A DNA stretch of 64,000 nucleotides from an uncultured Phycisphaerales bacterium (GTDB lineage: Bacteria; Planctomycetota; Phycisphaerae; Tepidisphaerales; Tepidisphaeraceae). Positions 1 through 64,000 of this stretch are shown piece by piece. The stretch is taken from positions 736,001 to 800,000 of the forward strand of contig CAWJPJ010000006.1 in NCBI GenBank assembly GCA_963844715.1. The letters run 5' to 3'. Made by a program: the position numbers and the translations under genes. Positions within the stretch are counted from its first letter, which is position 1. Every line of letters begins with the position of its first letter. The notes under the pieces are model-generated. The model worked only from the letters and a program-made list of their open reading frames with translations, made no database searches and was not told the origin of the DNA.

Positions 1-3000
1 CCGTCGGCGGGGCCATCGGCGACGGCGGCGACGCTTACCAACTAACGCTGTCCGGAGTCAACGGCACACTAACTCTTTCGGGCAACAATACCTTTTCCGG
101 CGGCGTCCAATTCACCTCAGGGGGCACCGCCGGCACCTTCGACATCGACAGTGCCACCGCCCTGGGAACCGGCATCTTCACGATTAACACCGGCGCAATA
201 CTCGACAACACCAGCAGCGGCGCACTGACGCTCAGCGCCAACAACACAATTCATCTCAACGGCGATTTCACTTTCGCCGGCACCCAAAACCTGAATCTCG
301 GCACCGGCGCCGTCAGCATGAATGCCAATCACATCCTGACGATCAACGCCGGCACCCTAACTTTCGGGGGCGTCATTTCGGGGTCTCACGCGGTGACGAA
401 AGCCGGCGCCGGCGACTTGCTGTTATCGGCAGCGAACACTTATTCCGGCGGCACAACCATTAGCGGCGGGACCTTGCTGGCGAATAATTCCAGCGGCTCC
501 GCCACCGGGACCGGATCGATAACGGTCGACAGCGGCGGCACGCTCGGCGGCACCGGAACGGTCACCGGCGCAGTTACCGTCGATTCTGGGGGAAACCTCT
601 CGCCCGGCTCCGGCGGCACGGCAATCTTCAATACGGGAAATCTGGTCCTCTCCTCCGGATCAAATCTGAATATCGCGCTCAACAGCAATACCGCCGGCAC
701 CGGATATGACCAGGTCAACGTCACCGGCACCGTCAGTGTCACGGGCAGCAACCTGGTCCTTTCCGGCTCCAGATCCGCCCGCGACGGTTCGATCCTGGAA
801 ATAATCGCCAACGACGCCTCCGACGCTGTGACTGGCACCTTCCAGGGCCTCAGCCAGGGCGGCACCATCGCTTTCAACGGCGTCACCTACGGCGCCAGCT
901 ACACCGGTGGAACCGGCAACGATGTCTCCCTGACCGCCGAAGTGCCCGCCACATCCACGGCCGTCTCTTCGAACCTCAATCCCTCCACCTACAACACCTC
1001 CGTGACCTTCACCGCAACCGTCTCGTCGACTTTCTCCGGCGTCCCAACCGGAACCGTAACTTTCTATGACGGCGCAACCTCCCTGGGAACAGGAACGCTC
1101 AATGGCTCGGGCCAGGCAACTCTCAGCATCTCAAGCTTGAGCGTCGGTTCTCATTCAATTACCGCGACGTACGGCGGAGACTCCAATTTCAACTCAAGCA
1201 CTTCGTCCGCGTTAACTCAAACCGTCACTGCCGCCGCCGCCGCAAAACTGGTTTACTCCGTTCAGCCGAGCAACGTCACCGCGGGTGTCGCCGACAGCCC
1301 GTCCATCGTTGTCGACGTTGAAGATCAATACGGCAACATCGTGACCACGGACAGCTCCAACGTGACCCTCGCCGTGGCGACTGGCCCGGGAAGCGCCACC
1401 GGCACTTTGACCGTGGCCGCGTCCAGCGGCGCTGCAACATTCAGCAATGTCAAATTTGACACCGCCGGCAGTTACAAGCTTTCCGCAACCGACGGCAGCC
1501 TGACTTCCGCGACCTCGAGTAGCTTTACCGTCTCCGCCGCAGCCGCGTCGAAACTGGTTTACGGCACACAGCCCAGCAACGTCACGGCCGGCGTCGCCGA
1601 CAGCCCCTCCATCGTCGTTGATGTCGAGGACCAATTCGGGAACGTGGTCACCAGCAACACTTCGAACGTCACCCTCGCCGTGGCAACCGGGCCGGGAAGC
1701 GCCACGGGAACATTGACCGTTGCCGCCAGCAGCGGCGTGGCGATCTTCAGCAATGTGAAGCTGGACACGGTCGGCAGTTACACCCTCTCCGCGACAGACG
1801 GCAGCCTGACCTCGGCTACTTCCGGTAGTTTCACAGTCTCCGCAGCCGCGGCTTCGAAATTGGCTTATGGCACGCAGCCGAGTAACGTCACCGCCGGGGT
1901 CGCCGACAGCCCGTCGATCGTCGTCGATGTCGAAGACCAGTTCGGCAACATCGTCACCAGTAACGGTTCAAACGTTACCGTTGCCATGGCGACCGGACCG
2001 GGAAGTGCAACCGGCACCTTAACGGTTGCCGCCAGCGGCGGGATTGCCACGTTTAGCAACGTGATTTTAGACACGGCGGGAAGTTACACACTTTCCGCCA
2101 CCGACGGGAGCCTGACTTCCGCGACCTCGAGCAGCTTTACCGTTTCGGCGGCCGCCGCCTCGAAGTTGGCCTACGGCACACAGCCAAGCAATGTCACCGC
2201 CGGCGTTGCCGACAGCCCCTCCATCATCGTCGATGTCGAGGACCAATTCGGGAACGTCGTCACCAGCAACAGTTCGAATGTCACCCTCGCCGTGGCAACC
2301 GGACCAGGAAGCGCCACGGGAACATTGACCGTTGCCGCCAGCAGCGGATTGGCGACCTTCAGCAATGTGAAGCTGGACACGGTCGGCAGTTACACCCTCT
2401 CCGCAACCGACGGCAGCCTGACCTCGGCGACGTCCAGCAGCTTTACCGTCTCGGCGGCCGCTGCCTCGAAGGTGGTTTACGGCACACAACCCAGCAATGT
2501 GACGGCCGGCGTCGCCGACAGCCCCTCCATCGTCGTTGATGTCGAGGATCAATTCGGGAACATCGTCACCAGCAACAGTTCGAACGTCACGCTTGCCGTC
2601 GCGACCGGACCAGGAAGCGCCACGGGAACATTGACGGTTGCCGCAAGCAGCGGCGTCGCGACGTTCAGCAACGTGAAGCTGGACACAGCCGGAAGCTACA
2701 CACTCTCCGCGACAGACGGCAGCCTGACGTCGGCTACTTCCGGTAGTTTCACCGTCTCCGCAGCCGCGGCATCGAAATTGGCTTATGGCACACAGCCGAG
2801 CAACGTCACCGCCGGGGTCGCCGACAGCCCATCGATCGTCGTTGATGTCGAGGACCAATTCGGCAACATCATCACCGGCAACAGTTCAAACGTGACCCTG
2901 GCCGTGGCCACCGGACCAGGAAGCGCCACGGGCACCTTGACGGTTGCGGCCGCCAGCGGGGTGGCGACCTTCAGCAACGTCATTCTGGACACGGCCGGCA

Positions 3001-6000
3001 GTTATACGCTCTCGGCGACAGACGGTAGTCTGACGTCGGCCACCTCCGGCAGCTTCACGGTCTCTCCAGCCGCCGCCTCAAAACTTGCCTACAGCACCCA
3101 GCCGAGCAACGTCACCGCCGGCGTCGCCGATAGTCCGTTCATCGTCGTCGATGTCGAGGACCAATTCGGCAACATCGTCACCAGCAACACTTCTAATGTC
3201 ACACTCGCCGTGGCAACCGGGCCTGGAAGCGCCACAGGAACCGTAACCGTGGCGGCCAGCAGTGGCGTGGCGACCTTCAGCAATGCGAAGCTGGACACCG
3301 CCGGCAGTTACACCCTCTCCGCGACCGACGGCAGTCTGACTTCCGCGACGTCCAACAGCTTCACGGTTTCTCCAGCCGCTGCCTCAAAACTCGCCTATAG
3401 CACTCAGCCAAGCAACGTGACCGCTGGGGTCGCGATAAGTCCTTCAATTGTTGTCGATGTCGAAGACCAGTTCGGCAACATCGTCACCACGGACGGTTCC
3501 AACGTGACCCTCGCCGCGGCCACTGGTCCGGGGCGCTGTCCGGCACATTGACGGTCGCGGCGAGCAGCGGCGTCGCCACCTTCAGCAACGTGAAAATTGA
3601 TGCGGCTGGTAGTTATACCCTAAGCGCGAGTGACGGCAGCCTCACCAGCGCGACCTCCGGCAGCCTCACGGTCTCCCCCGCCGCGGCGTCGAAGCTTGTC
3701 TACGGCACCCAGCCGAGCAACGTCGCGACCGGCGCCGCGATTAGTCCGTCCATCGTTGTCGACGTCGAGGACCAGTTCGGGAACATCGTCACCAGTAACA
3801 CTTCGAGCGTGACACTCGCCGTGGCAACCGGACCAGGAAGTGCCACGGGCACCTTAACCGTATCGGCCAGCAGCGGCGTGGCGACGTTTAGCAATGTGAA
3901 GCTCGACACCGCCGGAAATTACACACTCTCCGCCAGCGATGGCAGTCTAACCGCAGCGACTTCGAACAGCTTCACCGTCTCCGCCGCCGCCGCCTCGAAA
4001 TTGGCCTACGGCACGCAGCCAAGCAACGTCACCGCCGGGGTAGCCGACAGCCCATCGATCGTCGTTGATGTCGAAGACCAGTTCGGGAACATCGTCACCG
4101 GCAACACGTCGAACGTCACGCTCGCCGTGGCAAGCGGACCAGGCAGTGCCACTGGAACCTTGACGGTGGCGGCCTCCAACGGCGTCGCAACGTTTAGCAG
4201 CGTGATTTTTGATACCGCCGGAAGTTACACGCTCTCCGCCACCGATGGCAGCTTGACATCCGCGACTTCCAACAGCTTCACCGTCACCGCAGCCGCCGCA
4301 TCGAAATTGGTTTACGCCACCCAGCCAAGCAACGTCACTGCCGGGGTTGCTGATGCGCCATCCATCGTCGTCGATGTCGAGGATCAGTTCGGCAACATCG
4401 TCACCAGCAACGGTTCGAATGTGACACTCGCCGTGGCCACCGGCCCAGGAAGGCGCGACAGGCACGCTGACCGTAGCCGCCTCATCTGGCGTGGCAACGT
4501 TCAGCAGCGTGAAATTTGATACAGTCGGCAGTTACACTCTCTCCGCGACCGATGGCAGTCTGACGTCGGCGACTTCCAACGCCTTCACCGTCTCCCCAGC
4601 CGCGGCCTCGAAACTGGTTTATGGCACGCAGCCAAGCAATGTCACCGCCGGCGTTGCCGACAGTCCCGCCATTGTCGTCGATGTCGAGGATCAGTTCGGG
4701 AACATCGTCACCAGCAACAGTTCGAACGTCACCCTCGCTGTGGCCAACGGTCCCGGTTCTCTGTCCGGCACTTTGACCGTCGCGGCAAGCAGCGGCGTGG
4801 CAACTTTTAGTAACGTGAAAATTGATACGGCGGGCAGTTACACGCTGACCGCTACCGACGGCAGTCTGACATCCGCGACTTCCAACAGCTACACAGTCTC
4901 GCCAGCCGCCGCTTCGAAACTGATCTACGGCACAGAGCCGAGCAATGTCGCCGCGGGCGTCGCCGTAAGCCCGTCCATTGTCGTCGATGTCGAGGACGCG
5001 TTCGGCAACATCGTCACCAGCAACAGTTCGAATGTAACACTCGCCGTGGCAACCGGACCAGGAACCGCCACGGGCACGCTAACCGTCGCGGCCACAAGTG
5101 GGGTGGCAACATTCAGCAATGTGACGCTGGACACGGTCGGCAACTACACTCTCTCCGCGACCGACGGCGCGTCTGACCTCCGTCACTTCCAGCAGCTTCA
5201 CGGTTTCTCCCGCCGCCGCCTCGAAACTGGTTTACGCCACAGGCCCAAGCAACGTCACCGCCGGCGTCGCCGTGAGCCCGTCGATTGTTGTTGATATCGA
5301 GGACCAGTTTGGCAATCTCGTCACCGGCAACACATCAAGCGTCACGCTCGCCGTAGCCAGCGGGCCGGGAAGCGCCAAGCGGCACCGTAACCGTGGCGGC
5401 CAGCAGCGGCGTGGCCACGTTCAGCAATGTGAAATTTGATACGGCCGGAAGTTACACACTCTCCGCCGCCGACGGCAGTCTCACCTCCGCGACTTCCGGC
5501 AGCTTCACCGTCTCCGCTGCCGCCGTCTCAAAACTTGGGTTCACCCAGCAGCCGACCAATGTCCAGCCCGGCGGTACGATTTCGCCCGCGGTCACCGTCA
5601 GCGTCGAGGACGCATTTGGAAATGTCATCAGCGGCAACACCTCCAACGTGACGATCGCTCTCGCTAGCGGCCCGGGGTCCTTGAGCGGAACACTCACCGT
5701 CGCGGCCGTCAACGGCGTGGCGACATTCAGCGATCTCTCGGTGAATGCAACCGGAAGTTACTCCCTGAAGGCAACGGACGGCAGCCTGACCTCCGCCACG
5801 TCCGCCGGATTCACCGTAGGCACGGCGATCGCATCCATGCTTGCCTTCGTCCAGCAGCCCAGCAACGGCACCGCCGGCGCGGCGGAGAGTCCCTCCATCA
5901 CCGTCGAAGTCGAAGATCAATTTGGCAACCTCGTCACCACCGACAATTCCAATGTGACCCTCGCCGTCGCGTCCGGACCCGGGAAGCGCCACCGGCACAC

Positions 6001-8336
6001 TGACCGTCGCTGCCGACGGGGGCGTGGCGACATTCAGCGATGTCGAGTTTGATGCGGCCGGAAATTACACCCTCTCCGCCAGCGACGGCAGTCTGACTCC
6101 CGCGACCTCCAATGGCTTCACCGTCTCCGCGGCCGCCCCGTCCAACGTCGTCTTCAGCACCGGCCCGAGCGACGTGACGGCCGGCGTCCCCGAGAGTCCA
6201 TCCATAGTCGTCGATGTCGAAGATCAGTTCGGCAACATCGTCACCGCTGACAATTCCAATGTGACCCTCGCCGTCTCGTCCGGGCCAGGAAGTCGCCACC
6301 GGCACCTTAACCGTGGCGGCCACCAATGGCGTCGCGACCTTTAATAATGTGGTGCTGGACGCCGCCGGAACTTACACGCTCTCCGCCACCGACGGCAGCT
6401 TAGCCTCTGCGACTTCCGATAACTTCACGGTCTCGGCGGCCGGCGCATCGCAATTGGTCTACGGCACACAGCCGAGCAACGTCACCGCCGGCGTCGCCGC
6501 CAGTCCGTCCATCGTCGTGAATGTCGAGGATCAGTTCGGGAATATCGTTACCAGCGATGGTTCCAACGTAACGCTTGCCGTCGCGACGGGCGTGGGAAAT
6601 GCCAGTGGCACATTAACGGTTTCCGCCACCAACGGCGTGGCGACGTTCAACGACGTGAAGATTGACACCGCGGGAAGTTACACATTAACCGCGACGGACG
6701 GCAGTCTCAGCTCGGCGACCTCCGGCAGTTTCACCGTCACCCCCGCCGCCGCCTCGACACTGGTCTTCGCCGTGCAGCCCAGCAGCGTAACCGCCGGGGA
6801 CCCCAACAGCCCCGCCATCACCGTGGATGTCGAGGACCGGTTCGGCAACCTCGTCACCACCAACAGTTCCAACGTGACGCTCTCCGTCGCAACCGGACCC
6901 GGAAGCGCAAGCGGCGCCTTGACCGTGGCGGCCACCAGCGGCGTGGCGACATTCACCGACGTCATCCTCGGCACCGCCGGCAACTACACACTCGCCGCCA
7001 ACGATGGAAGTCTCACCCCCGCCACATCCAATAGCTTCACGATAAACGCGTCTCATGGCGGTCCGTCGGTCGCCGAGATCGCCTCCGCCACGCCGAGCCC
7101 GGTCTCTGGGACCACCACAAATCTCAGCGTCTTGGGAGCCGATGTTTCCGGGGAATCAATTCTCACCTACACCTGGGCCGCGACGGTCCAGCCGGCCGGA
7201 AGCAATCCCATTTTCAGTCTCAACGGCACGAACGCCGCTAAAAACTCGACGGTCACGTTCGACCAGGCCGGCAATTACACCTTCACCTGCACCATCAGCG
7301 ATGGACAGGGCGGCACTGACACCAGCAGCGTGAATGTCGCCGTGAACCAATCCTTCACGACTATCGCCCTGACCGCCAGTCCCGCGGTTTACGTCGGCAT
7401 CGGCGGAAATCTATCTCTCACCGCGATCCAATTGGACCAGTTCGCCCGTCCCATGTCCGAGCAACTTCCCGTCACTTGGTCCATCGTTTCCGGAACCGGG
7501 ACGATTAGCCCCGACGGCGTCTTCACCGCCCCGGCTCTACCCGGCACCGCGGTCATACAGGCAACCGTGGGATCATTTACCGGCAGCATCACCCTCGCCG
7601 CGGTGACGGGCACCGCGCCCGTCAAGATTCCCGTAGCAACTTTCTTTACCGCCACCGAGGCCTCCGGAAACACCAACCCGCTTCTGGAATCCGGCGACAC
7701 GACGAATACGTCGATCCAGCCGCAGGAGCAATCCACGTCCCTTAATTCGACCGACCAGTCGGGATTATCGCTCGGTGTCTCGGGAACGACCTCCGCCCCC
7801 GCGAGCGGATTTCAGCCGAGCCCATTCTTTTCCCCAGCCGGTCATTTCGCCGCGCGGCCCAATAATTCGCTCGTCGCCGGCGCTGCCCAAGGGGCTCTTC
7901 ATCATCCCGCCCCAATAGCCAACGTGCTCAAGCCCGTCGCGGCGCCGCCAGCGCAAAGCCGCATTCGACCCAGTCGCCTGCCCAATTAGGCCCGGTCGAA
8001 ATTACACCGATTAATAGAACGGCGATATTGCGCGATCTTGGCCAGGGGCAGTCGCCTCAGTGGAATCAGGACGTTGCCACCGAGGTTCGCCTCAAGCTTC
8101 GCGTCGGACTGGTCAGCGCCATCGGCACCGGCGCGATCAGCGCCTATCTGCTCTGGCTGATCCGCGGCGGCGGCGTGCTGGCCTCGCTCCTTTCCAGCGC
8201 GCCAGTGTGGAAGCTCGTCGATCCCTTCTTCGTGCTCCCGCGCCGCCGCCTGAGCCGCGCATTTTGGAGACGAAGGAATAAAAAGGAACTCGAAAATCCC
8301 GAAGATCGCCTCTTCGGAAAAAACGAACCGAAATAA
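1..8336 (+). CDS. Giant repetitive surface protein/adhesin, 5'-partial: autotransporter-type beta-strand repeats, Ig-like domain, ~19 tandem 102-aa repeats, PKD/Ig-like domains, C-terminal membrane tail. Frameshifted at about 3535, 4450, 5170, 5380, 5980, 6290 and 7950
   Basis: The frame is open from base 3 into ORF 318-3551 (VTKAGAGDLLLSAANTYSGGTTISGGTL). ORFs 3548-4519, 4491-5294, 5393-6052, 6024-6344 and 6313-7989 continue the same repeat in alternating frames. The frame of ORF 8028-8336 is open back to ~7950 and supplies a hydrophobic tail. Confidence 0.85.
1240..7060 (+). repeat. Tandem coding repeat, 306-bp period, about 19 copies
   Basis: The unit KLVYGTQPSNVTAGVADSPSIVVDVEDQFGNIVTSNSSNVTLAVATGPGSATGTLTVAASSGVATFSNVKLDTAGSYTLSATDGSLTSATSSSFTVSAAAAS recurs every ~306 nt. 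Confidence 0.95.
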
Positions 8337-8340
8337 ACCT

Positions 8341-10753
8341 ATGGCCAAGCTTTCAGATATTCTCAAGCTCGGAAACGCGACCCGCATCAGCTTCGGTCTG
8401 ATTCTCATCGTCCTTTCCGCGCTCGGCATCAGCTACAGCCTCGGCTACCTTCCCAGCCAGGCCGGTGCGTGCGCCCAGCGGCAGATGGAAATCGCCAAAA
8501 CCCTGGCGATCCAATTCTCGGCGGCGATCGAAAACCACGACGCCGGCGCACGTTCAAGACCTCGCCGGCTCGATCGTCGGGTCTCTTCCCGACGTGGCCA
8601 GCATCGGCCTGCGCGGCGTAAGCGGAAATCTCATTTTCGCCACCGCCGATCATGCGGCTAAATGGCAGATCGCCACCACCGCGAAATCCTCCGACGGTCT
8701 TCTCCCCGTCAACGTCGAAATATTCGATCACGACAAGGTCTGGGGCCGATTGGAACTGACCTTCAAACCCGATCCAGTCAGCCCCCAGCGTGAACTACTC
8801 GCCCTCTTCATTTTCGTTACCGCTTCATGCATGCTCGGGTTCATCCTGTTCATGAAGCGAACCCTCCACATTCTGGATCCGTCCCAGGTCATTCCCGAGC
8901 GCGTCCGAGCCATGCTCGATACCCTGGCCGAAGGCGCCGCCATCGTCGACGGCGACGGGCGCATCGTTCTCGCCAACCAATCCCTCGCCGGAATGCTCAA
9001 CACCGCGCGCGATCAATTGCTCGGCGTGCGCCTGGCGGAACTCCCCTGGGTCAATCGCGCCCCGCAGAACGCCGATTCGGATCCCCAGCCCATCCAACTT
9101 CCCTGGGATGACTTTTCCAACAAGGTCGATTGCCGCGGAAAAATGGTCCAACTGAAAACCGAGGCCGGTTCGCGATCCTTGGTCGTCAACGCCTCCAGCA
9201 TTCTCGACGGGCGGCACGGCGTCCGCGGCGGGGTCTTCACCTTCGACGACGTCACTGGAATCGAGCAGAAAAATCAGCAGCTAGTCGAGATGGTCCAGCA
9301 GTTAGGCCACGCCCAGCAGCGCGTCCAGAAACAAAACGAGGAATTGCAACGCCTGGCGACCCGCGACGCACTGACCGGCTGCCTGAACCGCCGCGCGTTC
9401 CACGAACACCTGGCTTCGCTGTTTGCCGCCGCGAAACGGCAGAAACAGCCGCTCTCGGCGATCATGCTCGACATCGACCATTTCAAATCCATCAACGACA
9501 ACCACGGCCACGCGCGCGGCGACGAAGTTCTCCGCGGCGTCGCCGAAATTTTGCGCAAATCCGTGCGCGGCGCGGATGTGGTCTGCCGATATGGCGGCGA
9601 AGAATTCTGCATCCTCACCCCCGCCACCGATATCGACGGCGCCTTTGCCTTGGCCGAAAAATTGCGCCAGGCCGTCTCTCGCGACAAGATCTTTGAAATC
9701 GCGGTGACCGCGAGCCTCGGCGTCAGTTGCACGTCCCTGGGCATTACCACGACGCAGGCACTGATCGACCAGGCCGACGAAGCGCTCTACAACTCCAAAA
9801 ATGCCGGCAGAAATCTCAGCACACGCTTTGATCGTCTCGATCCTTCGGTCGTCAAATCCGAAGACAAGGCCGAAACCATCGTAAGCGGCGAGGAGCCTAT
9901 TCCGATTCAGGCCGTGCGATCGCTCTTTGCCGCCCTCAGCTTCCGCGACCCCAACACGGCGCAGCATTCCAAGCGCGTATCGGAAATGTGCGTCAAGGTC
10001 GGCAGCACCTTTCTCAGCGGCCGTGAACTGCTGATCATCGAAACCGCCGGCCTTTTGCACGATATCGGAAAGGTCGGCGTCCCCGACGCCGTCCTGCTCA
10101 AACCCGGCCCCCTGAACAAAGAAGAATGGCGGCTGATGCACGAGCACGACCGCATGGGCGCCGAGATTATCCAGACCGCCTTCAGTTGCCCGCAGCTTTC
10201 GGCGATCATCGCCCATCATCACGCCAGGCACGAATGGATCACCGACAGCGGCAAACTCGGGCCCGGCGAATTCATACCCCTGTGCGCCCGCCTGCTCGCG
10301 ATTGCCGACGCATACGACGCCATGACCACCTACCGCTGCTATCGCGCCGCCATGTCCACCGACGCCGCTGTGGCCGAACTGCGCCGCTGCGCCGGCACCC
10401 AGTTCGATCCGCACCTCGTCGAGCAATTCATCCGGATCGTCGTCGTCGATTCTTCCGACGCGTCTTCCGCCCAGGCCGAGTCAGACCGCCTCGCCCAAAC
10501 CCTCCGCCTTTCCATGGAGGCCGAGATGCTGGCCACGAAGCTGCTGGAGCGCGATCTGGAGTCCACCGCCGCCATCGCCCACCATCTCGCACAGACCGCG
10601 GCGTCGTTAGGCTCCGACCAAGTCGCCGAGCAATGTTCACTGATCACCCGTTCGCTCGAGTCCGCCGCCGATACGCAAACCCTGCTTGCGCAGACAAGAG
10701 ATTTGCTGGAATGCGTCGCCGGCCGCGAGACCCATGGCTCCGACAAGGCGTGA
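8341..10753 (+). CDS. Membrane-bound PAS-GGDEF-HD(-GYP-like) protein with a C-terminal Hpt-like helical region (frameshift ~8545)
   Basis: Two TM segments flank a periplasmic region. PAS region LDTLAEGAAIVDGDGRIVLAN; RGAD I-site followed by RYGGEEF; HDIGK and ADAYDAMT motifs; C-terminal AHHLAQTAASLG. Confidence 0.9.
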
Positions 10754-11057
10754 AGGCTGATACCGTTTGTTCGCTGCACTGCGACAACAGGCCGATTTTT
10801 CCAATATGCAGGCGTCCTCATTTATTGAAAAAGGACTGCCTAGATCCGCGGTCCCAGGCGGGTACCGCGAACCATATCACCCAAATTACGTGATATCTTA
10901 CCAACCAATACCGCGTCGGTTCCCGAGTTGGGCGTTCATGATCGGGACATTCGCCGACGCCGACTCCCGCCGCCGAATAACCTGATATCGGCCCGGAAAG
11001 AATAAACTCCCCCTCCGCGCGTTCCCTTGTTACCCTTTACACGGAGGGAACCGCGGC

Positions 11058-11889
11058 ATGCCCCGATACCGAAAATCCTTTCGTTCCGCCGACATCGAAT
11101 ATCTCGAGTCGCGCCTCCTCTTCACCTCGATCCCGCTCCCAGTAATCCCCACCGGCGCGGGCCATTTGTTCGTGGTTACCAGTTCACCGTACAACGCCGT
11201 GGGTGACGGGTCGACGGACGACACGGCCGCTATTCAGGCGGCCATCAATGCCTGCAACGCAGCCGGCGGAGGCACCGTCGAGATACCCGTCGTGACGGGC
11301 GCAAAGAATATCTACGAGTTCACCCAGCTCACGCTTGGCAGCAACACCAATTTCCAGATCGACGCCGGCGCGGAGTTGCAAGTGGAACCGCTGGGCGTCG
11401 AGCCCGGAGGAGTCGTTTGCATCGAGGCTTCCCAAGTAAGCAATTTAGAGATCACCGGCGGCGGGGATATCGACGGGAACGGCGGGTCCGGCTCGACGGC
11501 GCCTAGACCGACGGCTCCAGCACCTACCCCTCCGGCGATGGCAGCCCAAGCGGAGATTTCCTGTTCAGTTTCGACGTGTTGCCAGGTGACGTCAACCAAT
11601 CCGGCGGCGTCACCATTCAGGACGTCCTCAACGTCGTGAGCAAACAAGGCTCCAGCACAAGCACCCCGCCAATTATTCCATCTTCGACGACGTCAACGGT
11701 TCCGGCTCGATCACCATCCAGGACGTCCTGGCCACCAACAGCTTCGTCGGCTCGTCGTTGCCCGCCGGCACGCCTACCGAACCGACGATCGTCATTCAAA
11801 CGGCCAACCCCGTATTGCAATCCGCAACCTCCACCGCCCTTCTGAAGAAAAAACACCACATCGCGGATGCTCTTCTAGAAACCCATTGA
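11058..11889 (+). pseudogene. Internally deleted secreted GH28/pectate-lyase-fold protein joined to a dockerin-like C-terminal module
   Basis: LESRLLF motif, then AVGDGSTDDTAAIQAAINACNAAGGGTV up to ITGGGDIDGNG. It then jumps to another frame reading LDGA*TDGSSTYPSGDG...LPGDVNQSGGVTIQDV...DVNGSGSITIQDV, with an in-frame TAG. Confidence 0.7.
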
Positions 11890-11960
11890 AAAATCCCTCA
11901 ATCCGCCGAGAATGGCTTTTTCTGGGGCGATCGAAGGTCCAGAAAGGCCAGGAGTACGCC

Positions 11961-13231
11961 ATTAGCAAAACCGCCACCATCACCATCGACGGCAAGTCTT
12001 ATGAATTCCCGATCATCGTCGGCACCGAGGGGGAACAGGCCATCGACATTACCGACCTCCGCGCCAAAACCGGCCTGATCACCTTCGACCCGTCCTACGG
12101 AAACACCGGCTGCTGCACCAGTTCCATCACCTTCATCGACGGCGAAAAAGGAATCCTCCGCTATCGCGGCATCCCCATCGAAGAGCTGGCCGAAAAATCC
12201 ACCTTCATCGAAACCGCGCAGCTCCTGATCTTCGGAAAAATGCCCACCGAGGAGCAAATCCACCGCTTCAGCGAGCGGCTGACCCGAAACGCCCCGCTTC
12301 ACGAAGGTTTCAAGCACCACTTCGAGGCCTTCCCCGTCGACGCCCCGCCGATGGCGATGCTCTCGGCGATGATCAATTCCCTCTCCTGTTTCCATCAGCA
12401 GTTTATCAGAATCGAAGATGAGGACATGTTCGAGGAAATCGCCGCCCGCCTCATCAGCAAGGTGCGAACGATCGCGGCGTATTCCTATCGCATGTCCTGC
12501 GGCATGCCCTACATCTCGCCCGATCCAAAAATGAAATACGTCCCCAACTTCCTGCACATGATGTTTTCGCAGCCTTACGATCAGTATTTCGCCTCGCCGG
12601 AAGTGGATCGCGCCCTCAACCTGATTCTTCTCCTCCATGCCGATCACGAGCAGAATTGCTCGACCTCAACCGTTCGCGCCGTCGGCTCCAGCAAGGCGAA
12701 TCTGTTCGCCTCCATCGCCGCCGGCGTCAACGCCCTCTGGGGCCCGCTGCACGGCGGCGCCAACGTCGCCGTTTTGGAAATGCTCGAGCAAATTCAATCC
12801 GGCAGAATCAAGCCGCAGGATTATGTCCGCCTCGCCAAAGACAAGGGGAGCGGAATTCGATTGATGGGATTCGGACACCGCATTTATCGAAATTTCGACC
12901 CGCGCGCAAAATCCTGAAGAACGCCGCGGAAAAAGTGCTGGCGCAACTCAAAGTTTCCGATCCGCTTCTGGAAATCGCCCAGGAATTGGAAGCAATGGCA
13001 CAAAGCGACCCCTATTTCATCGAGCGAAAGCTTTATCCCAACGTCGATTTTTACAGCGGAATCATCATGAAGGCGATCGGACTCCCGGTGAATATGTTCA
13101 CCGTCATGTTCGCGATGGGGAGAATGCCCGGCTGGATCGCGCAGTGGAAAGAACAACACGATGATCCAACGACGCGAATCGCCCGCCCGCGGCAAATTTA
13201 TGTGGGGCCGACGAAACAAACTTTGAGTTAA
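11961..13231 (+). CDS. gltA: Citrate synthase (frameshift ~12910; apparent ATT start)
   Basis: [52 protein letters not shown] and RPRQIY motifs. Confidence 0.95.
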
Positions 13232-13288
13232 GGTCTTCGCGGGCGGGAATTCGCGGAACTTTGCCGACTCTCGCGCGTCTAAACGGGG

Positions 13289-14513
13289 ATGAAGGGATTT
13301 GCCTTGAAAATAATCCCCCTGCTTCTGGCTCTCCTTTGCTTTCCTGTCTTCGCTTGGGCCGATGCGCCGGTGAATCCTTCGGATAATCTGGCGGGTGATA
13401 TGAATCGATTTGCGTTTGATCTTTATCCTAAAACGGGTGATCCGAATGCGAATCTCATCTTCAGCCCTTACAGCATTCATCTCGCCCTGGATATCGTCGT
13501 GGCGGGCGCACGCGGCGATACGCTTTCGCAAATGCAATCGGTGCTGCATTTATCCGCAAACGATGCAACGCTTGCGTCGGCGGCGGGAAAATTGATGGAC
13601 TCTCTCCAATCGTCCGGCGAATCCGGGCCGATTGTGAAAATCGCCAACGCGCTCTGGTCGCAACTCGGGGTGAACTGGAACGCCGCTTACTTCGATTCGG
13701 TGCAGAAAGACTACCGGGCGAAACTCGCGTCCCTCGACTTCAATGACACGGAGGCGGCGCAAGACCATCAACGATTGGGTGGCTGCTCAAACGAACGACA
13801 AGATTCAAAATCTACTCGGCAAGGGCTCGATTCAGCCGCATGTTACCAAGCTGATCATCACCAATGCGGTGTATTTCAAAGGGGATTGGCTCCTGCCTTT
13901 TGACGCGAACCATACTTCGAATTTTCCGTTCCATGTGCGGGGCGCGGCGGAAACGACGCCGGCGGCGACCATGCACCAAACGGCGCAGGTGGGGTATATG
14001 GAGAACGATTCGTTCCAGGCGATCGAGTTGCCGTATGCGCATTCGAATCTCGCGATGCTGATCGTGCTGCCGAAGGCAACTGATGGATTCCCTGCCGTGG
14101 AGGCGCATCTTGATACGGATTTGCTAGGGACGATCGATAAGGGACTGGGGAACGATCGGGTGGCGATTGCGCTGCCGAAGTTCAAGTTCGCGGCGTCGCT
14201 GGACCTGGCGCAGCCGCTGACGGAGCTGGGGATGAAAGCCGCGTTTGATCCCTCGGCCGCGGACTTCTCCGGCATGGATAACCAGCGCGATCTGTATGTG
14301 TCAGGCGTGGTGCATCAGGCGTATGTGGCGGTGGATGAGAAAGGAACGGAGGCGGCAGCCGCGACGGGGATCATGGTGGGAGCGACGGCGATCATCATGC
14401 CGCCGCCGCAGGAGTTCAGGGCGGATCACCCCTTTATCTTCGCTATACGCGATAAGCAGACTGGGGCGATCATGTTCCTAGGCAGGGTTGTAGACCCCGC
14501 TAGCGGGGAATGA
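13289..14513 (+). CDS. Secreted serpin (serine protease inhibitor), frameshift ~13760
   Basis: Signal peptide, NLIFSPYSI, NAVYFKGDW, hinge DEKGTEAAAAT and FRADHPFIFAIRD. Confidence 0.93.
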
Positions 14514-14553
14514 CTAAGGTTAAATGACGAATTTTAAATGGGGGAAAGGCGGG

Positions 14554-14598
14554 CCCTTCGACGGAGCTCCCTTCGACTTCGCTCAGGGCAGGCAGGGC
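14554..14598. repeat. Nested REP-like palindromic element
   Basis: CCCTTCGACGGAGCT[CCCTTCGACTTCGCTCAGGGCAGG]CAGGGC: one copy lies inside another. Confidence 0.6.
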
Positions 14599-15017
14599 CG
14601 GCCGAAGGATGCATAAGTAAGCGCTTTTGAAATTCGCGGGCGCGCTTCGTTTGGGGTAACCTGTTGTGGGATAATTAGTTAAGTTTAATCCATGGTCTCC
14701 CCTGTCGATATGCGCGCATACCTACGCCAGAAGAGGGCAACGGGTGATCAGGTGAGCCGGTGAGGGAGCGAGGCAGTCGCCGCGGCAATTGGGTTCCGGC
14801 TGGGGTTTGTTGAATGTTCAACAAACGATAATTGCGCGACGCAATCTTTGCCGCACCGGTACTCGCCGGAGATAATTTAAGGATATATTGCATCGATCAA
14901 CGTCAGTCCGTGTCCCGGGAGAGGCGCGTCGCATTTTAATCCGTCGAACAATCGCTCAATAATTGACCAGCGTAGCGCGGTTGGGCTATGTTCCCTAGAA
15001 ATCAGGTAGCGATCCGA

Positions 15018-16715
15018 ATGGAATTGGACAAAATCTATAATAAGGATTGTGTTTCGGGGATGTCGCGGCTGGCGGCGGGAAGCGTGGATCTCGCCTTTGC
15101 CGATCCTCCGTTCAATATCGGGTACAAATACGACGTTTATGAGGACCGTCTGGCGGCGGACAAATACTTGAATTGGACGAGGGAATGGGGCGCGGCACTC
15201 ATTCACGCGCTCAAGCCGACGGGAACTTTCTGGCTTGCGATCGGGGACGATTTCGCGGCCGAATTAAAGTTGCTGTTCCAGCGCGACTTGGGGCTTGTCT
15301 GTCGTAGCTGGATCATTTGGTATTACACGTTTGGCGTAAACTGCAGGCAGAAGTTCAGCCGCAGCCACACGCACCTCTTCCATTTTGTTAAGAACGCGAA
15401 GGAATTCACGTTCAATGTGGATGCGATTCGAGTGCCGTCGGCGCGGCAATTGGTATATGGAGACGCGCGGGCTCATTCGAAAGGGCGGCTTCCGGACGAC
15501 ACTTGGATTCTTCGTCCCCAGGATGCAGCGGAAAGCTTTTCGCCTGAGGAGGACGTTTGGTACGTTCCACGCGTATGCGGCACATTCAAGGAACGTGCCG
15601 GATGGCACGGTTGTCAGATGCCTGAGCAGTTGCTGGGGCGCATCATTCGGGCGTGTTCAAATGCTGGGGAAACGGTGCTGGACCCGTTCGGGGGGAGCGG
15701 AACGACTCTGGCGGTGGCCAAGAAGTTGGGGCGTCGATTCATCGGATTTGAGTTGTCGAAAAGTTACTCGCGGCAGATCGAAATACGGTTAAAAGGCGCG
15801 AAATTCGGTGATGCCTTGCTGGGCGCGGAAGAACCGAAAGTGGTTCCCGGCCTCGCACGAGTGCGCAAGAGCGAAGAAAAGGCCACGCAAGCGCCGGATT
15901 TAAAGCCGCTGACGAAACGATCCAACGCCGAAGAGGTTAACCGCGGGATTATGGAGGCATTTTTTTCCACGCGGCAGGGCTTTCCCGTCGATCGGGTAAT
16001 CGCCGATCCCGAGCTAAACGAGGAATTTGTGGGGATATGCGGGCGACTTGGTCTGCCTGGGAGGGCCTTCGATTGGAATCAGCGGCTGATGAACTTGCGT
16101 AAGGCCGGGCATTTGAAGGGCATCCCTCACTCGCTGCGCACGACGTTTCCGCTGGAGGACAGGCAGTTCTACCGTTACAAGTTTGCCTGCGAGATCGCGA
16201 TACAAACATTCGAGCAGGCGGGGAAGACGACGCTGGACCAGGTTTTGTGCGATCCCGAAATGGCCCGTGACTTTGATCAATACGTTCGCAAGATGCTCCC
16301 CGACCCAGACCAACCTACTTCCCTGATGATACGGTGGTTCGCACTGCGAATTCGCAAGGCGGCGCACCAGATTTCCCAGGCGTCAGCCAAACTCGGAAGC
16401 GTTATCGAGATTTCCCGCGATAGGGAGAATCCGTTCTCGTTGAATTGCTCAAAAGTGCCGGAGTCGCCGGGTTTGTATTGGTTGCACGATAAGAGCAACC
16501 ACCTGTATGTGGGTGAGACGGATAATCTTCGCGAGCGAATGGAGATTCAATTCGGGCACAAGAAATTCGATTTCTGGAAAGCTTCGCTCGGCGAGTTGCA
16601 AGTGGCCTATAAAACGGTGGATGTCCCGGACGGCGTTCTTCCGCGACATCAATCTCGTTGGATCTCCAGTTGGAGCCCCATTGGAAACTACGCGAAGCTG
16701 GCAGCGTCGAAATGA
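15018..16715 (+). CDS. Beta-class N4/N6 DNA methyltransferase fused to a duplicated helical domain and a C-terminal GIY-YIG-like domain
   Basis: DPPF (motif IV) precedes DPFGGSGTT (motif I), with HGCQMPEQLL between them. C-terminus reads PGLYWLHDKSNHLYVGETDNLRER. Confidence 0.9.
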   Translation: MELDKIYNKDCVSGMSRLAAGSVDLAFADPPFNIGYKYDVYEDRLAADKYLNWTREWGAALIHALKPTGTFWLAIGDDFAAELKLLFQRDLGLVCRSWIIWYYTFGVNCRQKFSRSHTHLFHFVKNAKEFTFNVDAIRVPSARQLVYGDARAHSKGRLPDDTWILRPQDAAESFSPEEDVWYVPRVCGTFKERAGWHGCQMPEQLLGRIIRACSNAGETVLDPFGGSGTTLAVAKKLGRRFIGFELSKSYSRQIEIRLKGAKFGDALLGAEEPKVVPGLARVRKSEEKATQAPDLKPLTKRSNAEEVNRGIMEAFFSTRQGFPVDRVIADPELNEEFVGICGRLGLPGRAFDWNQRLMNLRKAGHLKGIPHSLRTTFPLEDRQFYRYKFACEIAIQTFEQAGKTTLDQVLCDPEMARDFDQYVRKMLPDPDQPTSLMIRWFALRIRKAAHQISQASAKLGSVIEISRDRENPFSLNCSKVPESPGLYWLHDKSNHLYVGETDNLRERMEIQFGHKKFDFWKASLGELQVAYKTVDVPDGVLPRHQSRWISSWSPIGNYAKLAASK

Positions 16716-17495
16716 AGGACGACCCGGTGAAGGTGGCGTTTCAGGAGATTCGAGAAGGTCGATCTCCCGAATTTGTGATCTGCGATCCAGCATTCAACGA
16801 ACGATTTCTCGCGGCAAGCCGGCGCACTGGGGGTGGGAGGAAGTGACGGGGAAATCAATACGTGATTGCTCAATCTGCGCAAGCGGAACAAACTGAAAGA
16901 TTGTCGAACGACTTATCGCAAGAAGACCGATTCCAATCGCCGCCACTATCTGAATCTGGTTTCGAACGTAATTCGGTTGGTCGAGAGGCAGTTCGGGAAA
17001 ACCGTCGACAACGTCATTTGCGATCCCGAGATGAGATCGCAGTTTGACGCGATGATCAAGTTCTTAAGTCCCAGCGCTTCACCTTTCGAAGCTGAATATA
17101 CGGCACTTAGTCTACGGAAAACCAATCGGCTTAAGCCCGAGCCAGTGGGACAAATCATTGGCGCGGTGACCAGCAACATCGTCGGTTTGGCGGATTTGGA
17201 ACCCCGACTAATTGAGGTTCCGAAGAATCCCGGCGTATACGTATTTTTCGACGAGGACACCACCTTTTACATCGGAAAAGCGGACGATTTGAAGCGGAGG
17301 ATAGGCGGCCATATCTCGTCCTGGACCTATCGAGAGATGATCCATCAGATTCGCAAGAAGCTCAGGCCCGACGCCTTTGTCGCATACCACGAGCTTCCCG
17401 TAACAATCTCGCCCAGAGAGTTGGCTGCATATGAAACGGAACTGATTCGGTCCAGAAAGCCGCAACATAATCGCGCCGGCCGGCTTGGCGAATAA
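16712..17495 (+). CDS. GIY-YIG nuclease paralogous to the C-terminal half of the upstream MTase (frameshift ~16820 and in-frame TGA at 16863; possibly a pseudogene)
   Basis: ATGA overlap with the MTase stop. PGVYVFFDEDTTFYIGKADDLKRRI and AYETELIRSRKPQHN motifs. Two VICDP repeats and LNLRK match the MTase linker. Confidence 0.8.
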
Positions 17496-17506
17496 TTGGG
17501 GGACTT

Positions 17507-17863
17507 GTGAAAAGCATCGCGAAGAAATCGCTTGAGTTCACCAGCTTGTTTGAAGCAGAGCTTCTCGTTGGCCTTTTGCTTTGGAAATGGGGGCACCCTC
17601 TCGCAGGTGACGAAGAATTTGCCAACACCCTGCTGGAGGAGGCATCCATCGCGCTTCGAGAGGCAATGGCCGGGAAGCAACTCATTGAGTCCGTGCCGGC
17701 AAGCCAGTTGAATTTCGTCGCCGCGGTTTGGTATGCGGAACAGTGCGGGATAGAACGAGTGGATGAATCAAAAATGGTCGAGTCAAGGCGAGCCTGGCTC
17801 TCGGCGGTCCGACGTGCGTTGCCGTCTTGCTTCTGCGATCCGTCTGACCTTCCCCCTTCCTAA
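17507..17863 (+). CDS. Hypothetical protein (118 aa), third gene of the MTase/GIY-YIG operon
   Basis: GTG start 11 nt after the previous stop, preceded by GGGGA; same strand; plausible helical protein. Confidence 0.65.
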   Translation: MKSIAKKSLEFTSLFEAELLVGLLLWKWGHPLAGDEEFANTLLEEASIALREAMAGKQLIESVPASQLNFVAAVWYAEQCGIERVDESKMVESRRAWLSAVRRALPSCFCDPSDLPPS

Positions 17864-17888
17864 TAATCGGCCGTCACATGGTGTGCGG

Positions 17889-18032
17889 CCGCGAGAGTGG
17901 TGGAGCAAGTGCGCAGTTGGACAGTGGAAAAGATAACACCCTCCGGTCCTCCGGAAACTAGCGGAGACCTGTGGGACGGGGCGCGTTCCGCGAGAGCACC
18001 GGAGCGGGTGAACAGTTGAACAGTGGAGAAGA
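17889..18032. repeat. Imperfect 45-bp direct repeat pair (17889-17933, 17988-18032)
   Basis: CCGCGAGAG....GGAGC..GTG..CAGTTG.ACAGTGGA.AAGA; 35/45 identical by manual alignment. Confidence 0.7.
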
Positions 18033-18042
18033 CGCTCGATGC

Positions 18043-18209
18043 TAGAGCGGTTTGCGGCTCCACGTGGCGAGCCAGTTGGCCTCGGCTGCAACGGAGGCAA
18101 GGATGAGCGGCGAAGCGTATCAGAAAATCAGATACGTTGAGCCGCGAAGACGCGGCATCCGTTGCAGCCGTGGACAAATGGCCGCTACGCGGAGCCGCAA
18201 ACCGCTCTA
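18043..18209. mobile_element. 167-bp MITE-like hairpin element with TA termini
   Basis: TAGAGCGGTTTGCGGCTCC at the left end and its exact reverse complement GGAGCCGCAAACCGCTCTA at the right end. Imperfect pairing continues for ~55 bp, plus an inner GCGGC..CGTATC/GATACG..GCCGC stem. Confidence 0.75.
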
Positions 18210-18286
18210 ATCCCCGCCCGTCCTGCGGAAACTAGTGGAGGACCGGGGGAAGGAGGATGAGGAACTCTGGGCCAGGAAAAAGAGAT

Positions 18287-18308
18287 CCGGTGCAACAAGT
18301 TGCACCGG
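18287..18308. repeat. REP-like palindrome CCGGTGCAAC-AA-GTTGCACCGG, copy 1 of 4
   Basis: Perfect 10-bp inverted repeat followed by CTTCGC. Other copies at 22963, 41408 and 53478. Confidence 0.85.
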
Positions 18309-18326
18309 CTTCGCGGGAGGGCGGGT

Positions 18327-19355
18327 TCAGTTCGTCCTAATCGCGGCGGCTCTGCGTCGGGCCAGGACTGCCGGGGCGGCGAGCAAGACAAGCGAAAGCG
18401 AGGTTGGTTCCGGAACGGTGACTTCAAAACTGTGGGTATCGCCGGTGGTGTCAAGGTACTGCCCCACCACGACGTTGCCGTCAATTCCCCCGAGGTAGGT
18501 GCCGCCAATCACTCCAGCCAATCCGCCGAGGAAGATGTCGCCCTCGGCGGGCAATGCCAACGGGTCGTCCACGGTGGTGAAGGTTCCGCCGTCGTCCAAA
18601 AAGCCGTGGACGCCGGCGGCGTCGAGATACGATCCGGTGATGGTGCTGCCGGATAGGCTAAAGACATTTGTATCCACGGCCGATGGAAAATCGATCGTGG
18701 TGTACGTCCCGGCGCTGATACTGTAGGCGAAGCCGTTGTGATACCCAAAATGAACAGACGTCGAATCGCCGAAATCTCCGACGGCGGTGTCGCCGGCGAC
18801 ACCGAGCAGTACGGTTCCCCTGTCCGGAGTAGCCGACGGATCGTCCACGGTGGTATAAACGCCGGTAAGAGAATCGTAGATAAATCCATGGTCGACGCCC
18901 GATTTATCGAAGTATGCACCAACGATGGTATTGCCGGAGACTCCCAGCGCCTCTGTGCCGCCAACCACCGCCGACGCAGGACCGGCAATCGGCGTATAAA
19001 TGCCGCTGGTAATGTTGTAACTGAAGGAGAATACGGAAGTATCTGGGAGCGAATAAAACCCGACCACGGTGTTGCCGGAAATGCCTATCGTGTACGTCGA
19101 TCCGCCGGTGCCTTCCGCCGGGTCATCCAGGGTGGTGTAGGTGCTGCCATTGTAGAGGAATCCATGTCCGATGTTGGAGGAATCGAGGTAGACCCCGCTC
19201 ACATAGCTGCCGCTGATGCCCTCGGCCAAGGTGCCTTGGCCATTGGCGGTACCGGCTGATGGGTCATCCAATTCGGTGAATGTAAACCCGGCGGCAGCCG
19301 GCCTGGGGAGGACCACCAAAAACGCCAACGAAAGCAGAAAGATGAGTTTTCGCAT
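18327..19355 (-). CDS. PEP-CTERM protein with short beta repeats (HGF..Y...YTTLDDP)
   Basis: Signal peptide; C-terminus VPEPTSLSLVLLAAPAVLARRR. Confidence 0.9.
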   Translation of the reverse strand: MRKLIFLLSLAFLVVLPRPAAAGFTFTELDDPSAGTANGQGTLAEGISGSYVSGVYLDSSNIGHGFLYNGSTYTTLDDPAEGTGGSTYTIGISGNTVVGFYSLPDTSVFSFSYNITSGIYTPIAGPASAVVGGTEALGVSGNTIVGAYFDKSGVDHGFIYDSLTGVYTTVDDPSATPDRGTVLLGVAGDTAVGDFGDSTSVHFGYHNGFAYSISAGTYTTIDFPSAVDTNVFSLSGSTITGSYLDAAGVHGFLDDGGTFTTVDDPLALPAEGDIFLGGLAGVIGGTYLGGIDGNVVVGQYLDTTGDTHSFEVTVPEPTSLSLVLLAAPAVLARRRAAAIRTN

Positions 19356-19421
19356 TTGCCTCTCCCGAAAAAAGATGTTCCTCCATCAGTCGAGAGAACT
19401 AAATGTGAAGCGAACCATAAC

Positions 19422-20211
19422 CTAATGGTCCGCGTCGCCTTTAGTTCGTCCCCTCCGTCGCGCCAGGACTGCCGGGGCGGCGAGCAATACGAGGGAAAGC
19501 GTGGCCGGTTCCGGGACGGCGGTGGTCGTCACGCCCACGGTCGTGAAATCGACGGCCCAACCATCTCCACCGTTGCCGCCTTCGTCGATGGAGAGGGTCA
19601 AAACATTTGAAGGGCCCAAGGTCGAGGGCGAGATGCCAAGCGTGACGTATTGCACTATTGGCCCGGATTGGTCGAGCGACTCCAGCAAACTGGTTAACGC
19701 CGGAGGCGCTGGCGCCGTTGAGCGTTATGTTGAAGGGCTGTCCAAAAACGGGAAACTCAAAATTGTCGGCGGCAATACCAAGGGTCACGGTCTGAATCGT
19801 TGAATCGGCTGGCACAAGAGAACTGTAGTCCATGGTAATGACATCCGGCCCGCTGATTCGGTCAGGAGAGGACGAATATCCGTCATCGCTCGCGGTTTGG
19901 ACGCTGCCGACGTAGATTTGGTCGGTGCCGGGAAAATCACCAGGCGAGGGCGTAAAGGGAAAAGTATGCGCGTACGATTTCGTCGCCAGACTGCTGACGT
20001 TCGGCGCCAAACCGATTTTCGTGGCCCCGGCGGTCGGATCGTCGGTGCCATAGGCGCCGGTCCCGAGGGCATCTTCGGTGCCGTAGGTTTGTACGCCATC
20101 CGCATGAGCTACGGCAGGCCGCAATATCAAGGGAACGGCGGCGAGCAATAAACCCATCGCGGAAAGCGAAGAAAAGTTCAAAAACGAGAAGTTTTTTGAA
20201 ACGGCAAGCAT
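19422..20211 (-). CDS. PEP-CTERM protein (frameshift ~19690)
   Basis: Signal peptide ending AVAHA; C-terminus VPEPATLSLVLLAAPAVLARRR in ORF 19422-19688. Confidence 0.85.
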
Positions 20212-20763
20212 TATCTTCTCTCGAATCGAAGTGAAGATGATCTGCCGGAAATCAAAGCAACACGATTTCCACCGATCCGGCGTCGCATCACACTCCCGCC
20301 GGCAAGTTGCAATTTCCCTGCCCTTTCGCGTGTTTGGGAACGGGTATGTTCGGACGTGACAATACGAACATCGCGAGAAGGCTTGCAAGGAAATTTGCGC
20401 GGGTTTCAGCTGGAAAACACGTTAAATCTTGCGCGACTTCCTTGCTGCAACCGGTCATTTTGGGAGGCGCATAGTGTGAGCCGAGACGACCAAGGCGTGA
20501 TCTGTCGCAAGAGCCTCCAAGGATGGCGCAAACGATCACTCAACCACCTGGCAATTTAGGCAAGAAATTGGGGGGCGCGATCGCTCTCGGGTTGACCGCG
20601 CTATTCGTGTGGCTCAGTAGTAAAAGTTTTTTTTGTGGCCTGCGAGGTTCTCCTGATCGCGAAATTTATTGGAATCATAGCGCGGGGCTTGATCTTTCGG
20701 GGCTAGGATTTTGGCAGCATCTGGGGGGATCGGTTTTCATTTCGTGTAAGGAAGGAGCCTGTC

Positions 20764-21942
20764 ATGATTCGGAATCGGCGTGCTATCATCGAACAATTGG
20801 AATCGCGGACGCTGCTTAGCGTCAATATTGGCGGGGAATTTTTGAACCTCGCGGTCACGGACCCGGCGGCGCTGGCTCCGGTGGCGGCGCCGGGGTTGGG
20901 GGTGAACATTCGTGCCAGGGCGGGGGTTCCGTTTACGAAGGAGGTTGCGTTTTATGCGTCGCCGGAGGTGACGACGGGGACGTTTACGGCGACGATCGAC
21001 TGGGGGGATGGCGTGACGTCGGCGGGTGTGGTGACGTACGGGGCGGAGGGGAACAAGCCGGGGTATGAGATCATGGGGTCGAGCGTTTACGCGGAGGCGG
21101 GGTTGTTCCGGGTCACGACGGTTTTGTCTTTGACGAGCAGCCCGGTGGGTGCGGCGGCGTCCGCGCCGTCAACGACGTCGGTTGTCGCGACGATTCACAG
21201 TGATGCGGTTGTGTCGCCGCTGGCGCGGGTGTCTCCTTTGGGCGTGACGTTAACGGAGGTGGCGGGACAGGGATTTACGGATGATGTGGGAGCGGTGTTC
21301 CTGCCGGCCGTGCAGAATGAGATTTTTACGGCGACGATCAACTGGGGGGATGGGACGACGTCGGCGGGGCAGCTCGCCCCAACGACTATCACCAATGCGA
21401 CAGGTGAGACGGAGTATGAAATCATCGGCGGGCACACGTATTCTCAGAATGGGACCTATCCGGTGCGGATTGTGGTGGATGAGACGCCGGCGGCGGTGGG
21501 TAGCGCGGCGACGGAATTTGATGTCATCCATAGCCGGATCATTGTGCAGACGGGGATTTCGCTGGCGGGGACGATCACAGGGACGTACAGGCTCTTCGAC
21601 GACAATCCCATCCGGGGTATAGGGTACGGCTTCACGGGGAGCGGGACGGCCGGGGCTTTGGGGGCGGTGACGCTGAGCGGAACAATTACCACCCCTGGCA
21701 CGATCACCACACCGCCCGAGGCCACCGGAAGAATAACGCTCAGCAATTCGAGTGGTTCGGTGACACTGCAATTGACCGGGCCGACGGAAAGCATACTGGG
21801 GCCAATCCCGGATACGATGAGTTACAAAATTCTGAGCGGGACCGGCGCCTACTACGAGGAGACGGGGAGCGGGACGATTGCGATCACCGCGCCGCCGTAC
21901 GTAGGGGGACCGCCGGTGCCGTTTACGTTTGTGATTAGTTGA
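20764..21942 (+). CDS. Planctomycete-type secreted protein with two PKD-like repeats
   Basis: IEQLESRTLLS motif, FTATIDWGDG and FTATINWGDG; AAGGAG RBS. Confidence 0.85.
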   Translation: MIRNRRAIIEQLESRTLLSVNIGGEFLNLAVTDPAALAPVAAPGLGVNIRARAGVPFTKEVAFYASPEVTTGTFTATIDWGDGVTSAGVVTYGAEGNKPGYEIMGSSVYAEAGLFRVTTVLSLTSSPVGAAASAPSTTSVVATIHSDAVVSPLARVSPLGVTLTEVAGQGFTDDVGAVFLPAVQNEIFTATINWGDGTTSAGQLAPTTITNATGETEYEIIGGHTYSQNGTYPVRIVVDETPAAVGSAATEFDVIHSRIIVQTGISLAGTITGTYRLFDDNPIRGIGYGFTGSGTAGALGAVTLSGTITTPGTITTPPEATGRITLSNSSGSVTLQLTGPTESILGPIPDTMSYKILSGTGAYYEETGSGTIAITAPPYVGGPPVPFTFVIS

Positions 21943-22053
21943 GGGGAGTTGCCAGTCGCCAGTTGCGAAACGGATGCTTTATCCCTGTGCATCGGCATCC
22001 AATCTGTGGCTAACTCGGTTTTTCCTGTCTCGCAATCTGTGGTTCCGGGCGAG

Positions 22054-22791
22054 CTACTTTGGTTTCCCCTCAAGAGACTCCCCGATCCAGGCAATCATGG
22101 CTGGTCTGGCGTGGGCCAACTGACGCTTGAGTTCCGCGAAGATGCTGCGGGAAGTGATGGCTATGGAAAGCGTTTCATCGGCGATTTTGTAGGTCACGAT
22201 CACGGTTCGGTTGTTGCGATGCGGGTAAAGTTCCACGACGTCTTTGCGGAGGATCATGTAGCGAAAACTGACGCCTTCGATTTCGACGCGATCGGGATAG
22301 ACTAGAACCAGCCCGATGTCTTCGGCCAGAAATTTGAATCTGCCGTAGGTGGCGGCGTTTTCGATCGAGACGTGGGCTTGGCGAAAATTCAACTCGGACC
22401 AGAATTGCCTGTCGTTCTCGCGGATAAATCGGGTGATCAGATATTTTTCGGCGATGGAAGGGACGAGAAACAATAGAAAGCCGCCGAGCCAACAGGTTGT
22501 TATCACCACGGCGCCGAGCGCGTCGCTGGGAAAGAAATGGTGATGGGCGGATTTTACGAGCCAATAGCCGATGGCCCAGGCACAGGGGGCGGCGAGTGTG
22601 CTGAGGACAGCTATCAACTTGATCTTGCGCCTGATTTCTTGGGAAGATCCCTTGCTGGGGAGGCAGTAGGAGATTCCAGCTTTCGCGGGGGAGGATTGAA
22701 CGGACTGGGGGCGCGATTGAAGGGCGGCCTGGCTGGCTTTGACGGCTCTGGCGCGAAAGTCCTGGTCCGTCTCGCGCGCGAGTTCTGTCAT
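22054..22791 (-). CDS. Hypothetical membrane protein (2 TM)
   Basis: ORF with two hydrophobic helices. The upstream ORF extension is only translated heptamer repeat. Confidence 0.6.
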   Translation of the reverse strand: MTELARETDQDFRARAVKASQAALQSRPQSVQSSPAKAGISYCLPSKGSSQEIRRKIKLIAVLSTLAAPCAWAIGYWLVKSAHHHFFPSDALGAVVITTCWLGGFLLFLVPSIAEKYLITRFIRENDRQFWSELNFRQAHVSIENAATYGRFKFLAEDIGLVLVYPDRVEIEGVSFRYMILRKDVVELYPHRNNRTVIVTYKIADETLSIAITSRSIFAELKRQLAHARPAMIAWIGESLEGKPK

Positions 22792-22962
22792 GAGCGGGAT
22801 GTTACCTTGGACGGGGGCGGGTGGCGAGAAAGAGGGGGATGGTTGCTGGTTGTTAGTTGCTGGTTGCTGGTTGTCGGCACGAGCCGCAGCTGAATGCACT
22901 CCCTTCCGGTCGGGCGGAAGCTAGGGAGGGGCACTGGTGGCGTCGTATCAACAAGAAGAGAT

Positions 22963-22984
22963 CCGGTGCAACAAGTTGCACCGG
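22963..22984. repeat. REP-like palindrome, copy 2
   Basis: AAGAGATCCGGTGCAACAAGTTGCACCGGCTTCGCGGG, identical to copy 1 including its flanks. Confidence 0.85.
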
Positions 22985-23110
22985 CTTCGCGGGGATGTTC
23001 GCGGAAGAATTGTTCCTCAGCTTGATCCTCTCCGATACTGCGGAAGCCATCTGAGGAGATGGGGAGGAAATGGGCGTGTCGCGCGCAGTCGCAGGACTCC
23101 GCGCGAAATG

Positions 23111-23152
23111 CCCCTCACCTTGATCCTCTCCCCATGGGTACATGGGGAGAGG
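23111..23152. repeat. REP-like hairpin CCCCTCACC..CCTCTCCCCATG-N4-CATGGGGAGAGG (second copy 32817-32860)
   Basis: 12-bp perfect stem; a near-identical copy lies downstream of the PepSY-like gene. Confidence 0.8.
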
Positions 23153-23197
23153 AAAGTTGTGAGGGGTTCGACGTGGCGCGGTGCGGGCGGCGCAGGC

Positions 23198-24717
23198 TTA
23201 TGTCGCGCGGCGTTTGCGCGGGCGCTGGCGCCCAGGATTGTCGCGGCGCCGAGCATCAGGCCTAGGGACATCGGCTCGGGGACGACCGCCAGGGGCGGGG
23301 TATAGATGGGCGCGTTGTTGGGGGGCGTTACGAAATTGGTGTCGTCGGCCTCGTCGTTTTCGGTGTTGCCGCCGCTTTTGACGCCGGTTTCGTTGTTTTC
23401 CAGTTCGGCTCCGGCGACATCGACATTGTCCATATAGATGTCGTTGGCGTAGTACATTTTCCAGGGGCTTTCGGTTGAGCCGAAAGTGATATTTTCAAAA
23501 TTCAGGCCGGAGATATCGGGGGTGGCGGTGTTCAGGCCATAGATCTGGGCGGCGGAGCCCAGGGAATTGGTGCAGTTGATGTTTTCCATGGTGATATTTT
23601 TCCAGATCGGTTCGGTGGGCGTCGGGGTGTAGGCGGGGGCGGGGATACTGGGATAGTTATCGCTGCCATTGTTGTAATAGCTGTTGATGACCAGGACGTC
23701 GTCGACGTTGGTCATGGTGAAATTGTTGAAAGTGACGTTCTGGACGAGGCCGCCGTTTTCGTTGTTGGTGGTGTTTCCGTCGCCGGCTTTGAGGTGGATA
23801 CCGTTGGAGATTCTGCCGCTGCTGCCGGTGTTGGCGCCGGTTTCGGTGACGTTGTTGACGTACATGCCGTTGAGGCCGGCGTTGGTTTGGCCGCCGATGG
23901 AGATTCCGTGGCCGGCGGTGATGGTGATGTTTTCGATGTTGACGTTGGCGGTATAGGCGGTCATGCCGTTGACGACGGTGGTGTCGGGTTTGGCGCAGAT
24001 GTCATCGTCGCCGTCGGAGATGTTGCAGTTTTCGATGAGGAAATTGGTGCCGGAGAAGTCTATTCCGTCGGTGTTGGCCTGCGTTTTGAGGGGGTCCTGA
24101 ATGGTGACGTCGTTGATGGTGACGTTGTTGTCACACTCGGCGACGAGGTGTTCGTTGGGGGCGTTTTCGATGGTGATATCGTTGACCTCGATGTTGGTGA
24201 GGCCTTCGAGCTGGACCATTTTGTTGTTGGAGGTGCTGGTGGCGTTGCTGTTGAGGATTCCGCCGCCGCTGATTTCGACGTTACCCGTCGCTCCGACGGC
24301 GGAGGAGACGAAGGTGGCGGTGGTTGAGAAATTCTGCAGGGTGGCGCCGGTTTGGATGTCGAGGTTGACGTTGTTGCCGAGGAGAATTTCATCCGCGTCG
24401 TAGGTTCCCGTGGGAATGACGACGGTGCCGCCGCCGTGGGACGCGGCATAGGAGATGTAATCGTTGATGACGGTGGTGTTGTTGGTGGCGATGGTGCTGG
24501 TGGTGCCGACGACGAGGACGTTGGAGGTTCCGATGGAGGGATCGGAAACGTTGGCGTCGTAGACGGAGGAGCCGATGGTTGGGAGCGTGGGGACGGCGTA
24601 GGTTTGCGCGAAGGCGGCGCACGCCGTTCCGGCCGCGAGGATCGCGGGGAGGAGAAATTTCAGGTTTCGACTTCGTTTGGCGATGAGTTTTCGTTCGTGT
24701 CTGGATTGGATCAACAT
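23198..24717 (-). CDS. GH28 (polygalacturonase-like) PEP-CTERM protein, paralogue 1 (frameshift in the basic tail ~23230)
   Basis: NTDG, GDDD, GHG and HLK motifs; VPEPMSLGLMLGAATILG; the alternative frame gives RQRPRKRRAT*. Confidence 0.85.
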
Positions 24718-24766
24718 ATTTCCACTCTCCTGAAGAGAATTTCCGAACCCCTTTTAACCGGCCCGG

Positions 24767-26020
24767 TCAGGCCGGGACCCTACGAGTTCGCCGCGTGAGA
24801 AAACCGATGCCGGCCAATCCGAGGAGGGAGAGGGACATCGGTTCCGGGACTGCAATGACCTGCGTTTCGATTTCGACTTGCGAGATTTCGATGCCGGAGC
24901 CGCCGGTAGCGTCGTCGGTGGATCGATAGCCGACGGCGAGGCTGTCGAAAGAGCTGGTGAGGAAGTTGCTGTTGGTGCTGGTGGAGACGGTGTTGGTGGT
25001 GTCGAGGAGATCGGCGTTGTTGCCGACGTTGGCGGACGTGCCGCTATAAAGTTGGCCGGTCATGGACTCGACGTTGGTGCCGGTGAGTTCGATGGTGAAG
25101 TCTTCCGTGTAGACGCTGCCGCCGGTGAGGTACATGTCGCCGCTGGCATTTTTGCTGCCGACGGTGGTGCCGCCGGTGTAGCTGGAGCTGCTGCTGCTGG
25201 CGTCGCTGACGAGGTCCTGGTCTCGGTTGTCGCCCAGGCTTTGGGCGGGGCGGGTGTCGATGCGGGAGCCGTTGGAGTTACCGGAGGCGAAGAGTTCGGA
25301 GACGTAGCCGATGTCGCTGGCGACGCCGCCGGTGGCGTCGTTGGTGTCGGTGTTCAGAAGCGCGTCTTCAAGATTGTTATCCGGGGCGGAGGTGCCGGCG
25401 TAGCCGGGGCTGGCCTGGGAATTATAGAGGCCGAAATAAATGGCGGCGGAGGTGGACCCGCCACTGGTGACGACGCCATTGGTGCCGTTGGTATCGGTGA
25501 AGGTGAGGATGAGGCTGATTTCTCCGCCGTTGCCCAGAGAAGCGATGGAAACGGGGGAATGGGTGAAGATGGACTCGATTTCGGCGATCTGGTTGCTCGA
25601 TTTGGCGGTGGAGAGGGTGAGTTTGCCGCTGGCGCCGGTGGTGAGAGCGCTGCCGGTGGCGAGCTGGTTGGAGGCGATGTCGTAACCGGCGGAGCTGCCG
25701 GAGGCGAGGGAGCTGTCGGTTGGCGCGGGGTAAGTCGCCGGCTGAAGGACGCTGGCGGTGGGACTGCCGTCGAACATGTCGTTGAAGACGATGGTCGAGG
25801 CGGCCAACGCATGGTTGCATATCGATGCGACCAATGTAATAGTTGCAAACACAACCGATTTTGAAACGAAAGAAACGCGGCGCGCGACGTTGCGAGCAGC
25901 GCTGAGGCGATGGGTGATGGTCAGGTTGTTCAATGGGACGCGTTTGCGCGGGACGGCGCGTGGTGTCTCGCACCGGGTTGTAATTTCAGGCCTGAGGCGC
26001 AGACTCTCGGCGCGGAACAT
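24767..26020 (-). CDS. PEP-CTERM protein of unknown function
   Basis: GGAGGAG RBS before ATG 26020; long signal region; C-terminus VPEPMSLSLLGLAGIGFLTRRTRR. Confidence 0.85.
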   Translation of the reverse strand: MFRAESLRLRPEITTRCETPRAVPRKRVPLNNLTITHRLSAARNVARRVSFVSKSVVFATITLVASICNHALAASTIVFNDMFDGSPTASVLQPATYPAPTDSSLASGSSAGYDIASNQLATGSALTTGASGKLTLSTAKSSNQIAEIESIFTHSPVSIASLGNGGEISLILTFTDTNGTNGVVTSGGSTSAAIYFGLYNSQASPGYAGTSAPDNNLEDALLNTDTNDATGGVASDIGYVSELFASGNSNGSRIDTRPAQSLGDNRDQDLVSDASSSSSSYTGGTTVGSKNASGDMYLTGGSVYTEDFTIELTGTNVESMTGQLYSGTSANVGNNADLLDTTNTVSTSTNSNFLTSSFDSLAVGYRSTDDATGGSGIEISQVEIETQVIAVPEPMSLSLLGLAGIGFLTRRTRRVPA

Positions 26021-26146
26021 GAGCTCCTCCAATCGGTCAGTGGCGCAAGAAGAGCGCGCGATCCGTGAAGAACGATTTCACCGCGCCGTCATGGCGCGGA
26101 TCCTATGATGAAATTTGGGCCGTTGGTGCGCGAGGAGTTGCTGAAG

Positions 26147-26336
26147 CAGGCGGGTCACACCGCTACGGGCGACACATCTACTTTGCAGCACACACGCTCA
26201 AACTGACATGGGTAAAAGAGGGATGAACGAGGTTAGATATACGAATTACTCTCCGCGTGTCAGGCCGGATCCATTGCCGTGGCCGGCCTCCCTTTTTTCC
26301 CACCCTACGTCGCGAATCGCGCACGAGCGATCCGAT
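26147..26336 (-). ncRNA. Candidate structured 5' leader RNA, copy 1
   Basis: 5' block ATCGGATCGC-loop-GCGATTCGCGAC..AGGGTG (26336-26301) and hairpin GTCGCCCG-TAG-CGGTGTGAC (~26173-26154), both matched at 30186-30401. Confidence 0.55.
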
Positions 26337-26342
26337 GAAACA

Positions 26343-26371
26343 AAATTACACCGCGGATCGCAGTGCTGCAA
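26343..26371 (-). promoter_or_regulatory. sigma70-type promoter TTGCAG-N17-TAATTT
   Basis: 17-bp spacer; 6 nt upstream of the conserved ATCGGATCG block, the same spacing as in the second copy. Confidence 0.6.
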
Positions 26372-26662
26372 GATAAAAAGAGACGGCAACATCGCGATAG
26401 CCACAGTTCACAAAGTGGAAATTCTACGCGAGGGAGTATTAATGCCTACGACGTAAAGATTTGGAATGTGCGGAATGTTTGATTTTGTTTGCGGATATTT
26501 TTTTTAAAAAAAATGGAAACGCGAAATGCTTTTTGCAGTTTGCATCTAAGGACGGCGCCGACCTGCGAGTTCCGAGAAGTAGAGAAACGCCGCGAAAAAC
26601 AGGCGGTTTCCCGCCAATAAGATTGTCGCAGTCGAGCCGATAGGATGGGTGCCTATATTCCA

Positions 26663-28189
26663 CTAAGCATTAGCAGACGGCTTGGGGCCGCGTCGCGGGC
26701 GTCTTGAGCCGAGGATTGTCGCGGTGCCGAGCATGAGGCCGGCGGACATTGGCTCGGGCACCGGGGCCAGGGGCGGAGTGTAGATGGGGCTGGCGTTGCC
26801 CGCGGAGACGAAGGTGTCAAATTGTTCGTCGTCGAGGGTGATGCCGCCGTTTTTGTAAGTTCCTTCGACGTCGGGCAAGCTTGCTCCGCGGCAGGAGACA
26901 TTGCTGAAGTAAACGCCGGTTGCGTAGTACATTTTAAAGGCGCTGCCGGAGTTGATGATGTTGACGTTGAGGACATTGACGCCGTTCATATTAAGGGGGT
27001 TGCTGTTGAGTCCGTAGATCCCGGCGGCGTCGCTGACGGCGTTGTTGACGAGGATATTTTCCATCGTGATGTTTTCCCAGATGGGCTCGGTGGAATCGGT
27101 GGGACTGGACGGTGAGGGGACGTTGGGGAAATTGTCGCTCCCGTCGTTGTAGTAGCTGTTGACGACGAGGGCGTCGTCGACGTTGGTCATGGTCATGTTG
27201 TTGAAGGTAACGTTCTGGACGAGGCCGCCATTTTCGTTGTTGGTGACGTTGCCGTCACCGGCCTTGAGGTGGATACCGTCCTGAATGCGTCCGTTGCTGG
27301 TGGTGTTGGCGCCGGTTTCGGTGACGTTATTGACGTACATGCCATTGAGACCGGCGTTGGTCTGCCCGCCGATGGAGATTCCGTGGCCCGCGGTGATGGT
27401 GATGTTTTCTACGTTGACGTTGGCGGTATAGGCGGTCATCCCATTGATGACGGTGGTGTCGGGCTTGGCGACGATATCGTCGTCGCCGTCAGAAAGGCTG
27501 CAATTTTGGATCAGGTAGTTGGTTCCGGAGAAGTCGATGCCATCCGTGTTGGCCTGGGTTTTGAGGGGGTCCTGGATGGTGATCCCGTTGATGGTAACGT
27601 TGTTGTCGCATTCGGCGACGAGATGCTCGTTGGAGGCGTTTTCGATGGTGAGATTCTGGACTTCGACGTTGGTCAGTCCGGCAAGGAAGACCATTTTGTT
27701 GTTGGAGGTGCTGCTGGCGTTGTCGTTGAGAACCCCCCCGCCGCCGACTTCGATGTTGCCGCTGGATCCGGCGGCTTGGGTAACGAACGTGTTGAGCGGC
27801 GTGAAATTCACCAGGGTCGCGCCGGTCTGAACGTCCAGGTTGACGTTATTTTTCATCAAAATTTCGTTGGAGTCGTAGGTACCGGTTGGGACGACGACCG
27901 TCCCGCCGCCGTTGGCCGAGGCGTAGGAGATGTAGTCGTTAAGGACGGTGGTGTTGTTGGTGGCGATGCCGGTTGTAGTGCCGGCGAGAAGGACGTTGGA
28001 GGTTCCGATGGCGGGATCGGAGACGCTGGCGTTGTAGACGGCGGAGCCTATGGTCGGGAGTGTGGGGACGGCGTATTGGGCGATCGCCGAGCGCGTGGCG
28101 GCCGCGACGACGATCGCCGGGACGAGGCGCTGAATGTTGCGGCGGGCGTTTTTGGACAAACCGAAATTACGCGTGGGTTGAATGGACAA
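26663..28189 (-). CDS. GH28 PEP-CTERM protein, paralogue 2 (TTG start)
   Basis: NTDG, GDDD, GHG, HLK; VPEPMSAGLMLGTATILGSRRPRR. The start was placed by alignment with paralogue 3 (SIQP.RNFGLSKNARR). Confidence 0.88.
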   Translation of the reverse strand: MSIQPTRNFGLSKNARRNIQRLVPAIVVAAATRSAIAQYAVPTLPTIGSAVYNASVSDPAIGTSNVLLAGTTTGIATNNTTVLNDYISYASANGGGTVVVPTGTYDSNEILMKNNVNLDVQTGATLVNFTPLNTFVTQAAGSSGNIEVGGGGVLNDNASSTSNNKMVFLAGLTNVEVQNLTIENASNEHLVAECDNNVTINGITIQDPLKTQANTDGIDFSGTNYLIQNCSLSDGDDDIVAKPDTTVINGMTAYTANVNVENITITAGHGISIGGQTNAGLNGMYVNNVTETGANTTSNGRIQDGIHLKAGDGNVTNNENGGLVQNVTFNNMTMTNVDDALVVNSYYNDGSDNFPNVPSPSSPTDSTEPIWENITMENILVNNAVSDAAGIYGLNSNPLNMNGVNVLNVNIINSGSAFKMYYATGVYFSNVSCRGASLPDVEGTYKNGGITLDDEQFDTFVSAGNASPIYTPPLAPVPEPMSAGLMLGTATILGSRRPRRGPKPSANA

Positions 28190-28277
28190 GGGTTCCCCTT
28201 TTCGTATGGAGTATTTAACCGTCGGGAACGAGAACAAGGCTACTATTTCGAATGCGATGCATCGGATTATCCGTAAA

Positions 28278-29813
28278 TTAAGAGGTGCGTCGCGGGCGTC
28301 TTGAGCCGAGGATTGTCGCGGCGCCGAGCATGAGGCCGGCGGACATCGGCTCGGGCACCGGGGCCAAAGGCGGGGTGTAAATGGGGCCGGCTACCGCGGG
28401 ACTGGCGAAGGTGTCAAATTCTTCGTCGTTCACGGTCACGCCGCCGCTGTTTTTTACGTCCATTTCGGAATCGGGGATGAGGGCGCCGCGGACGTTAACG
28501 TTATTGAAATAGAGGCCGGTGGAGTAGTACATTTTCCATGCGCTGCCGGAATTCTGGACGTTGATGTTGAGGAAGTTGAGGCCGATGGTGTTGGCGGGGC
28601 TGGAGTTGAGGCCGTAGATTTCAGCGGCGGAGCCCACTGCGCTGACGACATTGATGTTTTCCATGGTGATGTTTTCCCACAGGGGCTCGGTGGAATCCGT
28701 GGGCGCGGAGGGGGCGGGGATGGTGGGGAAATTGTCATCGCCGTCGTTGTAGTAGCTGTTGATGACCAGGGCGTCGTCAACGTTTGTCATGGTCATGTTG
28801 TTGAAGGTGACGTTTTCGACGAGGCCGCCGTTTTCGGTGTTGGAGGTTGTGCCGTCGCCCGACTTGAGGTGAATTCCCTGCTCGATACGCGTGGTGCTGG
28901 AGGTTCCGGCGCCGGTTTCGGTGACGTTGTTCACGTACATCCCGTTGAGACCGGCGTTGGTCTGGCCGCCGATAGAGATGCCGTGGCCGGCGGTGATGGT
29001 GATGTTTTCGACGTTGACGTTTGCCGTGTAGGCGGTGATGCCGTTGACGACCGTGGTGTCGGGCTTGGCGACGAGGTTGTCATCGCCGTCGGCGATGCTG
29101 GCGTTTTCGATGAGGTAATTGGTGCCGGAGAAGTCGATGCCATCCGTGTTGGCGAGATACTTGCCGCTGTTGGCGGTGAGTGTATTGGGGTCGGCGATGG
29201 TGATGTTGTTGATCGTGACGTTGTTATCGCACTCGGTGACGAGATGCTCGTTGGAGGCGTCCTCGATGGAGAGGTTCTGGACTTCGATGTTGGTCAGGCC
29301 GGAGAGGAAGACCATTTTGTTGTTGGAGGTTTTGGTGGTGGCGTTGTCGTCGAGGACACCGCCGCCGCTGAGTTCGATGTTGCCGGTGGCGCCGCCGGCC
29401 TCGGTGACGAAGGTATTGAGCGGGGTGAAATTCACCAGGGTCGCGCCAGTCTGGACGTCGAGATTGACGTTGTTTTTCATGAGGATTTCGTTCGCGTCGA
29501 AGCTGCCGGTGGGGATGACGACGGTTCCGCCGCCGTTGGCGGAGGCGTAGGAAATATAGTCGTTGAGGACGGTGGTGTTGTTGGTGGCGATGGCGGTTGT
29601 GGTGCCGGCGAGGAGGACGTTGGAGGTTCCGATGGCGGAGTCGGAAACGCCGGCGTTGTAGACGGCGGAGCCGATGGTCGGGAGAGCGGGAACGGCATAT
29701 TGCGCAAGGACGGAGTGCGCGGCGGCGGCGATGACGATCGCCGGGACCAGCCGCTGGATGTTGCGGCGGGCGTTCTTGGACAATCCGAAATTACGAGCGG
29801 GTTGAATGGACAT
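28278..29813 (-). CDS. GH28 PEP-CTERM protein, paralogue 3
   Basis: NTDG, GDDN, GHG, HLK; VPEPMSAGLMLGAATILGSRRPRR. Confidence 0.88.
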   Translation of the reverse strand: MSIQPARNFGLSKNARRNIQRLVPAIVIAAAAHSVLAQYAVPALPTIGSAVYNAGVSDSAIGTSNVLLAGTTTAIATNNTTVLNDYISYASANGGGTVVIPTGSFDANEILMKNNVNLDVQTGATLVNFTPLNTFVTEAGGATGNIELSGGGVLDDNATTKTSNNKMVFLSGLTNIEVQNLSIEDASNEHLVTECDNNVTINNITIADPNTLTANSGKYLANTDGIDFSGTNYLIENASIADGDDNLVAKPDTTVVNGITAYTANVNVENITITAGHGISIGGQTNAGLNGMYVNNVTETGAGTSSTTRIEQGIHLKSGDGTTSNTENGGLVENVTFNNMTMTNVDDALVINSYYNDGDDNFPTIPAPSAPTDSTEPLWENITMENINVVSAVGSAAEIYGLNSSPANTIGLNFLNINVQNSGSAWKMYYSTGLYFNNVNVRGALIPDSEMDVKNSGGVTVNDEEFDTFASPAVAGPIYTPPLAPVPEPMSAGLMLGAATILGSRRPRRTS

Positions 29814-30185
29814 AAAATGCTCTCCCTTTCAAGTTGATAGACAAAACCGACCGCAACCACAGTGAATAATGTGATTGCACTAAATACGACTAATCTGGAG
29901 GCTCATGGCGCGGGGCGGCGAACGTACGCCTGCGCGGCGCGGGGAGCTATCCTTGTTTGGATCTCCGTTGCAACCAGAGGGAACGAAAATGGGCGCTCGG
30001 CGCATCGCAGCCGAGAGCGCTTTGCGCCATGCGCGAAGCATGCGCCCTCCCTCGGGAGCCGGCGGCCCTAAAAACGCCGGCGGCGGAGATCGGGTAAATG
30101 GGCAGTGCGCGTCATCATCGACGCATGCCCTGCGGATTAAATTGGGATCGAAGGCGTGCGAGAGGCAGGAAGGAAATGAGGACGA

Positions 30186-30401
30186 TTCACACCGCTACAG
30201 GTGAACAGTCACACATTTCGCGCAGCGCATTATAAATGGCTGCCAATGAGATGGATACAAACCGATGAAAAATGGAAAGGCCTAAAACAAATGCCCTTTT
30301 TATTTGAGTGCGCAAATGCTCCCAATATTGAAGCCTGCGCCAACCACCCTCCACCGTTTTCCGTCTCACCCTGGTCGCGAATCGCTTACCGACGATCCGA
30401 T
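30186..30401 (-). ncRNA. Candidate structured 5' leader RNA, copy 2
   Basis: ATCGGATCGT-loop-GCGATTCGCGACC-AGGGTG (30401-30367) and hairpin TTCACCTG-TAG-CGGTGTGAA (~30205-30186). Confidence 0.55.
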
Positions 30402-30407
30402 TTAGTC

Positions 30408-30436
30408 AGTTTAACTCATAGGGAATTCCCTGACAA
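30408..30436 (-). promoter_or_regulatory. sigma70-type promoter TTGTCA-N17-TAAACT
   Basis: Near-consensus -35 and -10 with a 17-bp spacer, 6 nt upstream of ATCGGATCG. Confidence 0.7.
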
Positions 30437-30574
30437 GAAAAAAGCGAGTGCCCCGTTCAATTTTTTTAACTTATCTTTCATTTTGTTGGCCGGAGAGGAA
30501 GTGCTAGTGCCGTTCTGCTCGGAAATTACGGCGAAATATCGTTGTCGGAACGAATGAAAAATAAATTCTTTAAT

Positions 30575-32045
30575 TCATAAACGAGAAATTGGATCTGAGG
30601 AAATCGAAGGGGACTGGGAGGGGTAGCTCTGGTTTGCGGGAGCGGCGTGGAGTTTGAGATGGACGATGAAGAGGCCGCCCTGGCTCGGTTCGACGGTCAG
30701 GTCGCCATTGAGAATGCGGACCAGTCTTTGGCAGAGGGAGAGGCCCAGGCCGCAGTGGGCGCCGTTGTTGGAACGGGCCTGGTCGCCGCGCCAGAAACGG
30801 TCGAAAACGCTGGGGACCTCGGCGGCGGCGACCTGGCTGCCGGTGTTGCTCAGCAGAATTTCGACGGAATTTTGGTCGGAATTGGTGGCGAGATTGAGGG
30901 CACCCCCGGCATCAGCGTAGGAGACGGCGTTGTCGAAGAGGTTGTCGATGACAATGCGGAGGAGGTCGGGGTCGGAGTGAATAAAAATGGAGGACAGAGC
31001 CCCCCACTGCATGGAAAGGCCCCGGGCAATAGCGCGGGGGGAATACTGGGCCCAGGATTCCTCGAGGAATTGACGGAGATCGATGGATTGGGGACGGGCG
31101 GTGAGCTGCCGACTGTCGGCGCGGGCCAGGAGTAGAAGGCGCTGAACCATTTCCTGCATGCGAACGACGATCATCGAGCATTTGTCGATGGCGGCTTCGT
31201 ACCCGGTCGAATCGCGCGGGCGAAGGCGGCAGACTTCGAGGGTGGTTCGCAAGCCGGCCAGAGGGGTGCGGAGTTCGTGGGCGACGTCGGCGGTGAAAGC
31301 GCGTTCGCGGGAGAAGGCGGATTCGAGGCGTTCGAGCAGACCATTGAGGCGGTCGACCATGGGGGCGAGTTCGGCGGGGACGCCGTCCAGATTGAAACGG
31401 TGCGAGAGTTCGGTTTCGCCGAGTGATTCGATTTCGCGGGACAGGCGGCGCATGGGGCGGAGGGCGCGATTGACGACGATCATCAGAACGGCGCCGCAAA
31501 TGAGAGCCGCGGCGGCGGAGAGCCCGGCGAGAAGGCCGCGAAGGTTTTCAAGGGTTTCGTCGACGGGGAAAGTGCCGTGCGCGACAGTGAGCATCGCGGT
31601 ATGGGGAGAAGTGCTGGTCGGGAGCTTATCTTCATCGAGGGGCATGTAGTGGATATTGATCCAGCGGCCGGGGCGGCCGTCGGGGAGGGGGGAATTGTAA
31701 TACGCCGAGGAGTCGGAGACGGCCGGGTGCGCGAGTTGGGAGGAGCCGAGCGAGACGGAGTGCCCGAGGGAGCCGGCGCCGTCGGTCCAGATCTGGAAGT
31801 ATTCGGGATTGTGGGCGGTTTGGAATTCGGGCATTTCGTCGCGGACGAATTCGAACTTGACGCGGCCGTGATGCTGCTCGGTCATGGAGGCCAGCGCACG
31901 GGCCTCAGTAAAAAGGTCCTGATCGAACTGCGATCGGATGGCATTTGCGAAGAAGTAATAGATGCCGGCGCTCGAGGAGACCGAGGAGGATGACCATGGT
32001 GACGATGGTGCCGGCGAGGAGTCTTAGTCGAAGGGAGCGGATCAT
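30575..32045 (-). CDS. HAMP sensor histidine kinase, CusS/QseC-like (frameshift ~31975)
   Basis: FTADVAHELRTPL H-box, NLFDNA and GLGLSL; ATG overlaps the regulator stop. Confidence 0.9.
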
Positions 32046-32725
32046 CGCGACTCCGGGACGACTCCGAGCATATAACCCTGGCCGCGCTTGGTGTGAATGA
32101 GCCGCGGCTTGTCCGGGCGCTCGACCTTTTTACGCAGGAATCCGATGAAGACGTCGATGACATTGCTTTCGAGGGAGGCATTGATGTCGGCGATGTGCTG
32201 CCAGAGATCGCGGCGGGTGACGGTGCGATCGGCGTTCAGAGCGAGATATTCGAGCAGCGCGTATTCGCGGGCGCTGAGGTCGATGAGGGTGGCGCCGCGT
32301 TTGACGACTCGGCGCGCCGTGTCAATCTCAAGATCGTCGATGCGAATGAGGGCGGTTTTGGCGTCGTATTTGCGGCGGATGAGAGCGTTGATGCGGGCGA
32401 GAAGTTCGGAAAAGTTGAAAGGTTTGACGAGATAATCATCGGCGCCGAGGTCCAGGCCGCGGACTTTGTCCTCGGTGGTGTCCCTGGCGGTGAGGACCAG
32501 GACATGTGAGGGGGATTTATCCTTGCGGAGGGACTTGAGGACGGACAAGCCGTCTACTTCGGGGAGCATCAGGTCGAGGATGATGACGTCATATTCGCCG
32601 GCGCGGGCGTGCCAGAGGGCGGACTTACCGTCGGCGGCTTCGTCGACGGCGTAGCCGGCCTCGCGCAGACCCTGGACGATGGATTCGCGCAGAGGCTGAA
32701 AATCTTCGACAACCAAAAGTCGCAT
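32042..32725 (-). CDS. OmpR-family response regulator (CusR/QseB-like)
   Basis: LVVED, LDLMLP, GADDYLVKPF and HTKRGQGY motifs. Confidence 0.95.
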   Translation of the reverse strand: MRLLVVEDFQPLRESIVQGLREAGYAVDEAADGKSALWHARAGEYDVIILDLMLPEVDGLSVLKSLRKDKSPSHVLVLTARDTTEDKVRGLDLGADDYLVKPFNFSELLARINALIRRKYDAKTALIRIDDLEIDTARRVVKRGATLIDLSAREYALLEYLALNADRTVTRRDLWQHIADINASLESNVIDVFIGFLRKKVERPDKPRLIHTKRGQGYMLGVVPESR

Positions 32726-32816
32726 AAATCCGCGGCAATTCGGCGAATTTCCCCTCGCCCCGGTATTCCGGGCAGAGGGTCCGGGTCAGGGGCGATTTCC
32801 GAAGTTCGAAAAGCTG

Positions 32817-32860
32817 CCCCTCACCCTGCCCCTCTCCCCATGAGTACATGGGGAGAGGGG
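32817..32860. repeat. REP-like hairpin, second copy of 23111-23152
   Basis: CCCCTCACCCTGCCCCTCTCCCCATGAGTACATGGGGAGAGGGG. Confidence 0.8.
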
Positions 32861-32870
32861 AAAATTATGG

Positions 32871-33194
32871 TTAGTCCTTGTCTGGACCTTTTTCGTCTTT
32901 TTCGTCATCGAGCTTCTTGCTGAGAAGCGTGCCGTCTTCGCGGACTTTGATCTCGTAGGGGACGCCGCTGATCGTGGCGTCGGCTTCGTAGACGAGCTTG
33001 TCGTGCTTGGCTTCCTTGTCGATGTCGCCGATGGCGCCGCCTTCGGCTTCGCGGACGATGGTGTCCTTGACCGGGGGAGGCACCTGGTCCATGGTGACGC
33101 TGATTTCGTTATGTTCCGATTCCTCGTGTTCGGCGCAGGCCGCTAAACCCAGGGCAGCGGTTGCGGCGAACGCTATGGTCAATCTGGTCCTCAT
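32871..33194 (-). CDS. PepSY-like small lipoprotein
   Basis: LAAC lipobox; VPPPVKDTI...VYEAD...YEIKVREDGTLL pattern; directly upstream of an OmpR-type two-component system. Confidence 0.75.
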   Translation of the reverse strand: MRTRLTIAFAATAALGLAACAEHEESEHNEISVTMDQVPPPVKDTIVREAEGGAIGDIDKEAKHDKLVYEADATISGVPYEIKVREDGTLLSKKLDDEKDEKGPDKD

Positions 33195-33292
33195 GCTTTG
33201 TCTCCTTTTCCAATAGATTGCCCGATCACCATGATCGAGCTGAGACTCTTGTAAATTCACTGAATGAAATCACCATGAAGCCCCTCGATGGG

Positions 33293-34367
33293 TTATTGGC
33301 GTCCGACGACCAGTATCGTGAATGAGCCGGGGACCATGGTGCCGCGACCATGATGCGCGGCGCGGCTTCCGCCTGCGTAGTGGCTTGGGCCGCGGGCTGG
33401 GTGGTCGGCGGCGCCATTTCGGCTGTCACGAGATAAACCTGATTGGTTTTGGCGTCGAGGGTGGACGTGCGTGCGCCGGCCTGGGTCGTCACGGTTTGTT
33501 CGACTTCGAAGCTTGTGGGGCTGTCCTCCTTGATGACCGTGAGCGTGCCGTCGCGCTGGGAGCTGAAGGCCTCGGAGGTGTTGGGATTGAATTCGGCGGC
33601 GTCGACGCCGTCACCGATGGGGAGGGAGGCGAGGATGTCGCCGTTGTCGGCGTTCAGAATGACGGCGGTGTGCGGATCGTGGCAGAAGGCGAAGAGAATG
33701 TGATTTTTTGCGTCCATGGCCAGACCGCCGGGGCCGCCGCCTTTGGAGCTGATGTCGTAATGGGCGGTGACCTGAAGAGTCTTGGCGTCCACGACGGCGA
33801 TGCTGTCGGCGCTTTCCAGATCGACGTAGATTTTCCTGCGCCATCACTGACGGCTTGTTCGGGCTCGCCGCCTAAATCATCGATGGTGCCAACGACGGAG
33901 CCGTCGGCGGCGTTGATGACGGTGGCGTTGGGAGAGCGATGGCTGAAGACGAAGACGTGCTCGGCGGCGGGATCGAAAAGAATGCCGTCGGGGCGGCCTT
34001 GCACGTCGATGGTCTGGATTGGCTTGAGGGTCTGGGTGTCGAACATGACGACCGGATTGGAGCTTGCAAATCCGTGGCCGGATTTGGGATCGATGGCGAC
34101 GCCGTGAACGCCGTTGGTGTTGGGGATGGAGCCGACGGGTTGGAGGGAATCGAGATCGTAAACATCGACACGTCCGGACCCCTTACCGCCGCGCGGGATA
34201 TAGAGTTTGCGGGCGTCGGAATCGGCAAAGACGTAGTCCCACCCGCCTGCGCCGCCGATCTTGTCGGTTTTGATGACCTGATAGGGCTGAGTGGTCGGCG
34301 TTTGGTCGGCGAAGGCCGGCACGCCGAGCGCCGCCGTCAGGGCCATTAAAAAATACACAAATCGCAT
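33293..34367 (-). CDS. YncE/YVTN-like beta-propeller periplasmic protein (frameshifts ~33835, ~33360)
   Basis: Signal peptide, GGAGGWDY, GVHGVAID, GARTSTLD; C-terminus VPGSFTILVVG. Confidence 0.85.
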
Positions 34368-34380
34368 GCGGGGCCTCCCT

Positions 34381-35424
34381 TTATTTGGGTGGAGTGGTGA
34401 CGACGACGACTTTGAAAGTTCCGGGGATGGGTTTGGGGCGGCCGGGGCCGCCGCTGGGTAATGTGGTCGGCTGCATATCGGCGGTGGGCAAATAGATCGT
34501 TCCGGATTGGGAATCGAGGGCCATGGTGCGAGCGCCCAGGAGGGTGTCGAGTTTTTGGATGATTTCGAATTTTCCGGGAGAAGTTTCGCGAATGGCAGTG
34601 AGCGTGCCGTCGCCGCAACTGGCGAAGGCGGTGCCCGTGGTGGGGTCGAAAGCGGTGGCGTCGACGCCTTTACCGATGGGGAGATCGGCCAGGATCGAAC
34701 CATCGGCGGCATTCATGACAATCATTTTTTGGTTTCTACAGCCGATAAAGAGCCGGCCTTTTTCGCGATCCATGGAAAGGCCGGTCGGCTTGCCGCCAGG
34801 GGCGGTGGAGTATTTGGTGATGACTTTTTGGGCCTTGGAGTCCACGACGGCAATCTGGTCCTGGTCATTGATGCAGACAAAGATTTTTCCCTGGCCGTCG
34901 GAGGTGAGAAATTCGGGTTTGCCGCCTAGATCGATTGGCGGATCGGCTTTGCCGCTCGCCGGATCAACGTTGGCGGCGACGGGGAGGAGTTCGGCCGAGT
35001 CGCCGCAGGCAATGAATACATGAGCCGAGGCGGGGTCGTAGATGATTCCATCGGCGTCATCGGCGGCAGGGAGAGTGCCGAGGACGGTGTTGGATTTGAG
35101 ATCGAAGATAATGACGGCGGCGCCTTTGCCGTCGGAGATGAAGCCGCGATTTTGGTCGGAGACGATGGCGACGCCATGGAGACCCTGCCCGCCGGGGATG
35201 TCGGCGGCGAGTTTTCCGTAGGCGGTGTCGATGACGTCGGTGTGAGTGGAGCGCGTGACGTAGAGAAATTTGCTGGCGGGGTCGAGGAGCGCGTAGTCCC
35301 AGCGGCCGTCGCCGCCGATTTGGAAAGTTTTGGAGACCTGATATGGCCCGTCGGCGCGGGAGGGCGCGGTTGAAACAGCAACGGCGAAAAGGACACATAG
35401 AGCGGAAATGAGTTTGGGCTTCAT
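34381..35424 (-). CDS. YncE/YVTN-like beta-propeller periplasmic protein
   Basis: Signal peptide, GGDGRWDY, LHGVAI, GARTMALD, PGTFKVVVV. Confidence 0.88.
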   Translation of the reverse strand: MKPKLISALCVLFAVAVSTAPSRADGPYQVSKTFQIGGDGRWDYALLDPASKFLYVTRSTHTDVIDTAYGKLAADIPGGQGLHGVAIVSDQNRGFISDGKGAAVIIFDLKSNTVLGTLPAADDADGIIYDPASAHVFIACGDSAELLPVAANVDPASGKADPPIDLGGKPEFLTSDGQGKIFVCINDQDQIAVVDSKAQKVITKYSTAPGGKPTGLSMDREKGRLFIGCRNQKMIVMNAADGSILADLPIGKGVDATAFDPTTGTAFASCGDGTLTAIRETSPGKFEIIQKLDTLLGARTMALDSQSGTIYLPTADMQPTTLPSGGPGRPKPIPGTFKVVVVTTPPK

Positions 35425-35549
35425 GAACGAATAGGCTCCCGAGTTGGAATGGGGAAATAGTAGCGTGGAAAGATGAAACGAAAATGAAGGTGCATATTAA
35501 ATGCGGCCCGTGGCAGCGCCGCGGACCTTTGTTTTGTGAGGATTTGTAC

Positions 35550-37373
35550 TTATACGGCGGGGGATTGGGGGAGGATGAAGCGGAATTTGCTGCCTTTGGG
35601 CTGGGAGGGGCAGAGTTCGATGGTGCCGCCGTGGGCTTCGATAATTTCCTTCGCGATGGAGAGGCCGAGTCCCGCGCCGGTTGGACCGTCTTTTTGGGGG
35701 ATTCTGAAAAACTTATCGAAGATTCTCGAGCTGAATTGATCGGGGATGCCGGGACCGGTGTCGGAGACGGAGAAGATGACGAATCGGCCGTTGGCCTCGG
35801 CGGCGAGAGAGACGGTTCCGCCAGTCGGCGTGAATTTCAGGGCGTTGGAAAGGAGATTGGTCAGAACGAGCCCGACGACGCCCGGATCGGCTCGGACGGC
35901 GGGGAGATCGGGAGGCGCGGAAACGGAGAGGCTCACGGATTTGCCGGCGAAGGACTGGCGCATGGGGTCGAGGGATTGCGAGATTATTTCGGCGGGAGCC
36001 ATGGGACGGAAATCGAATTCGACGCGGCCGGATTCGATGCGGCTGATGCCGAGGAGATTTTCGATGATGCGATAGAGGCGCTCGCAGTCTACCGCGGCGG
36101 CGGCGAGGAGGGGCTTTTGTTTATCGGTCAGGGATCCGAATTTGTCGGAAGAGAGAAGGCTGATGGCCATGCGCAGACTGGTAAGAGGAGTGCGGAGTTC
36201 GTGGGAAATGGTCGAGACGATGGAGCCCTTGGCCTCGTCGGCGGCGCGGAGGCGGGTGACATCCACGAGGATGAAGGCGACGCCGATCTGTTTTTCCTGC
36301 GGCCCGATCATGGGGACGGCGCGGGGAAGGAGGAAGCGTTCGGCGCCGTGATCGAAGAACTGGATTGCGGAGAGATAGCCGGGGGTTTCGGGCTGATGGC
36401 GGCCTTCCTGCACGGATTCGTAAAGCGGGGAAAGCCATTTGAGGCGCGGGGAGAGATCGGAAACGGTGAGGCCGGGCTCGATGCCGAAATGCTCGCGAGC
36501 GGTGCGATTGGAGATTTCGATTTTGGCGTCGGGGCCGATGATGAAGACGGCGTCGGGAAGCGAATCGATGGCGAGCTGCGTGGTTTGCTGAGTGCGGACG
36601 AGACGCTCGTGATCGATGCGGCGGAATTCGCGGAGCTGGGCGGCCATGGCGTTGAAGGCTTCGGAGAGGACGCCGATTTCGTCGCGGGAGCGGACCGGAA
36701 GGATGAGGTCGAGATTCCCGGATTCGATTTCGCGGGCGGACCTGGTCAGCGCGGCCAGGGGGCGGAGGACCGAGGCCCCGGCGGCGCCGACGACGACGGC
36801 CGCGGCGACCGTGCCGGCGATGACCAGAACGAGCAGGGCGCTGCGCACGTCAAGCAGGGTTTTCTTGATCCGGCCGTCGAGGGAAACCATGTTGGACATG
36901 TTGTTGCTCGAGATCCACTGGGTCATTTGCTTGATCTGGTCGTAAAGGGGAATGAGAGTGGAGCGGAAAATGCGGGGCTGCTGGGCTTGCGGGGCGGAAT
37001 CGAATTGGGCGTAGGAGTCGCTGAATTGGGCCCAGAAATCGGCCAGGGCGTTGGTGTGCTCGGTTTCGCCGGGGAGCGTGATGTTGTGAAGTTGATGGTA
37101 GAGGTTGATCTCGAATTGCCGGCGGGCGGCGCTGGGATCGATGCGGGTTGGGGGCGAAAGTTGCCAGGAGATGAATTGGGCGCGGATATTGAGTTGATCG
37201 AGCGCGTCGTTCATTTCGTCGCAAAAGACGGCGCTGTCGTAATTTTCGCGATAGACGCGGTCGAGGGCATGGCTGTAACGAGTGAGGACGACGAAGGTGA
37301 TGCTGCTGACGATGAAAAGGATCAGCAGCAGCCCGCCGAACCCGATCCAGAGTTTATGCCGCAGGCTGATCAT
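35550..37373 (-). CDS. HAMP-PAS sensor histidine kinase, KinB-like
   Basis: Two TMs around a helical sensor (RENYDSA..M..ALD), HAMP, PAS, SHELRTPL, NLLSNALKFT, GLGLSI. Confidence 0.9.
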   Translation of the reverse strand: MISLRHKLWIGFGGLLLILFIVSSITFVVLTRYSHALDRVYRENYDSAVFCDEMNDALDQLNIRAQFISWQLSPPTRIDPSAARRQFEINLYHQLHNITLPGETEHTNALADFWAQFSDSYAQFDSAPQAQQPRIFRSTLIPLYDQIKQMTQWISSNNMSNMVSLDGRIKKTLLDVRSALLVLVIAGTVAAAVVVGAAGASVLRPLAALTRSAREIESGNLDLILPVRSRDEIGVLSEAFNAMAAQLREFRRIDHERLVRTQQTTQLAIDSLPDAVFIIGPDAKIEISNRTAREHFGIEPGLTVSDLSPRLKWLSPLYESVQEGRHQPETPGYLSAIQFFDHGAERFLLPRAVPMIGPQEKQIGVAFILVDVTRLRAADEAKGSIVSTISHELRTPLTSLRMAISLLSSDKFGSLTDKQKPLLAAAAVDCERLYRIIENLLGISRIESGRVEFDFRPMAPAEIISQSLDPMRQSFAGKSVSLSVSAPPDLPAVRADPGVVGLVLTNLLSNALKFTPTGGTVSLAAEANGRFVIFSVSDTGPGIPDQFSSRIFDKFFRIPQKDGPTGAGLGLSIAKEIIEAHGGTIELCPSQPKGSKFRFILPQSPAV

Positions 37374-38730
37374 CGCCGGCCCCGTAGCGTTTCATCCAGC
37401 GACATAGGGTACTGGAATCGACGCCGAGAATCGACGCCGCGCGGCGAAGCGAGCGGGTTGCGCCGACGACTTGCAGGACGTGGCTGCGTTCGATGGTTTC
37501 AAGATCGACGAGGTCTCCGACGGCGTAGCCGTTATGGTTATTGAGGAGATTGGGGGGCAGGTGCTCGATGCCGATTTGCCCGCCGCGGCAGAGGAGGGTG
37601 GCGCGTTCGACGACGTTGCGTAGTTCGCGGACGTTTCCCGGCCAGGCGTATTTTTGCATGGCGTGCAGGGCGTCGGAGGAGAATCCGGAAACGGTGCGGT
37701 GATGCTCCCTCGCAAAAAAGGCGAGATAACGCTCGGCGAGGAGACGGACATCTTCGGTGCGATTCCGCAAGGGCGGGACGAAAATTTCGACGACGTTGAG
37801 GACGAGGGAGAGGTCGGCGCGGAAACGGCCGTCGCGGACGAAGCTTTGGAGATCGGCGCCGGTGGTGGCGATGATGCGCACGTCGACGGGACGGGCGCGC
37901 GATTCGTCCATGCGTTCGTATTCTTTATCGTGAAGCAGGCGATGAAGTTTGGATTGGAGACGCGCCGGGACCTGGCCGACTTCCTCGAGGAGAAGGCTTC
38001 CCCCGTCGCAGAAGGCGGCGGCCCCGGGTTTTTCGGCGATGGCGTGGTGGACGCCGGCGGACAGGCCGAAGAGTTCGGCCTCGAGTGCATCGGCGGGAAG
38101 CTGGCAGGAGACCGAAGCGAAGGGGCCGGCGGCGCGCGGACTCCAGGTATGGATGGCGCGGGCGAGTCGGCCGCGACCGGTGCCGGCTTCGCCCCGGATG
38201 AGAATGGGGGCCTGCGTGGGGGCGACCTGGCGAGCCATTTCGATGGCTTGCTGCATCAGGGGGGAATCGGTGGGCAGATCGGATTCCGCGTCAAGGGAAC
38301 CGAGGGCGACCTGAAGCGATTCGATGCGGCGTTCCATCTGGCGCAGCTCGGCCATCTTTTTGGTGACGAACTGGACCTGCGCGGGCTCGAACGGTTTGGG
38401 AAGATAGTCGGTGGCGCCGCGCTTCATGGCTTCGACGGCGGTTTCAATCGAGGCGTAGGCGGTGATGACGATAACCTTGGCCCAGGGGTTCTCGGATTTG
38501 AGTTTGGGGAGGAAGTCGAGGCCGTTGTCCATGCCCAGGCGGATATCGAGGAAGACGAGATCGAAGACGCGGCGGCTGATCTCGTCGAGGGCGTCTTCAA
38601 TGTTGGCGACGGCGGCGACGCGATGGCCGTCGGCTTCGAGGCACATGCTGAGAGTGAGCCGGATGTTTTCCTCATCGTCGATGACGAGGATTCGCAAGGA
38701 GAGGTTTGGCTCGGCGTTTCTATCCCTCAT
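37354..38730 (-). CDS. NtrC/AlgB-like response regulator with degenerate AAA+ motifs
   Basis: Receiver domain, GEAGTGRG, AELFG, VDVRIIAT, WPGNVRELRN and a C-terminal HTH; no GAFTGA. Confidence 0.9.
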   Translation of the reverse strand: MRDRNAEPNLSLRILVIDDEENIRLTLSMCLEADGHRVAAVANIEDALDEISRRVFDLVFLDIRLGMDNGLDFLPKLKSENPWAKVIVITAYASIETAVEAMKRGATDYLPKPFEPAQVQFVTKKMAELRQMERRIESLQVALGSLDAESDLPTDSPLMQQAIEMARQVAPTQAPILIRGEAGTGRGRLARAIHTWSPRAAGPFASVSCQLPADALEAELFGLSAGVHHAIAEKPGAAAFCDGGSLLLEEVGQVPARLQSKLHRLLHDKEYERMDESRARPVDVRIIATTGADLQSFVRDGRFRADLSLVLNVVEIFVPPLRNRTEDVRLLAERYLAFFAREHHRTVSGFSSDALHAMQKYAWPGNVRELRNVVERATLLCRGGQIGIEHLPPNLLNNHNGYAVGDLVDLETIERSHVLQVVGATRSLRRAASILGVDSSTLCRWMKRYGAGDDQPAA

Positions 38731-38760
38731 GGATGCACAGGTGTATGCAGAGTACTCGTC

Positions 38761-38775
38761 GCATTTTCTGTGCCA
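38761..38775 (-). promoter_or_regulatory. sigma54-type -24/-12 promoter facing the response regulator
   Basis: TGGCAC-AGAAA-ATGC (GG-N10-GC), 30 nt upstream of ATG 38730. Confidence 0.55.
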
Positions 38776-39160
38776 AGGGAAAGGGCGATGAGGTCAGGAA
38801 AGCAGGGGTTGTTCAGCAACAACCGCGCACAAAATAGGCATACCGCCGCCACACCGATGGTTGGCTGCACAAAAGCGCACTGCATGAATCGCGTGAATAG
38901 GGCGCATATTGTTGAATGACAAGTGTTTGTATTTTGCACCATTTCTATTTTCTTGGCAAGTTTAGCGCGCATTAGATGCTTATTTATTAATCCGCCATGG
39001 CGACATCTGTTTATTTTGTGGAAGTGCTGAGAGCGCTTAATCCCATTGCGGATAGTTGGATCGGAGAGCTTCCGTGAAGCGCGTTGAATCGGTGTGCAGC
39101 GTTCGGGTGTCGTCGCACAGGCAGTGCGCAATTTGAGTGGACTTTCGCAATGCATGGTTA

Positions 39161-39175
39161 TGGCACCTTGTTTGC
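39161..39175 (+). promoter_or_regulatory. sigma54-type -24/-12 promoter facing the APC permease
   Basis: TGGCAC-CTTGT-TTGC, a near-consensus match. Confidence 0.65.
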
Positions 39176-39310
39176 CAAGTGGGTGAGTTGAGAGTCGACA
39201 GCAGTGCGCTGCGGACTGCCGTGTTGGCGGTCTTTGAAGCAAAGAGACTTTAGAGCGTTTGTGCGATCCATTAGTCGCTGGCCCACGGGCCGGTCGAAAG
39301 GAGAATCTCT

Positions 39311-41320
39311 GTGACAACCGAATCGACAAGCTCACCGAACCCGACCGGCGGACAGATGAAGGCCACGCTGGGGTTAACGGGTTTGACGAGCAACGCCATG
39401 GCACTAATCGCGCCGGGCGCGTTCTTGTGGCTGACGTTCGAAGAGCAGTCGGCCTACGGTGCGCCGTCGGCCGGGTCTGCCATGTGGATGGGGATGTTGC
39501 TCGCCACAGTGTTGTGTTTGGCGACGGCCATTTCATATGCGGAACTCAGCAAACTTTATCCGGGCGCCGGTTCGAGCTACTTTTTTGCCGAACAGGCGTT
39601 CCTCTCCAAGAAGCAAGCGTACAAGTGGGCACGAATTTACAAATTCATGGTCGGCTGGGCGAGCCATCTTTATTACTGGGTGTATCCGGGCGTGATGGTG
39701 TGCGTCACGTCGATCTTCATCGGCTACATGGCCGGGCAGTTGTTCCCCAACACCTTTAACATAGCGGAGGGAAGTCCGCTGTTAATGATCGTATTCTCGA
39801 TCATCTTCGCCTACGGCGTGTCGTACATCGCGTACCGGGGAGTCGTCGGCGCGACCGGCGTCAACGTCGCGATCAACATCATTCAGATCACGGCACTGCT
39901 GATCTTCTCCGTCATGGCGATCGCGCATCGCGTGCACGTCAAGGAAGGCGACGTCGACTGGACGCTCGACTCAACCGGCACGCCGACGCAGTTTCAGCAG
40001 GACAGTACTCCGAACATGATTCAGGATCCGAAGTTCCCCAACGATCCGACCAAGCAGATCGTCGATCCGAGCGGCGCGACCAGTCCGAAAGTTGACGGCA
40101 GCGGTGCGCCGATCTGGATTTACAACGCCGTGGACGCCAAGGGCAATGTGATCAACGACTCCACCGGCAATCCGATCGTTGTCGCCACGGATGCCACCGG
40201 AAAGCTGGCGGCGCTGCCCTCCGGCGCGGCCAAGGCGGTTCCGGCTCCAGTGACAATTTCGTACCTGGGCGGCATGGTCAAGGACAGCAAGGGCGTCTGG
40301 CAGTTCAACTACCACGATTCGGCCAAATCCGTGCTTCACTGGCATAGCGGTCAGTACGTACTGATTCAGGGATGTATCGCGATCTTGTGCCTGGTCGGTT
40401 TCGAATCGGTCTCCTCGATGGGTGAGGAAGCCAAGAATCCGAAGAAGCATATTCCGATCGCCATCGTCGCGTCACTGCTCATCCAGGGCGGCTTCTGCTA
40501 CCTGTTTGAATATTTCGCCGCCAACTATTTCCAGAGTTCGCTGTACACCAATCAAACCGCGGCAGGTTCGCCGGCTCCGATCGGCGACATGATGCAGCTA
40601 GCCGGCGCCTGGTGCTTCGGCACGGCCAAGGCGGGCTGGTGGTTCATGTTCCTGGAAGCCATCACCGTCTTCCTGGCGATGATCGGAACGACTCTGTCGT
40701 GCATCAACACCGGCGCTCGCGTGACCTACGCGATGGGCCGCGATGAGGAAGTCCCGACTCACTTCGGCATCCTCCACGGCAAGAACAATACCCCGCACCG
40801 CTGCATCTGGGTGTTGGCGACGTTGTCGGCAATCATCGGAATTTACGGGATTCTCTTCTACCTGTGCGGTCCGTCGGCTTCGTCCTCGCTGGATACGAAT
40901 CTGTCCACGGCTCAGCAATCGAGCATGTGGTACAAGGGCGTGTTCAGTTTTGCGACGGCGCAGAAGTTCCCGTGCAGCTTGCTGGTGATCACGCTGGTGA
41001 GCAACTTCGGAACGTTCATGCTGTACATGATGAGTTGCATCATCGCGATGGTGGCTTTCCATGAGCACCACATGTTCAATCCGATCAAGCACATCCTCGT
41101 TCCCGGTTTCGGCCTGATCGCCAACCTGGGTTGCATGTTGTTCTACTTGATCGGTCCCTTCTCGGTCCCTGGCATGAGCGCCAAGGAACCATTTATCGCC
41201 CTGGGCGTGTCCGCCGCGTGGGGCATCTTTGGCGCCATCTACTTCGTGATGAAGAGCAAGAAGATGGGCAAGGACATGATGCTGACGAACCCGGCGGCAT
41301 CGAAGGCCGTGGGCACCTGA
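39311..41320 (+). CDS. APC-superfamily permease with a large extramembrane insertion
   Basis: Multiple TMs, YAELSKLYPGAGSSY, GFESVSSMGEEAKNPKK, RVTYAMGRD; AAGGAG RBS before GTG. Confidence 0.9.
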   Translation: MTTESTSSPNPTGGQMKATLGLTGLTSNAMALIAPGAFLWLTFEEQSAYGAPSAGSAMWMGMLLATVLCLATAISYAELSKLYPGAGSSYFFAEQAFLSKKQAYKWARIYKFMVGWASHLYYWVYPGVMVCVTSIFIGYMAGQLFPNTFNIAEGSPLLMIVFSIIFAYGVSYIAYRGVVGATGVNVAINIIQITALLIFSVMAIAHRVHVKEGDVDWTLDSTGTPTQFQQDSTPNMIQDPKFPNDPTKQIVDPSGATSPKVDGSGAPIWIYNAVDAKGNVINDSTGNPIVVATDATGKLAALPSGAAKAVPAPVTISYLGGMVKDSKGVWQFNYHDSAKSVLHWHSGQYVLIQGCIAILCLVGFESVSSMGEEAKNPKKHIPIAIVASLLIQGGFCYLFEYFAANYFQSSLYTNQTAAGSPAPIGDMMQLAGAWCFGTAKAGWWFMFLEAITVFLAMIGTTLSCINTGARVTYAMGRDEEVPTHFGILHGKNNTPHRCIWVLATLSAIIGIYGILFYLCGPSASSSLDTNLSTAQQSSMWYKGVFSFATAQKFPCSLLVITLVSNFGTFMLYMMSCIIAMVAFHEHHMFNPIKHILVPGFGLIANLGCMLFYLIGPFSVPGMSAKEPFIALGVSAAWGIFGAIYFVMKSKKMGKDMMLTNPAASKAVGT

Positions 41321-41353
41321 GGCAGATACTGCTCTGATATCGGTTGTAATCCG

Positions 41354-41394
41354 GCGCACGGGCGTACTAAGAAGGGACGCCCGTGCGTCTTTTT
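41354..41394 (+). terminator. Rho-independent terminator
   Basis: GCGCACGGGCGT-loop-ACGCCCGTGCGT followed by CTTTTT. Confidence 0.75.
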
Positions 41395-41407
41395 GCGCGC
41401 GGGGGGT

Positions 41408-41429
41408 CCGGTGCAGCAAGCTACACCGG
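41408..41429. repeat. REP-like palindrome, copy 3 (variant)
   Basis: CCGGTGCAGC-AA-GCTACACCGG followed by CTTCGCGGG. Confidence 0.75.
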
Positions 41430-41450
41430 CTTCGCGGGAGGAGGGGGCGG

Positions 41451-42095
41451 TTACCAGTGTTCGCCCAGGATTTGGTCTACGCAGCGGTAGCTGTATTTGG
41501 CGGCGAAGCGTTCGTACATGGGGCCGTCGCCGGCCTGGGATTTGTCGTACCAGCCGCCTTCGGCGAGCCAGAGGTCTCGGCGCATCACGAGCTGCATGGC
41601 GTCGATGTTGTTAAGTACGGGCGGATTGCCGGTGAGTGTGAGGGTGTATTCCGGATGATTGGGGAAGAAGACCATGACGTCCCTGGCGCGCTGAAGTCCG
41701 CGGCAGAGGACGCTGTAGATGATGATGCCATTGGGGTCGAAGACGCGGCCGGTGCCCTCTTCGACGACGCGCGGGGGGCGGTCGATGGCTTTGGAGATTT
41801 CCTCGAGGGCGTTGGGATAAAGGACATTGTCGGAATTGAAATGGATGAGGTAGTCGCCCTTGGCGTCCCGGATACCGCGGTCGCGCTGGGAGTGGCCCCA
41901 GTCATCCGTGAATTTGTCCATGCAGATAAGCGGGACGGGCATGGGGAGGGAGGAGTCGAGGAGCGGGCCGTTGTGATAGGCGAGGAGTTCGTAATCTTTG
42001 TAGGTCTGGGCCTGGATCGATCCGATCGCGCGGACGAGTTCCGCGTGCGTGGTGGCGCCCTGGTAATGAGGCAGGATGATGGAGAATCTGGGCAT
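41451..42095 (-). CDS. Glycosyltransferase family 2-like protein
   Basis: FSIILPHY, QTYKDYEL, RDRGIRDAKGDYLIHFNSDN. Confidence 0.85.
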   Translation of the reverse strand: MPRFSIILPHYQGATTHAELVRAIGSIQAQTYKDYELLAYHNGPLLDSSLPMPVPLICMDKFTDDWGHSQRDRGIRDAKGDYLIHFNSDNVLYPNALEEISKAIDRPPRVVEEGTGRVFDPNGIIIYSVLCRGLQRARDVMVFFPNHPEYTLTLTGNPPVLNNIDAMQLVMRRDLWLAEGGWYDKSQAGDGPMYERFAAKYSYRCVDQILGEHW

Positions 42096-42103
42096 GAGTG
42101 TCC

Positions 42104-43366
42104 TTACAGGCCGGGGGCGGGTTGCGAGGGAGGTGGCGACGCGGGTTGCTCGGCGGGTTGGGTGGCGGGTTGGATGGGGCCGAGATCTGTACCGGGGTCG
42201 ACGGATTGCTGGGGTGGATAGGACTTCAGGGTGTTGTGCTTGAAGTCGTCCTCGACTTGCTCGACGGTGAGGTCGGGATCCACGTCGAGATTCTTGGTCG
42301 CCCAGGCGGTCATGAGGGAGCCGCCTTCCTGCATGCCCTTGTCGGCGGGCGGATTGGTCTCGATGGGATCGTCGAAGGAATTGAACAGAGCGGTCAGGTC
42401 GATGGCGATCTGGACGTGCGATTTATCGGGGGCGGTGACGGCGGCGGAATTGAGGAGACGGCCGAGTTTTTTGCGCAGATCGACGACATCGGGTTTTTCG
42501 TCGGGCTGCTGCTGAAGGAGCTGGTCCTCGATGCCGGCGCGGAAGGCGTTGGCGAATTGAACGCACCCAGCGACGTCGGCGTCGGTCAGGTGAAGGGTGA
42601 GGGTGATCTGGTCGGCGCTTCGGACGATGGGGAGTTTGCCGGCCAGGAGATCGTCGCGGACCATTTGCAGGCTTTGGGGATCGAAGGGGATTTGCACCGC
42701 AGGCGTCGGAGCGGGCTGAGTGGCAGCGGCGCCTTCATCGATTCGCAGGGAAGCGATGGCCTGGGTGAGGACGGCTTGAGTAAAATCGTCCCACGAGACG
42801 GCGGATTGCTGCTGGTTGCGCTGGGCGATGAGCTGGTCGAGCAGAGCCGAGGGCATGTTTTTGCCGGGCGTAGCGATGCGGCGGCTGAGATAGGCGAGGG
42901 TGGCGTCGGCAATTTTGCCGGGGACGATCACCTGATGGTAATAGCAGAGATTGTCGGGGCCGCGGAGAAAGAATCGGCCGGGGAGGATGGTGATGTCGGC
43001 GACGGGAATGGAGTCCGGATAGGATTTCAGGCCGTTGGGGGGAGATTCGGTGAGGGGAAGATCGACCCAGCGATCAGCCGTGTAGCGAAGAATGGCGGAC
43101 TCCCCCCACTCTTCGAATGTCGCGTCCTCGGGGACGATGATCAAGTTCTGGCGGTTCTCGTAAAGGGCGGCGAGCCATTTCTGGTCGGCGTCCTGGTTCG
43201 CGACCTTATCGCCCATGATGTGCTGATAAACGGTGAGGAAGCGGAATTGGTCGGTTTGGGGTTCGTAGACGGCGGAGACGGTTTTTACGGCAGTGAGACA
43301 GCCGGGGAAGAACAGGGCGAGGAGACACGCGCCGGTTAGGAAGACGGCTCGTCTTGGGGTGGTCAT
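42104..43366 (-). CDS. Hypothetical lipoprotein
   Basis: MTTPRRAVFLTGACLLALFFPGC lipobox-like N-terminus; ~420 aa ORF. Confidence 0.7.
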   Translation of the reverse strand: MTTPRRAVFLTGACLLALFFPGCLTAVKTVSAVYEPQTDQFRFLTVYQHIMGDKVANQDADQKWLAALYENRQNLIIVPEDATFEEWGESAILRYTADRWVDLPLTESPPNGLKSYPDSIPVADITILPGRFFLRGPDNLCYYHQVIVPGKIADATLAYLSRRIATPGKNMPSALLDQLIAQRNQQQSAVSWDDFTQAVLTQAIASLRIDEGAAATQPAPTPAVQIPFDPQSLQMVRDDLLAGKLPIVRSADQITLTLHLTDADVAGCVQFANAFRAGIEDQLLQQQPDEKPDVVDLRKKLGRLLNSAAVTAPDKSHVQIAIDLTALFNSFDDPIETNPPADKGMQEGGSLMTAWATKNLDVDPDLTVEQVEDDFKHNTLKSYPPQQSVDPGTDLGPIQPATQPAEQPASPPPSQPAPGL

Positions 43367-43384
43367 GGGGGGGAGTATAATGAC

Positions 43385-43511
43385 GAAATCCGAAACCAGA
43401 AACCCGAATGACGAATCAAGCCCGAATGCCCAAATGACCGAATGTTTCGTCATTTGAGCATTCAGTCATTTGGTCATTGATTCGTCATTCTGGTTTCGGG
43501 TTTCGGGTTTC
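43385..43511. repeat. Imperfect palindrome built from 7-8-nt units (CCGAATG/GAAACC), copy 1
   Basis: The left arm is ~90% identical over 60 nt to 55649-55708, and the right arm is its loose reverse complement. Confidence 0.8.
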
Positions 43512-43560
43512 GGCCGGTGGCGGTTGCCACCGGACGAGATCGCCTATATTTAGGTAAGCG

Positions 43561-45745
43561 ATGAGCGATCAATTGGCTGGTGACGAACTTCTGGCAGGTT
43601 TGACGGAGCCGCAGAGGCGGGCGGTTACCCATGTGGATGGGCCGCTTTTGATTATTGCGGCGGCGGGGAGCGGGAAGACTCGGGTGATTACGCGGCGAGT
43701 GGCTTATTTGCTCAGCCAGGGGATTGAGCCCAGTTCGGTTCTGGCAATTACGTTTACGAATAAGGCGGCGGGTGAGATGAAGCAGAGAATCGCGGCGGCG
43801 AGCACCGTTGCGATCCGGGATTGGGGGCGGCTGGATCAGCCTTGGCCGATTATTTGCACGTTTCACTCACTGTGTTTGCGGATTTTGAAATTTTATGCGG
43901 GGGTGATCGGGCTGCCTGCGAATTTCAGCGTGTTTGACGCCGCGGACCAGAGCCGGCTCATCAAGGAGGCGATCAAGAGTTTGGAGCTGCCGGCGACGCA
44001 GTTTGTGCCAGGCGCGGTGCATGGGACGATCAGCAATGCGAAGAATAAACTGATCGACGCGAAATCTTTCGCGGAGCAGGCGGGGGACTTTTTCTCGCGG
44101 GCGGTGGCGCGAATCTATCTGAAATATCAGCAGCTTCTTCAGCAGAACGCGGCGCTGGATTTTGATGATCTTTTGATGCGGACGACGCAGGCACTGCGCG
44201 ATCATCCGCAAATTTTGAAGGAACTTCAGGAGCGATTCAGCTACATCCTGATCGACGAGTATCAGGATACCAATCATGCGCAATACATCTTGGCGCACGC
44301 GCTGGCGATGAAACACCGGAATTTGTGCGTGGTGGGCGATCCGGATCAGTCGATCTATGCGTGGCGCGGGGCGGATGTCGGGAATATTTTGGATTTTGAG
44401 AAGGATTATCCGGATGCGCTGGTGGTGCGGCTCGAGCAGAATTACCGGTCGACGAAGACGATTCTGGCGATCGCCGATGCGCTGATCGGGCACAACAAGA
44501 GGCGGAAGGAAAAGAAACTCTGGACGGATAACGCACAGGGGGAAAAGGCGCGGGTGCTGCTTTGCCAGGATGAGCATGATGAGGCAAACGCCGTCAAGGA
44601 AGAGTTGGCGGGGCTGAATCGGACGGGGGTGCCTTGGAGCAAGATGGCGATTTTTTACCGGATGAATTCGCTGTCGCGCGTGATGGAGGATGCGCTGCGG
44701 CGCGGGGGGATTCCTTATCAGATCGCGCGCGGGGTGGAGTTTTATGGTCGCAAGGAAATCAAGGATGTGCTGGCGTATTTGCGTGTGATCGCGAATCCTT
44801 CCGATCAGGTGAGTTTGGAGCGGATTGTGAATGTGCCGGCGCGCGGGATTGGGAATAATTCGTTGAAACTCGTCGAGGCGTTTGCGGTGGGCAATGGGAT
44901 TGGGATATCGGAGGCGTTTTTCGCGCGGGGGAGATCGAGGGGTTGCCTACTCGGGCGCAGGGGGCAGTGGCGAGCTTTGTGAGGATGATTGAAGGGTTGC
45001 GGGCAGCGGCGGCGCAGCCGGGCAGTGTGCAGGCGATTATGGAACAGACCGTGCGAGCCAGCGGGCTGGAACAGATGCTGCGGAAGGAAAACCCGGATGG
45101 GGAAGACCAGGCGGCAAACGTCGCGGAATTGATCTCGGCGGCGGCGGAATACGACAAAGAAAACCCGCAGGGCTCGCTGGCGGATTATCTGGCGGCGGTG
45201 AGCCTGGTCAGTGATGCGGACAAGGTCGAGGGGTCGCAGGGATCGGTGACGTTGATGACCCTGCATGCGGCCAAGGGGTTGGAGTTTCCAGTGGTGGCGA
45301 TGATTGGGCTGGAGGAGGGATGCCTGCCGCATGCGCGGGCTCAGGATAATCCGGATGATCTGGAAGAAGAGAGACGGCTTTGCTTTGTGGGGATCACTCG
45401 GCGCAAGAGAGACTCATTTTAAGCAAGGCTACTTATCGAACCATTCGGGGGAGGCGCGAACGGACGGCGACGAGTCAATTCCTGGCGCAAATGCCGGTGG
45501 AATTGTTGGAGGTCATCGAGACGGGCGGGGCCCCGGATATGGGCGGCCGGTCGTATGAAGCGGAGGAAGAAGATGAGCCTTGGACGGAATTTCGGATCGG
45601 GCAAAGAGTCAGGCATCCGGCGTTTGGGATGGGGAAGATCGTGGATCTCGCCAAGTCGGCGGCGAGCACAAAGGCAATCGTCGTGTTTGATCGGGTGGGC
45701 CAGAAGACGCTGATTTTGCAGTATGCGAATCTGTCAGCACTTTGA
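43561..45745 (+). CDS. pcrA: UvrD/PcrA/Rep-family ATP-dependent DNA helicase (frameshifts ~44925, ~45400)
   Basis: AAAGSGKTRV, TFTNKAA, DEYQD, GDPDQSIY, TLHAAKGLEF, EEERRLCFVGITR and a C-terminal RVRHPAFG tudor-like domain. Confidence 0.93.
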
Positions 45746-45806
45746 TTTTCTTACCGCAACGGCGGGTAGACTCCGAACGCGAAGAAAAACAAGAAAAAAA
45801 CATTTA

Positions 45807-45888
45807 ACCATGGATTTCGCGGATTACACGGATGAAGAAAAGAAATTTGAATTTGGTTTTATCCGCGTTATCCGCGAAATCCGTGGTT
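45807..45888. repeat. Palindrome built from 9-nt units (CGCGGATTA-type)
   Basis: AACCATGGATTTCGCGGATTACACGGAT pairs with ATCCGCGTTATCCGCGAAATCCGTGGTT. Confidence 0.8.
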
Positions 45889-46566
45889 CTATTTTTTTGT
45901 TTTTTGAGTTTGTGTTGGGGACTGGCGTTGGGGGACTCAGGAGCTACGACGGAGGCCGATTCGGACGATCCGCCTGTCGCGGCGGAGATGGCGCCTTCTT
46001 ATATCGCGATTGGGCGGGATTTGTCCCTGCGGCTGAGTCTGGTTCGGCGGTCTGTCGATGAGCTTTCGCTTGATCCGCGGGTGCGGGGGCAGGCTAATGC
46101 GGTGCTGAATTCGTGTCAGCAGGAAGTGGATGATCTGGTTGGGCAGATGGAGAAGGGGGCGTTGCCTTCCAGCAGGAAGGTGCTGGGGGTGCCGGGGGAT
46201 TTGCGGGCGGGGAGGAGTGAGCTTTATGAGATCATCGGGCCGCAGGAGAGTGAGCAGTTGGATGAGATGCTGCGGTCGCTGCGCGGGGAGGCGAGGTCTA
46301 CGCTGGCACATGTTCGATTGATGTTGCAGGAGATGATCCCCCCGCCGGTGGAGATGCGGAAATGCGAGGGGATTATTTCGGCGGCGGAGGGGAAGGCGGA
46401 GAGTTTTCCGCATTTGGATTTATCGGCGGAGGAATATGACGCGCAGAGAGGGAAGCTGGATGGGATCCTCAAGTCGGTCGAGGAGCAGTTGGATGGGGTT
46501 TTGACGCCGGGGGAGTTGGAGCGATTGGGGCCGCGGTTTACGGCGTCATTCCCGGCGACGAAGTAG
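45832..46566 (+). CDS. Hypothetical exported helical protein (start uncertain)
   Basis: Signal-like N-terminus; two helical repeats ending IIGPQE and VLTPGE. Confidence 0.6.
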   Translation: MKKRNLNLVLSALSAKSVVLFFCFLSLCWGLALGDSGATTEADSDDPPVAAEMAPSYIAIGRDLSLRLSLVRRSVDELSLDPRVRGQANAVLNSCQQEVDDLVGQMEKGALPSSRKVLGVPGDLRAGRSELYEIIGPQESEQLDEMLRSLRGEARSTLAHVRLMLQEMIPPPVEMRKCEGIISAAEGKAESFPHLDLSAEEYDAQRGKLDGILKSVEEQLDGVLTPGELERLGPRFTASFPATK

Positions 46567-46738
46567 AGTGTGTGCGCAGATAAGAATGGGCCGGTTTTTT
46601 TGAGTCTGATCTCAGTAATATCGGCCTGCTGGCGCGCGAGGTGAGATTCAACGTTGTTAGAGCTTCTTCCGGTTTCACGGATGCGGGACAGCCCAGTATC
46701 CGATTGAAGGCAATTGCGTCGAACGATAGAATCGAAGT

Positions 46739-47233
46739 ATGGGGTCGAAAAGCGAATCGCCGGCCACTATCGCAAATGCATCCTCTAACTTTCGCTTGTT
46801 CGAGGCAGGAATTTATCTTTTCCTTTTTCTTTGCATCGGCGTTGCTATTTGTTTAGATGTCGTCGGGCGTTATTCTCGGTACCAAGTGCAGGAATGGGAA
46901 AGCCATTACGCGCAAGTGGACGCGATGTTCAAAAAAGGTGCATGGCATGGAGTATTGTACGTCCGCTTTGTGAATTTTCCGCAAAACAAAAATTGGATCG
47001 CCCGGGATCTTTTTACTCGCGGTGTATATGCGCTTTATCCGCATAGCGTTCTGGCGGGGGATCCTTCGGCGCCCACTTTTTCACCTGACCAATTGATGGC
47101 TGCTAATTTCGAGCCGGACCCGCAATGGCTTTTTCAACACGACATTGGCAGTGAGGTCACCTTTACGCTCCAACCCGAAGGCTTGGTTGATACCTATCGG
47201 CGATTCGTGTTTTCGAGCACCGAGGACCGCTAA
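46739..47233 (+). CDS. Hypothetical membrane-anchored protein
   Basis: Single TM; stop overlaps the next ATG (TAATG). Confidence 0.55.
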   Translation: MGSKSESPATIANASSNFRLFEAGIYLFLFLCIGVAICLDVVGRYSRYQVQEWESHYAQVDAMFKKGAWHGVLYVRFVNFPQNKNWIARDLFTRGVYALYPHSVLAGDPSAPTFSPDQLMAANFEPDPQWLFQHDIGSEVTFTLQPEGLVDTYRRFVFSSTEDR

Positions 47234-48613
47234 TGACCGTCGCAGGGATCTGGTGCTCGATTTATCTTGCATGTTTGCTGGTGACGGGATGGGGGGGTTT
47301 GTAGCCTCATTTTGCCCAATCGACCACGCATCGACTTTGCCGGATTTGCGGCTTGTTTAGGACCGGGAATTCTCTCACTGACGTTAATCGCTTTTTCAAT
47401 GGCGGGTTGGCGGCCAAGCCGAATCCTCATATTGTTCCTCGCTTTTGTCTGGGGCATCCTCGGAATCGTCGCGCTTCGAAAGCGATGGACTCGATTCGGG
47501 ATGAATGCGCCAGCTTTCCCCGTTTCGATGCTCTCTAAGATATGGATATTTTTTTGTCTGGCCGCGCTCGGGTACGGGATTTTTATCGTCGCACGTAAGG
47601 CGCTATTTCAATCGGTCATCGAAGGAGACGCGTTTCAAATATGGCAATTGAAGGCGAAGGTTTTGGCAACCGTTCCAATGACTCCAAGGCCGGCTTATTT
47701 TTCCGACGTCAGCTTAAGTTACAGCCACCTAAAATATCCGGTCCTATTCCCCATGCTATCTGCGGGCGTTCACGCAATGACCGGCGGCCTCAATGATGAA
47801 CTTGGAAAAGCGCCGGAACTGCTTCTATATTTGGGCATGGGCGCCGTGGTTTTCGGCGCCGTACTGGAATTCAATTGTTGGAGCGCTGCATTTGCCGCAG
47901 CGGCTCTTTTATTAACGATTCCGAATTTTCTAGCTTATGCCGGCGGCGGAATGGCAGATACGGCCTTGGCGGCGTTCTATGCGTGCGCCATCGTTTCAAT
48001 ATTGCGCTGGCAGGCTGAGCGGCGCGTTGCCGATTTGGTCGCAGCGCTGGTTTCCACAATCTGCATGGCGTGGACGAAAAATGAAGGCATGGCGCTGGCG
48101 ATAATCAATGTCCTGACGATCTTCTTGCTCACGCCCCAACCCTTAAAAATTCGACAGATTCGCCTCGCGGCCCTCTTTGCCTTGGTGTTGGGCGCGGCGA
48201 TTTTGCCCTGGATCGTCTATACCCGGGATTTGCCGGCAACGGACGAGGACTACGCGGGCCGATTGAACGTTGCTCAACTGATCGCCGGCGGGAGCCGCAT
48301 ACCCACAATTGCGCAGAGCATGCTGGGCGAATTTATGGACTGGCGCCGGTGGGGTGTATTTTGGATCGCGCTCTTGGTTGTGCAGCTTATCAATTGGCGG
48401 AGTTTGCGCAATCGATCGATTGCAACGCTCTGGTTTCTATTGATTCTGCAGATATTGGCCTATTTCCCGCCGTATATGGTGACGACATGGCACTTAGAAG
48501 AATTGCTGAGGTTTTCACAAACCCGACTTTTGCTACACGCCGCACCCGCTGCCGCTCTGATTGTGGGGCTGCAGTTGCCTCGTGACAAACCGAAGCCCAC
48601 CCAAACGGGTTGA
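47233..48613 (+). CDS. Polytopic membrane protein, GT-C (ArnT/PMT-like) glycosyltransferase candidate; frameshift in the G7 tract at 47291-47297
   Basis: More than 10 TMs; DAFQIWQLKAK, HLKYPVLFP, WTKNEG. Confidence 0.7.
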
Positions 48614-48721
48614 TCAGGGATTGACCAGCCGGCTGAAGTCGATTGACTCTCTCGCCCAAACATATTCGGGCGCATCGCGCCGTCTTCCCTTGAGTGCGCG
48701 GGGATAAGGGATAAAAAGTGA

Positions 48722-49074
48722 TTACATGTTTTCGAGATTTTTTGCGTGTTGAGAGCCGTCGCTTAGGTGGGTGAAATCGGGCGGCGTTGGGGGTGGCTTC
48801 AATTGGGATCGCTTGGCTTCTTTGTGGAAATGTCTGGCCCATTTTGCGCATTGGATTCCCAGCAGGAGCAAGGCGATCGCGGCGGCGATGTAGAGGAATT
48901 GGGCCAACAGGGTTCGGCGGTAGGAAATAAGTTCGTGGATGATTTGGATGATGGTTACGGCGCAGCCTATTGCGGCGATGATGCAGTACGAGCGGCTGCG
49001 GTAAGCGGCGCAGCAGGGCGGCCAGTTGGCGGATGCGCAGGCCGTTGAGTTCGTCTTCGTGCGGGTCGGTCACG
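48722..49074 (-). CDS. Small hypothetical membrane protein (frameshift ~49010)
   Basis: DELNGLRIRQLAA...AYRSRSYCII...2 TM...PDFTHLSDGSQ reads across two frames. Confidence 0.55.
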
Positions 49075-49150
49075 GGGAAAATTCTAACTTGCGTGGTCGG
49101 CTGGCGAAAAGATGGGGCGGGGCTTAATCTTCCCGGCGGAAGGAGGCCGG

Positions 49151-50011
49151 ATGACACTTCTCCAGGCTTTGATTCTTGGTGCGCTGCAAGGTATTGCGGA
49201 ATTGTTTCCGATCAGTTCGCTGGCGCAGACGATTTTGCTGCCGGCGATGCTGAAATGGAGCATGAGCAGCCGGGAGAATCCGGATTTTCTGGCGTTTGTG
49301 GTCCTGCTGCATCTGGCGACGGCGGTCGCGCTCGTGCTCGATTTTTGGAAGGACTGGAAAATCGTCGTGCTGGCCTGGATCGGGAGCGCGAAGAAGGGGC
49401 AACTGGTTTACGACGAGGCGAGCAAGTTCGCCTGGCTGCTGGTGGCGGGGACGATCATCGTCGGAGCGATCGGACTGGTGTTTGAAAAGAAACTGCGCAA
49501 GCTGTTTGAGGACCCAAAATATATATGGGTGGTGGCGGCCGTGCTGGTGCTGAACGGCGTCATTATGATTCTGGCGGACGTCGTCAAAAAAGGAGCGGAA
49601 AAAAGGGAAGGCGAGGGGGCGCAACGGAAGCGGGCGCCGGAATTAACGTTTATCGAAGGCGCGGCAGTCGGCGCGACGCAGGCGTTTGCACTAATACCGG
49701 GGATTTCGCGCAGCGGCATGACAATCGTGGCGGGACTCCTGGCGGGGTTGAGCTACGACGAGGCGGCGCGGTTTTCGTTCATGCTGGCGACGCCGGTGAT
49801 TGGATTGGCGGCACTATTGAAAGTGCCGAGCCTGCTTAAGCCAGAGGCCCGGCACATGCTGAACGTGGGGATTCCGGCGGCGGTGGTGGCGGGCATAACG
49901 GCTTACCTAAGCACGAAATTCCTGATGCGATATTTTCGGCACAACCGGCTGGCCCCGTTCGGCGCGTTTTGTATCGTGTGGGGAGCGTTCGCGCTATATT
50001 TGCTTCATTGA
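49151..50011 (+). CDS. uppP: Undecaprenyl-diphosphate phosphatase
   Basis: LQGIAELFPISS, LHLAT, PGISRSG, ARFSFML; AGGAGG RBS. Confidence 0.93.
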   Translation: MTLLQALILGALQGIAELFPISSLAQTILLPAMLKWSMSSRENPDFLAFVVLLHLATAVALVLDFWKDWKIVVLAWIGSAKKGQLVYDEASKFAWLLVAGTIIVGAIGLVFEKKLRKLFEDPKYIWVVAAVLVLNGVIMILADVVKKGAEKREGEGAQRKRAPELTFIEGAAVGATQAFALIPGISRSGMTIVAGLLAGLSYDEAARFSFMLATPVIGLAALLKVPSLLKPEARHMLNVGIPAAVVAGITAYLSTKFLMRYFRHNRLAPFGAFCIVWGAFALYLLH

Positions 50012-50012
50012 C

Positions 50013-50097
50013 GCCCGCGTGGCGGAACGGCAGACGCTACGGACTTAAAATCCGTTGACCAGAAATGGTCGTGTGGGTTCGACTCCCACCGTGGGCA
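50013..50097 (+). tRNA. tRNA-Leu(TAA), CCA not encoded
   Basis: Acceptor stem GCCCGCG/CGTGGGC, anticodon arm ACGGA-CTTAAAA-TCCGT, long variable arm, GGTTCGACTCC T-arm. Confidence 0.95.
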
Positions 50098-50519
50098 CTG
50101 GGATTTGCCTTTTTTGGCCGGACGAGCCGGACTCGGGCCGAGTGGGCGGGGACGTCCGGAGGGTGGCCGCAATCGAGCGTGGCGAGTTCGGCTTCGATTC
50201 TGCAATTGATCTCGACTTGAAGCGCTTCCTCAAGCCGGCGGGCGCGGACAGTGTCCATGCGGGTGTCGAAGGAAATCACCTTGGCGATCTCGACGGCACG
50301 CTCTAGCTCGTCGGGCTGGACGTCCAGGACGCAATCGGACAGAAAATCGCGCAGGTAATCCTCATTGACCTCTTTGTGAACGAGATCGGCGACGGCGCTG
50401 TAGACTTCGTCGAATTCGTGCGCGACGCGGTGGGAGATGGGATCGAGGACGGCGGGCGAATGCACCTCGCCGCGGATGCGATCGCACAATTTCCGGTAAC
50501 AATCCGAGCAGACAGTCAT
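50037..50519 (-). CDS. Hypothetical protein with an N-terminal CxxC; its 3' end overlaps the tRNA antisense
   Basis: MTVCSDCYRKLCDRIRGEV...; GC3-rich codon pattern over the first ~120 codons. Confidence 0.55.
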   Translation of the reverse strand: MTVCSDCYRKLCDRIRGEVHSPAVLDPISHRVAHEFDEVYSAVADLVHKEVNEDYLRDFLSDCVLDVQPDELERAVEIAKVISFDTRMDTVRARRLEEALQVEINCRIEAELATLDCGHPPDVPAHSARVRLVRPKKANPSAHGGSRTHTTISGQRILSP

Positions 50520-50897
50520 GTTGGCACACCCTTGCCACTTAATGAGAACTGAGGGACGTGCGGTACCGGGAATATGGGGCCGGGAGGTGCCGCCGCCAAG
50601 GGCGATCGGGGGCGGAATCGTAGTAAGTCTTTGTTGGAGAGTGGGTTTGAGCGGACAGAATGAGGTGGTAGGGTTGCAACGATTATAAGGGATGGAGCGC
50701 GATGGATGCTTCGGCGGATAATCAATTACTAGAGGAAGCGAAGGGGTTTCATCGCGCCGGGAATTTTGGGGAAGCGGAGAAGTTGTATCGGAAGTTTCTC
50801 GAGGCGCAGCCGCCTTGACGGGGCAGATATGCCAGGCGGCTGATGCCTGGAGGGAAGCGCGGGAAATTTCGAATGAGGAGTGGACGGAGACGATTCG

Positions 50898-51014
50898 CGC
50901 GGATCGCTGCGGGGAAGGCTCGCGGCATCGCGGCTGATGGATTCGAAGCGATTTGCGAGGGATTTTGAGGCGGCGTATCGCGCGATGTGGAAGAACTGGT
51001 GCGCGGGGCGGTAG
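50898..51014 (+). pseudogene. Orphan C-terminal remnant of a TPR-GT41 gene
   Basis: RGSLRGRLAASRLMDSKRFARDFEAAYRAMWKNWCAGR* matches the end of the next gene (RDRMRASPLMDAKGFAADMERIYAEIWKKWCAG). Confidence 0.7.
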
Positions 51015-51031
51015 CATGTACGATCAGAATA

Positions 51032-52771
51032 ATGATGGAGTCTTTGGATCATGCGAGGGCGTATTTGCAGGCGGGCCGATTGGCTGAGGCGGAGCGCGCT
51101 TGCCGGGGAGTTTTGGAACGGGAGAAAGGGAATGCGGATGCGCTCCATTTGCTGGGGATCGTTCTGTTTAAAACGGGGCGGGCAAAAGAGGGAGAGGGGT
51201 TCGTACGCGAGTCGCTGAGGGCGTCACCGGGGCGCGGGGATTTTTATTGCAATCTGGGGGTTTTGATCGCGGAGGAAAAACCTTTCGAGGCGGCGCAGCT
51301 TCTGCGCAAGGCGCTGGATTTGCGGCCCGGAGATGCGCAGACGGCGATCAACCTGGGCGGGATTCTGGAGAGACTTGGGAGGGTGGACGAGTCGGCGGCG
51401 GTGCTAAGGCGGGCAGTGGACATGCGTCCGGATTCGGCCGATGCGCGATTGAATCTCGGAAATGCGCTCAAAGAAATCGGGCGGATGGAGGAGGCGATCG
51501 ATCATTACCGACGCGCGGTGGAATTGGCGCCGGCGGACGCGGAGCTGCATGGAAATCTTCTGTTCATGCTGCATTTTGATTGGCGCTGCGGGCCAGGGGA
51601 ATTGCTCGCGGAGCATCGGCGGTGGGCGCAGCGGCATATGGAGAAGCTGAAGCCGACGGCGCTCTCGTTTGAGAATGATCGGAGCCCGCAGAGGCGGTTG
51701 CGCGTGGGGTATGTGTCGGCGGAGTTTCGGATTCAGCCGGTGGGCCGGTTTATTTTGCCGCTGCTGGCGGCGCATGACAAACAGGGTTTTGAGATTTTTT
51801 GTTACGACACCGGGTCTGCGCCGATGCGTTTACGGCGCGGCTGCGGGCGCACGCGGATGTCTGGCGGGAGGTGGGGAAACTCTCGGACGAGGAGATTGCC
51901 CGGCAGGTTCGCGCGGATCGGATCGATATTCTCGTCGATCTGAACATGCACCTGAGGAGCGGGCGATTGGGGGTTTTTGCGCAAGCCGGCGCCGGTGCAG
52001 GTGACTTATCTGGCTTACACCGGGACCACGGGGCTGGAGACGATCGACTATCGGATCACCGATCCATATCTCGACCCCGCCGATTCGGATGACTTTTATT
52101 CGGAGAAGTCGGCGAAGTTGACGCGAAGTTACTGGTGCTTTCAGCCGGTGATGGATTTGGAAGTCTCGGAGCTGCCGGCGGAGAAGACCGGGTATGTGAC
52201 ATTCGGGGCGCTGAACAATTTTATCAAGACAAGTCCGGCGGCGCTGGAGACGTGGGGGCGGATTTTGGCGCGGCTGCCCGGATCGCGGCTGATGATTTTT
52301 ACCGTGGAGGGCCAACATCGGAATCGGCTCCGGGAAATGTTTGGGAAAATGGGGGTCGAGGGGGAGCGCGTGGAGTTTGCGGGGAGAAATTCGATGGGAG
52401 AATACATGAAACTATTCCATCGGATTGATATCGCGCTGGATTCGTTTCCTTACGCGGGGGGAACGACGAGTTGCGACGCGCTGTGGATGGGCGTGCCGGT
52501 TGTCACCCTGGCGGGCAAGACGGCGATTGGGCGCGGCGGCGTGAGTATTTTGAGCAATATCGGGCTGGGGGATTTGATCGCCGGGACGACGGAAGAGTAT
52601 GTCGAGACCGCCGTGAAACTCGCGGGGGATCACGGGCGGCTGAAGGAATTACGACGGACCATGCGAGACCGGATGCGGGCGTCGCCGCTGATGGATGCGA
52701 AGGGATTCGCGGCGGATATGGAGAGAATTTACGCCGAGATTTGGAAAAAATGGTGCGCGGGAGGGGATTGA
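51032..52771 (+). CDS. TPR + GT41 (SPINDLY/OGT-like) protein glycosyltransferase (frameshifts ~51820, ~51978)
   Basis: TPR repeats, RLRVGYVS, IDILVDL, RKPAPVQVTYLAY, DSFPYAGGTTSCDALWMGVPV. Confidence 0.9.
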
Positions 52772-52806
52772 TTCGCGCATCGTCGTCTGGTCCAATTCCG
52801 GTTGAG

Positions 52807-53465
52807 GTGCGATTGAGCGTCGTCGAAGCTACACCTGCGCGAAAGGCAACGAAACTCGGCGTGGCGGTCGTTTTAATCGGGCTGCTGGCGTGGTTCGTGG
52901 GGGCGAATTTCGGGTCATGGAAGGATCGGTTTTTTCCGCGCAAGTTTCGGGAAGTCGATCCGGGGATGGTGTATGCCAGCGGGCAGATCAATCAGCATTT
53001 AATCCGGCAGGTTCTGGTCGATCACAAAATCAAATGCGTGATTTGCCTCGATCCCGACGATCTGAACGATCCGGACGTCGCGGCGGAAGTGGCGGTTTGC
53101 CGGGAATTGGGGATCGATCGATTTGTGTTTCCGCTGCGCGGGGATGGGACCGGGGATATTCACGAATACGCGGACGCGGTGGCGCAGATCGTGGCGGCGA
53201 CAAAGGCGAATGAGCCAGTGCTGTTGCATTGCTCGAGCGGGCGCAGAGGTCGAACGGGGCGACGTTTTATTATCGCGTGCTTGTGGAGGGGAAGCCGGCG
53301 CAGGATGCGATGGAGGAAATGTTCCGCAACGGACACAACCCGGCGGAAAATACGCTGCTGATTCCTTATTTGAACGAGCATATGGGGGAGATGGCAAATT
53401 TACTGGTGGAAAAGGGAGTGATCGCTTCGGTTCCGAACCCAATTCCTGTGATTCATTATCCTTGA
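52807..53465 (+). CDS. Membrane-anchored cysteine-type (dual-specificity/PTP-like) phosphatase (frameshift ~53240; start uncertain)
   Basis: FREVDPGMVYASGQ; the P-loop PVLLHCSSG(A)QRS is restored across the frameshift. Confidence 0.8.
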
Positions 53466-54388
53466 ATGGCGGAGGATCCGGTGCAACAAGTTGCATCGGC
53501 TTCGCTGATCGCTTGATTTGCTATACGGCGGTTGCCAGGCCGGGTTGTGGGGGGAAAGGTGCGCATTGAGACCGGGGCTTGTTCCTGGACTTCCAGAGTG
53601 GTGACCTGGAAGGAGGCGAGATGGGCCTGGCCGAAGGAGGTTGTGATGGCGACGTCGGTGGCGTCCCGGCCTCGGGCCATGACAATGCGGCCGATGCGGG
53701 GCATGTTGTGGCGGGCGTCGAAGGAATACCACTGGCCGTTGAGGAACACTTCGGTCCAGGCGCTGAAATCCATGGGCATCGGGCAGAAGGGGACGCCGAT
53801 GTCGCCCAAATAGCCGGTAACGTAGCGCGCGGGAATATTGAGGCAGCGGAGCATGGTGATAAGCAAGTGTGAGAAATCGCGGCAGACGCCGCGGCGTTCC
53901 TGGTAAACGTCGTAGGCGGTTTTGGTGGCGCGGGCGTGCTCGTACCCGAAGGTGACGTGGTTGTGGACCCAGTCGCTGACGGCCTGGACGCGCGGCCAGC
54001 CGAGGGGCGTGTTGCCGAAGAGGTTCCAGGCGACGTCGGAGAGCCGGTCGGTTTCGCAGTAGCGGCTGCCGAGCAGGAATTGGATGGCATCCGGCGGCAG
54101 GTCGTCGATGGACCACTGGTGGGCGGTCGGATTGACGGGGTCGGGGATGCCGGAATCGCGGACCATGTTCTCCAGCCACAGGTGGAGACGGCCCGGCGGG
54201 GCGAGAATTCGGCCGCAGCGGTTGCCGAAGCTGTCGGTGAAGGTGGAAATGGGCATGAAGGGATCAGATTGGATTCGCTCGGGGGCTAAAAGGCTGTTGG
54301 CCCGGCTGGGATGCGTGTAAAGCATCAGCAGCATGGGCGTTGGGGCGAAAAGATCAAAAACGAGATCGAAGCCAGTGCGAATCAACAT
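53456..54388 (-). CDS. Transglutaminase-like cysteine protein
   Basis: GVCRDFSHL, PARYVTGYL, DFSAWTEV, FDARHN, GRDATD. The true 3' end may lie earlier because the ORF runs into the REP element. Confidence 0.9.
   Translation of the reverse strand: MLIRTGFDLVFDLFAPTPMLLMLYTHPSRANSLLAPERIQSDPFMPISTFTDSFGNRCGRILAPPGRLHLWLENMVRDSGIPDPVNPTAHQWSIDDLPPDAIQFLLGSRYCETDRLSDVAWNLFGNTPLGWPRVQAVSDWVHNHVTFGYEHARATKTAYDVYQERRGVCRDFSHLLITMLRCLNIPARYVTGYLGDIGVPFCPMPMDFSAWTEVFLNGQWYSFDARHNMPRIGRIVMARGRDATDVAITTSFGQAHLASFQVTTLEVQEQAPVSMRTFPPTTRPGNRRIANQAISEADATCCTGSSAIQG
53478..53499. repeat. REP-like palindrome, copy 4
   Basis: CCGGTGCAACAAGTTGCATCGG followed by CTTCGC. Confidence 0.8.
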
Positions 54389-54487
54389 AAGTGCGACATC
54401 CCTTCGCTAAACAAATCTCTTGCTTAATTGGTAGCGAACAGTGTACCAACGGTGGAAAAAAGGGTCTGCGCCGCAATCCGGGTTTTT

Positions 54488-55642
54488 CTAGGAAAAAATT
54501 CGCTGGATGAGATCGGATAAGACTTTATGTGAATCAAAGTGGTGCTGGGCTATCTCGCGGGCGGCTGCGGCATGATGAGAGGGGTTTTCGGCGATTTTGT
54601 TCAGAGCCGCGGCCGCATCATCGACGCAGGTGAATGGGAAGAGCCCGTCGCCGGTGGGGAGCCATTGTTCGAAACCGCTGGCCTGGGTGACCACGGGCTT
54701 CCCGCTGGCTAAATAGGCAGCGCTGCGGTCGCTGAACCAGCCACTAGGCAAGCCCGCGTAGATTTCCTTGGCAACGGTGAATTCGCCCGCACTATCGGCG
54801 ATGAATTGCGCAAAGGAAGGACAACTGAGCGTTGCCTGGGCGGGATCGACGATTTTCCAGCCGGCGTTTGCAAATTGCAAAGCAGTGGGTTCAGGCATGG
54901 CGAGCATGCCGAGGACCATTTCCCATGGGACACGCTTAGGCAGGTCGAGGACCTTCATCCACTCGACGCCTTTGCTACTGTGAAAGCGCTTACCGTCGAA
55001 TTCGAGATTGCGATCAGAGGTGTGCTCCCATTTTCCGATGGTCGTGAATGTTTTGTTCGTGGTGGGCCGGACCGGCCAGTGATCCAGGGCGATGGGCTGG
55101 TTGGTGGGGATCCAGTCGAAGCCATGGGAAGGAAGCGGGCAGGCGGGCGTCCCGATGAGCCGGCCGAACGTGGCGATGCGATCAAACTGTTTGTAGTAGT
55201 TGAGGAAATCGGCGTCGTGGCGCATGCGAAGCTGCGTGAAGACAGGGTCGGTGTCGATAACGGCGGTGCGTTTGGGGCGCGGGCGAGATTCGCGGATCGG
55301 GGTGACGCCGCTGACGCAGAGGAGGAGATCCGCGCGGGCGAGAAGAGCGTTTAGTTCGTCGCGGGTTTGGCCGTAGTGTTTGTCTTCGAATTCGGAGTAG
55401 TAACAGTAGCGAAGAGGCAGGCCGTAGTGTTTGAAGGTGCGCTCGAGATACTCGCGGCCGTAAGTGGAATCGGCGCCGCATTGCCAGGTGAGAGGGTTGT
55501 AGGGATAGGAGTAAGAGCCGCTGTCTTCGAGAAACCAGACTTCGTGGCCGAGTTGGTGAAGGCCGAGGAGATAGTTGAGGTGGTGCCAGGTCATGCCACC
55601 GAGGGGATAGGCGATGATGTAGCCGCCGACCACAATAGTCAT
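54488..55642 (-). CDS. GT-B-like glycosyltransferase, paralogue A
   Basis: PLGGMTWHHLNYLLGL, IDTDP, SGWFSDRSAAYLASGKPVVTQ. Confidence 0.75.
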   Translation of the reverse strand: MTIVVGGYIIAYPLGGMTWHHLNYLLGLHQLGHEVWFLEDSGSYSYPYNPLTWQCGADSTYGREYLERTFKHYGLPLRYCYYSEFEDKHYGQTRDELNALLARADLLLCVSGVTPIRESRPRPKRTAVIDTDPVFTQLRMRHDADFLNYYKQFDRIATFGRLIGTPACPLPSHGFDWIPTNQPIALDHWPVRPTTNKTFTTIGKWEHTSDRNLEFDGKRFHSSKGVEWMKVLDLPKRVPWEMVLGMLAMPEPTALQFANAGWKIVDPAQATLSCPSFAQFIADSAGEFTVAKEIYAGLPSGWFSDRSAAYLASGKPVVTQASGFEQWLPTGDGLFPFTCVDDAAAALNKIAENPSHHAAAAREIAQHHFDSHKVLSDLIQRIFS

Positions 55643-55648
55643 GAGTGG

Positions 55649-55772
55649 GAAACCCGAAACCAGAAATCCGAATGACGAATCAAATCCGAATGTCCGAATG
55701 ACCGAATGAGTGCCATTCGGGCATTGGGGCATTCGGGTTTGATTCTGGTTTCTGGTTTCGTCATTCGGGATT
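55649..55772. repeat. Imperfect palindrome of 7-8-nt units, copy 2
   Basis: Homologous to 43385-43511. Confidence 0.8.
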
Positions 55773-55775
55773 GTC

Positions 55776-56964
55776 TCAAATGTCGTCGATCATTTTAGTA
55801 AGCACTCGATCCGGCGCGAGATATTCTCGCGCAATTTCATACGCGGCGGCGCGGTGGATTTCCGGGTTTTCCGAAATTTCCTTTAGGCCTCGGACGGCTT
55901 CTTTCATTGTATTGAACGCTATGACCCCCCTGCCGCTGGGGATGAACTTGCTCCAGGCGGTGTCCTGGACTACCGCGGGTCTGCCGGCGGCCAGGTAGCA
56001 GGCGGTGCGGCAACTGAACCAGCCGGAGCGGGTGGCGACGTAGATGTTTTTCGCGACGGACCATTCGCCGGCGCTTTTTTTGATGAGGGATTGATAGGAC
56101 TCGGGGGTGAGCGTTGTTTTGTGGGCGTTGAGGAGTTTCCAGCCGTCGCGGCGGATGCGGGCGTTTGGGGTTTTGGACCCCCCTACCGCCAGCGCGAGGG
56201 GCACATCGGTGCGTCTGGGAAGATTGTGGAATTTTCCGTACTCGAAGACTTTGGTGAAATAGCGACTTCCCTTGTGAACGACGCGGCCTTTGTACCAGTC
56301 CCAGGTCATGATGGTGGTCATCGGGGCATTTTTGGGAGGCGGAGCGGCGCGGATCGCGGACCACTCGGGGAGCGTGACCACGCAGCGGGTGGTTTTCCAA
56401 TTGAAATTGCCGCGCGGAACGCGGCAGTCGCGCTTGCCGATGTTCTCGGCATACGTGAAATGCTGGTCGTGGGCGGCGACCATGTCGGCCCAGCGGTCGA
56501 CGTTGTCGTGCCATTTGAAACGCTCGACGAGCATGATCTGGTTGTAACCCGGATCGGTGTCGAGAAATATTTTGGTGCAGCGCGGGGAGAGGTCCTCGGG
56601 AATGATGCAGGCGCCGCTGACGTTCAGAAAGATGTCGGCGGTTTTGGCGAATTTTCGGAAAGCCTGGCCGGACATGCCGAAGTGTTTGTCGTGAAGAAAA
56701 TAATAGTGCCACTTTTTGGCCAGTTGCGGGGCATGAGTTTTGAAAAAGTGGGTCAGGAAATTGACGGTGTAATCGGGTTTATCGACGGGGGCGCTGGACG
56801 GGATCGTAAGGCCAGACCCAGGTGTCTTCGTGATAGACGACGTCGTGCCCGAGTTCGTGCAGGCCGAGGAGGTAGTGGAAATAATCCCAGGCGACGCCGC
56901 CCAGGGGGAATTGGCCGACCATCCCGCCGACGATGATGCGAAGTTTTTGGGATTTTTTGGTCAT
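55776..56964 (-). CDS. GT-B-like glycosyltransferase, paralogue B (frameshift ~56790)
   Basis: PLGGVAWDYFHYLLGL, LDTDP, SGWFSCRTACYLAAGRPAVVQ. Confidence 0.75.
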
Positions 56965-58767
56965 CCGGCGGCAGTGGGCTGTTGGAGCTTGAGTTGCTGC
57001 CGGGCCATGTTGAAGTAGACGCCGCCGCGCGCGACGAGCTGGTCGTGGCGCCCGGATTCGACGATGCGGCCCTCGTCCATGACGAAGATTTGATCGCAAT
57101 CGGCGACGGTGCTGAGGCGGTGGCTGACGAGAATGATGGTGCGGTGCTTTTTGAGTCGGCCAAGCGTTTCGATGATGAGGGCCTCGTGCTGGGGATCGAG
57201 GGCGCTGGTCGGTTCGTCGAGGACGAGGATGGGGGCCTCGGTGAGCAGAGCGCGGGCGATGCCGATGCGCTGGCGCTGACCCCCGGAGAGATTGCCGCCG
57301 CTTTCGTCGATCAGAGTCTCGTATTTTTGGGGGAGTTTATCGATGAAGATATCCGCGCCCGCGATTTCCGCGGCGTGGCGGATTTGCGGGAGGGTGGCCT
57401 GGGGGCGGCCGTAGGCTATGTTTTCCTTGACTGTCGTGGGAAGAATGAGACTGTCCTGAAGGACCAGCGCAACGTGGGCGCGGAGGTCGACGATTTTGAT
57501 TTTGCGGAGGTCATACTGGTCGAGGCGGATGGCGCCTGAGACGGGATCGTAGAAACGGGGGATGAGATTCAGCAGCGTTGTTTTGCCCACGCCGCTGGAG
57601 CCGACGAATGCGACGAGTTCGCCGGGTTTGATGGTGACGTCGATCTCGCGGAGCACGGATTCGCCCGGGCGGTATTCGAAGGAGACCTTGTCGAACGCGA
57701 GGGTGCGAGGCTGGCGCGGGAGGCGGACGGCATCGGGGGCGTCCTTGATGACGGGGTCGCGATCGAGCACTTCGAAAACGCGCTGAGCCCCGGCAACGCC
57801 GCTTTGGATGCTCGCGCCGCTGCCGCTGACGGCTTGGAGGGGCGCGTAAACCTGATTGACATAGGCGAGAAAGGGATAGAGCGCGCCGATCGGTAAACGC
57901 CGAGTGGAGGATGAGCCAGCCCCCGTAACCGAAGATGAGGGCGTAGCCGATGCCGAAGATGGTGCCGACGGTGAGCCAGTAGAAGGAATCCTGCCAGGCC
58001 TGGCGGATATTGGCGCGGTTGCTGTTGAGGACGGAATTTTGGAACTGAGAGAATTCATCAGCTTCGCGCCCGAAGGCCTGGACGAGTCCGATCGAGGCAA
58101 CGGAACGCTGAATGACCGTGGTGAGTTTGCTGTCCACGTCCTTGGCTTCGAGCCAGCGGCGCTTGAGGGGGCCGGCGAAGAGCTTGGTGACCCAAAGGAG
58201 AAGCGGCGCGACGGACAAAGTAATCAACGCCAACTTCCAATTGATCTGCACCATGATGACGGTCATGAACAGGAGCGTGCAAAGGCTCACGACGATACTG
58301 TTGACGAAAACGGTGAGAATGGTCTGAAAACCGGTGGCGTCGTAACTGAGACGATAAATGGCGTCGCCCTGAGGCTGGGATTTGTGATAGGCAAGGCTGA
58401 GCTGCTGGAGTTTTTCGAAGAGATCGCAGCGGACGCGCATGAGGCCGTTGTATCCGATTTGCACATTGATCAGGCGCTGCGCCATGGCCAGCAGTTCCTG
58501 GGCGATGCGCAAGCCGACGGAGAGACCGGCCAGAAGAAGGACCTGGCGCAGGGCATGGTGATCAAAGCCGAGGGCGTGGGAGAGGACGACGAAGGCGCGA
58601 GTGCCCCAGGTGTGGTCGAATTGCCCGAGGCAGATAGTGATGAGAATTCCAACCAGGAGCGGCTGGACGACGTTGGCGAGTGTGGAGAAAGCGATGAGGA
58701 CGAGCGAGAGGATGATCAACGGGAGATCATCGCGGAAATAACGGAGGGCTCGGAGGTAGAAGCGCAT
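56961..58767 (-). CDS. ABC exporter, fused permease + ATPase (MsbA/NdvA-like), frameshift ~57895
   Basis: TM domain, GSSGVGKT, LSGGQRQR, LDEPTSALD, SHRL. Confidence 0.93.
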
Positions 58768-58785
58768 GAATTCGATAGTGATCGA

Positions 58786-61431
58786 TCAGGCAACGGAGAG
58801 TTCGCCGTCCTCGTCGAGGGCGTCGCCGGGTTGCGGGACGGCGGGCATGGGCTGAGCCGGCGCCGGTTCGGGCGGGAGGGGAATATATCCCGCCTGCTCC
58901 GCCGCATGGTCGATCAGCCCCAAAACTGGCACGGTCACGCGCCGCCGATTGACCAGGTACATGGCCCACCAGGCCAAGGGTATTAAAACAGCCGGACGAC
59001 TAAAGGGCCAGAGATGCAGGAGCAGAAGTCCGGCCAGAATGAGGGCCCCCACCATCAGGACCTGGCCAAATCGGCTTTGCAATAGCTCGACGCGCACGCG
59101 CGTAAGCATGCCTTTGCCATGGTGATGTTCCGTGGCGGTGGTGAGGCGGACTTTAACGTAGCGGGAGCCGTAGATTTCCAGGTCCCATTCGCCCCAGCCG
59201 CTGTCTTCGCGCATGCGCCAGCCGACCTGGCGGACCTCACGGGAAATTTGCTCGAGAAGAGGGAGGCGATCCTTGTAATCGCTCCAATAGCGCAGGATGC
59301 GCTGGTCGGCGGGATCAATAGGGAGGGGCGTGTTCCGGTTGTAGCCGCGGGCTTCATTTTTGAGAATTTTGTTTCGCAGCCGGACGCTGTAGCGGGCCCA
59401 GCCGCGCGTCATGGGCTGGCGGAAATGCAAAAAGGCGATGAGGAAGCACGAGAGAGGATGACGATGCCGCGGCATGGGGGCCTGCCAGGCGGCGACGAAG
59501 GAAAGAATGATCGGCGTGACGAACATCAGCGCCGCCACGATCAGAAGCGGGAACCAGGCGAGCCCCAGCAGCGTGACGAACATGCCCAGCAGGTGCCATT
59601 CGACGCTCATCATCATCATGGCCAGCATCGAAGCGGGCCGGCGATAGATGGTTTGGAAGAGGCCGGTTCCGAAAATGCCGTGGTAGATGACGTCGGTTCC
59701 GACGCGGACGCCGATGGAGTCGCTGCCGTATATTTTTCCGCGCCAGTGGCTGGCGCCGAGCGTGTTGAAGCGATCCGGATGTTTGTATTTGAGAAGGGCC
59801 TCGGCTTCGCCGTAGCCGCGCTGCTGTTTGAGATAGGCTTTGACGGTGTTGCGGCGATAGTGCCAGACCTGCGCGGCGGGCGAGAACCCGATGGACCGGC
59901 CGGCGTTTTGGATCCGCCAGATGAGATCGACGTCGTCGCCGGCTTTTCGGAACTGGGAGTCGAAGCCGTTCACCTGCTTGAGGACTTTCGGTGTAGAAGG
60001 CCATGTTGCAGCCGGGGACGTGCTCGGCGGTGCGATCGTCGATCATGACGTGAGTCGGCCCGCCGGGCGAGAGGCCGACGCAATCGGCGATCCAGGAGCC
60101 TTCGTCGGGGATGAGATTGGGCCCGCCGATGCCGGCGTGGCCGCTGCGAACCAGGGCGAGGGCGAGGTAGTAGAGCCAATCTTCGTCGGCCTCGCAGTCG
60201 CTGTCGGTGTAAACGACAACGTCGCCGCGGGCGGCATTCATTCCCACGTTGCGGGCGTAGGAGAGGCCCTTGTTTTCCTGCTGGATGTTGCGAACCCACG
60301 GGAATTCCTTGAGAATTTCCTGCGTGTTATCGGTGGAGCCGTCGTCGACGAAAATCACTTCGTAGCTTGGATACCGGAGTTTGTGCAGGGACCGCAGGCA
60401 GGAGCGCGACGGTGCTGGCGCCGTTGTAAGAGCAGACGACGATCGAGCACATCGGGCAGCTCGACCTCGGCGGTTTGCGGAACCTTGGCGAAAAGCCCGC
60501 GCAGCGCCGCGAAGGCCGGCTTGGGCTGGCGGTCGCGCGTGGTGACGCCGAAGGCCCAGTCGTCGACCTGATAGCCGTGGGTGAACCAGTCGTCGGTGAA
60601 GCTGAAGATGAAGGTGCCGGCCAGGCCCTCATCGAAAACGGCGCGCACGTGGGCGCAGAGAATTTCGGATTGCTTCTGCGGAGAGAATTCGCGGAAGGTG
60701 TCGATCCCGTATTCGCCGAGCATCAGAGGCTTTTCGCCGGCGATGTTTTGCAGGCGGGCCAGATAATTTCGGAATACCTGCTCATCGTGCAGGTAAACGT
60801 TGAAGCAGACGAAGTCGATGCCGCGGGGATTGACGTATTCGGTGGTCGGGAAATTGGCGAAGGTAGCCAGGCAGTCCGGGGCTTCTTCCTTCACGGTTTC
60901 GACCAGGTCGTCGATGAATTCCTCGATTTTGTCGCGGCCTACGAAGCGGACGATGTCCGGGGGGATTTCGTTGGCGACGCTGATCGCGAAAATGGCGGGA
61001 TGATTGCCGCAGGTTTGGGCGGCTTTGCGGACGGTGTCGTGGGCGTGCTGAGTGAGTTCGCGGTTGCCGACGAAGGTGAGGTTCTTAGCCCAGGCGACGT
61101 CGAGAAAAATCTTCAGGCCCATTTCCTGCGCGAGATCGAGGAACCAGGGGGGCGGAAGATGGTAGATGCGAAGGCAGTTGACGCCCAGATCGAGCATCTG
61201 CTGGAAATCGAGGCGGACTTGCTTTGGATCAGGCAGAGGCTCGCCGTCCTGGCCGGGTTTGAAGGGGCCGTAGGTGACGCCCTTCACATAGAATTTGTCA
61301 GCTCCGAGGCGGAAGAATTTGCCGTCGCGTCGGACGCGATTGGTGATGGGCTGGATGACGCGATGGCGGCCGCCCTTGGGACGGCGGGTTTCCGCGGGTG
61401 CGGAAGATTGAATGGTCGCGCGGGAGAACAC
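58786..61431 (-). CDS. Fusion of a clan GH-A (GH2-like) TIM barrel, a GT2 domain and TM helices (frameshifts ~60450, ~60405, ~59990)
   Basis: YVKGVTYGPF, ANEIP, LGEYG; then SIVVCSYNG, DDGSTD, YTDSD, PGCNMAF, GDDVD, QQRGY. Confidence 0.85.
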
Positions 61432-61690
61432 GGAAAGACTTCCACTCCTGGTGGCCCGATAAATTCAGGGCATTTAGCCCGCCACCTTCATATCAAATTC
61501 GGCCGTTCCCAGCCTATTCTAGATCAGTTTCCGCGGTGGGGCTATGCAAATCATGCCGCCGACAACGGATATGATAATAGACAACCAATATGAGGGCGTG
61601 TTAGGAAAATGTTATCGACTTGGTTCCACAGGTACGTCCGATAAGTAAAGGAGCGGATCGAGGGACGACTGAGGGGTTTGAAAATCGTTT

Positions 61691-63859
61691 ATGATCGCCG
61701 CGCGCATGACCAAGGGGATCTTCGAGACCGGGCAGAGGCATCATCTCGCGGGGAGACTGGCCGAGGCGCAGCAGGCTTACAGGCAGGTCCTGGCGATCGA
61801 GCCTGGGAACGTGGATGCACTGCACATGCTGGGGGTGACGGAGCTTCAGCTCGGGAGATTTTCCTCTGCGGAAGAATTGATCGGGCGGGCAATTCGAGGG
61901 TCTCCCAATCGCGCGGATATTCACGGAAACATGGGACTGGTCTATTCCGGCTCCGGGAAGACGGAGCGCGCGATTTCGGAATTTCGGGCGGCGCTGAAGA
62001 TCCAGCCTAATTATCCGGAGGCGCGGAATAATCTGGGGTTCGAGCTGGCGAAACTGGGGCGAATCGACGAGGCGATTTCGGAGTATCGGGCGGCGCTGGG
62101 TCTTCGGCCGGATTATCTGGCAGCGATGAGAAATCTGGGAATGTGCGCTCCAGGATCGGGGAGATTACGCGGGGGCGGTGGCCCAACTGGAGCGCGTGGC
62201 GGCCGCGCTGCCCGGCGTCGCGGAAGTGCAGAACGATCTTGGGAACGCCCTGAGGAACGCCGGACGCCTGGATGATTCGGCGGCGGCGCTTTCGCAAGCC
62301 CTGCGCATCCGCCCGGATTTTCCCAAAGCGCACAACAACATGGGGCGCGTTCTGCATATTCGAGGGAATTTGCCGGCGGCGATCGCGGCGTATCGCCGGG
62401 CGATCGAGCTAAGCCCGGATTTTGCCGCGGCGTGGAGCAACTTGACGGTCGCGCTGGGGGAAACATTTGATTTCGATGGAGCGGCCGAGGCGGGCCGCAA
62501 GGCCGTCGAGATCGCGCCGGAATTTCCCTTTGGGCATATCAATCTGGCGAACGTGCTGAAAGAGACCGGGGAGATGGAGACGGCCCTGTTTCATTGGGAC
62601 CGGGCCCGCAAGCTCGATCCAAGGCTGGTTCTTGCGCACAGCAACCGGATTTTTGGAATGCATTTTCATCCCGGATTCGATTCGGCGGCAATTTTGGCGG
62701 AAAGCCGGGAATTCAATCGCATTTATGCCGAGCCGCTGCGGGGGAAGATTCAGGCCCATACCAACGTCCCCGATCCGGACCGGCGGCTGCGGATCGGCTA
62801 TGTTTCGCCGGATTTTTACCAGCAGGCGGTTTCGCATTACGTGGTGTCGCTGCTGGAATCGCATCGGCATGATGAGTTTGAGATTTTCTGTTACAGCTCG
62901 GTGGAGAGGCCGGATTGGATCACCGAACGCGAGAAACGAGTGGCGGATGTTTGGCGGGAGGTGCTGTATCAGCCGGATGAGCGCGTGGCGGAGATAATTC
63001 GGGAGGACCGGATCGACATTCTGGTGGACCTGAGCATGCACATGCGGGGGCACCGGCTGCTGATCTTTGCGCGAAAGCCGGCGCCGGTGCAGGCGACGTG
63101 GGTGGCGTATCCAAGCGGAACGGGGTTGAACGCGATCGACTATCGGATTACCGATCCGTACATGGATCCCGAGCCGGATCCGCAACCGGCGGTTTATAGC
63201 GAGAAGTCGATCCGGACGAGCGGGTATTGGGGATGTTACGATCCGCTGGAGGATACGCCGGTAAATCCCGTGCGGCCGGATGGGCCGGTTGTGTTCGGGT
63301 CGCTGAACAATCCGATGAAACTGAATGAGGGAACGCTACGGCTCTGGGCGGAAGTATTGCGGGCGGCGCCGGAGACGCGGCTGCTCATGATGGTGACCTC
63401 GGAGGGACATCGGCGAAAGGTAAAAGAAATCCTGGCCGAGAGCGGCGTGGCCGAATCGCGGGTGGAATTTGTGTGGCGGACGTCGCGGGTGGAATATCTG
63501 CGGAATTACCATCGGATCGATCTGTGCCTGGATACGCTGTCCTATAACGGGAGCACGACGGCGTGCGATTCGCTCTGGATGGGGGTGCCGATCGTGACTT
63601 TGCCGGGGAATACGGCTTGCGGCCGGGTGGGGATGAGCACAATGGTGAATGTGGGATTGCCGGCGCTGGTTGCGCGGACGCCGGCGGATTTTGTTAGGAT
63701 CGCCGTGGATTGGGCGGGAGATGCCGGGCGGCTGGCGCACTGGAGGCGCGGGCTGCGCGAGCAGATGCGGAACAGCCCGATCATGGATCGGCGCGGTTTG
63801 CGGCCGACGTTGAGGGGGCGTATCGGCAAATGTGGCGACTGTGGTGCGAGAGCCGATGA
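61691..63859 (+). CDS. TPR + GT41 (SPINDLY/OGT-like) protein (frameshifts ~62140, ~63805)
   Basis: Many TPRs, RLRIGYVSPDF, IDILVDL, RKPAPVQ, YNGSTTACDSLWMGVP; the alternate frame ends AYRQMWRLWCESR*. Confidence 0.9.
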
Positions 63860-64000
63860 GTGACGCCAGTTTCAAGCTCGGGCAGCAGCACCATTTGGCG
63901 GGACGATTGGCCGAAGCGCAGGGGATTTATCGGGAAATTTTCGCGCGGGAGCCGGGGCATCTGGATGCGCTGCATCTCTTGGGGGTCACGGAACTTCAAT
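63856..64000 (+). CDS. Next TPR protein, 3'-partial
   Basis: MSDASFKLGQQHHLAGRLAEAQGIYREIFAREPGHLDALHLLGV parallels the previous gene's N-terminus; ATGA overlap. Confidence 0.8.
   Translation, partial: MSDASFKLGQQHHLAGRLAEAQGIYREIFAREPGHLDALHLLGVTELQ

Follow-up and report, generated by a model that had tools for sequence, protein, structure and literature searches.

In the type II restriction–modification systems Eco29kI and Hpy188I, a GIY-YIG endonuclease is encoded by its own gene beside that of the methylase, and Cfr42I is another type II system with a GIY-YIG endonuclease. Extra DNA-binding or nuclease domains can also be fused to a methylase, as in type IIG enzymes, which combine an active N-terminal nuclease with a gamma-class methylase, and in M.EcoRII and M.SsoII, whose repressor fusions belong to m5C enzymes. 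Orphan methylases such as Dam and the beta-class CcrM are single-copy genes found in more than half of a class, and orthologues in over 50% of a class serve as the mark of a lineage-conserved orphan methylase (PMC4752239). Ahi29725I and Apa233I are described as wH-GIY-YIG type IV endonucleases wherein an HTH-type domain precedes GIY-YIG and beside which methylases are rare (PMC11037411).

Here we describe a three-gene cassette within a 64,000-nucleotide stretch of planctomycete DNA, hereafter called the window. Its closest named loci suggest that it belongs to the Phycisphaerae. Like Eco29kI and Hpy188I, its family has a separate GIY-YIG nuclease gene by a methylase and the same catalytic residues, and gene 1 bears the same substitution as the Eco29kI variant E142Q. 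The cassette differs from these systems in the tandem HTH-like N-terminus and UvrC-like core of its nuclease, in the paralogue of that nuclease, predicted to be dead, on its methylase, in its third gene, and in the lineage-wide distribution of the methylase. It shares with type IIG enzymes, M.EcoRII, and M.SsoII the fusion of a methylase to an additional DNA-binding or nuclease domain, but M.EcoRII and M.SsoII lack a nuclease paralogue. The order of an HTH-type domain and GIY-YIG is that of Ahi29725I and Apa233I; those enzymes differ in having a single winged helix and rarely a methylase next to them, whereas the cassette has two helical repeats modeled without wings and a methylase that is nearly always adjacent or fused. 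In contrast to CcrM and Dam, the cassette family has armed forms, with a pseudo-nuclease and a cognate nuclease, beside the bare form.

Organization of the cassette

The sequence confirms that the three genes (Table 1) are as tightly coupled as the earlier note had stated, with an ATGA overlap of genes 1 and 2 at 16712-16715 and a gap of 11 nt (17496-17506) between genes 2 and 3. The block had also been described as less GC-rich than its neighbors and as flanked by palindromes. Its GC content is indeed lower (54.5% versus 59.2% for the window), but the dip is modest and other nearby bins are equally low. The palindromes are present, but on both flanks they prove to be dispersed repeats of the host genome: the long copies of the downstream hairpin are 90-100% identical, and the 21-nt core of the upstream palindrome has seven matches in the genome at two or fewer mismatches.

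Table 1. Coordinates of the cassette and a neighboring repeat, numbered from the first nucleotide of the window.
Feature	Position	Strand	Remarks
Gene 1	15018-16715	+	565 aa; methyltransferase core and tail of ~300 residues
Gene 1, beta-class amino-methyltransferase core	15018..15812	+	PF01555; DPPF first, SAM-binding DPFGGSGT last
Gene 1, two tandem helical repeats	15930..16380 (approximate bounds)	+	Predicted HTH/trihelix-like DNA-binding pair; paralogous to gene-2 repeats; fold from gene-2 model
Gene 1, UvrC-like GIY-YIG domain, predicted inactive	16420..16715	+	Gln545 at the Glu76 site
Gene 2, HTH-HTH-GIY-YIG nuclease gene	16712..17495	+	~260 codons; full catalytic set; nonsense codon 16863-16865
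Gene 3	17507..17863	+	GTG start; 118-aa acidic all-helical protein; 280 homologues
Dispersed 167-nt hairpin repeat, MITE-like	18043..18209		Neighbor of the cassette; 6 long copies in the genome, itself included

Other features of the surrounding DNA deserve mention. A serpin gene with a signal peptide (13289-14513) is split by an assembly error, and two short-read contigs from two runs restore the two missing bases at 13756. A citrate synthase-like gene, named by eye (11886-13231), lies in two frames, probably because of another assembly error. Three minus-strand genes (18327-19355, 19441-20388, and 23017-24717) encode secreted proteins whose C-terminal sorting motifs, VPEP or the like, appear PEP-CTERM-like by eye, and a 67-nt repeat recurs at the 3′ ends of two of these genes.

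The methylase core is a lineage-wide gene

The assignment of gene 1 as an extended beta-class amino-methyltransferase is well founded. PF01555 matches residues 23-254 (E 2.7e-49; 168.6 bits against a Pfam cut-off of 26.7), and DPPF at residues 28-31 (motif IV) precedes DPFGGSGT at residues 222-229 (motif I), which is the order that defines the beta class. The closest solved relatives of the core are M.MboIIA and CcrM, and the NCBIfam CcrM model scores 105 against its cut-off of 830; no NCBIfam model matches any part of the cassette above cut-off.

At E<=1e-60, the core is present in 172 of 201 genomes of the class to which the window belongs and in 187 of 201 genomes of a second planctomycete class, nearly always once, and it therefore exceeds in both classes the 50% by which a lineage-conserved orphan methylase is recognized. 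By comparison, just 40 of 401 genomes in an even sample of the phylum have it. The cassette methylase is the sole copy of the core in several genomes. The host genome itself encodes a second, short methylase (G000:C7:42354-43145, locus L024) that is 52% identical to gene 1. Because most resident methylases are open frames of ~300-400 aa that lack the tail module, the module appears unneeded for methylation. The methylase core is thus a lineage-wide, nearly always single-copy gene rather than a rare defense gene.

The GIY-YIG domain fused to the methylase is predicted to be inactive

The tail of gene 1 and the protein from gene 2 are paralogous over 250 columns in a profile comparison (probability 100), as expected from the observation that both contain the same repeats followed by GIY-YIG. 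Pfam detects the GIY-YIG domain of gene 1 only weakly (E 0.027). In the profile alignment, Glu76 of UvrC corresponds to Glu241 of gene 2 and to Gln545 of gene 1; the gene-1 domain also has Gln511 at the His/Tyr43 site, and it retains Tyr487, Tyr497, Gly499, Arg507, and Asn557. Judged by alignment column, the metal-binding Glu is found in none of 191 methylase-fused copies, some of them on partial methylases, and Gln takes its place in 172. The same substitution in Eco29kI, E142Q, gives according to PDB titles an inactive variant that served to demonstrate binding to DNA. By contrast, every one of the 48 adjacent gene-2 copies and of the 45 gene-2 homologues has the complete Tyr/Arg/His/Glu/Asn set by alignment column. 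A check by position passes 47 of the 48 adjacent copies, the failing one being frameshifted, and the two methods together thus give 92-93 of 93.

The C-terminus of gene 1 thus lacks the metal-binding Glu of an active GIY-YIG domain, and because of this Glu-to-Gln change we predict that the fused domain is inactive and that gene 1 is not an active methylase–nuclease. Across 33 paired loci, the HTH pair is conserved to a similar extent in the fused copy (46%) and in gene 2 (48%), whereas conservation of GIY-YIG is relaxed in the fused copy (29% versus 52%). In a FastTree phylogeny of 214 module representatives rooted at the midpoint, the fused copies group in a clade of 124 tips (local support 0.84) and the gene-2 copies in a second of 42 tips (0.975), and therefore the split is old.

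Gene 2 belongs to a family of predicted nucleases

Gene 2 has 56 close relatives, and members of its family possess the Tyr, Tyr, Arg, His/Tyr, Glu, and Asn residues of GIY-YIG nucleases together with the fold. In a model of an orthologue (pLDDT 92), the GIY domain is closest to the N-terminal nickase domain of UvrC (Z 9.2, rmsd 2.5, 86 residues aligned), and the match to Eco29kI is lower (Z 6.7).

The reading frame of gene 2 in the window is broken twice, by a frameshift at 16826 and by a TGA at 16863-16865. One short-read contig, with a depth of 6.6 and possibly from the source sample, spans 15813-17148; it has one base fewer at 16826 and is otherwise identical, TGA included. We therefore regard the frameshift as an assembly error and the TGA as real, such that gene 2 of the host strain likely carries one true nonsense codon, at codon 51 of ~260. 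The codon directly after it is TTG. Intact orthologues of 262-266 aa occur at loci L016, L017, and L019. Selenocysteine insertion at the TGA was considered and rejected, since no tRNA-Sec was found in the 85% complete genome and the alignment column is variable.

Six N-terminally extended forms, most of them signal-peptide-like, nest within the gene-2 clade. Signal-peptide-like N-termini with intact active sites were seen at L183:3793-4761, L185:4368-5321, L186:3805-4680, and L201:4049-5140 and in P0261 and P0271, and P0261 also has ankyrin and PQQ-propeller domains. No methylase was found among the neighbors of the four extended forms that have genomic context. The signal-peptide-like forms are possibly exported nucleases.

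The helical repeats resemble helix-turn-helix domains

The internal duplication noted previously exceeds chance in both proteins; it is strong in gene 2, where the two copies match with a probability of 97%, but weaker in gene 1 (40%, E 3e-4). Residues 70-141 of the gene-2 model align with GT-1 (Z 6.0, rmsd 3.2, 63 residues aligned) and Zeste (Z 5.6), and in general the repeat resembles HTH, Myb, trihelix, and wH domains at Z 5-6 without a clear winner, middling scores that may reflect a common arrangement of helices. The model has no wing strands. No Pfam family matches the repeat, and the ESM Atlas returned nothing beyond unnamed, mostly Planctomycetota clusters at 0.77. The modules of genes 1 and 2 are basic (median net charge +9 and +7, respectively). 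This charge, in combination with the trihelix/Myb-type likeness, favors the suggestion that the repeat is a DNA-binding module, and we predict from the model that the pair forms helix-turn-helix-like DNA-binding domains. Candidate recognition helices are alike even beside unrelated methylases, and the HTH pairs of genes 1 and 2 from the same locus do not covary (permutation p 0.33). For these two reasons, a sequence specificity shared by the partners is unsupported.

Gene 3 encodes a small acidic protein

Gene 3 proteins are acidic (median pI 4.6, net charge -9) and all-helical, with invariant residues E16, E18, H30, E44, E78, R94, and W97 and an invariant PSCFC motif. Fold searches gave no clear match (best Foldseek E 1.3; best VIA Z 5.8), the ESM Atlas offered no usable match, and no Pfam family is common to more than 2 of 71 members. 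Among 401 genomes of the phylum, gene 3 was found in three, including the host genome.

HNH-like ORFs of 156-158 aa follow gene 3 directly at L076:3590-4057, L083:970-1443, L086:6354-6821, and L087:1867-2340. They belong to one clade of four related cassettes that lack gene 2, and their matches to PF01844 (E 0.013-0.083) fall below the cut-off, with Arg, by eye, at the position expected for the first His.

Linkage and patchy occurrence of the partner genes

A metagenome scan with the gene-3 alignment yielded 102 confirmed stretches, of which 80 were kept; about six pairs among them represent the same sequence in two assemblies. Directly upstream of gene 3 lies gene 2 at 59 of the 80 loci, a fused gene 1 at nine, and a short methylase at two, and the remainder are at a contig edge (eight) or have a gene-2-like gene downstream instead (two). 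Hence gene 2 or gene 1 is the immediate upstream neighbor at 70 of 72 informative loci, and the linkage of the three genes holds beyond the window. The gene-1 tail has 218 relatives in proteins of 310-989 aa, and PF01555 is present on 120 of 120 of these among the matches listed. In the second class, the module occurs in 80 of 351 genomes, a tandem gene 2 in 14, and gene 3 in seven of those 14; related genomes and loci are not independent in this or any of the counts given here.

In an IQ-TREE phylogeny of 60 cores, rooted with distant methylases and weak at its deep nodes, short and fused-only methylases are nested among full cassettes, and the near-identical loci L138 and L140 differ in having gene 2. 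This pattern fits repeated loss of gene 2, gene 3, and the fusion, although repeated gain would also be possible. As the upstream neighbors of gene 3 show, the loss is asymmetric.

The module is also found elsewhere. Among 23 other module loci fetched from hit lists, 12 have a D12 methylase within two genes, two adjoin another beta methylase, one is fused to a gamma-type Eco57I-like fragment, and eight have no methylase among the neighbors scanned; accordingly, the module stands beside or on methylases of three classes at 15 of 23 loci. Among the 12 copies near a D12 methylase, the catalytic set is complete in only four. Modules fused to HicB or XRE-HTH domains include several with degenerate GIY motifs.

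Several loci (L187, L188, L191, L193, L196, L198, L199, and L020) present a parallel operon in which a 115-150 aa protein without a Pfam family is followed by the HTH-HTH-GIY module and a D12 methylase (e.g., L191:3732-5898). The module in such operons often has a HicB-like or other N-terminus and is often degenerate. At L189, a D12-type operon is near a phage portal gene. Small ORFs past the D12 methylase, L191:5901-6281 (-) and L196:2857-3207 (+), contain a single repeat by eye and are 55% identical to each other. The module is also seen behind DUF6575 and behind an XRE-type HTH (P0164, P0224, P0242, P0267; P0247).

Defense catalogs and genomic setting

PADLOC recognizes the type II methylase of the cassette and nothing else. 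Its UzuA, PDC-S14, and PD-Lambda-5 models gave no full-length match; their alignments cover just 30-50 residues of gene 2 (E 4e-4 to 0.015). Consistent with the earlier view of the architecture as undescribed, it is absent from the literature, PADLOC, NCBIfam, and Pfam as searched. The cassette was also absent from the viral contigs, phages, and plasmids searched, where one match to GIY alone was obtained. Nor does the cassette lie in defense islands, with PADLOC matches in just 4 of 140 cassette neighbors (140 of the 174 nearest ORFs were scanned). At the family level, the cassette has one defining trait of type II restriction–modification, a separate, linked endonuclease gene with an intact active site. 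It departs from type IIG in its beta-class methylase, its C-terminal nuclease domain, and the presence of Glu in 0 of 191 copies.

GCGC as a candidate target

The DPPF motif is compatible with m4C formation, as in M.BamHI. Among 136 four-mers, GCGC has the largest median drop when 10 related genomes with the methylase are compared with 10 in which it was not found, each sampled over ~40 kb or, in one case, 22 kb (-0.54 versus -0.20; one-sided p 0.032, two-sided 0.064). Two genomes without a detected methylase also avoid GCGC. Near cassettes that have gene 2, GCGC is less depleted (median -0.20, n=25) than near those lacking it (-0.69, n=11, and -0.42, n=8; p 0.024). Avoidance in the host genome is mild (ratio 0.90), and its k-mers reveal no informative target motif. 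According to three reports, GCGC methylation occurs in all Planctomycetota genomes examined in a 2026 preprint (10.64898/2026.06.24.734251), GCGC m4C found in a planctomycete matched no REBASE enzyme as of 2022 (PMC8919816), and an unmatched GcgC m4C signal was recorded in P. limnophilus with 17% detection (PMC4752239). The methylase, whose distribution fits, is a candidate writer of the planctomycete GCGC m4C mark.

Discussion

We tentatively favor a type II-like restriction–modification system in which a copy of the partner that does not cut lets the methylase bind host sites and protect them, a reading that we consider possible rather than probable. The methylase would mark host sites, possibly as GCG-m4C, and gene 2 would bind DNA through its HTH pair and nick or cut DNA that is unmarked. 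The fused copy may bind sites of this kind but leave them uncut, which would keep the methylase in place and protect the sites until they are methylated, and the acidic gene 3 protein could damp one of the basic DNA-binding surfaces. A costly nuclease of this kind might be lost repeatedly, as the stop codon in the host strain would exemplify, so that a domesticated methylase remains across the lineage. All the activities named here, from methylation and cutting to DNA binding by the HTH pair, protection by the dead copy, and the damping role of gene 3, are ones that we infer. We prefer this reading because the nuclease is always the dispensable part, because the module accompanies methylases of three classes, and because HNH-like ORFs, albeit weak matches, follow gene 3 at four loci that lack gene 2. 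Our preference is restrained because shared specificity went undetected, because the neighbors are not defense genes, and because methylation-coupled nicking accounts for the UvrC-like core and the housekeeping methylase about half as well.

In that last alternative, which we judge unlikely, the HTH pair senses the methylation state and gene 2 nicks those sites of a housekeeping methylase that are hemimethylated or mismatched, in the manner of Dam-MutH or Dcm-Vsr repair or strand marking. A near-universal, single-copy methylase, a GIY domain nearer the UvrC nickase (Z 9.2) than Eco29kI (Z 6.7), the housekeeping character of cassette neighborhoods, and a module that follows methylases of three classes are all in keeping with it, but a core repair gene should not be as patchy (14 of 351 genomes in one class) or as often lost as gene 2, and no SOS-like or operator dyad was found upstream. 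The start/stop overlaps, indicative of translational coupling, the Gln conserved in 172 of 191 fused copies, and the loss of the nuclease before other parts would also suit a guard or toxin–antitoxin arrangement, in which the dead copy or gene 3 silences the nuclease until a phage removes or blocks the methylase and frees it to kill the cell. We give this less credence still, given that the Gln module persists in many fused copies that have no adjacent gene 2 and that 7 of 14 genomes with gene 2 lack gene 3.

It is improbable that the dead module is an autoregulator, as in M.EcoRII and M.SsoII, with gene 2 as an ordinary cognate endonuclease. Methylases with a fused repressor domain offer a precedent (PMC12707154), and HicB or XRE-HTH fusions occur among related modules, several of which have a degenerate GIY motif. 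However, no conserved operator emerged from 54 upstream regions compared with 153 controls: a search of 938 words gave nothing convincing, the best, ATGCAA (p 3e-5), being equally frequent in short forms, and fused (18/44) and short (3/10) forms have a comparable weak excess of GAACA. Least credible to us is a modification-dependent type IV nuclease of the wH-GIY-YIG kind that cuts foreign methylated DNA and whose link to the methylase is secondary. Ahi29725I and Apa233I likewise join an HTH-like domain to GIY-YIG, but methylases are reported to be rare beside those enzymes (PMC11037411) and adjacency is the rule in the cassette; moreover, the repeat model lacks wing strands, and the dead copy on the methylase would be left unexplained.

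Beyond the favored restriction–modification reading, we advance a broader proposal that is speculative and, taken whole, unlikely. The methylase would be the missing GCG-m4C writer, and HTH-HTH-GIY-YIG would be a new reader of methylation state employed with beta, alpha, and gamma methylases alike; on the writer it would be disarmed and maintain the mark, and next door it would be armed against unmarked or half-marked DNA. If this were true, the family would be a living series that leads from a restriction system to a housekeeping epigenetic enzyme. The cassette offers a testable candidate enzyme for an unassigned, lineage-wide bacterial methylation mark, and a methylase that bears a paralogue of its partner nuclease, disarmed by nature, is new within the libraries and literature searched. 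Two protein families without a Pfam model, the HTH-like repeat and gene 3, are hereby defined. Because armed, half-armed, and bare forms coexist, the origin of orphan methylases from restriction systems becomes directly testable.

What the first reader, a model, noticed from the sequence alone, without database searches (positions are those of the whole stretch)
26147..30436. Two PEP-CTERM operons share a promoter geometry and a conserved structured 5' leader: candidate new cis-regulatory RNA
Seen (minus strand): TTGCAG-N17-TAATTT (26371-26343) and TTGTCA-N17-TAAACT (30436-30408) are each followed after exactly 6 nt by ATCGGATCG-N7-GCGATTCGCGAC-N1/2-AGGGTG. This block folds as CGGAUCGY/GCGAUUCG, with the differences confined to the loop and a C-G to U-G closing pair. 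The surrounding sequence does not obviously align. The leaders are long (~316 and ~588 nt) and each precedes a two-gene PEP-CTERM operon containing GH28 genes. I do not recognise the motif as a known riboswitch. Inference: a structured leader beginning at +1, or an operator overlapping the start site.
Basis: partly seen in the sequence, partly recalled or inferred. Interest (0 to 1): 0.75.

Follow-up and report, generated by a model that had tools for sequence, protein, structure and literature searches.

The report
Folded mRNA leader with small-RNA sites
Two neighbouring operons for predicted surface-anchored pectin-degrading proteins start with a duplicated untranslated leader that is predicted to keep the same four-part fold despite 44% sequence change, and some of its kept words are complementary to a likely small regulatory RNA elsewhere in the genome, which would let that RNA dampen these genes from far upstream of their start codons.

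Summary
The promoter-like hexamers and +1 block are real and occur twice in the genome. They head a larger duplicated module (about 260-300 nt, 56% identical) with four predicted domains in the same order. Shared pairing far exceeds neutral-divergence simulations (0 of 150, both directions), so a neutral remnant is unlikely. A second invariant 12-mer at the tip of hairpin D3, and the AGGGTG word, are complementary to the two single-stranded seeds of a terminator-ended, C/U-rich small-RNA candidate found only in this genome and one congener. Those seed complements are strand-specifically enriched before PEP-CTERM genes in both genomes, but hardly in a congener lacking the element. Best reading: a structured, 5'-protected leader that is a distal small-RNA target (LhrC/tcsA-like), likely repressed by decay or Rho. 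Limits: two copies only, no homolog in 140 family genomes, Rfam, GTDB or metagenome scans, no RNA data, weak 5' site in leader 2. The scan noted the small RNA earlier in this genome, and similar duplicated PEP-CTERM leaders in other genomes without sequence likeness.

The parts
30408..30436 (-). sigma70-type promoter of leader 2 (TTGTCA-N17-TAAACT); predicted +1 at 30401
   Evidence: start site not measured
30378..30399 (-). Leader 2 D1: 5'-terminal 8-bp hairpin (nt 3-24), two unpaired 5' bases
   Evidence: z -2.0
30367..30372 (-). Leader 2 AGGGTG word: 6-bp, weak complement of the small-RNA loop seed
   Evidence: net -3.5 kcal/mol
30346..30355 (-). Leader 2 nt 47-56: 10-bp complement (with G-U pairs) of the small-RNA linker seed, in the 5' strand of D2
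30243..30374 (-). Leader 2 D2: long purine/pyrimidine rod with two inner hairpins
   Evidence: z -3.3, 0 of 200 shuffles as stable
30173..30219 (-). Leader 2 D3 hairpin; invariant 12-mer at 30198-30187 with an 8-bp complement of the linker seed
   Evidence: z -4.4
30145..30161 (-). Leader 2: 3' partner of long-range helix P1 (pairs with nt 4-20, excludes D1)
30100..30130 (-). Leader 2 D4 hairpin
29814..30099 (-). Leader 2 tail, about 285 nt not shared with leader 1; structured; ends in a ribosome-binding site partly complementary to the linker seed
28278..29813 (-). GH28 protein with C-terminal PEP-CTERM-like motif (gene A)
26663..28198 (-). GH28 paralog (gene B), 80% identical to A
26595..26615 (-). 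Intrinsic-terminator-like hairpin and T run after gene B, separating the two units
26343..26371 (-). sigma70-type promoter of leader 1 (TTGCAG-N17-TAATTT); predicted +1 at 26336
   Evidence: start site not measured
26313..26334 (-). Leader 1 D1: 5'-terminal 8-bp hairpin
   Evidence: z -1.8
26298..26308 (-). Leader 1 nt 29-39: 11-bp complement of the small-RNA loop seed (plus 3 bp from nt 24-26); contains AGGGTG
26205..26311 (-). Leader 1 D2 rod; holds a 9-bp complement of the linker seed at 26256-26248
   Evidence: z -2.2
26139..26190 (-). Leader 1 D3 hairpin; invariant 12-mer at 26166-26155 with a 7-bp complement of the linker seed
   Evidence: z -3.8
26117..26133 (-). Leader 1: 3' partner of P1, same register as in leader 2
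   Evidence: one low-depth contig has a 1-base insertion here
26081..26099 (-). Leader 1 D4 hairpin
   Evidence: z -4.1
24767..26020 (-). PEP-CTERM protein of no named family; ortholog in congener G001 also precedes a GH28 gene
23017..24717 (-). GH28 paralog (gene C), 68% identical to A and B

Best explanation
The two regions are copies of one duplicated promoter-plus-leader module whose first 260-300 bases are predicted to keep a shared four-domain fold, and which likely serves as a distal, multi-site target of a C/U-rich small-RNA candidate encoded elsewhere in the genome, pairing with which would lower output of the two operons. Shown: duplication, shared blocks, complementarity, enrichment of the seed words before PEP-CTERM genes. 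Predicted: without the small RNA the leader folds D1 (or the long-range helix P1), D2, D3 and D4 into a compact, 5'-protected, long-lived message for abundant surface proteins. The small RNA (G000:C6 near 1064765 and 1065165; linker seed plus terminator-loop seed) catches the G-rich strand just 3' of D1 while it is still open in the nascent RNA (opening cost 2-5 kcal/mol, against 8-13 once D2 has closed), and the D3 tip at any time (3.4-5.6). This keeps D2 from closing and leaves its C/U-rich 3' strand single-stranded. Inferred: RNase E/Y cleavage, or less likely Rho loading, then removes the transcript. D1 is invariant because it must satisfy two alternative pairings, not because of the small RNA.
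For: Structure under selection: shared-pair score 27.8 against 2.6+-2.5 and 2.8+-2.6 in simulations, 0 of 150 each way. In D3 and D4, 33 of 34 cells pair, with 2 double and 4 single-side changes; slid controls pair 21-59%. D2 strands pair better with their own than with the other leader's partner (-19.4 and -27.4 against -10.8 and -19.1). In the D3 tip the 5' strand has 3 changes in 8 bases while 12 bases on the loop and 3' side are invariant, as expected of an outside partner. The element has a terminator and open seeds; 2 copies in G000, 3 in G001, none in the other 139 family genomes by exact pattern. Four seed-complement words lie before 13 of 28 G000 PEP-CTERM genes against 97 of 2446 other genes; antisense control 0 of 28. 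GTAGCGG without the two leaders: 4 of 26 against 40 of 2446, p 1e-3. Independent check with all 7-mers of both seeds: G001 14 of 28 against 0 of 28 antisense; G002, without the element, 8 of 43 against 5 of 43. Leader 1: 0 of 100 shuffled seeds and 1 of 100 shuffled leaders pair as well, for each seed. Counting partner accessibility, 10 of 1500 random intergenic windows match both D3 tips as well and 1 of 1500 matches leader 1 nt 23-40 as well. Holding the 5' sites open raises unpairing of the D2 3' strand from 0.27 to 0.63 and from 0.22 to 0.63. Rho, RNase E/G and RNase Y matches are present; Hfq was not found. Precedents: LhrC/tcsA (PMC8079631, passages) and CsrA refolding of the pgaA leader (PMC6582626, passages).
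Against: Only two copies; the column-shuffle control is uninformative (117 of 500) and the structure was drawn from these sequences. No RNA data: neither leader nor small RNA is shown to be transcribed. Leader 2 is a weaker target: linker seed 7 of 100 and 5 of 100, loop seed 99 of 100 and 40 of 100 shuffles as good; its AGGGTG site nets only -3.5 kcal/mol, and 209 of 1500 windows do as well on both blocks together. By raw energy the element is unremarkable (-25.3 against -42.9 for the best of 124502 windows; 280 of 1500 as good at D3). The D3 match is only 7-8 bp and partly inside a stem; opening it changes nothing else in the fold, and no site changes ribosome-site accessibility. GTAGCGG ranks only 39th of 874 7-mers once the two leaders are left out. 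One seed word resembles a Shine-Dalgarno sequence, which inflates its enrichment; the words were picked after seeing G000. C-over-G skew of the leaders is ordinary (24% of 1578 upstream regions as high), which weakens the Rho branch. P1 and D1 are near-equal in leader 1 (+0.2 to +3.9) but P1 wins by 6.6-8.2 kcal/mol in leader 2. The direction of the effect is inferred; small RNAs can also protect long leaders from Rho (PMC6582626).
Confidence: 0.45

Rival explanations
1. A purely structural stabilizing leader: the 5' hairpin and long rods protect an abundant message, and the seed matches are by-products of G-rich stems.
For: D1 starts two bases from the predicted 5' end; B. subtilis RppH needs at least two unpaired 5' bases and prefers three (PMC3997798, passage). 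The G001 ortholog has a different but strongly folded leader with a stem from its start (z -3.8). Leader 2's 5' site is weak.
Against: Does not explain the one-sided invariance of the D3 tip, the strand-specific enrichment of the same words before other PEP-CTERM genes, or the 11-bp site in leader 1 that recurs as a 10-mer near the start of a third GH28 leader. It is compatible with the best explanation as its ground state.
Confidence: 0.22
2. An orphan riboswitch or protein-controlled switch: D1 and P1 are two states of a sensor domain, with different expression platforms in the two leaders.
For: P1 and D1 exclude each other and P1 has the same register in both copies (14 and 13 of 17 pairs). 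In leader 1 a third partner (nt 272-283) overlaps a segment that can pair with the ribosome-binding site.
Against: No homolog beyond this genome, even in the orthologous operon of a congener; no Rfam match; no shared terminator or shared ribosome-site switch; the forced states barely change ribosome-site accessibility (0.15-0.26; 0.37-0.40); P1 shows no double compensatory change.
Confidence: 0.12
3. Neutral remnants of a local duplication.
For: The GH28 genes are tandem paralogs (68-80% identical); the motif is confined to the duplicated pair; overall identity of 56% is about what drift could leave.
Against: Clustered identity (4 of 20000) and shared folding (0 of 150 twice); swapped D2 strands pair worse. 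The simulations assume evenly spread change and no gene conversion.
Confidence: 0.08
4. Block 1 is a DNA operator overlapping the start site.
For: It is an 8-6-8 near-palindrome at +3 to +24; a two-component pair lies just upstream.
Against: Only 3 other genomic matches, none looking promoter-proximal; absent from the orthologous promoter in G001; does not explain D2-D4; OmpR-family regulators usually bind direct repeats (recalled).
Confidence: 0.06
5. The D3 12-mer is an ops-like pause and loading site for the genome's NusG paralog.
For: A second NusG-family gene heads a polysaccharide cluster; paralog loading sites with pause hairpins lie in leaders in Bacteroides (PMC11685472, passages).
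Against: Likeness to the RfaH site is from recall, and its register relative to the pause position does not fit; I saw no such word in the paralog's own upstream region by eye; the operons are about 3 kb; the word is explained as a seed complement.
Confidence: 0.05

Closest known systems
LhrC1-5 and the tcsA 5' UTR of Listeria monocytogenes (PMC8079631, passages read)
   Same: Multicopy C/U-rich small RNA with seeds in a single-stranded linker and in the terminator loop; Hfq-independent pairing; targets are surface-protein genes; some sites overlap the ribosome site, one lies far upstream and triggers decay.
   Different: No sequence likeness tested; different phylum; here one copy is the 3' end of a PEP-CTERM gene; the target leader is 316-588 nt, heavily folded, has 3-4 sites and a two-state 5' end; nothing is shown by experiment.
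Trans-factor control of Rho in long leaders: rpoS with DsrA/RprA/ArcZ, pgaA with CsrA (PMC6582626, passages read)
   Same: Long untranslated leader; binding far upstream refolds it and changes access to a C-rich stretch; Rho is present.
   Different: The rpoS RNAs are Hfq-dependent and activate; pgaA uses a protein. Here the pyrimidine stretch is short (35-40 nt against 60-80) and its skew is ordinary.
5'-terminal stem-loop stabilizers such as the ompA 5' UTR (title seen in the reference list of PMC3997798; mechanism recalled)
   Same: Hairpin within two bases of the 5' end of a message for an envelope protein.
   Different: Here the hairpin sequence is invariant and has an alternative long-range partner.
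Orphan structured motifs and riboswitch candidates (Weinberg 2010, PMC2864571; search listing only)
   Same: Uncatalogued folded leader in front of related genes.
   Different: Those motifs are defined by many homologs with covariation; this one has two paralogous copies in one genome.

Membership tests
Riboswitch / Rfam cis-regulatory family | Match to a catalogued covariance model | tested here: not met
   Only a tRNA in the window at gathering score; two chance hits at E 1 and 2.1 in 25900-30700
Riboswitch / Rfam cis-regulatory family | Conserved aptamer across species with covariation | tested here: not met
   R1: 2 of 140 family genomes with weak hits inside long open frames, 0 of 150 class genomes; R2: 25 of 140 with weak hits, none with promoter plus downstream domains
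Riboswitch / Rfam cis-regulatory family | Expression platform switched by alternative folds | tested here: inconclusive
   D1/P1 alternative in both copies, but no shared terminator and little change at the ribosome site
Riboswitch / Rfam cis-regulatory family | Ligand binding | not testable with these tools
   needs probing
Target of a trans-acting base-pairing small RNA (LhrC-like) | A conserved, terminator-ended non-coding element with accessible seeds | tested here: met
   5 copies in 2 genomes, seeds near-invariant, opening cost 0-3.4 kcal/mol; no Rfam match at gathering score
Target of a trans-acting base-pairing small RNA (LhrC-like) | Seed complement in the target beyond chance | tested here: inconclusive
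   Met for leader 1 and, with accessibility, for both D3 tips; not met for the 5' site of leader 2 or by raw energy
Target of a trans-acting base-pairing small RNA (LhrC-like) | Seed words enriched in a coherent target set and tracking the small RNA's presence | tested here: met
   G000 13 of 28; G001 14 of 28 against 0 of 28; G002 8 of 43 against 5 of 43; three related genomes only
Target of a trans-acting base-pairing small RNA (LhrC-like) | Expression of both RNAs and a seed-dependent effect | not testable with these tools
   no RNA run available
Rho-attenuated leader | Long single-stranded C-rich, G-poor stretch | tested here: inconclusive
   freed when sites are held open, but skew matched by 24% of 1578 upstream regions; Rho present
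Repressor operator | Palindrome recurring at promoters of a regulon | tested here: not met
   5 genomic matches, only these 2 at apparent promoters
RfaH/UpxY loading site | NusG paralog in the genome | tested here: met
RfaH/UpxY loading site | Consensus pause in register, and long operon | tested here: not met
   register judged against a recalled consensus; operons about 3 kb

The most novel reading that the evidence does not exclude
The leader is a new kind of kinetic switch in planctomycetes: an Hfq-free small RNA, one copy of which is cut from the 3' end of a PEP-CTERM message, docks co-transcriptionally with both seeds on a 270-base folded leader, decides between the D1 and P1 folds, and unmasks a cryptic Rho or nuclease site, so that one surface protein silences the pectinase-type surface proteins hundreds of bases before their start codons.
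Probability: 0.15. Interest if true: 0.75.

Novelty: new variant of a known kind. Interest (0 to 1): 0.5.

Why it matters
Post-transcriptional control in this phylum is little described (three library searches, listed no paper on small-RNA control of PEP-CTERM genes; subscription journals and supplements were not searched). If right, this gives a defined small RNA, two natural variants of a folded target leader and exact sites, so distal, Hfq-independent control of the surface proteome can be tested by compensatory mutation. It also offers a reading for other orphan duplicated PEP-CTERM leaders: their invariant words may be landing sites for trans RNAs rather than aptamer cores. As a motif it is narrow (one genome), which limits its weight.

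Tried and rejected
Homolog searches found nothing. Exact block-1 pattern: 0 of 40 relatives. D3 pattern with 1 mismatch: 11 of 140 family genomes, fewer than the reversed-pattern control and none with the hairpin context. BLAST of leader 1: only short scattered hits, best E 6e-5; 0 of 140 for a 60-base piece searched by mistake. JGI metagenomes: the GH28 protein found no relative; the block-1 pattern gave 111 hits, none followed by the AGGGTG word and none near a GH28 or partner homolog. GTDB: the partner protein found no relative; the D3 pattern gave 11 scattered hits in unrelated taxa that match only the tip. Plasmids: no match. R1 without filters on 13 homolog loci: 0 hits. The best R2 hits are a coding stretch (L211) and a palindrome at a gene end (L212). 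Upstream regions of 13 loci with homologs of the 417-aa protein show no such leader by eye. The leader-2 tail aligns no better than shuffles to the start of the partner gene or to other intergenic regions. No RNA holder was listed; the start of leader 2 had no listed contig cover. Short upstream reading frames exist but are not shared between the leaders (read). RNase J was not found with one model in an 85% complete genome. Whole-leader folding z-scores are modest (-0.9, -1.7, -2.2). The look-up of earlier findings by sequence found no look-alike.

Full report
Observation. The window is G000:C6:736001-800000. The promoter type is used in this genome: tRNA genes carry it, and a stricter pattern occurs 109 times in 2361 upstream regions against 24-30 in shuffles. 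Start sites are not measured. Leader 2 (588 nt) precedes GH28 genes A and B, then a terminator-like hairpin; leader 1 (316 nt) precedes a 417-aa PEP-CTERM protein and GH28 gene C. A, B and C are tandem paralogs of 68-80% identity; fourfold sites differ at 25-33% although about three quarters of them are C, so neutral divergence is large. The congener G001 has the order partner gene, then GH28, so the module was probably duplicated locally. The phylum is taken from earlier notes, not from a tool label.

The element is larger than reported. The leaders align at 56% over 262 ungapped columns and share a second exact 12-mer found twice in the genome. Folding by transcript length gives four domains in the same order: D1, the 5' hairpin; D2, a long purine/pyrimidine rod; D3, a long hairpin with the 12-mer at its tip; D4, a short hairpin. 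Domain z-scores run from -1.8 to -4.4; whole-leader scores are weaker. Of 17 named pairs in D3 and D4, 33 of 34 cells pair, two pairs change on both sides, four on one side, one breaks; slid controls pair 21-59%, while the shuffle control says nothing with two rows (117 of 500). When the same number of changes is spread evenly, shared pairing is 2.6+-2.5 and 2.8+-2.6 against 27.8 observed (0 of 150 each way), and runs of 12, 12 and 9 arise in 4 of 20000. D2 strands pair better with their own partner than with the other leader's. D1 has a mutually exclusive long-range partner, P1, in the same register in both copies (14 and 13 of 17 pairs); the states are near-equal in leader 1 and P1 wins by 6.6-8.2 kcal/mol in leader 2. 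One low-depth contig has an extra base in leader 1's P1 partner.

Distribution. Rfam has no match. Patterns, BLAST and two covariance models built from the two copies found no homolog in 140 family genomes or 150 class genomes. Collection scans gave only chance hits: 111 in metagenomes, 11 in GTDB. The G001 ortholog has the same promoter type and a 410-base leader that folds strongly (z -3.8) but does not align to either leader. A riboswitch aptamer would normally be recognisable at this distance (general knowledge).

A trans partner. While testing an ops-like reading, a scan for the D3 word turned up two copies of its complement at C6:1064765 and 1065165. Each is a C/U-rich linker followed by a G-C hairpin with an 18-base C-rich loop and a U run; one ends a PEP-CTERM gene, the other stands alone. 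G001 has three copies, the other 139 family genomes none by exact pattern; Rfam has no real match. The linker seed pairs with both D3 tips (7 and 8 bp), with leader 1 nt 81-89 (9 bp), leader 2 nt 47-56 (10 bp with G-U) and gene A's ribosome site.

Tests of that link. Four seed words lie before 13 of 28 PEP-CTERM genes against 97 of 2446 others; their antisense forms before 0 of 28 (my own gene calls, regions of 80-600 bases). The words were chosen on this genome, so I checked two more: with all 7-mers of both seeds, G001 gives 14 of 28 against 0 of 28 antisense, and G002, which lacks the element, 8 of 43 against 5 of 43 (the search listed 34 and 48 PEP-CTERM hits, of which some were not fetched or had no upstream DNA). 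Without the two leaders the D3 word stands at 4 of 26 against 40 of 2446 (p 1e-3) but ranks only 39th of 874; D1 words are not enriched. Leader 1 beats shuffles for both seeds; leader 2 is borderline for one and fails for the other. By raw energy the element is not special; with its accessibility counted, 10 of 1500 windows do as well at both D3 tips, 1 of 1500 at leader 1's 5' site, but 209 of 1500 on both blocks together. So the D3 tip and leader 1's 5' site are supported, and leader 2's AGGGTG looks decayed or is kept for structure.

Mechanism. The 5' sites cost 2-5 kcal/mol to open in a nascent RNA and 8-13 after D2 closes; the D3 tip costs 3.4-5.6 throughout. Holding the 5' sites open frees the C/U-rich 3' strand of D2 (0.22-0.27 to 0.63) and leaves the ribosome site unchanged, so a direct translational effect is unlikely for these sites. 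Rho, RNase E/G and RNase Y matches are present (the last two broken, probably by assembly errors), Hfq and RNase J were not found in this 85% complete genome. Passages of PMC8079631 describe Hfq-independent LhrC pairing far upstream in tcsA, causing decay; passages of PMC6582626 describe CsrA refolding the pgaA leader to expose a Rho site, and small RNAs protecting the rpoS leader. I commit to repression, mainly by decay, since the C skew is ordinary. D1, two bases from the 5' end, fits a protective role (PMC3997798, passage) and owes its invariance to pairing in both D1 and P1. All steps after complementarity are predicted or inferred.

Verdict. A real, selected, uncatalogued leader fold, confined so far to two paralogous copies, that works most likely like a distal small-RNA target and is not shown to be a riboswitch or an operator. 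Papers: passages only of PMC8079631, PMC6582626, PMC11685472 and PMC3997798; listings only; no supplements were read, and motif tables there could hold a match. Interest 0.5.

Noticed in passing
G000:C6:1064745-1065225 (L253): Small-RNA candidate in two copies, one at the 3' end of a PEP-CTERM gene and one with its own AT-rich upstream region and a folded 5' part also seen in G001; two seeds.
   Followed up: partly
G000:C7:849436-849700 (minus strand) and L185: A third GH28 PEP-CTERM gene has a leader of about 210 nt with the same 10-base loop-seed site near its start; its G001 ortholog aligns (score 59, shuffle maximum 33) and has a linker-seed match near the start instead.
   Followed up: partly
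L184:7400-7810: G001 ortholog of operon 1: unrelated but strongly folded 410-base leader, with linker-seed-like matches at both ribosome sites of the operon.
   Followed up: partly
G000:C6:1010742-1011335 (minus strand): NusG paralog at the head of a polysaccharide gene cluster of about 25 kb.
   Followed up: no
window 23017-23230: Gene C runs about 30 codons past the usual PEP-CTERM tail; one low-depth contig shows indels at 23195 and 23225, so the end may be an assembly frameshift.
   Followed up: no
window 26560-26800 and 28278-28420: The 3' ends of genes A and B are about 88% identical in DNA over 133 bases, more than the rest, hinting at gene conversion.
   Followed up: no
L197, L198, L201, L048 upstream of the matched gene: In genus g18, homologs of the 417-aa protein share a conserved upstream block of about 60 bases unrelated to this leader, possibly an operator or alternative promoter.
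   Followed up: no
window 30575-32725: OmpR-type response regulator and sensor kinase directly upstream of promoter 2, same strand, no terminator-like site called between them and the promoter.
   Followed up: no
window 29852-29879: A 10-bp hairpin with a weak T run just before gene A's ribosome site; not present in leader 1.
   Followed up: no
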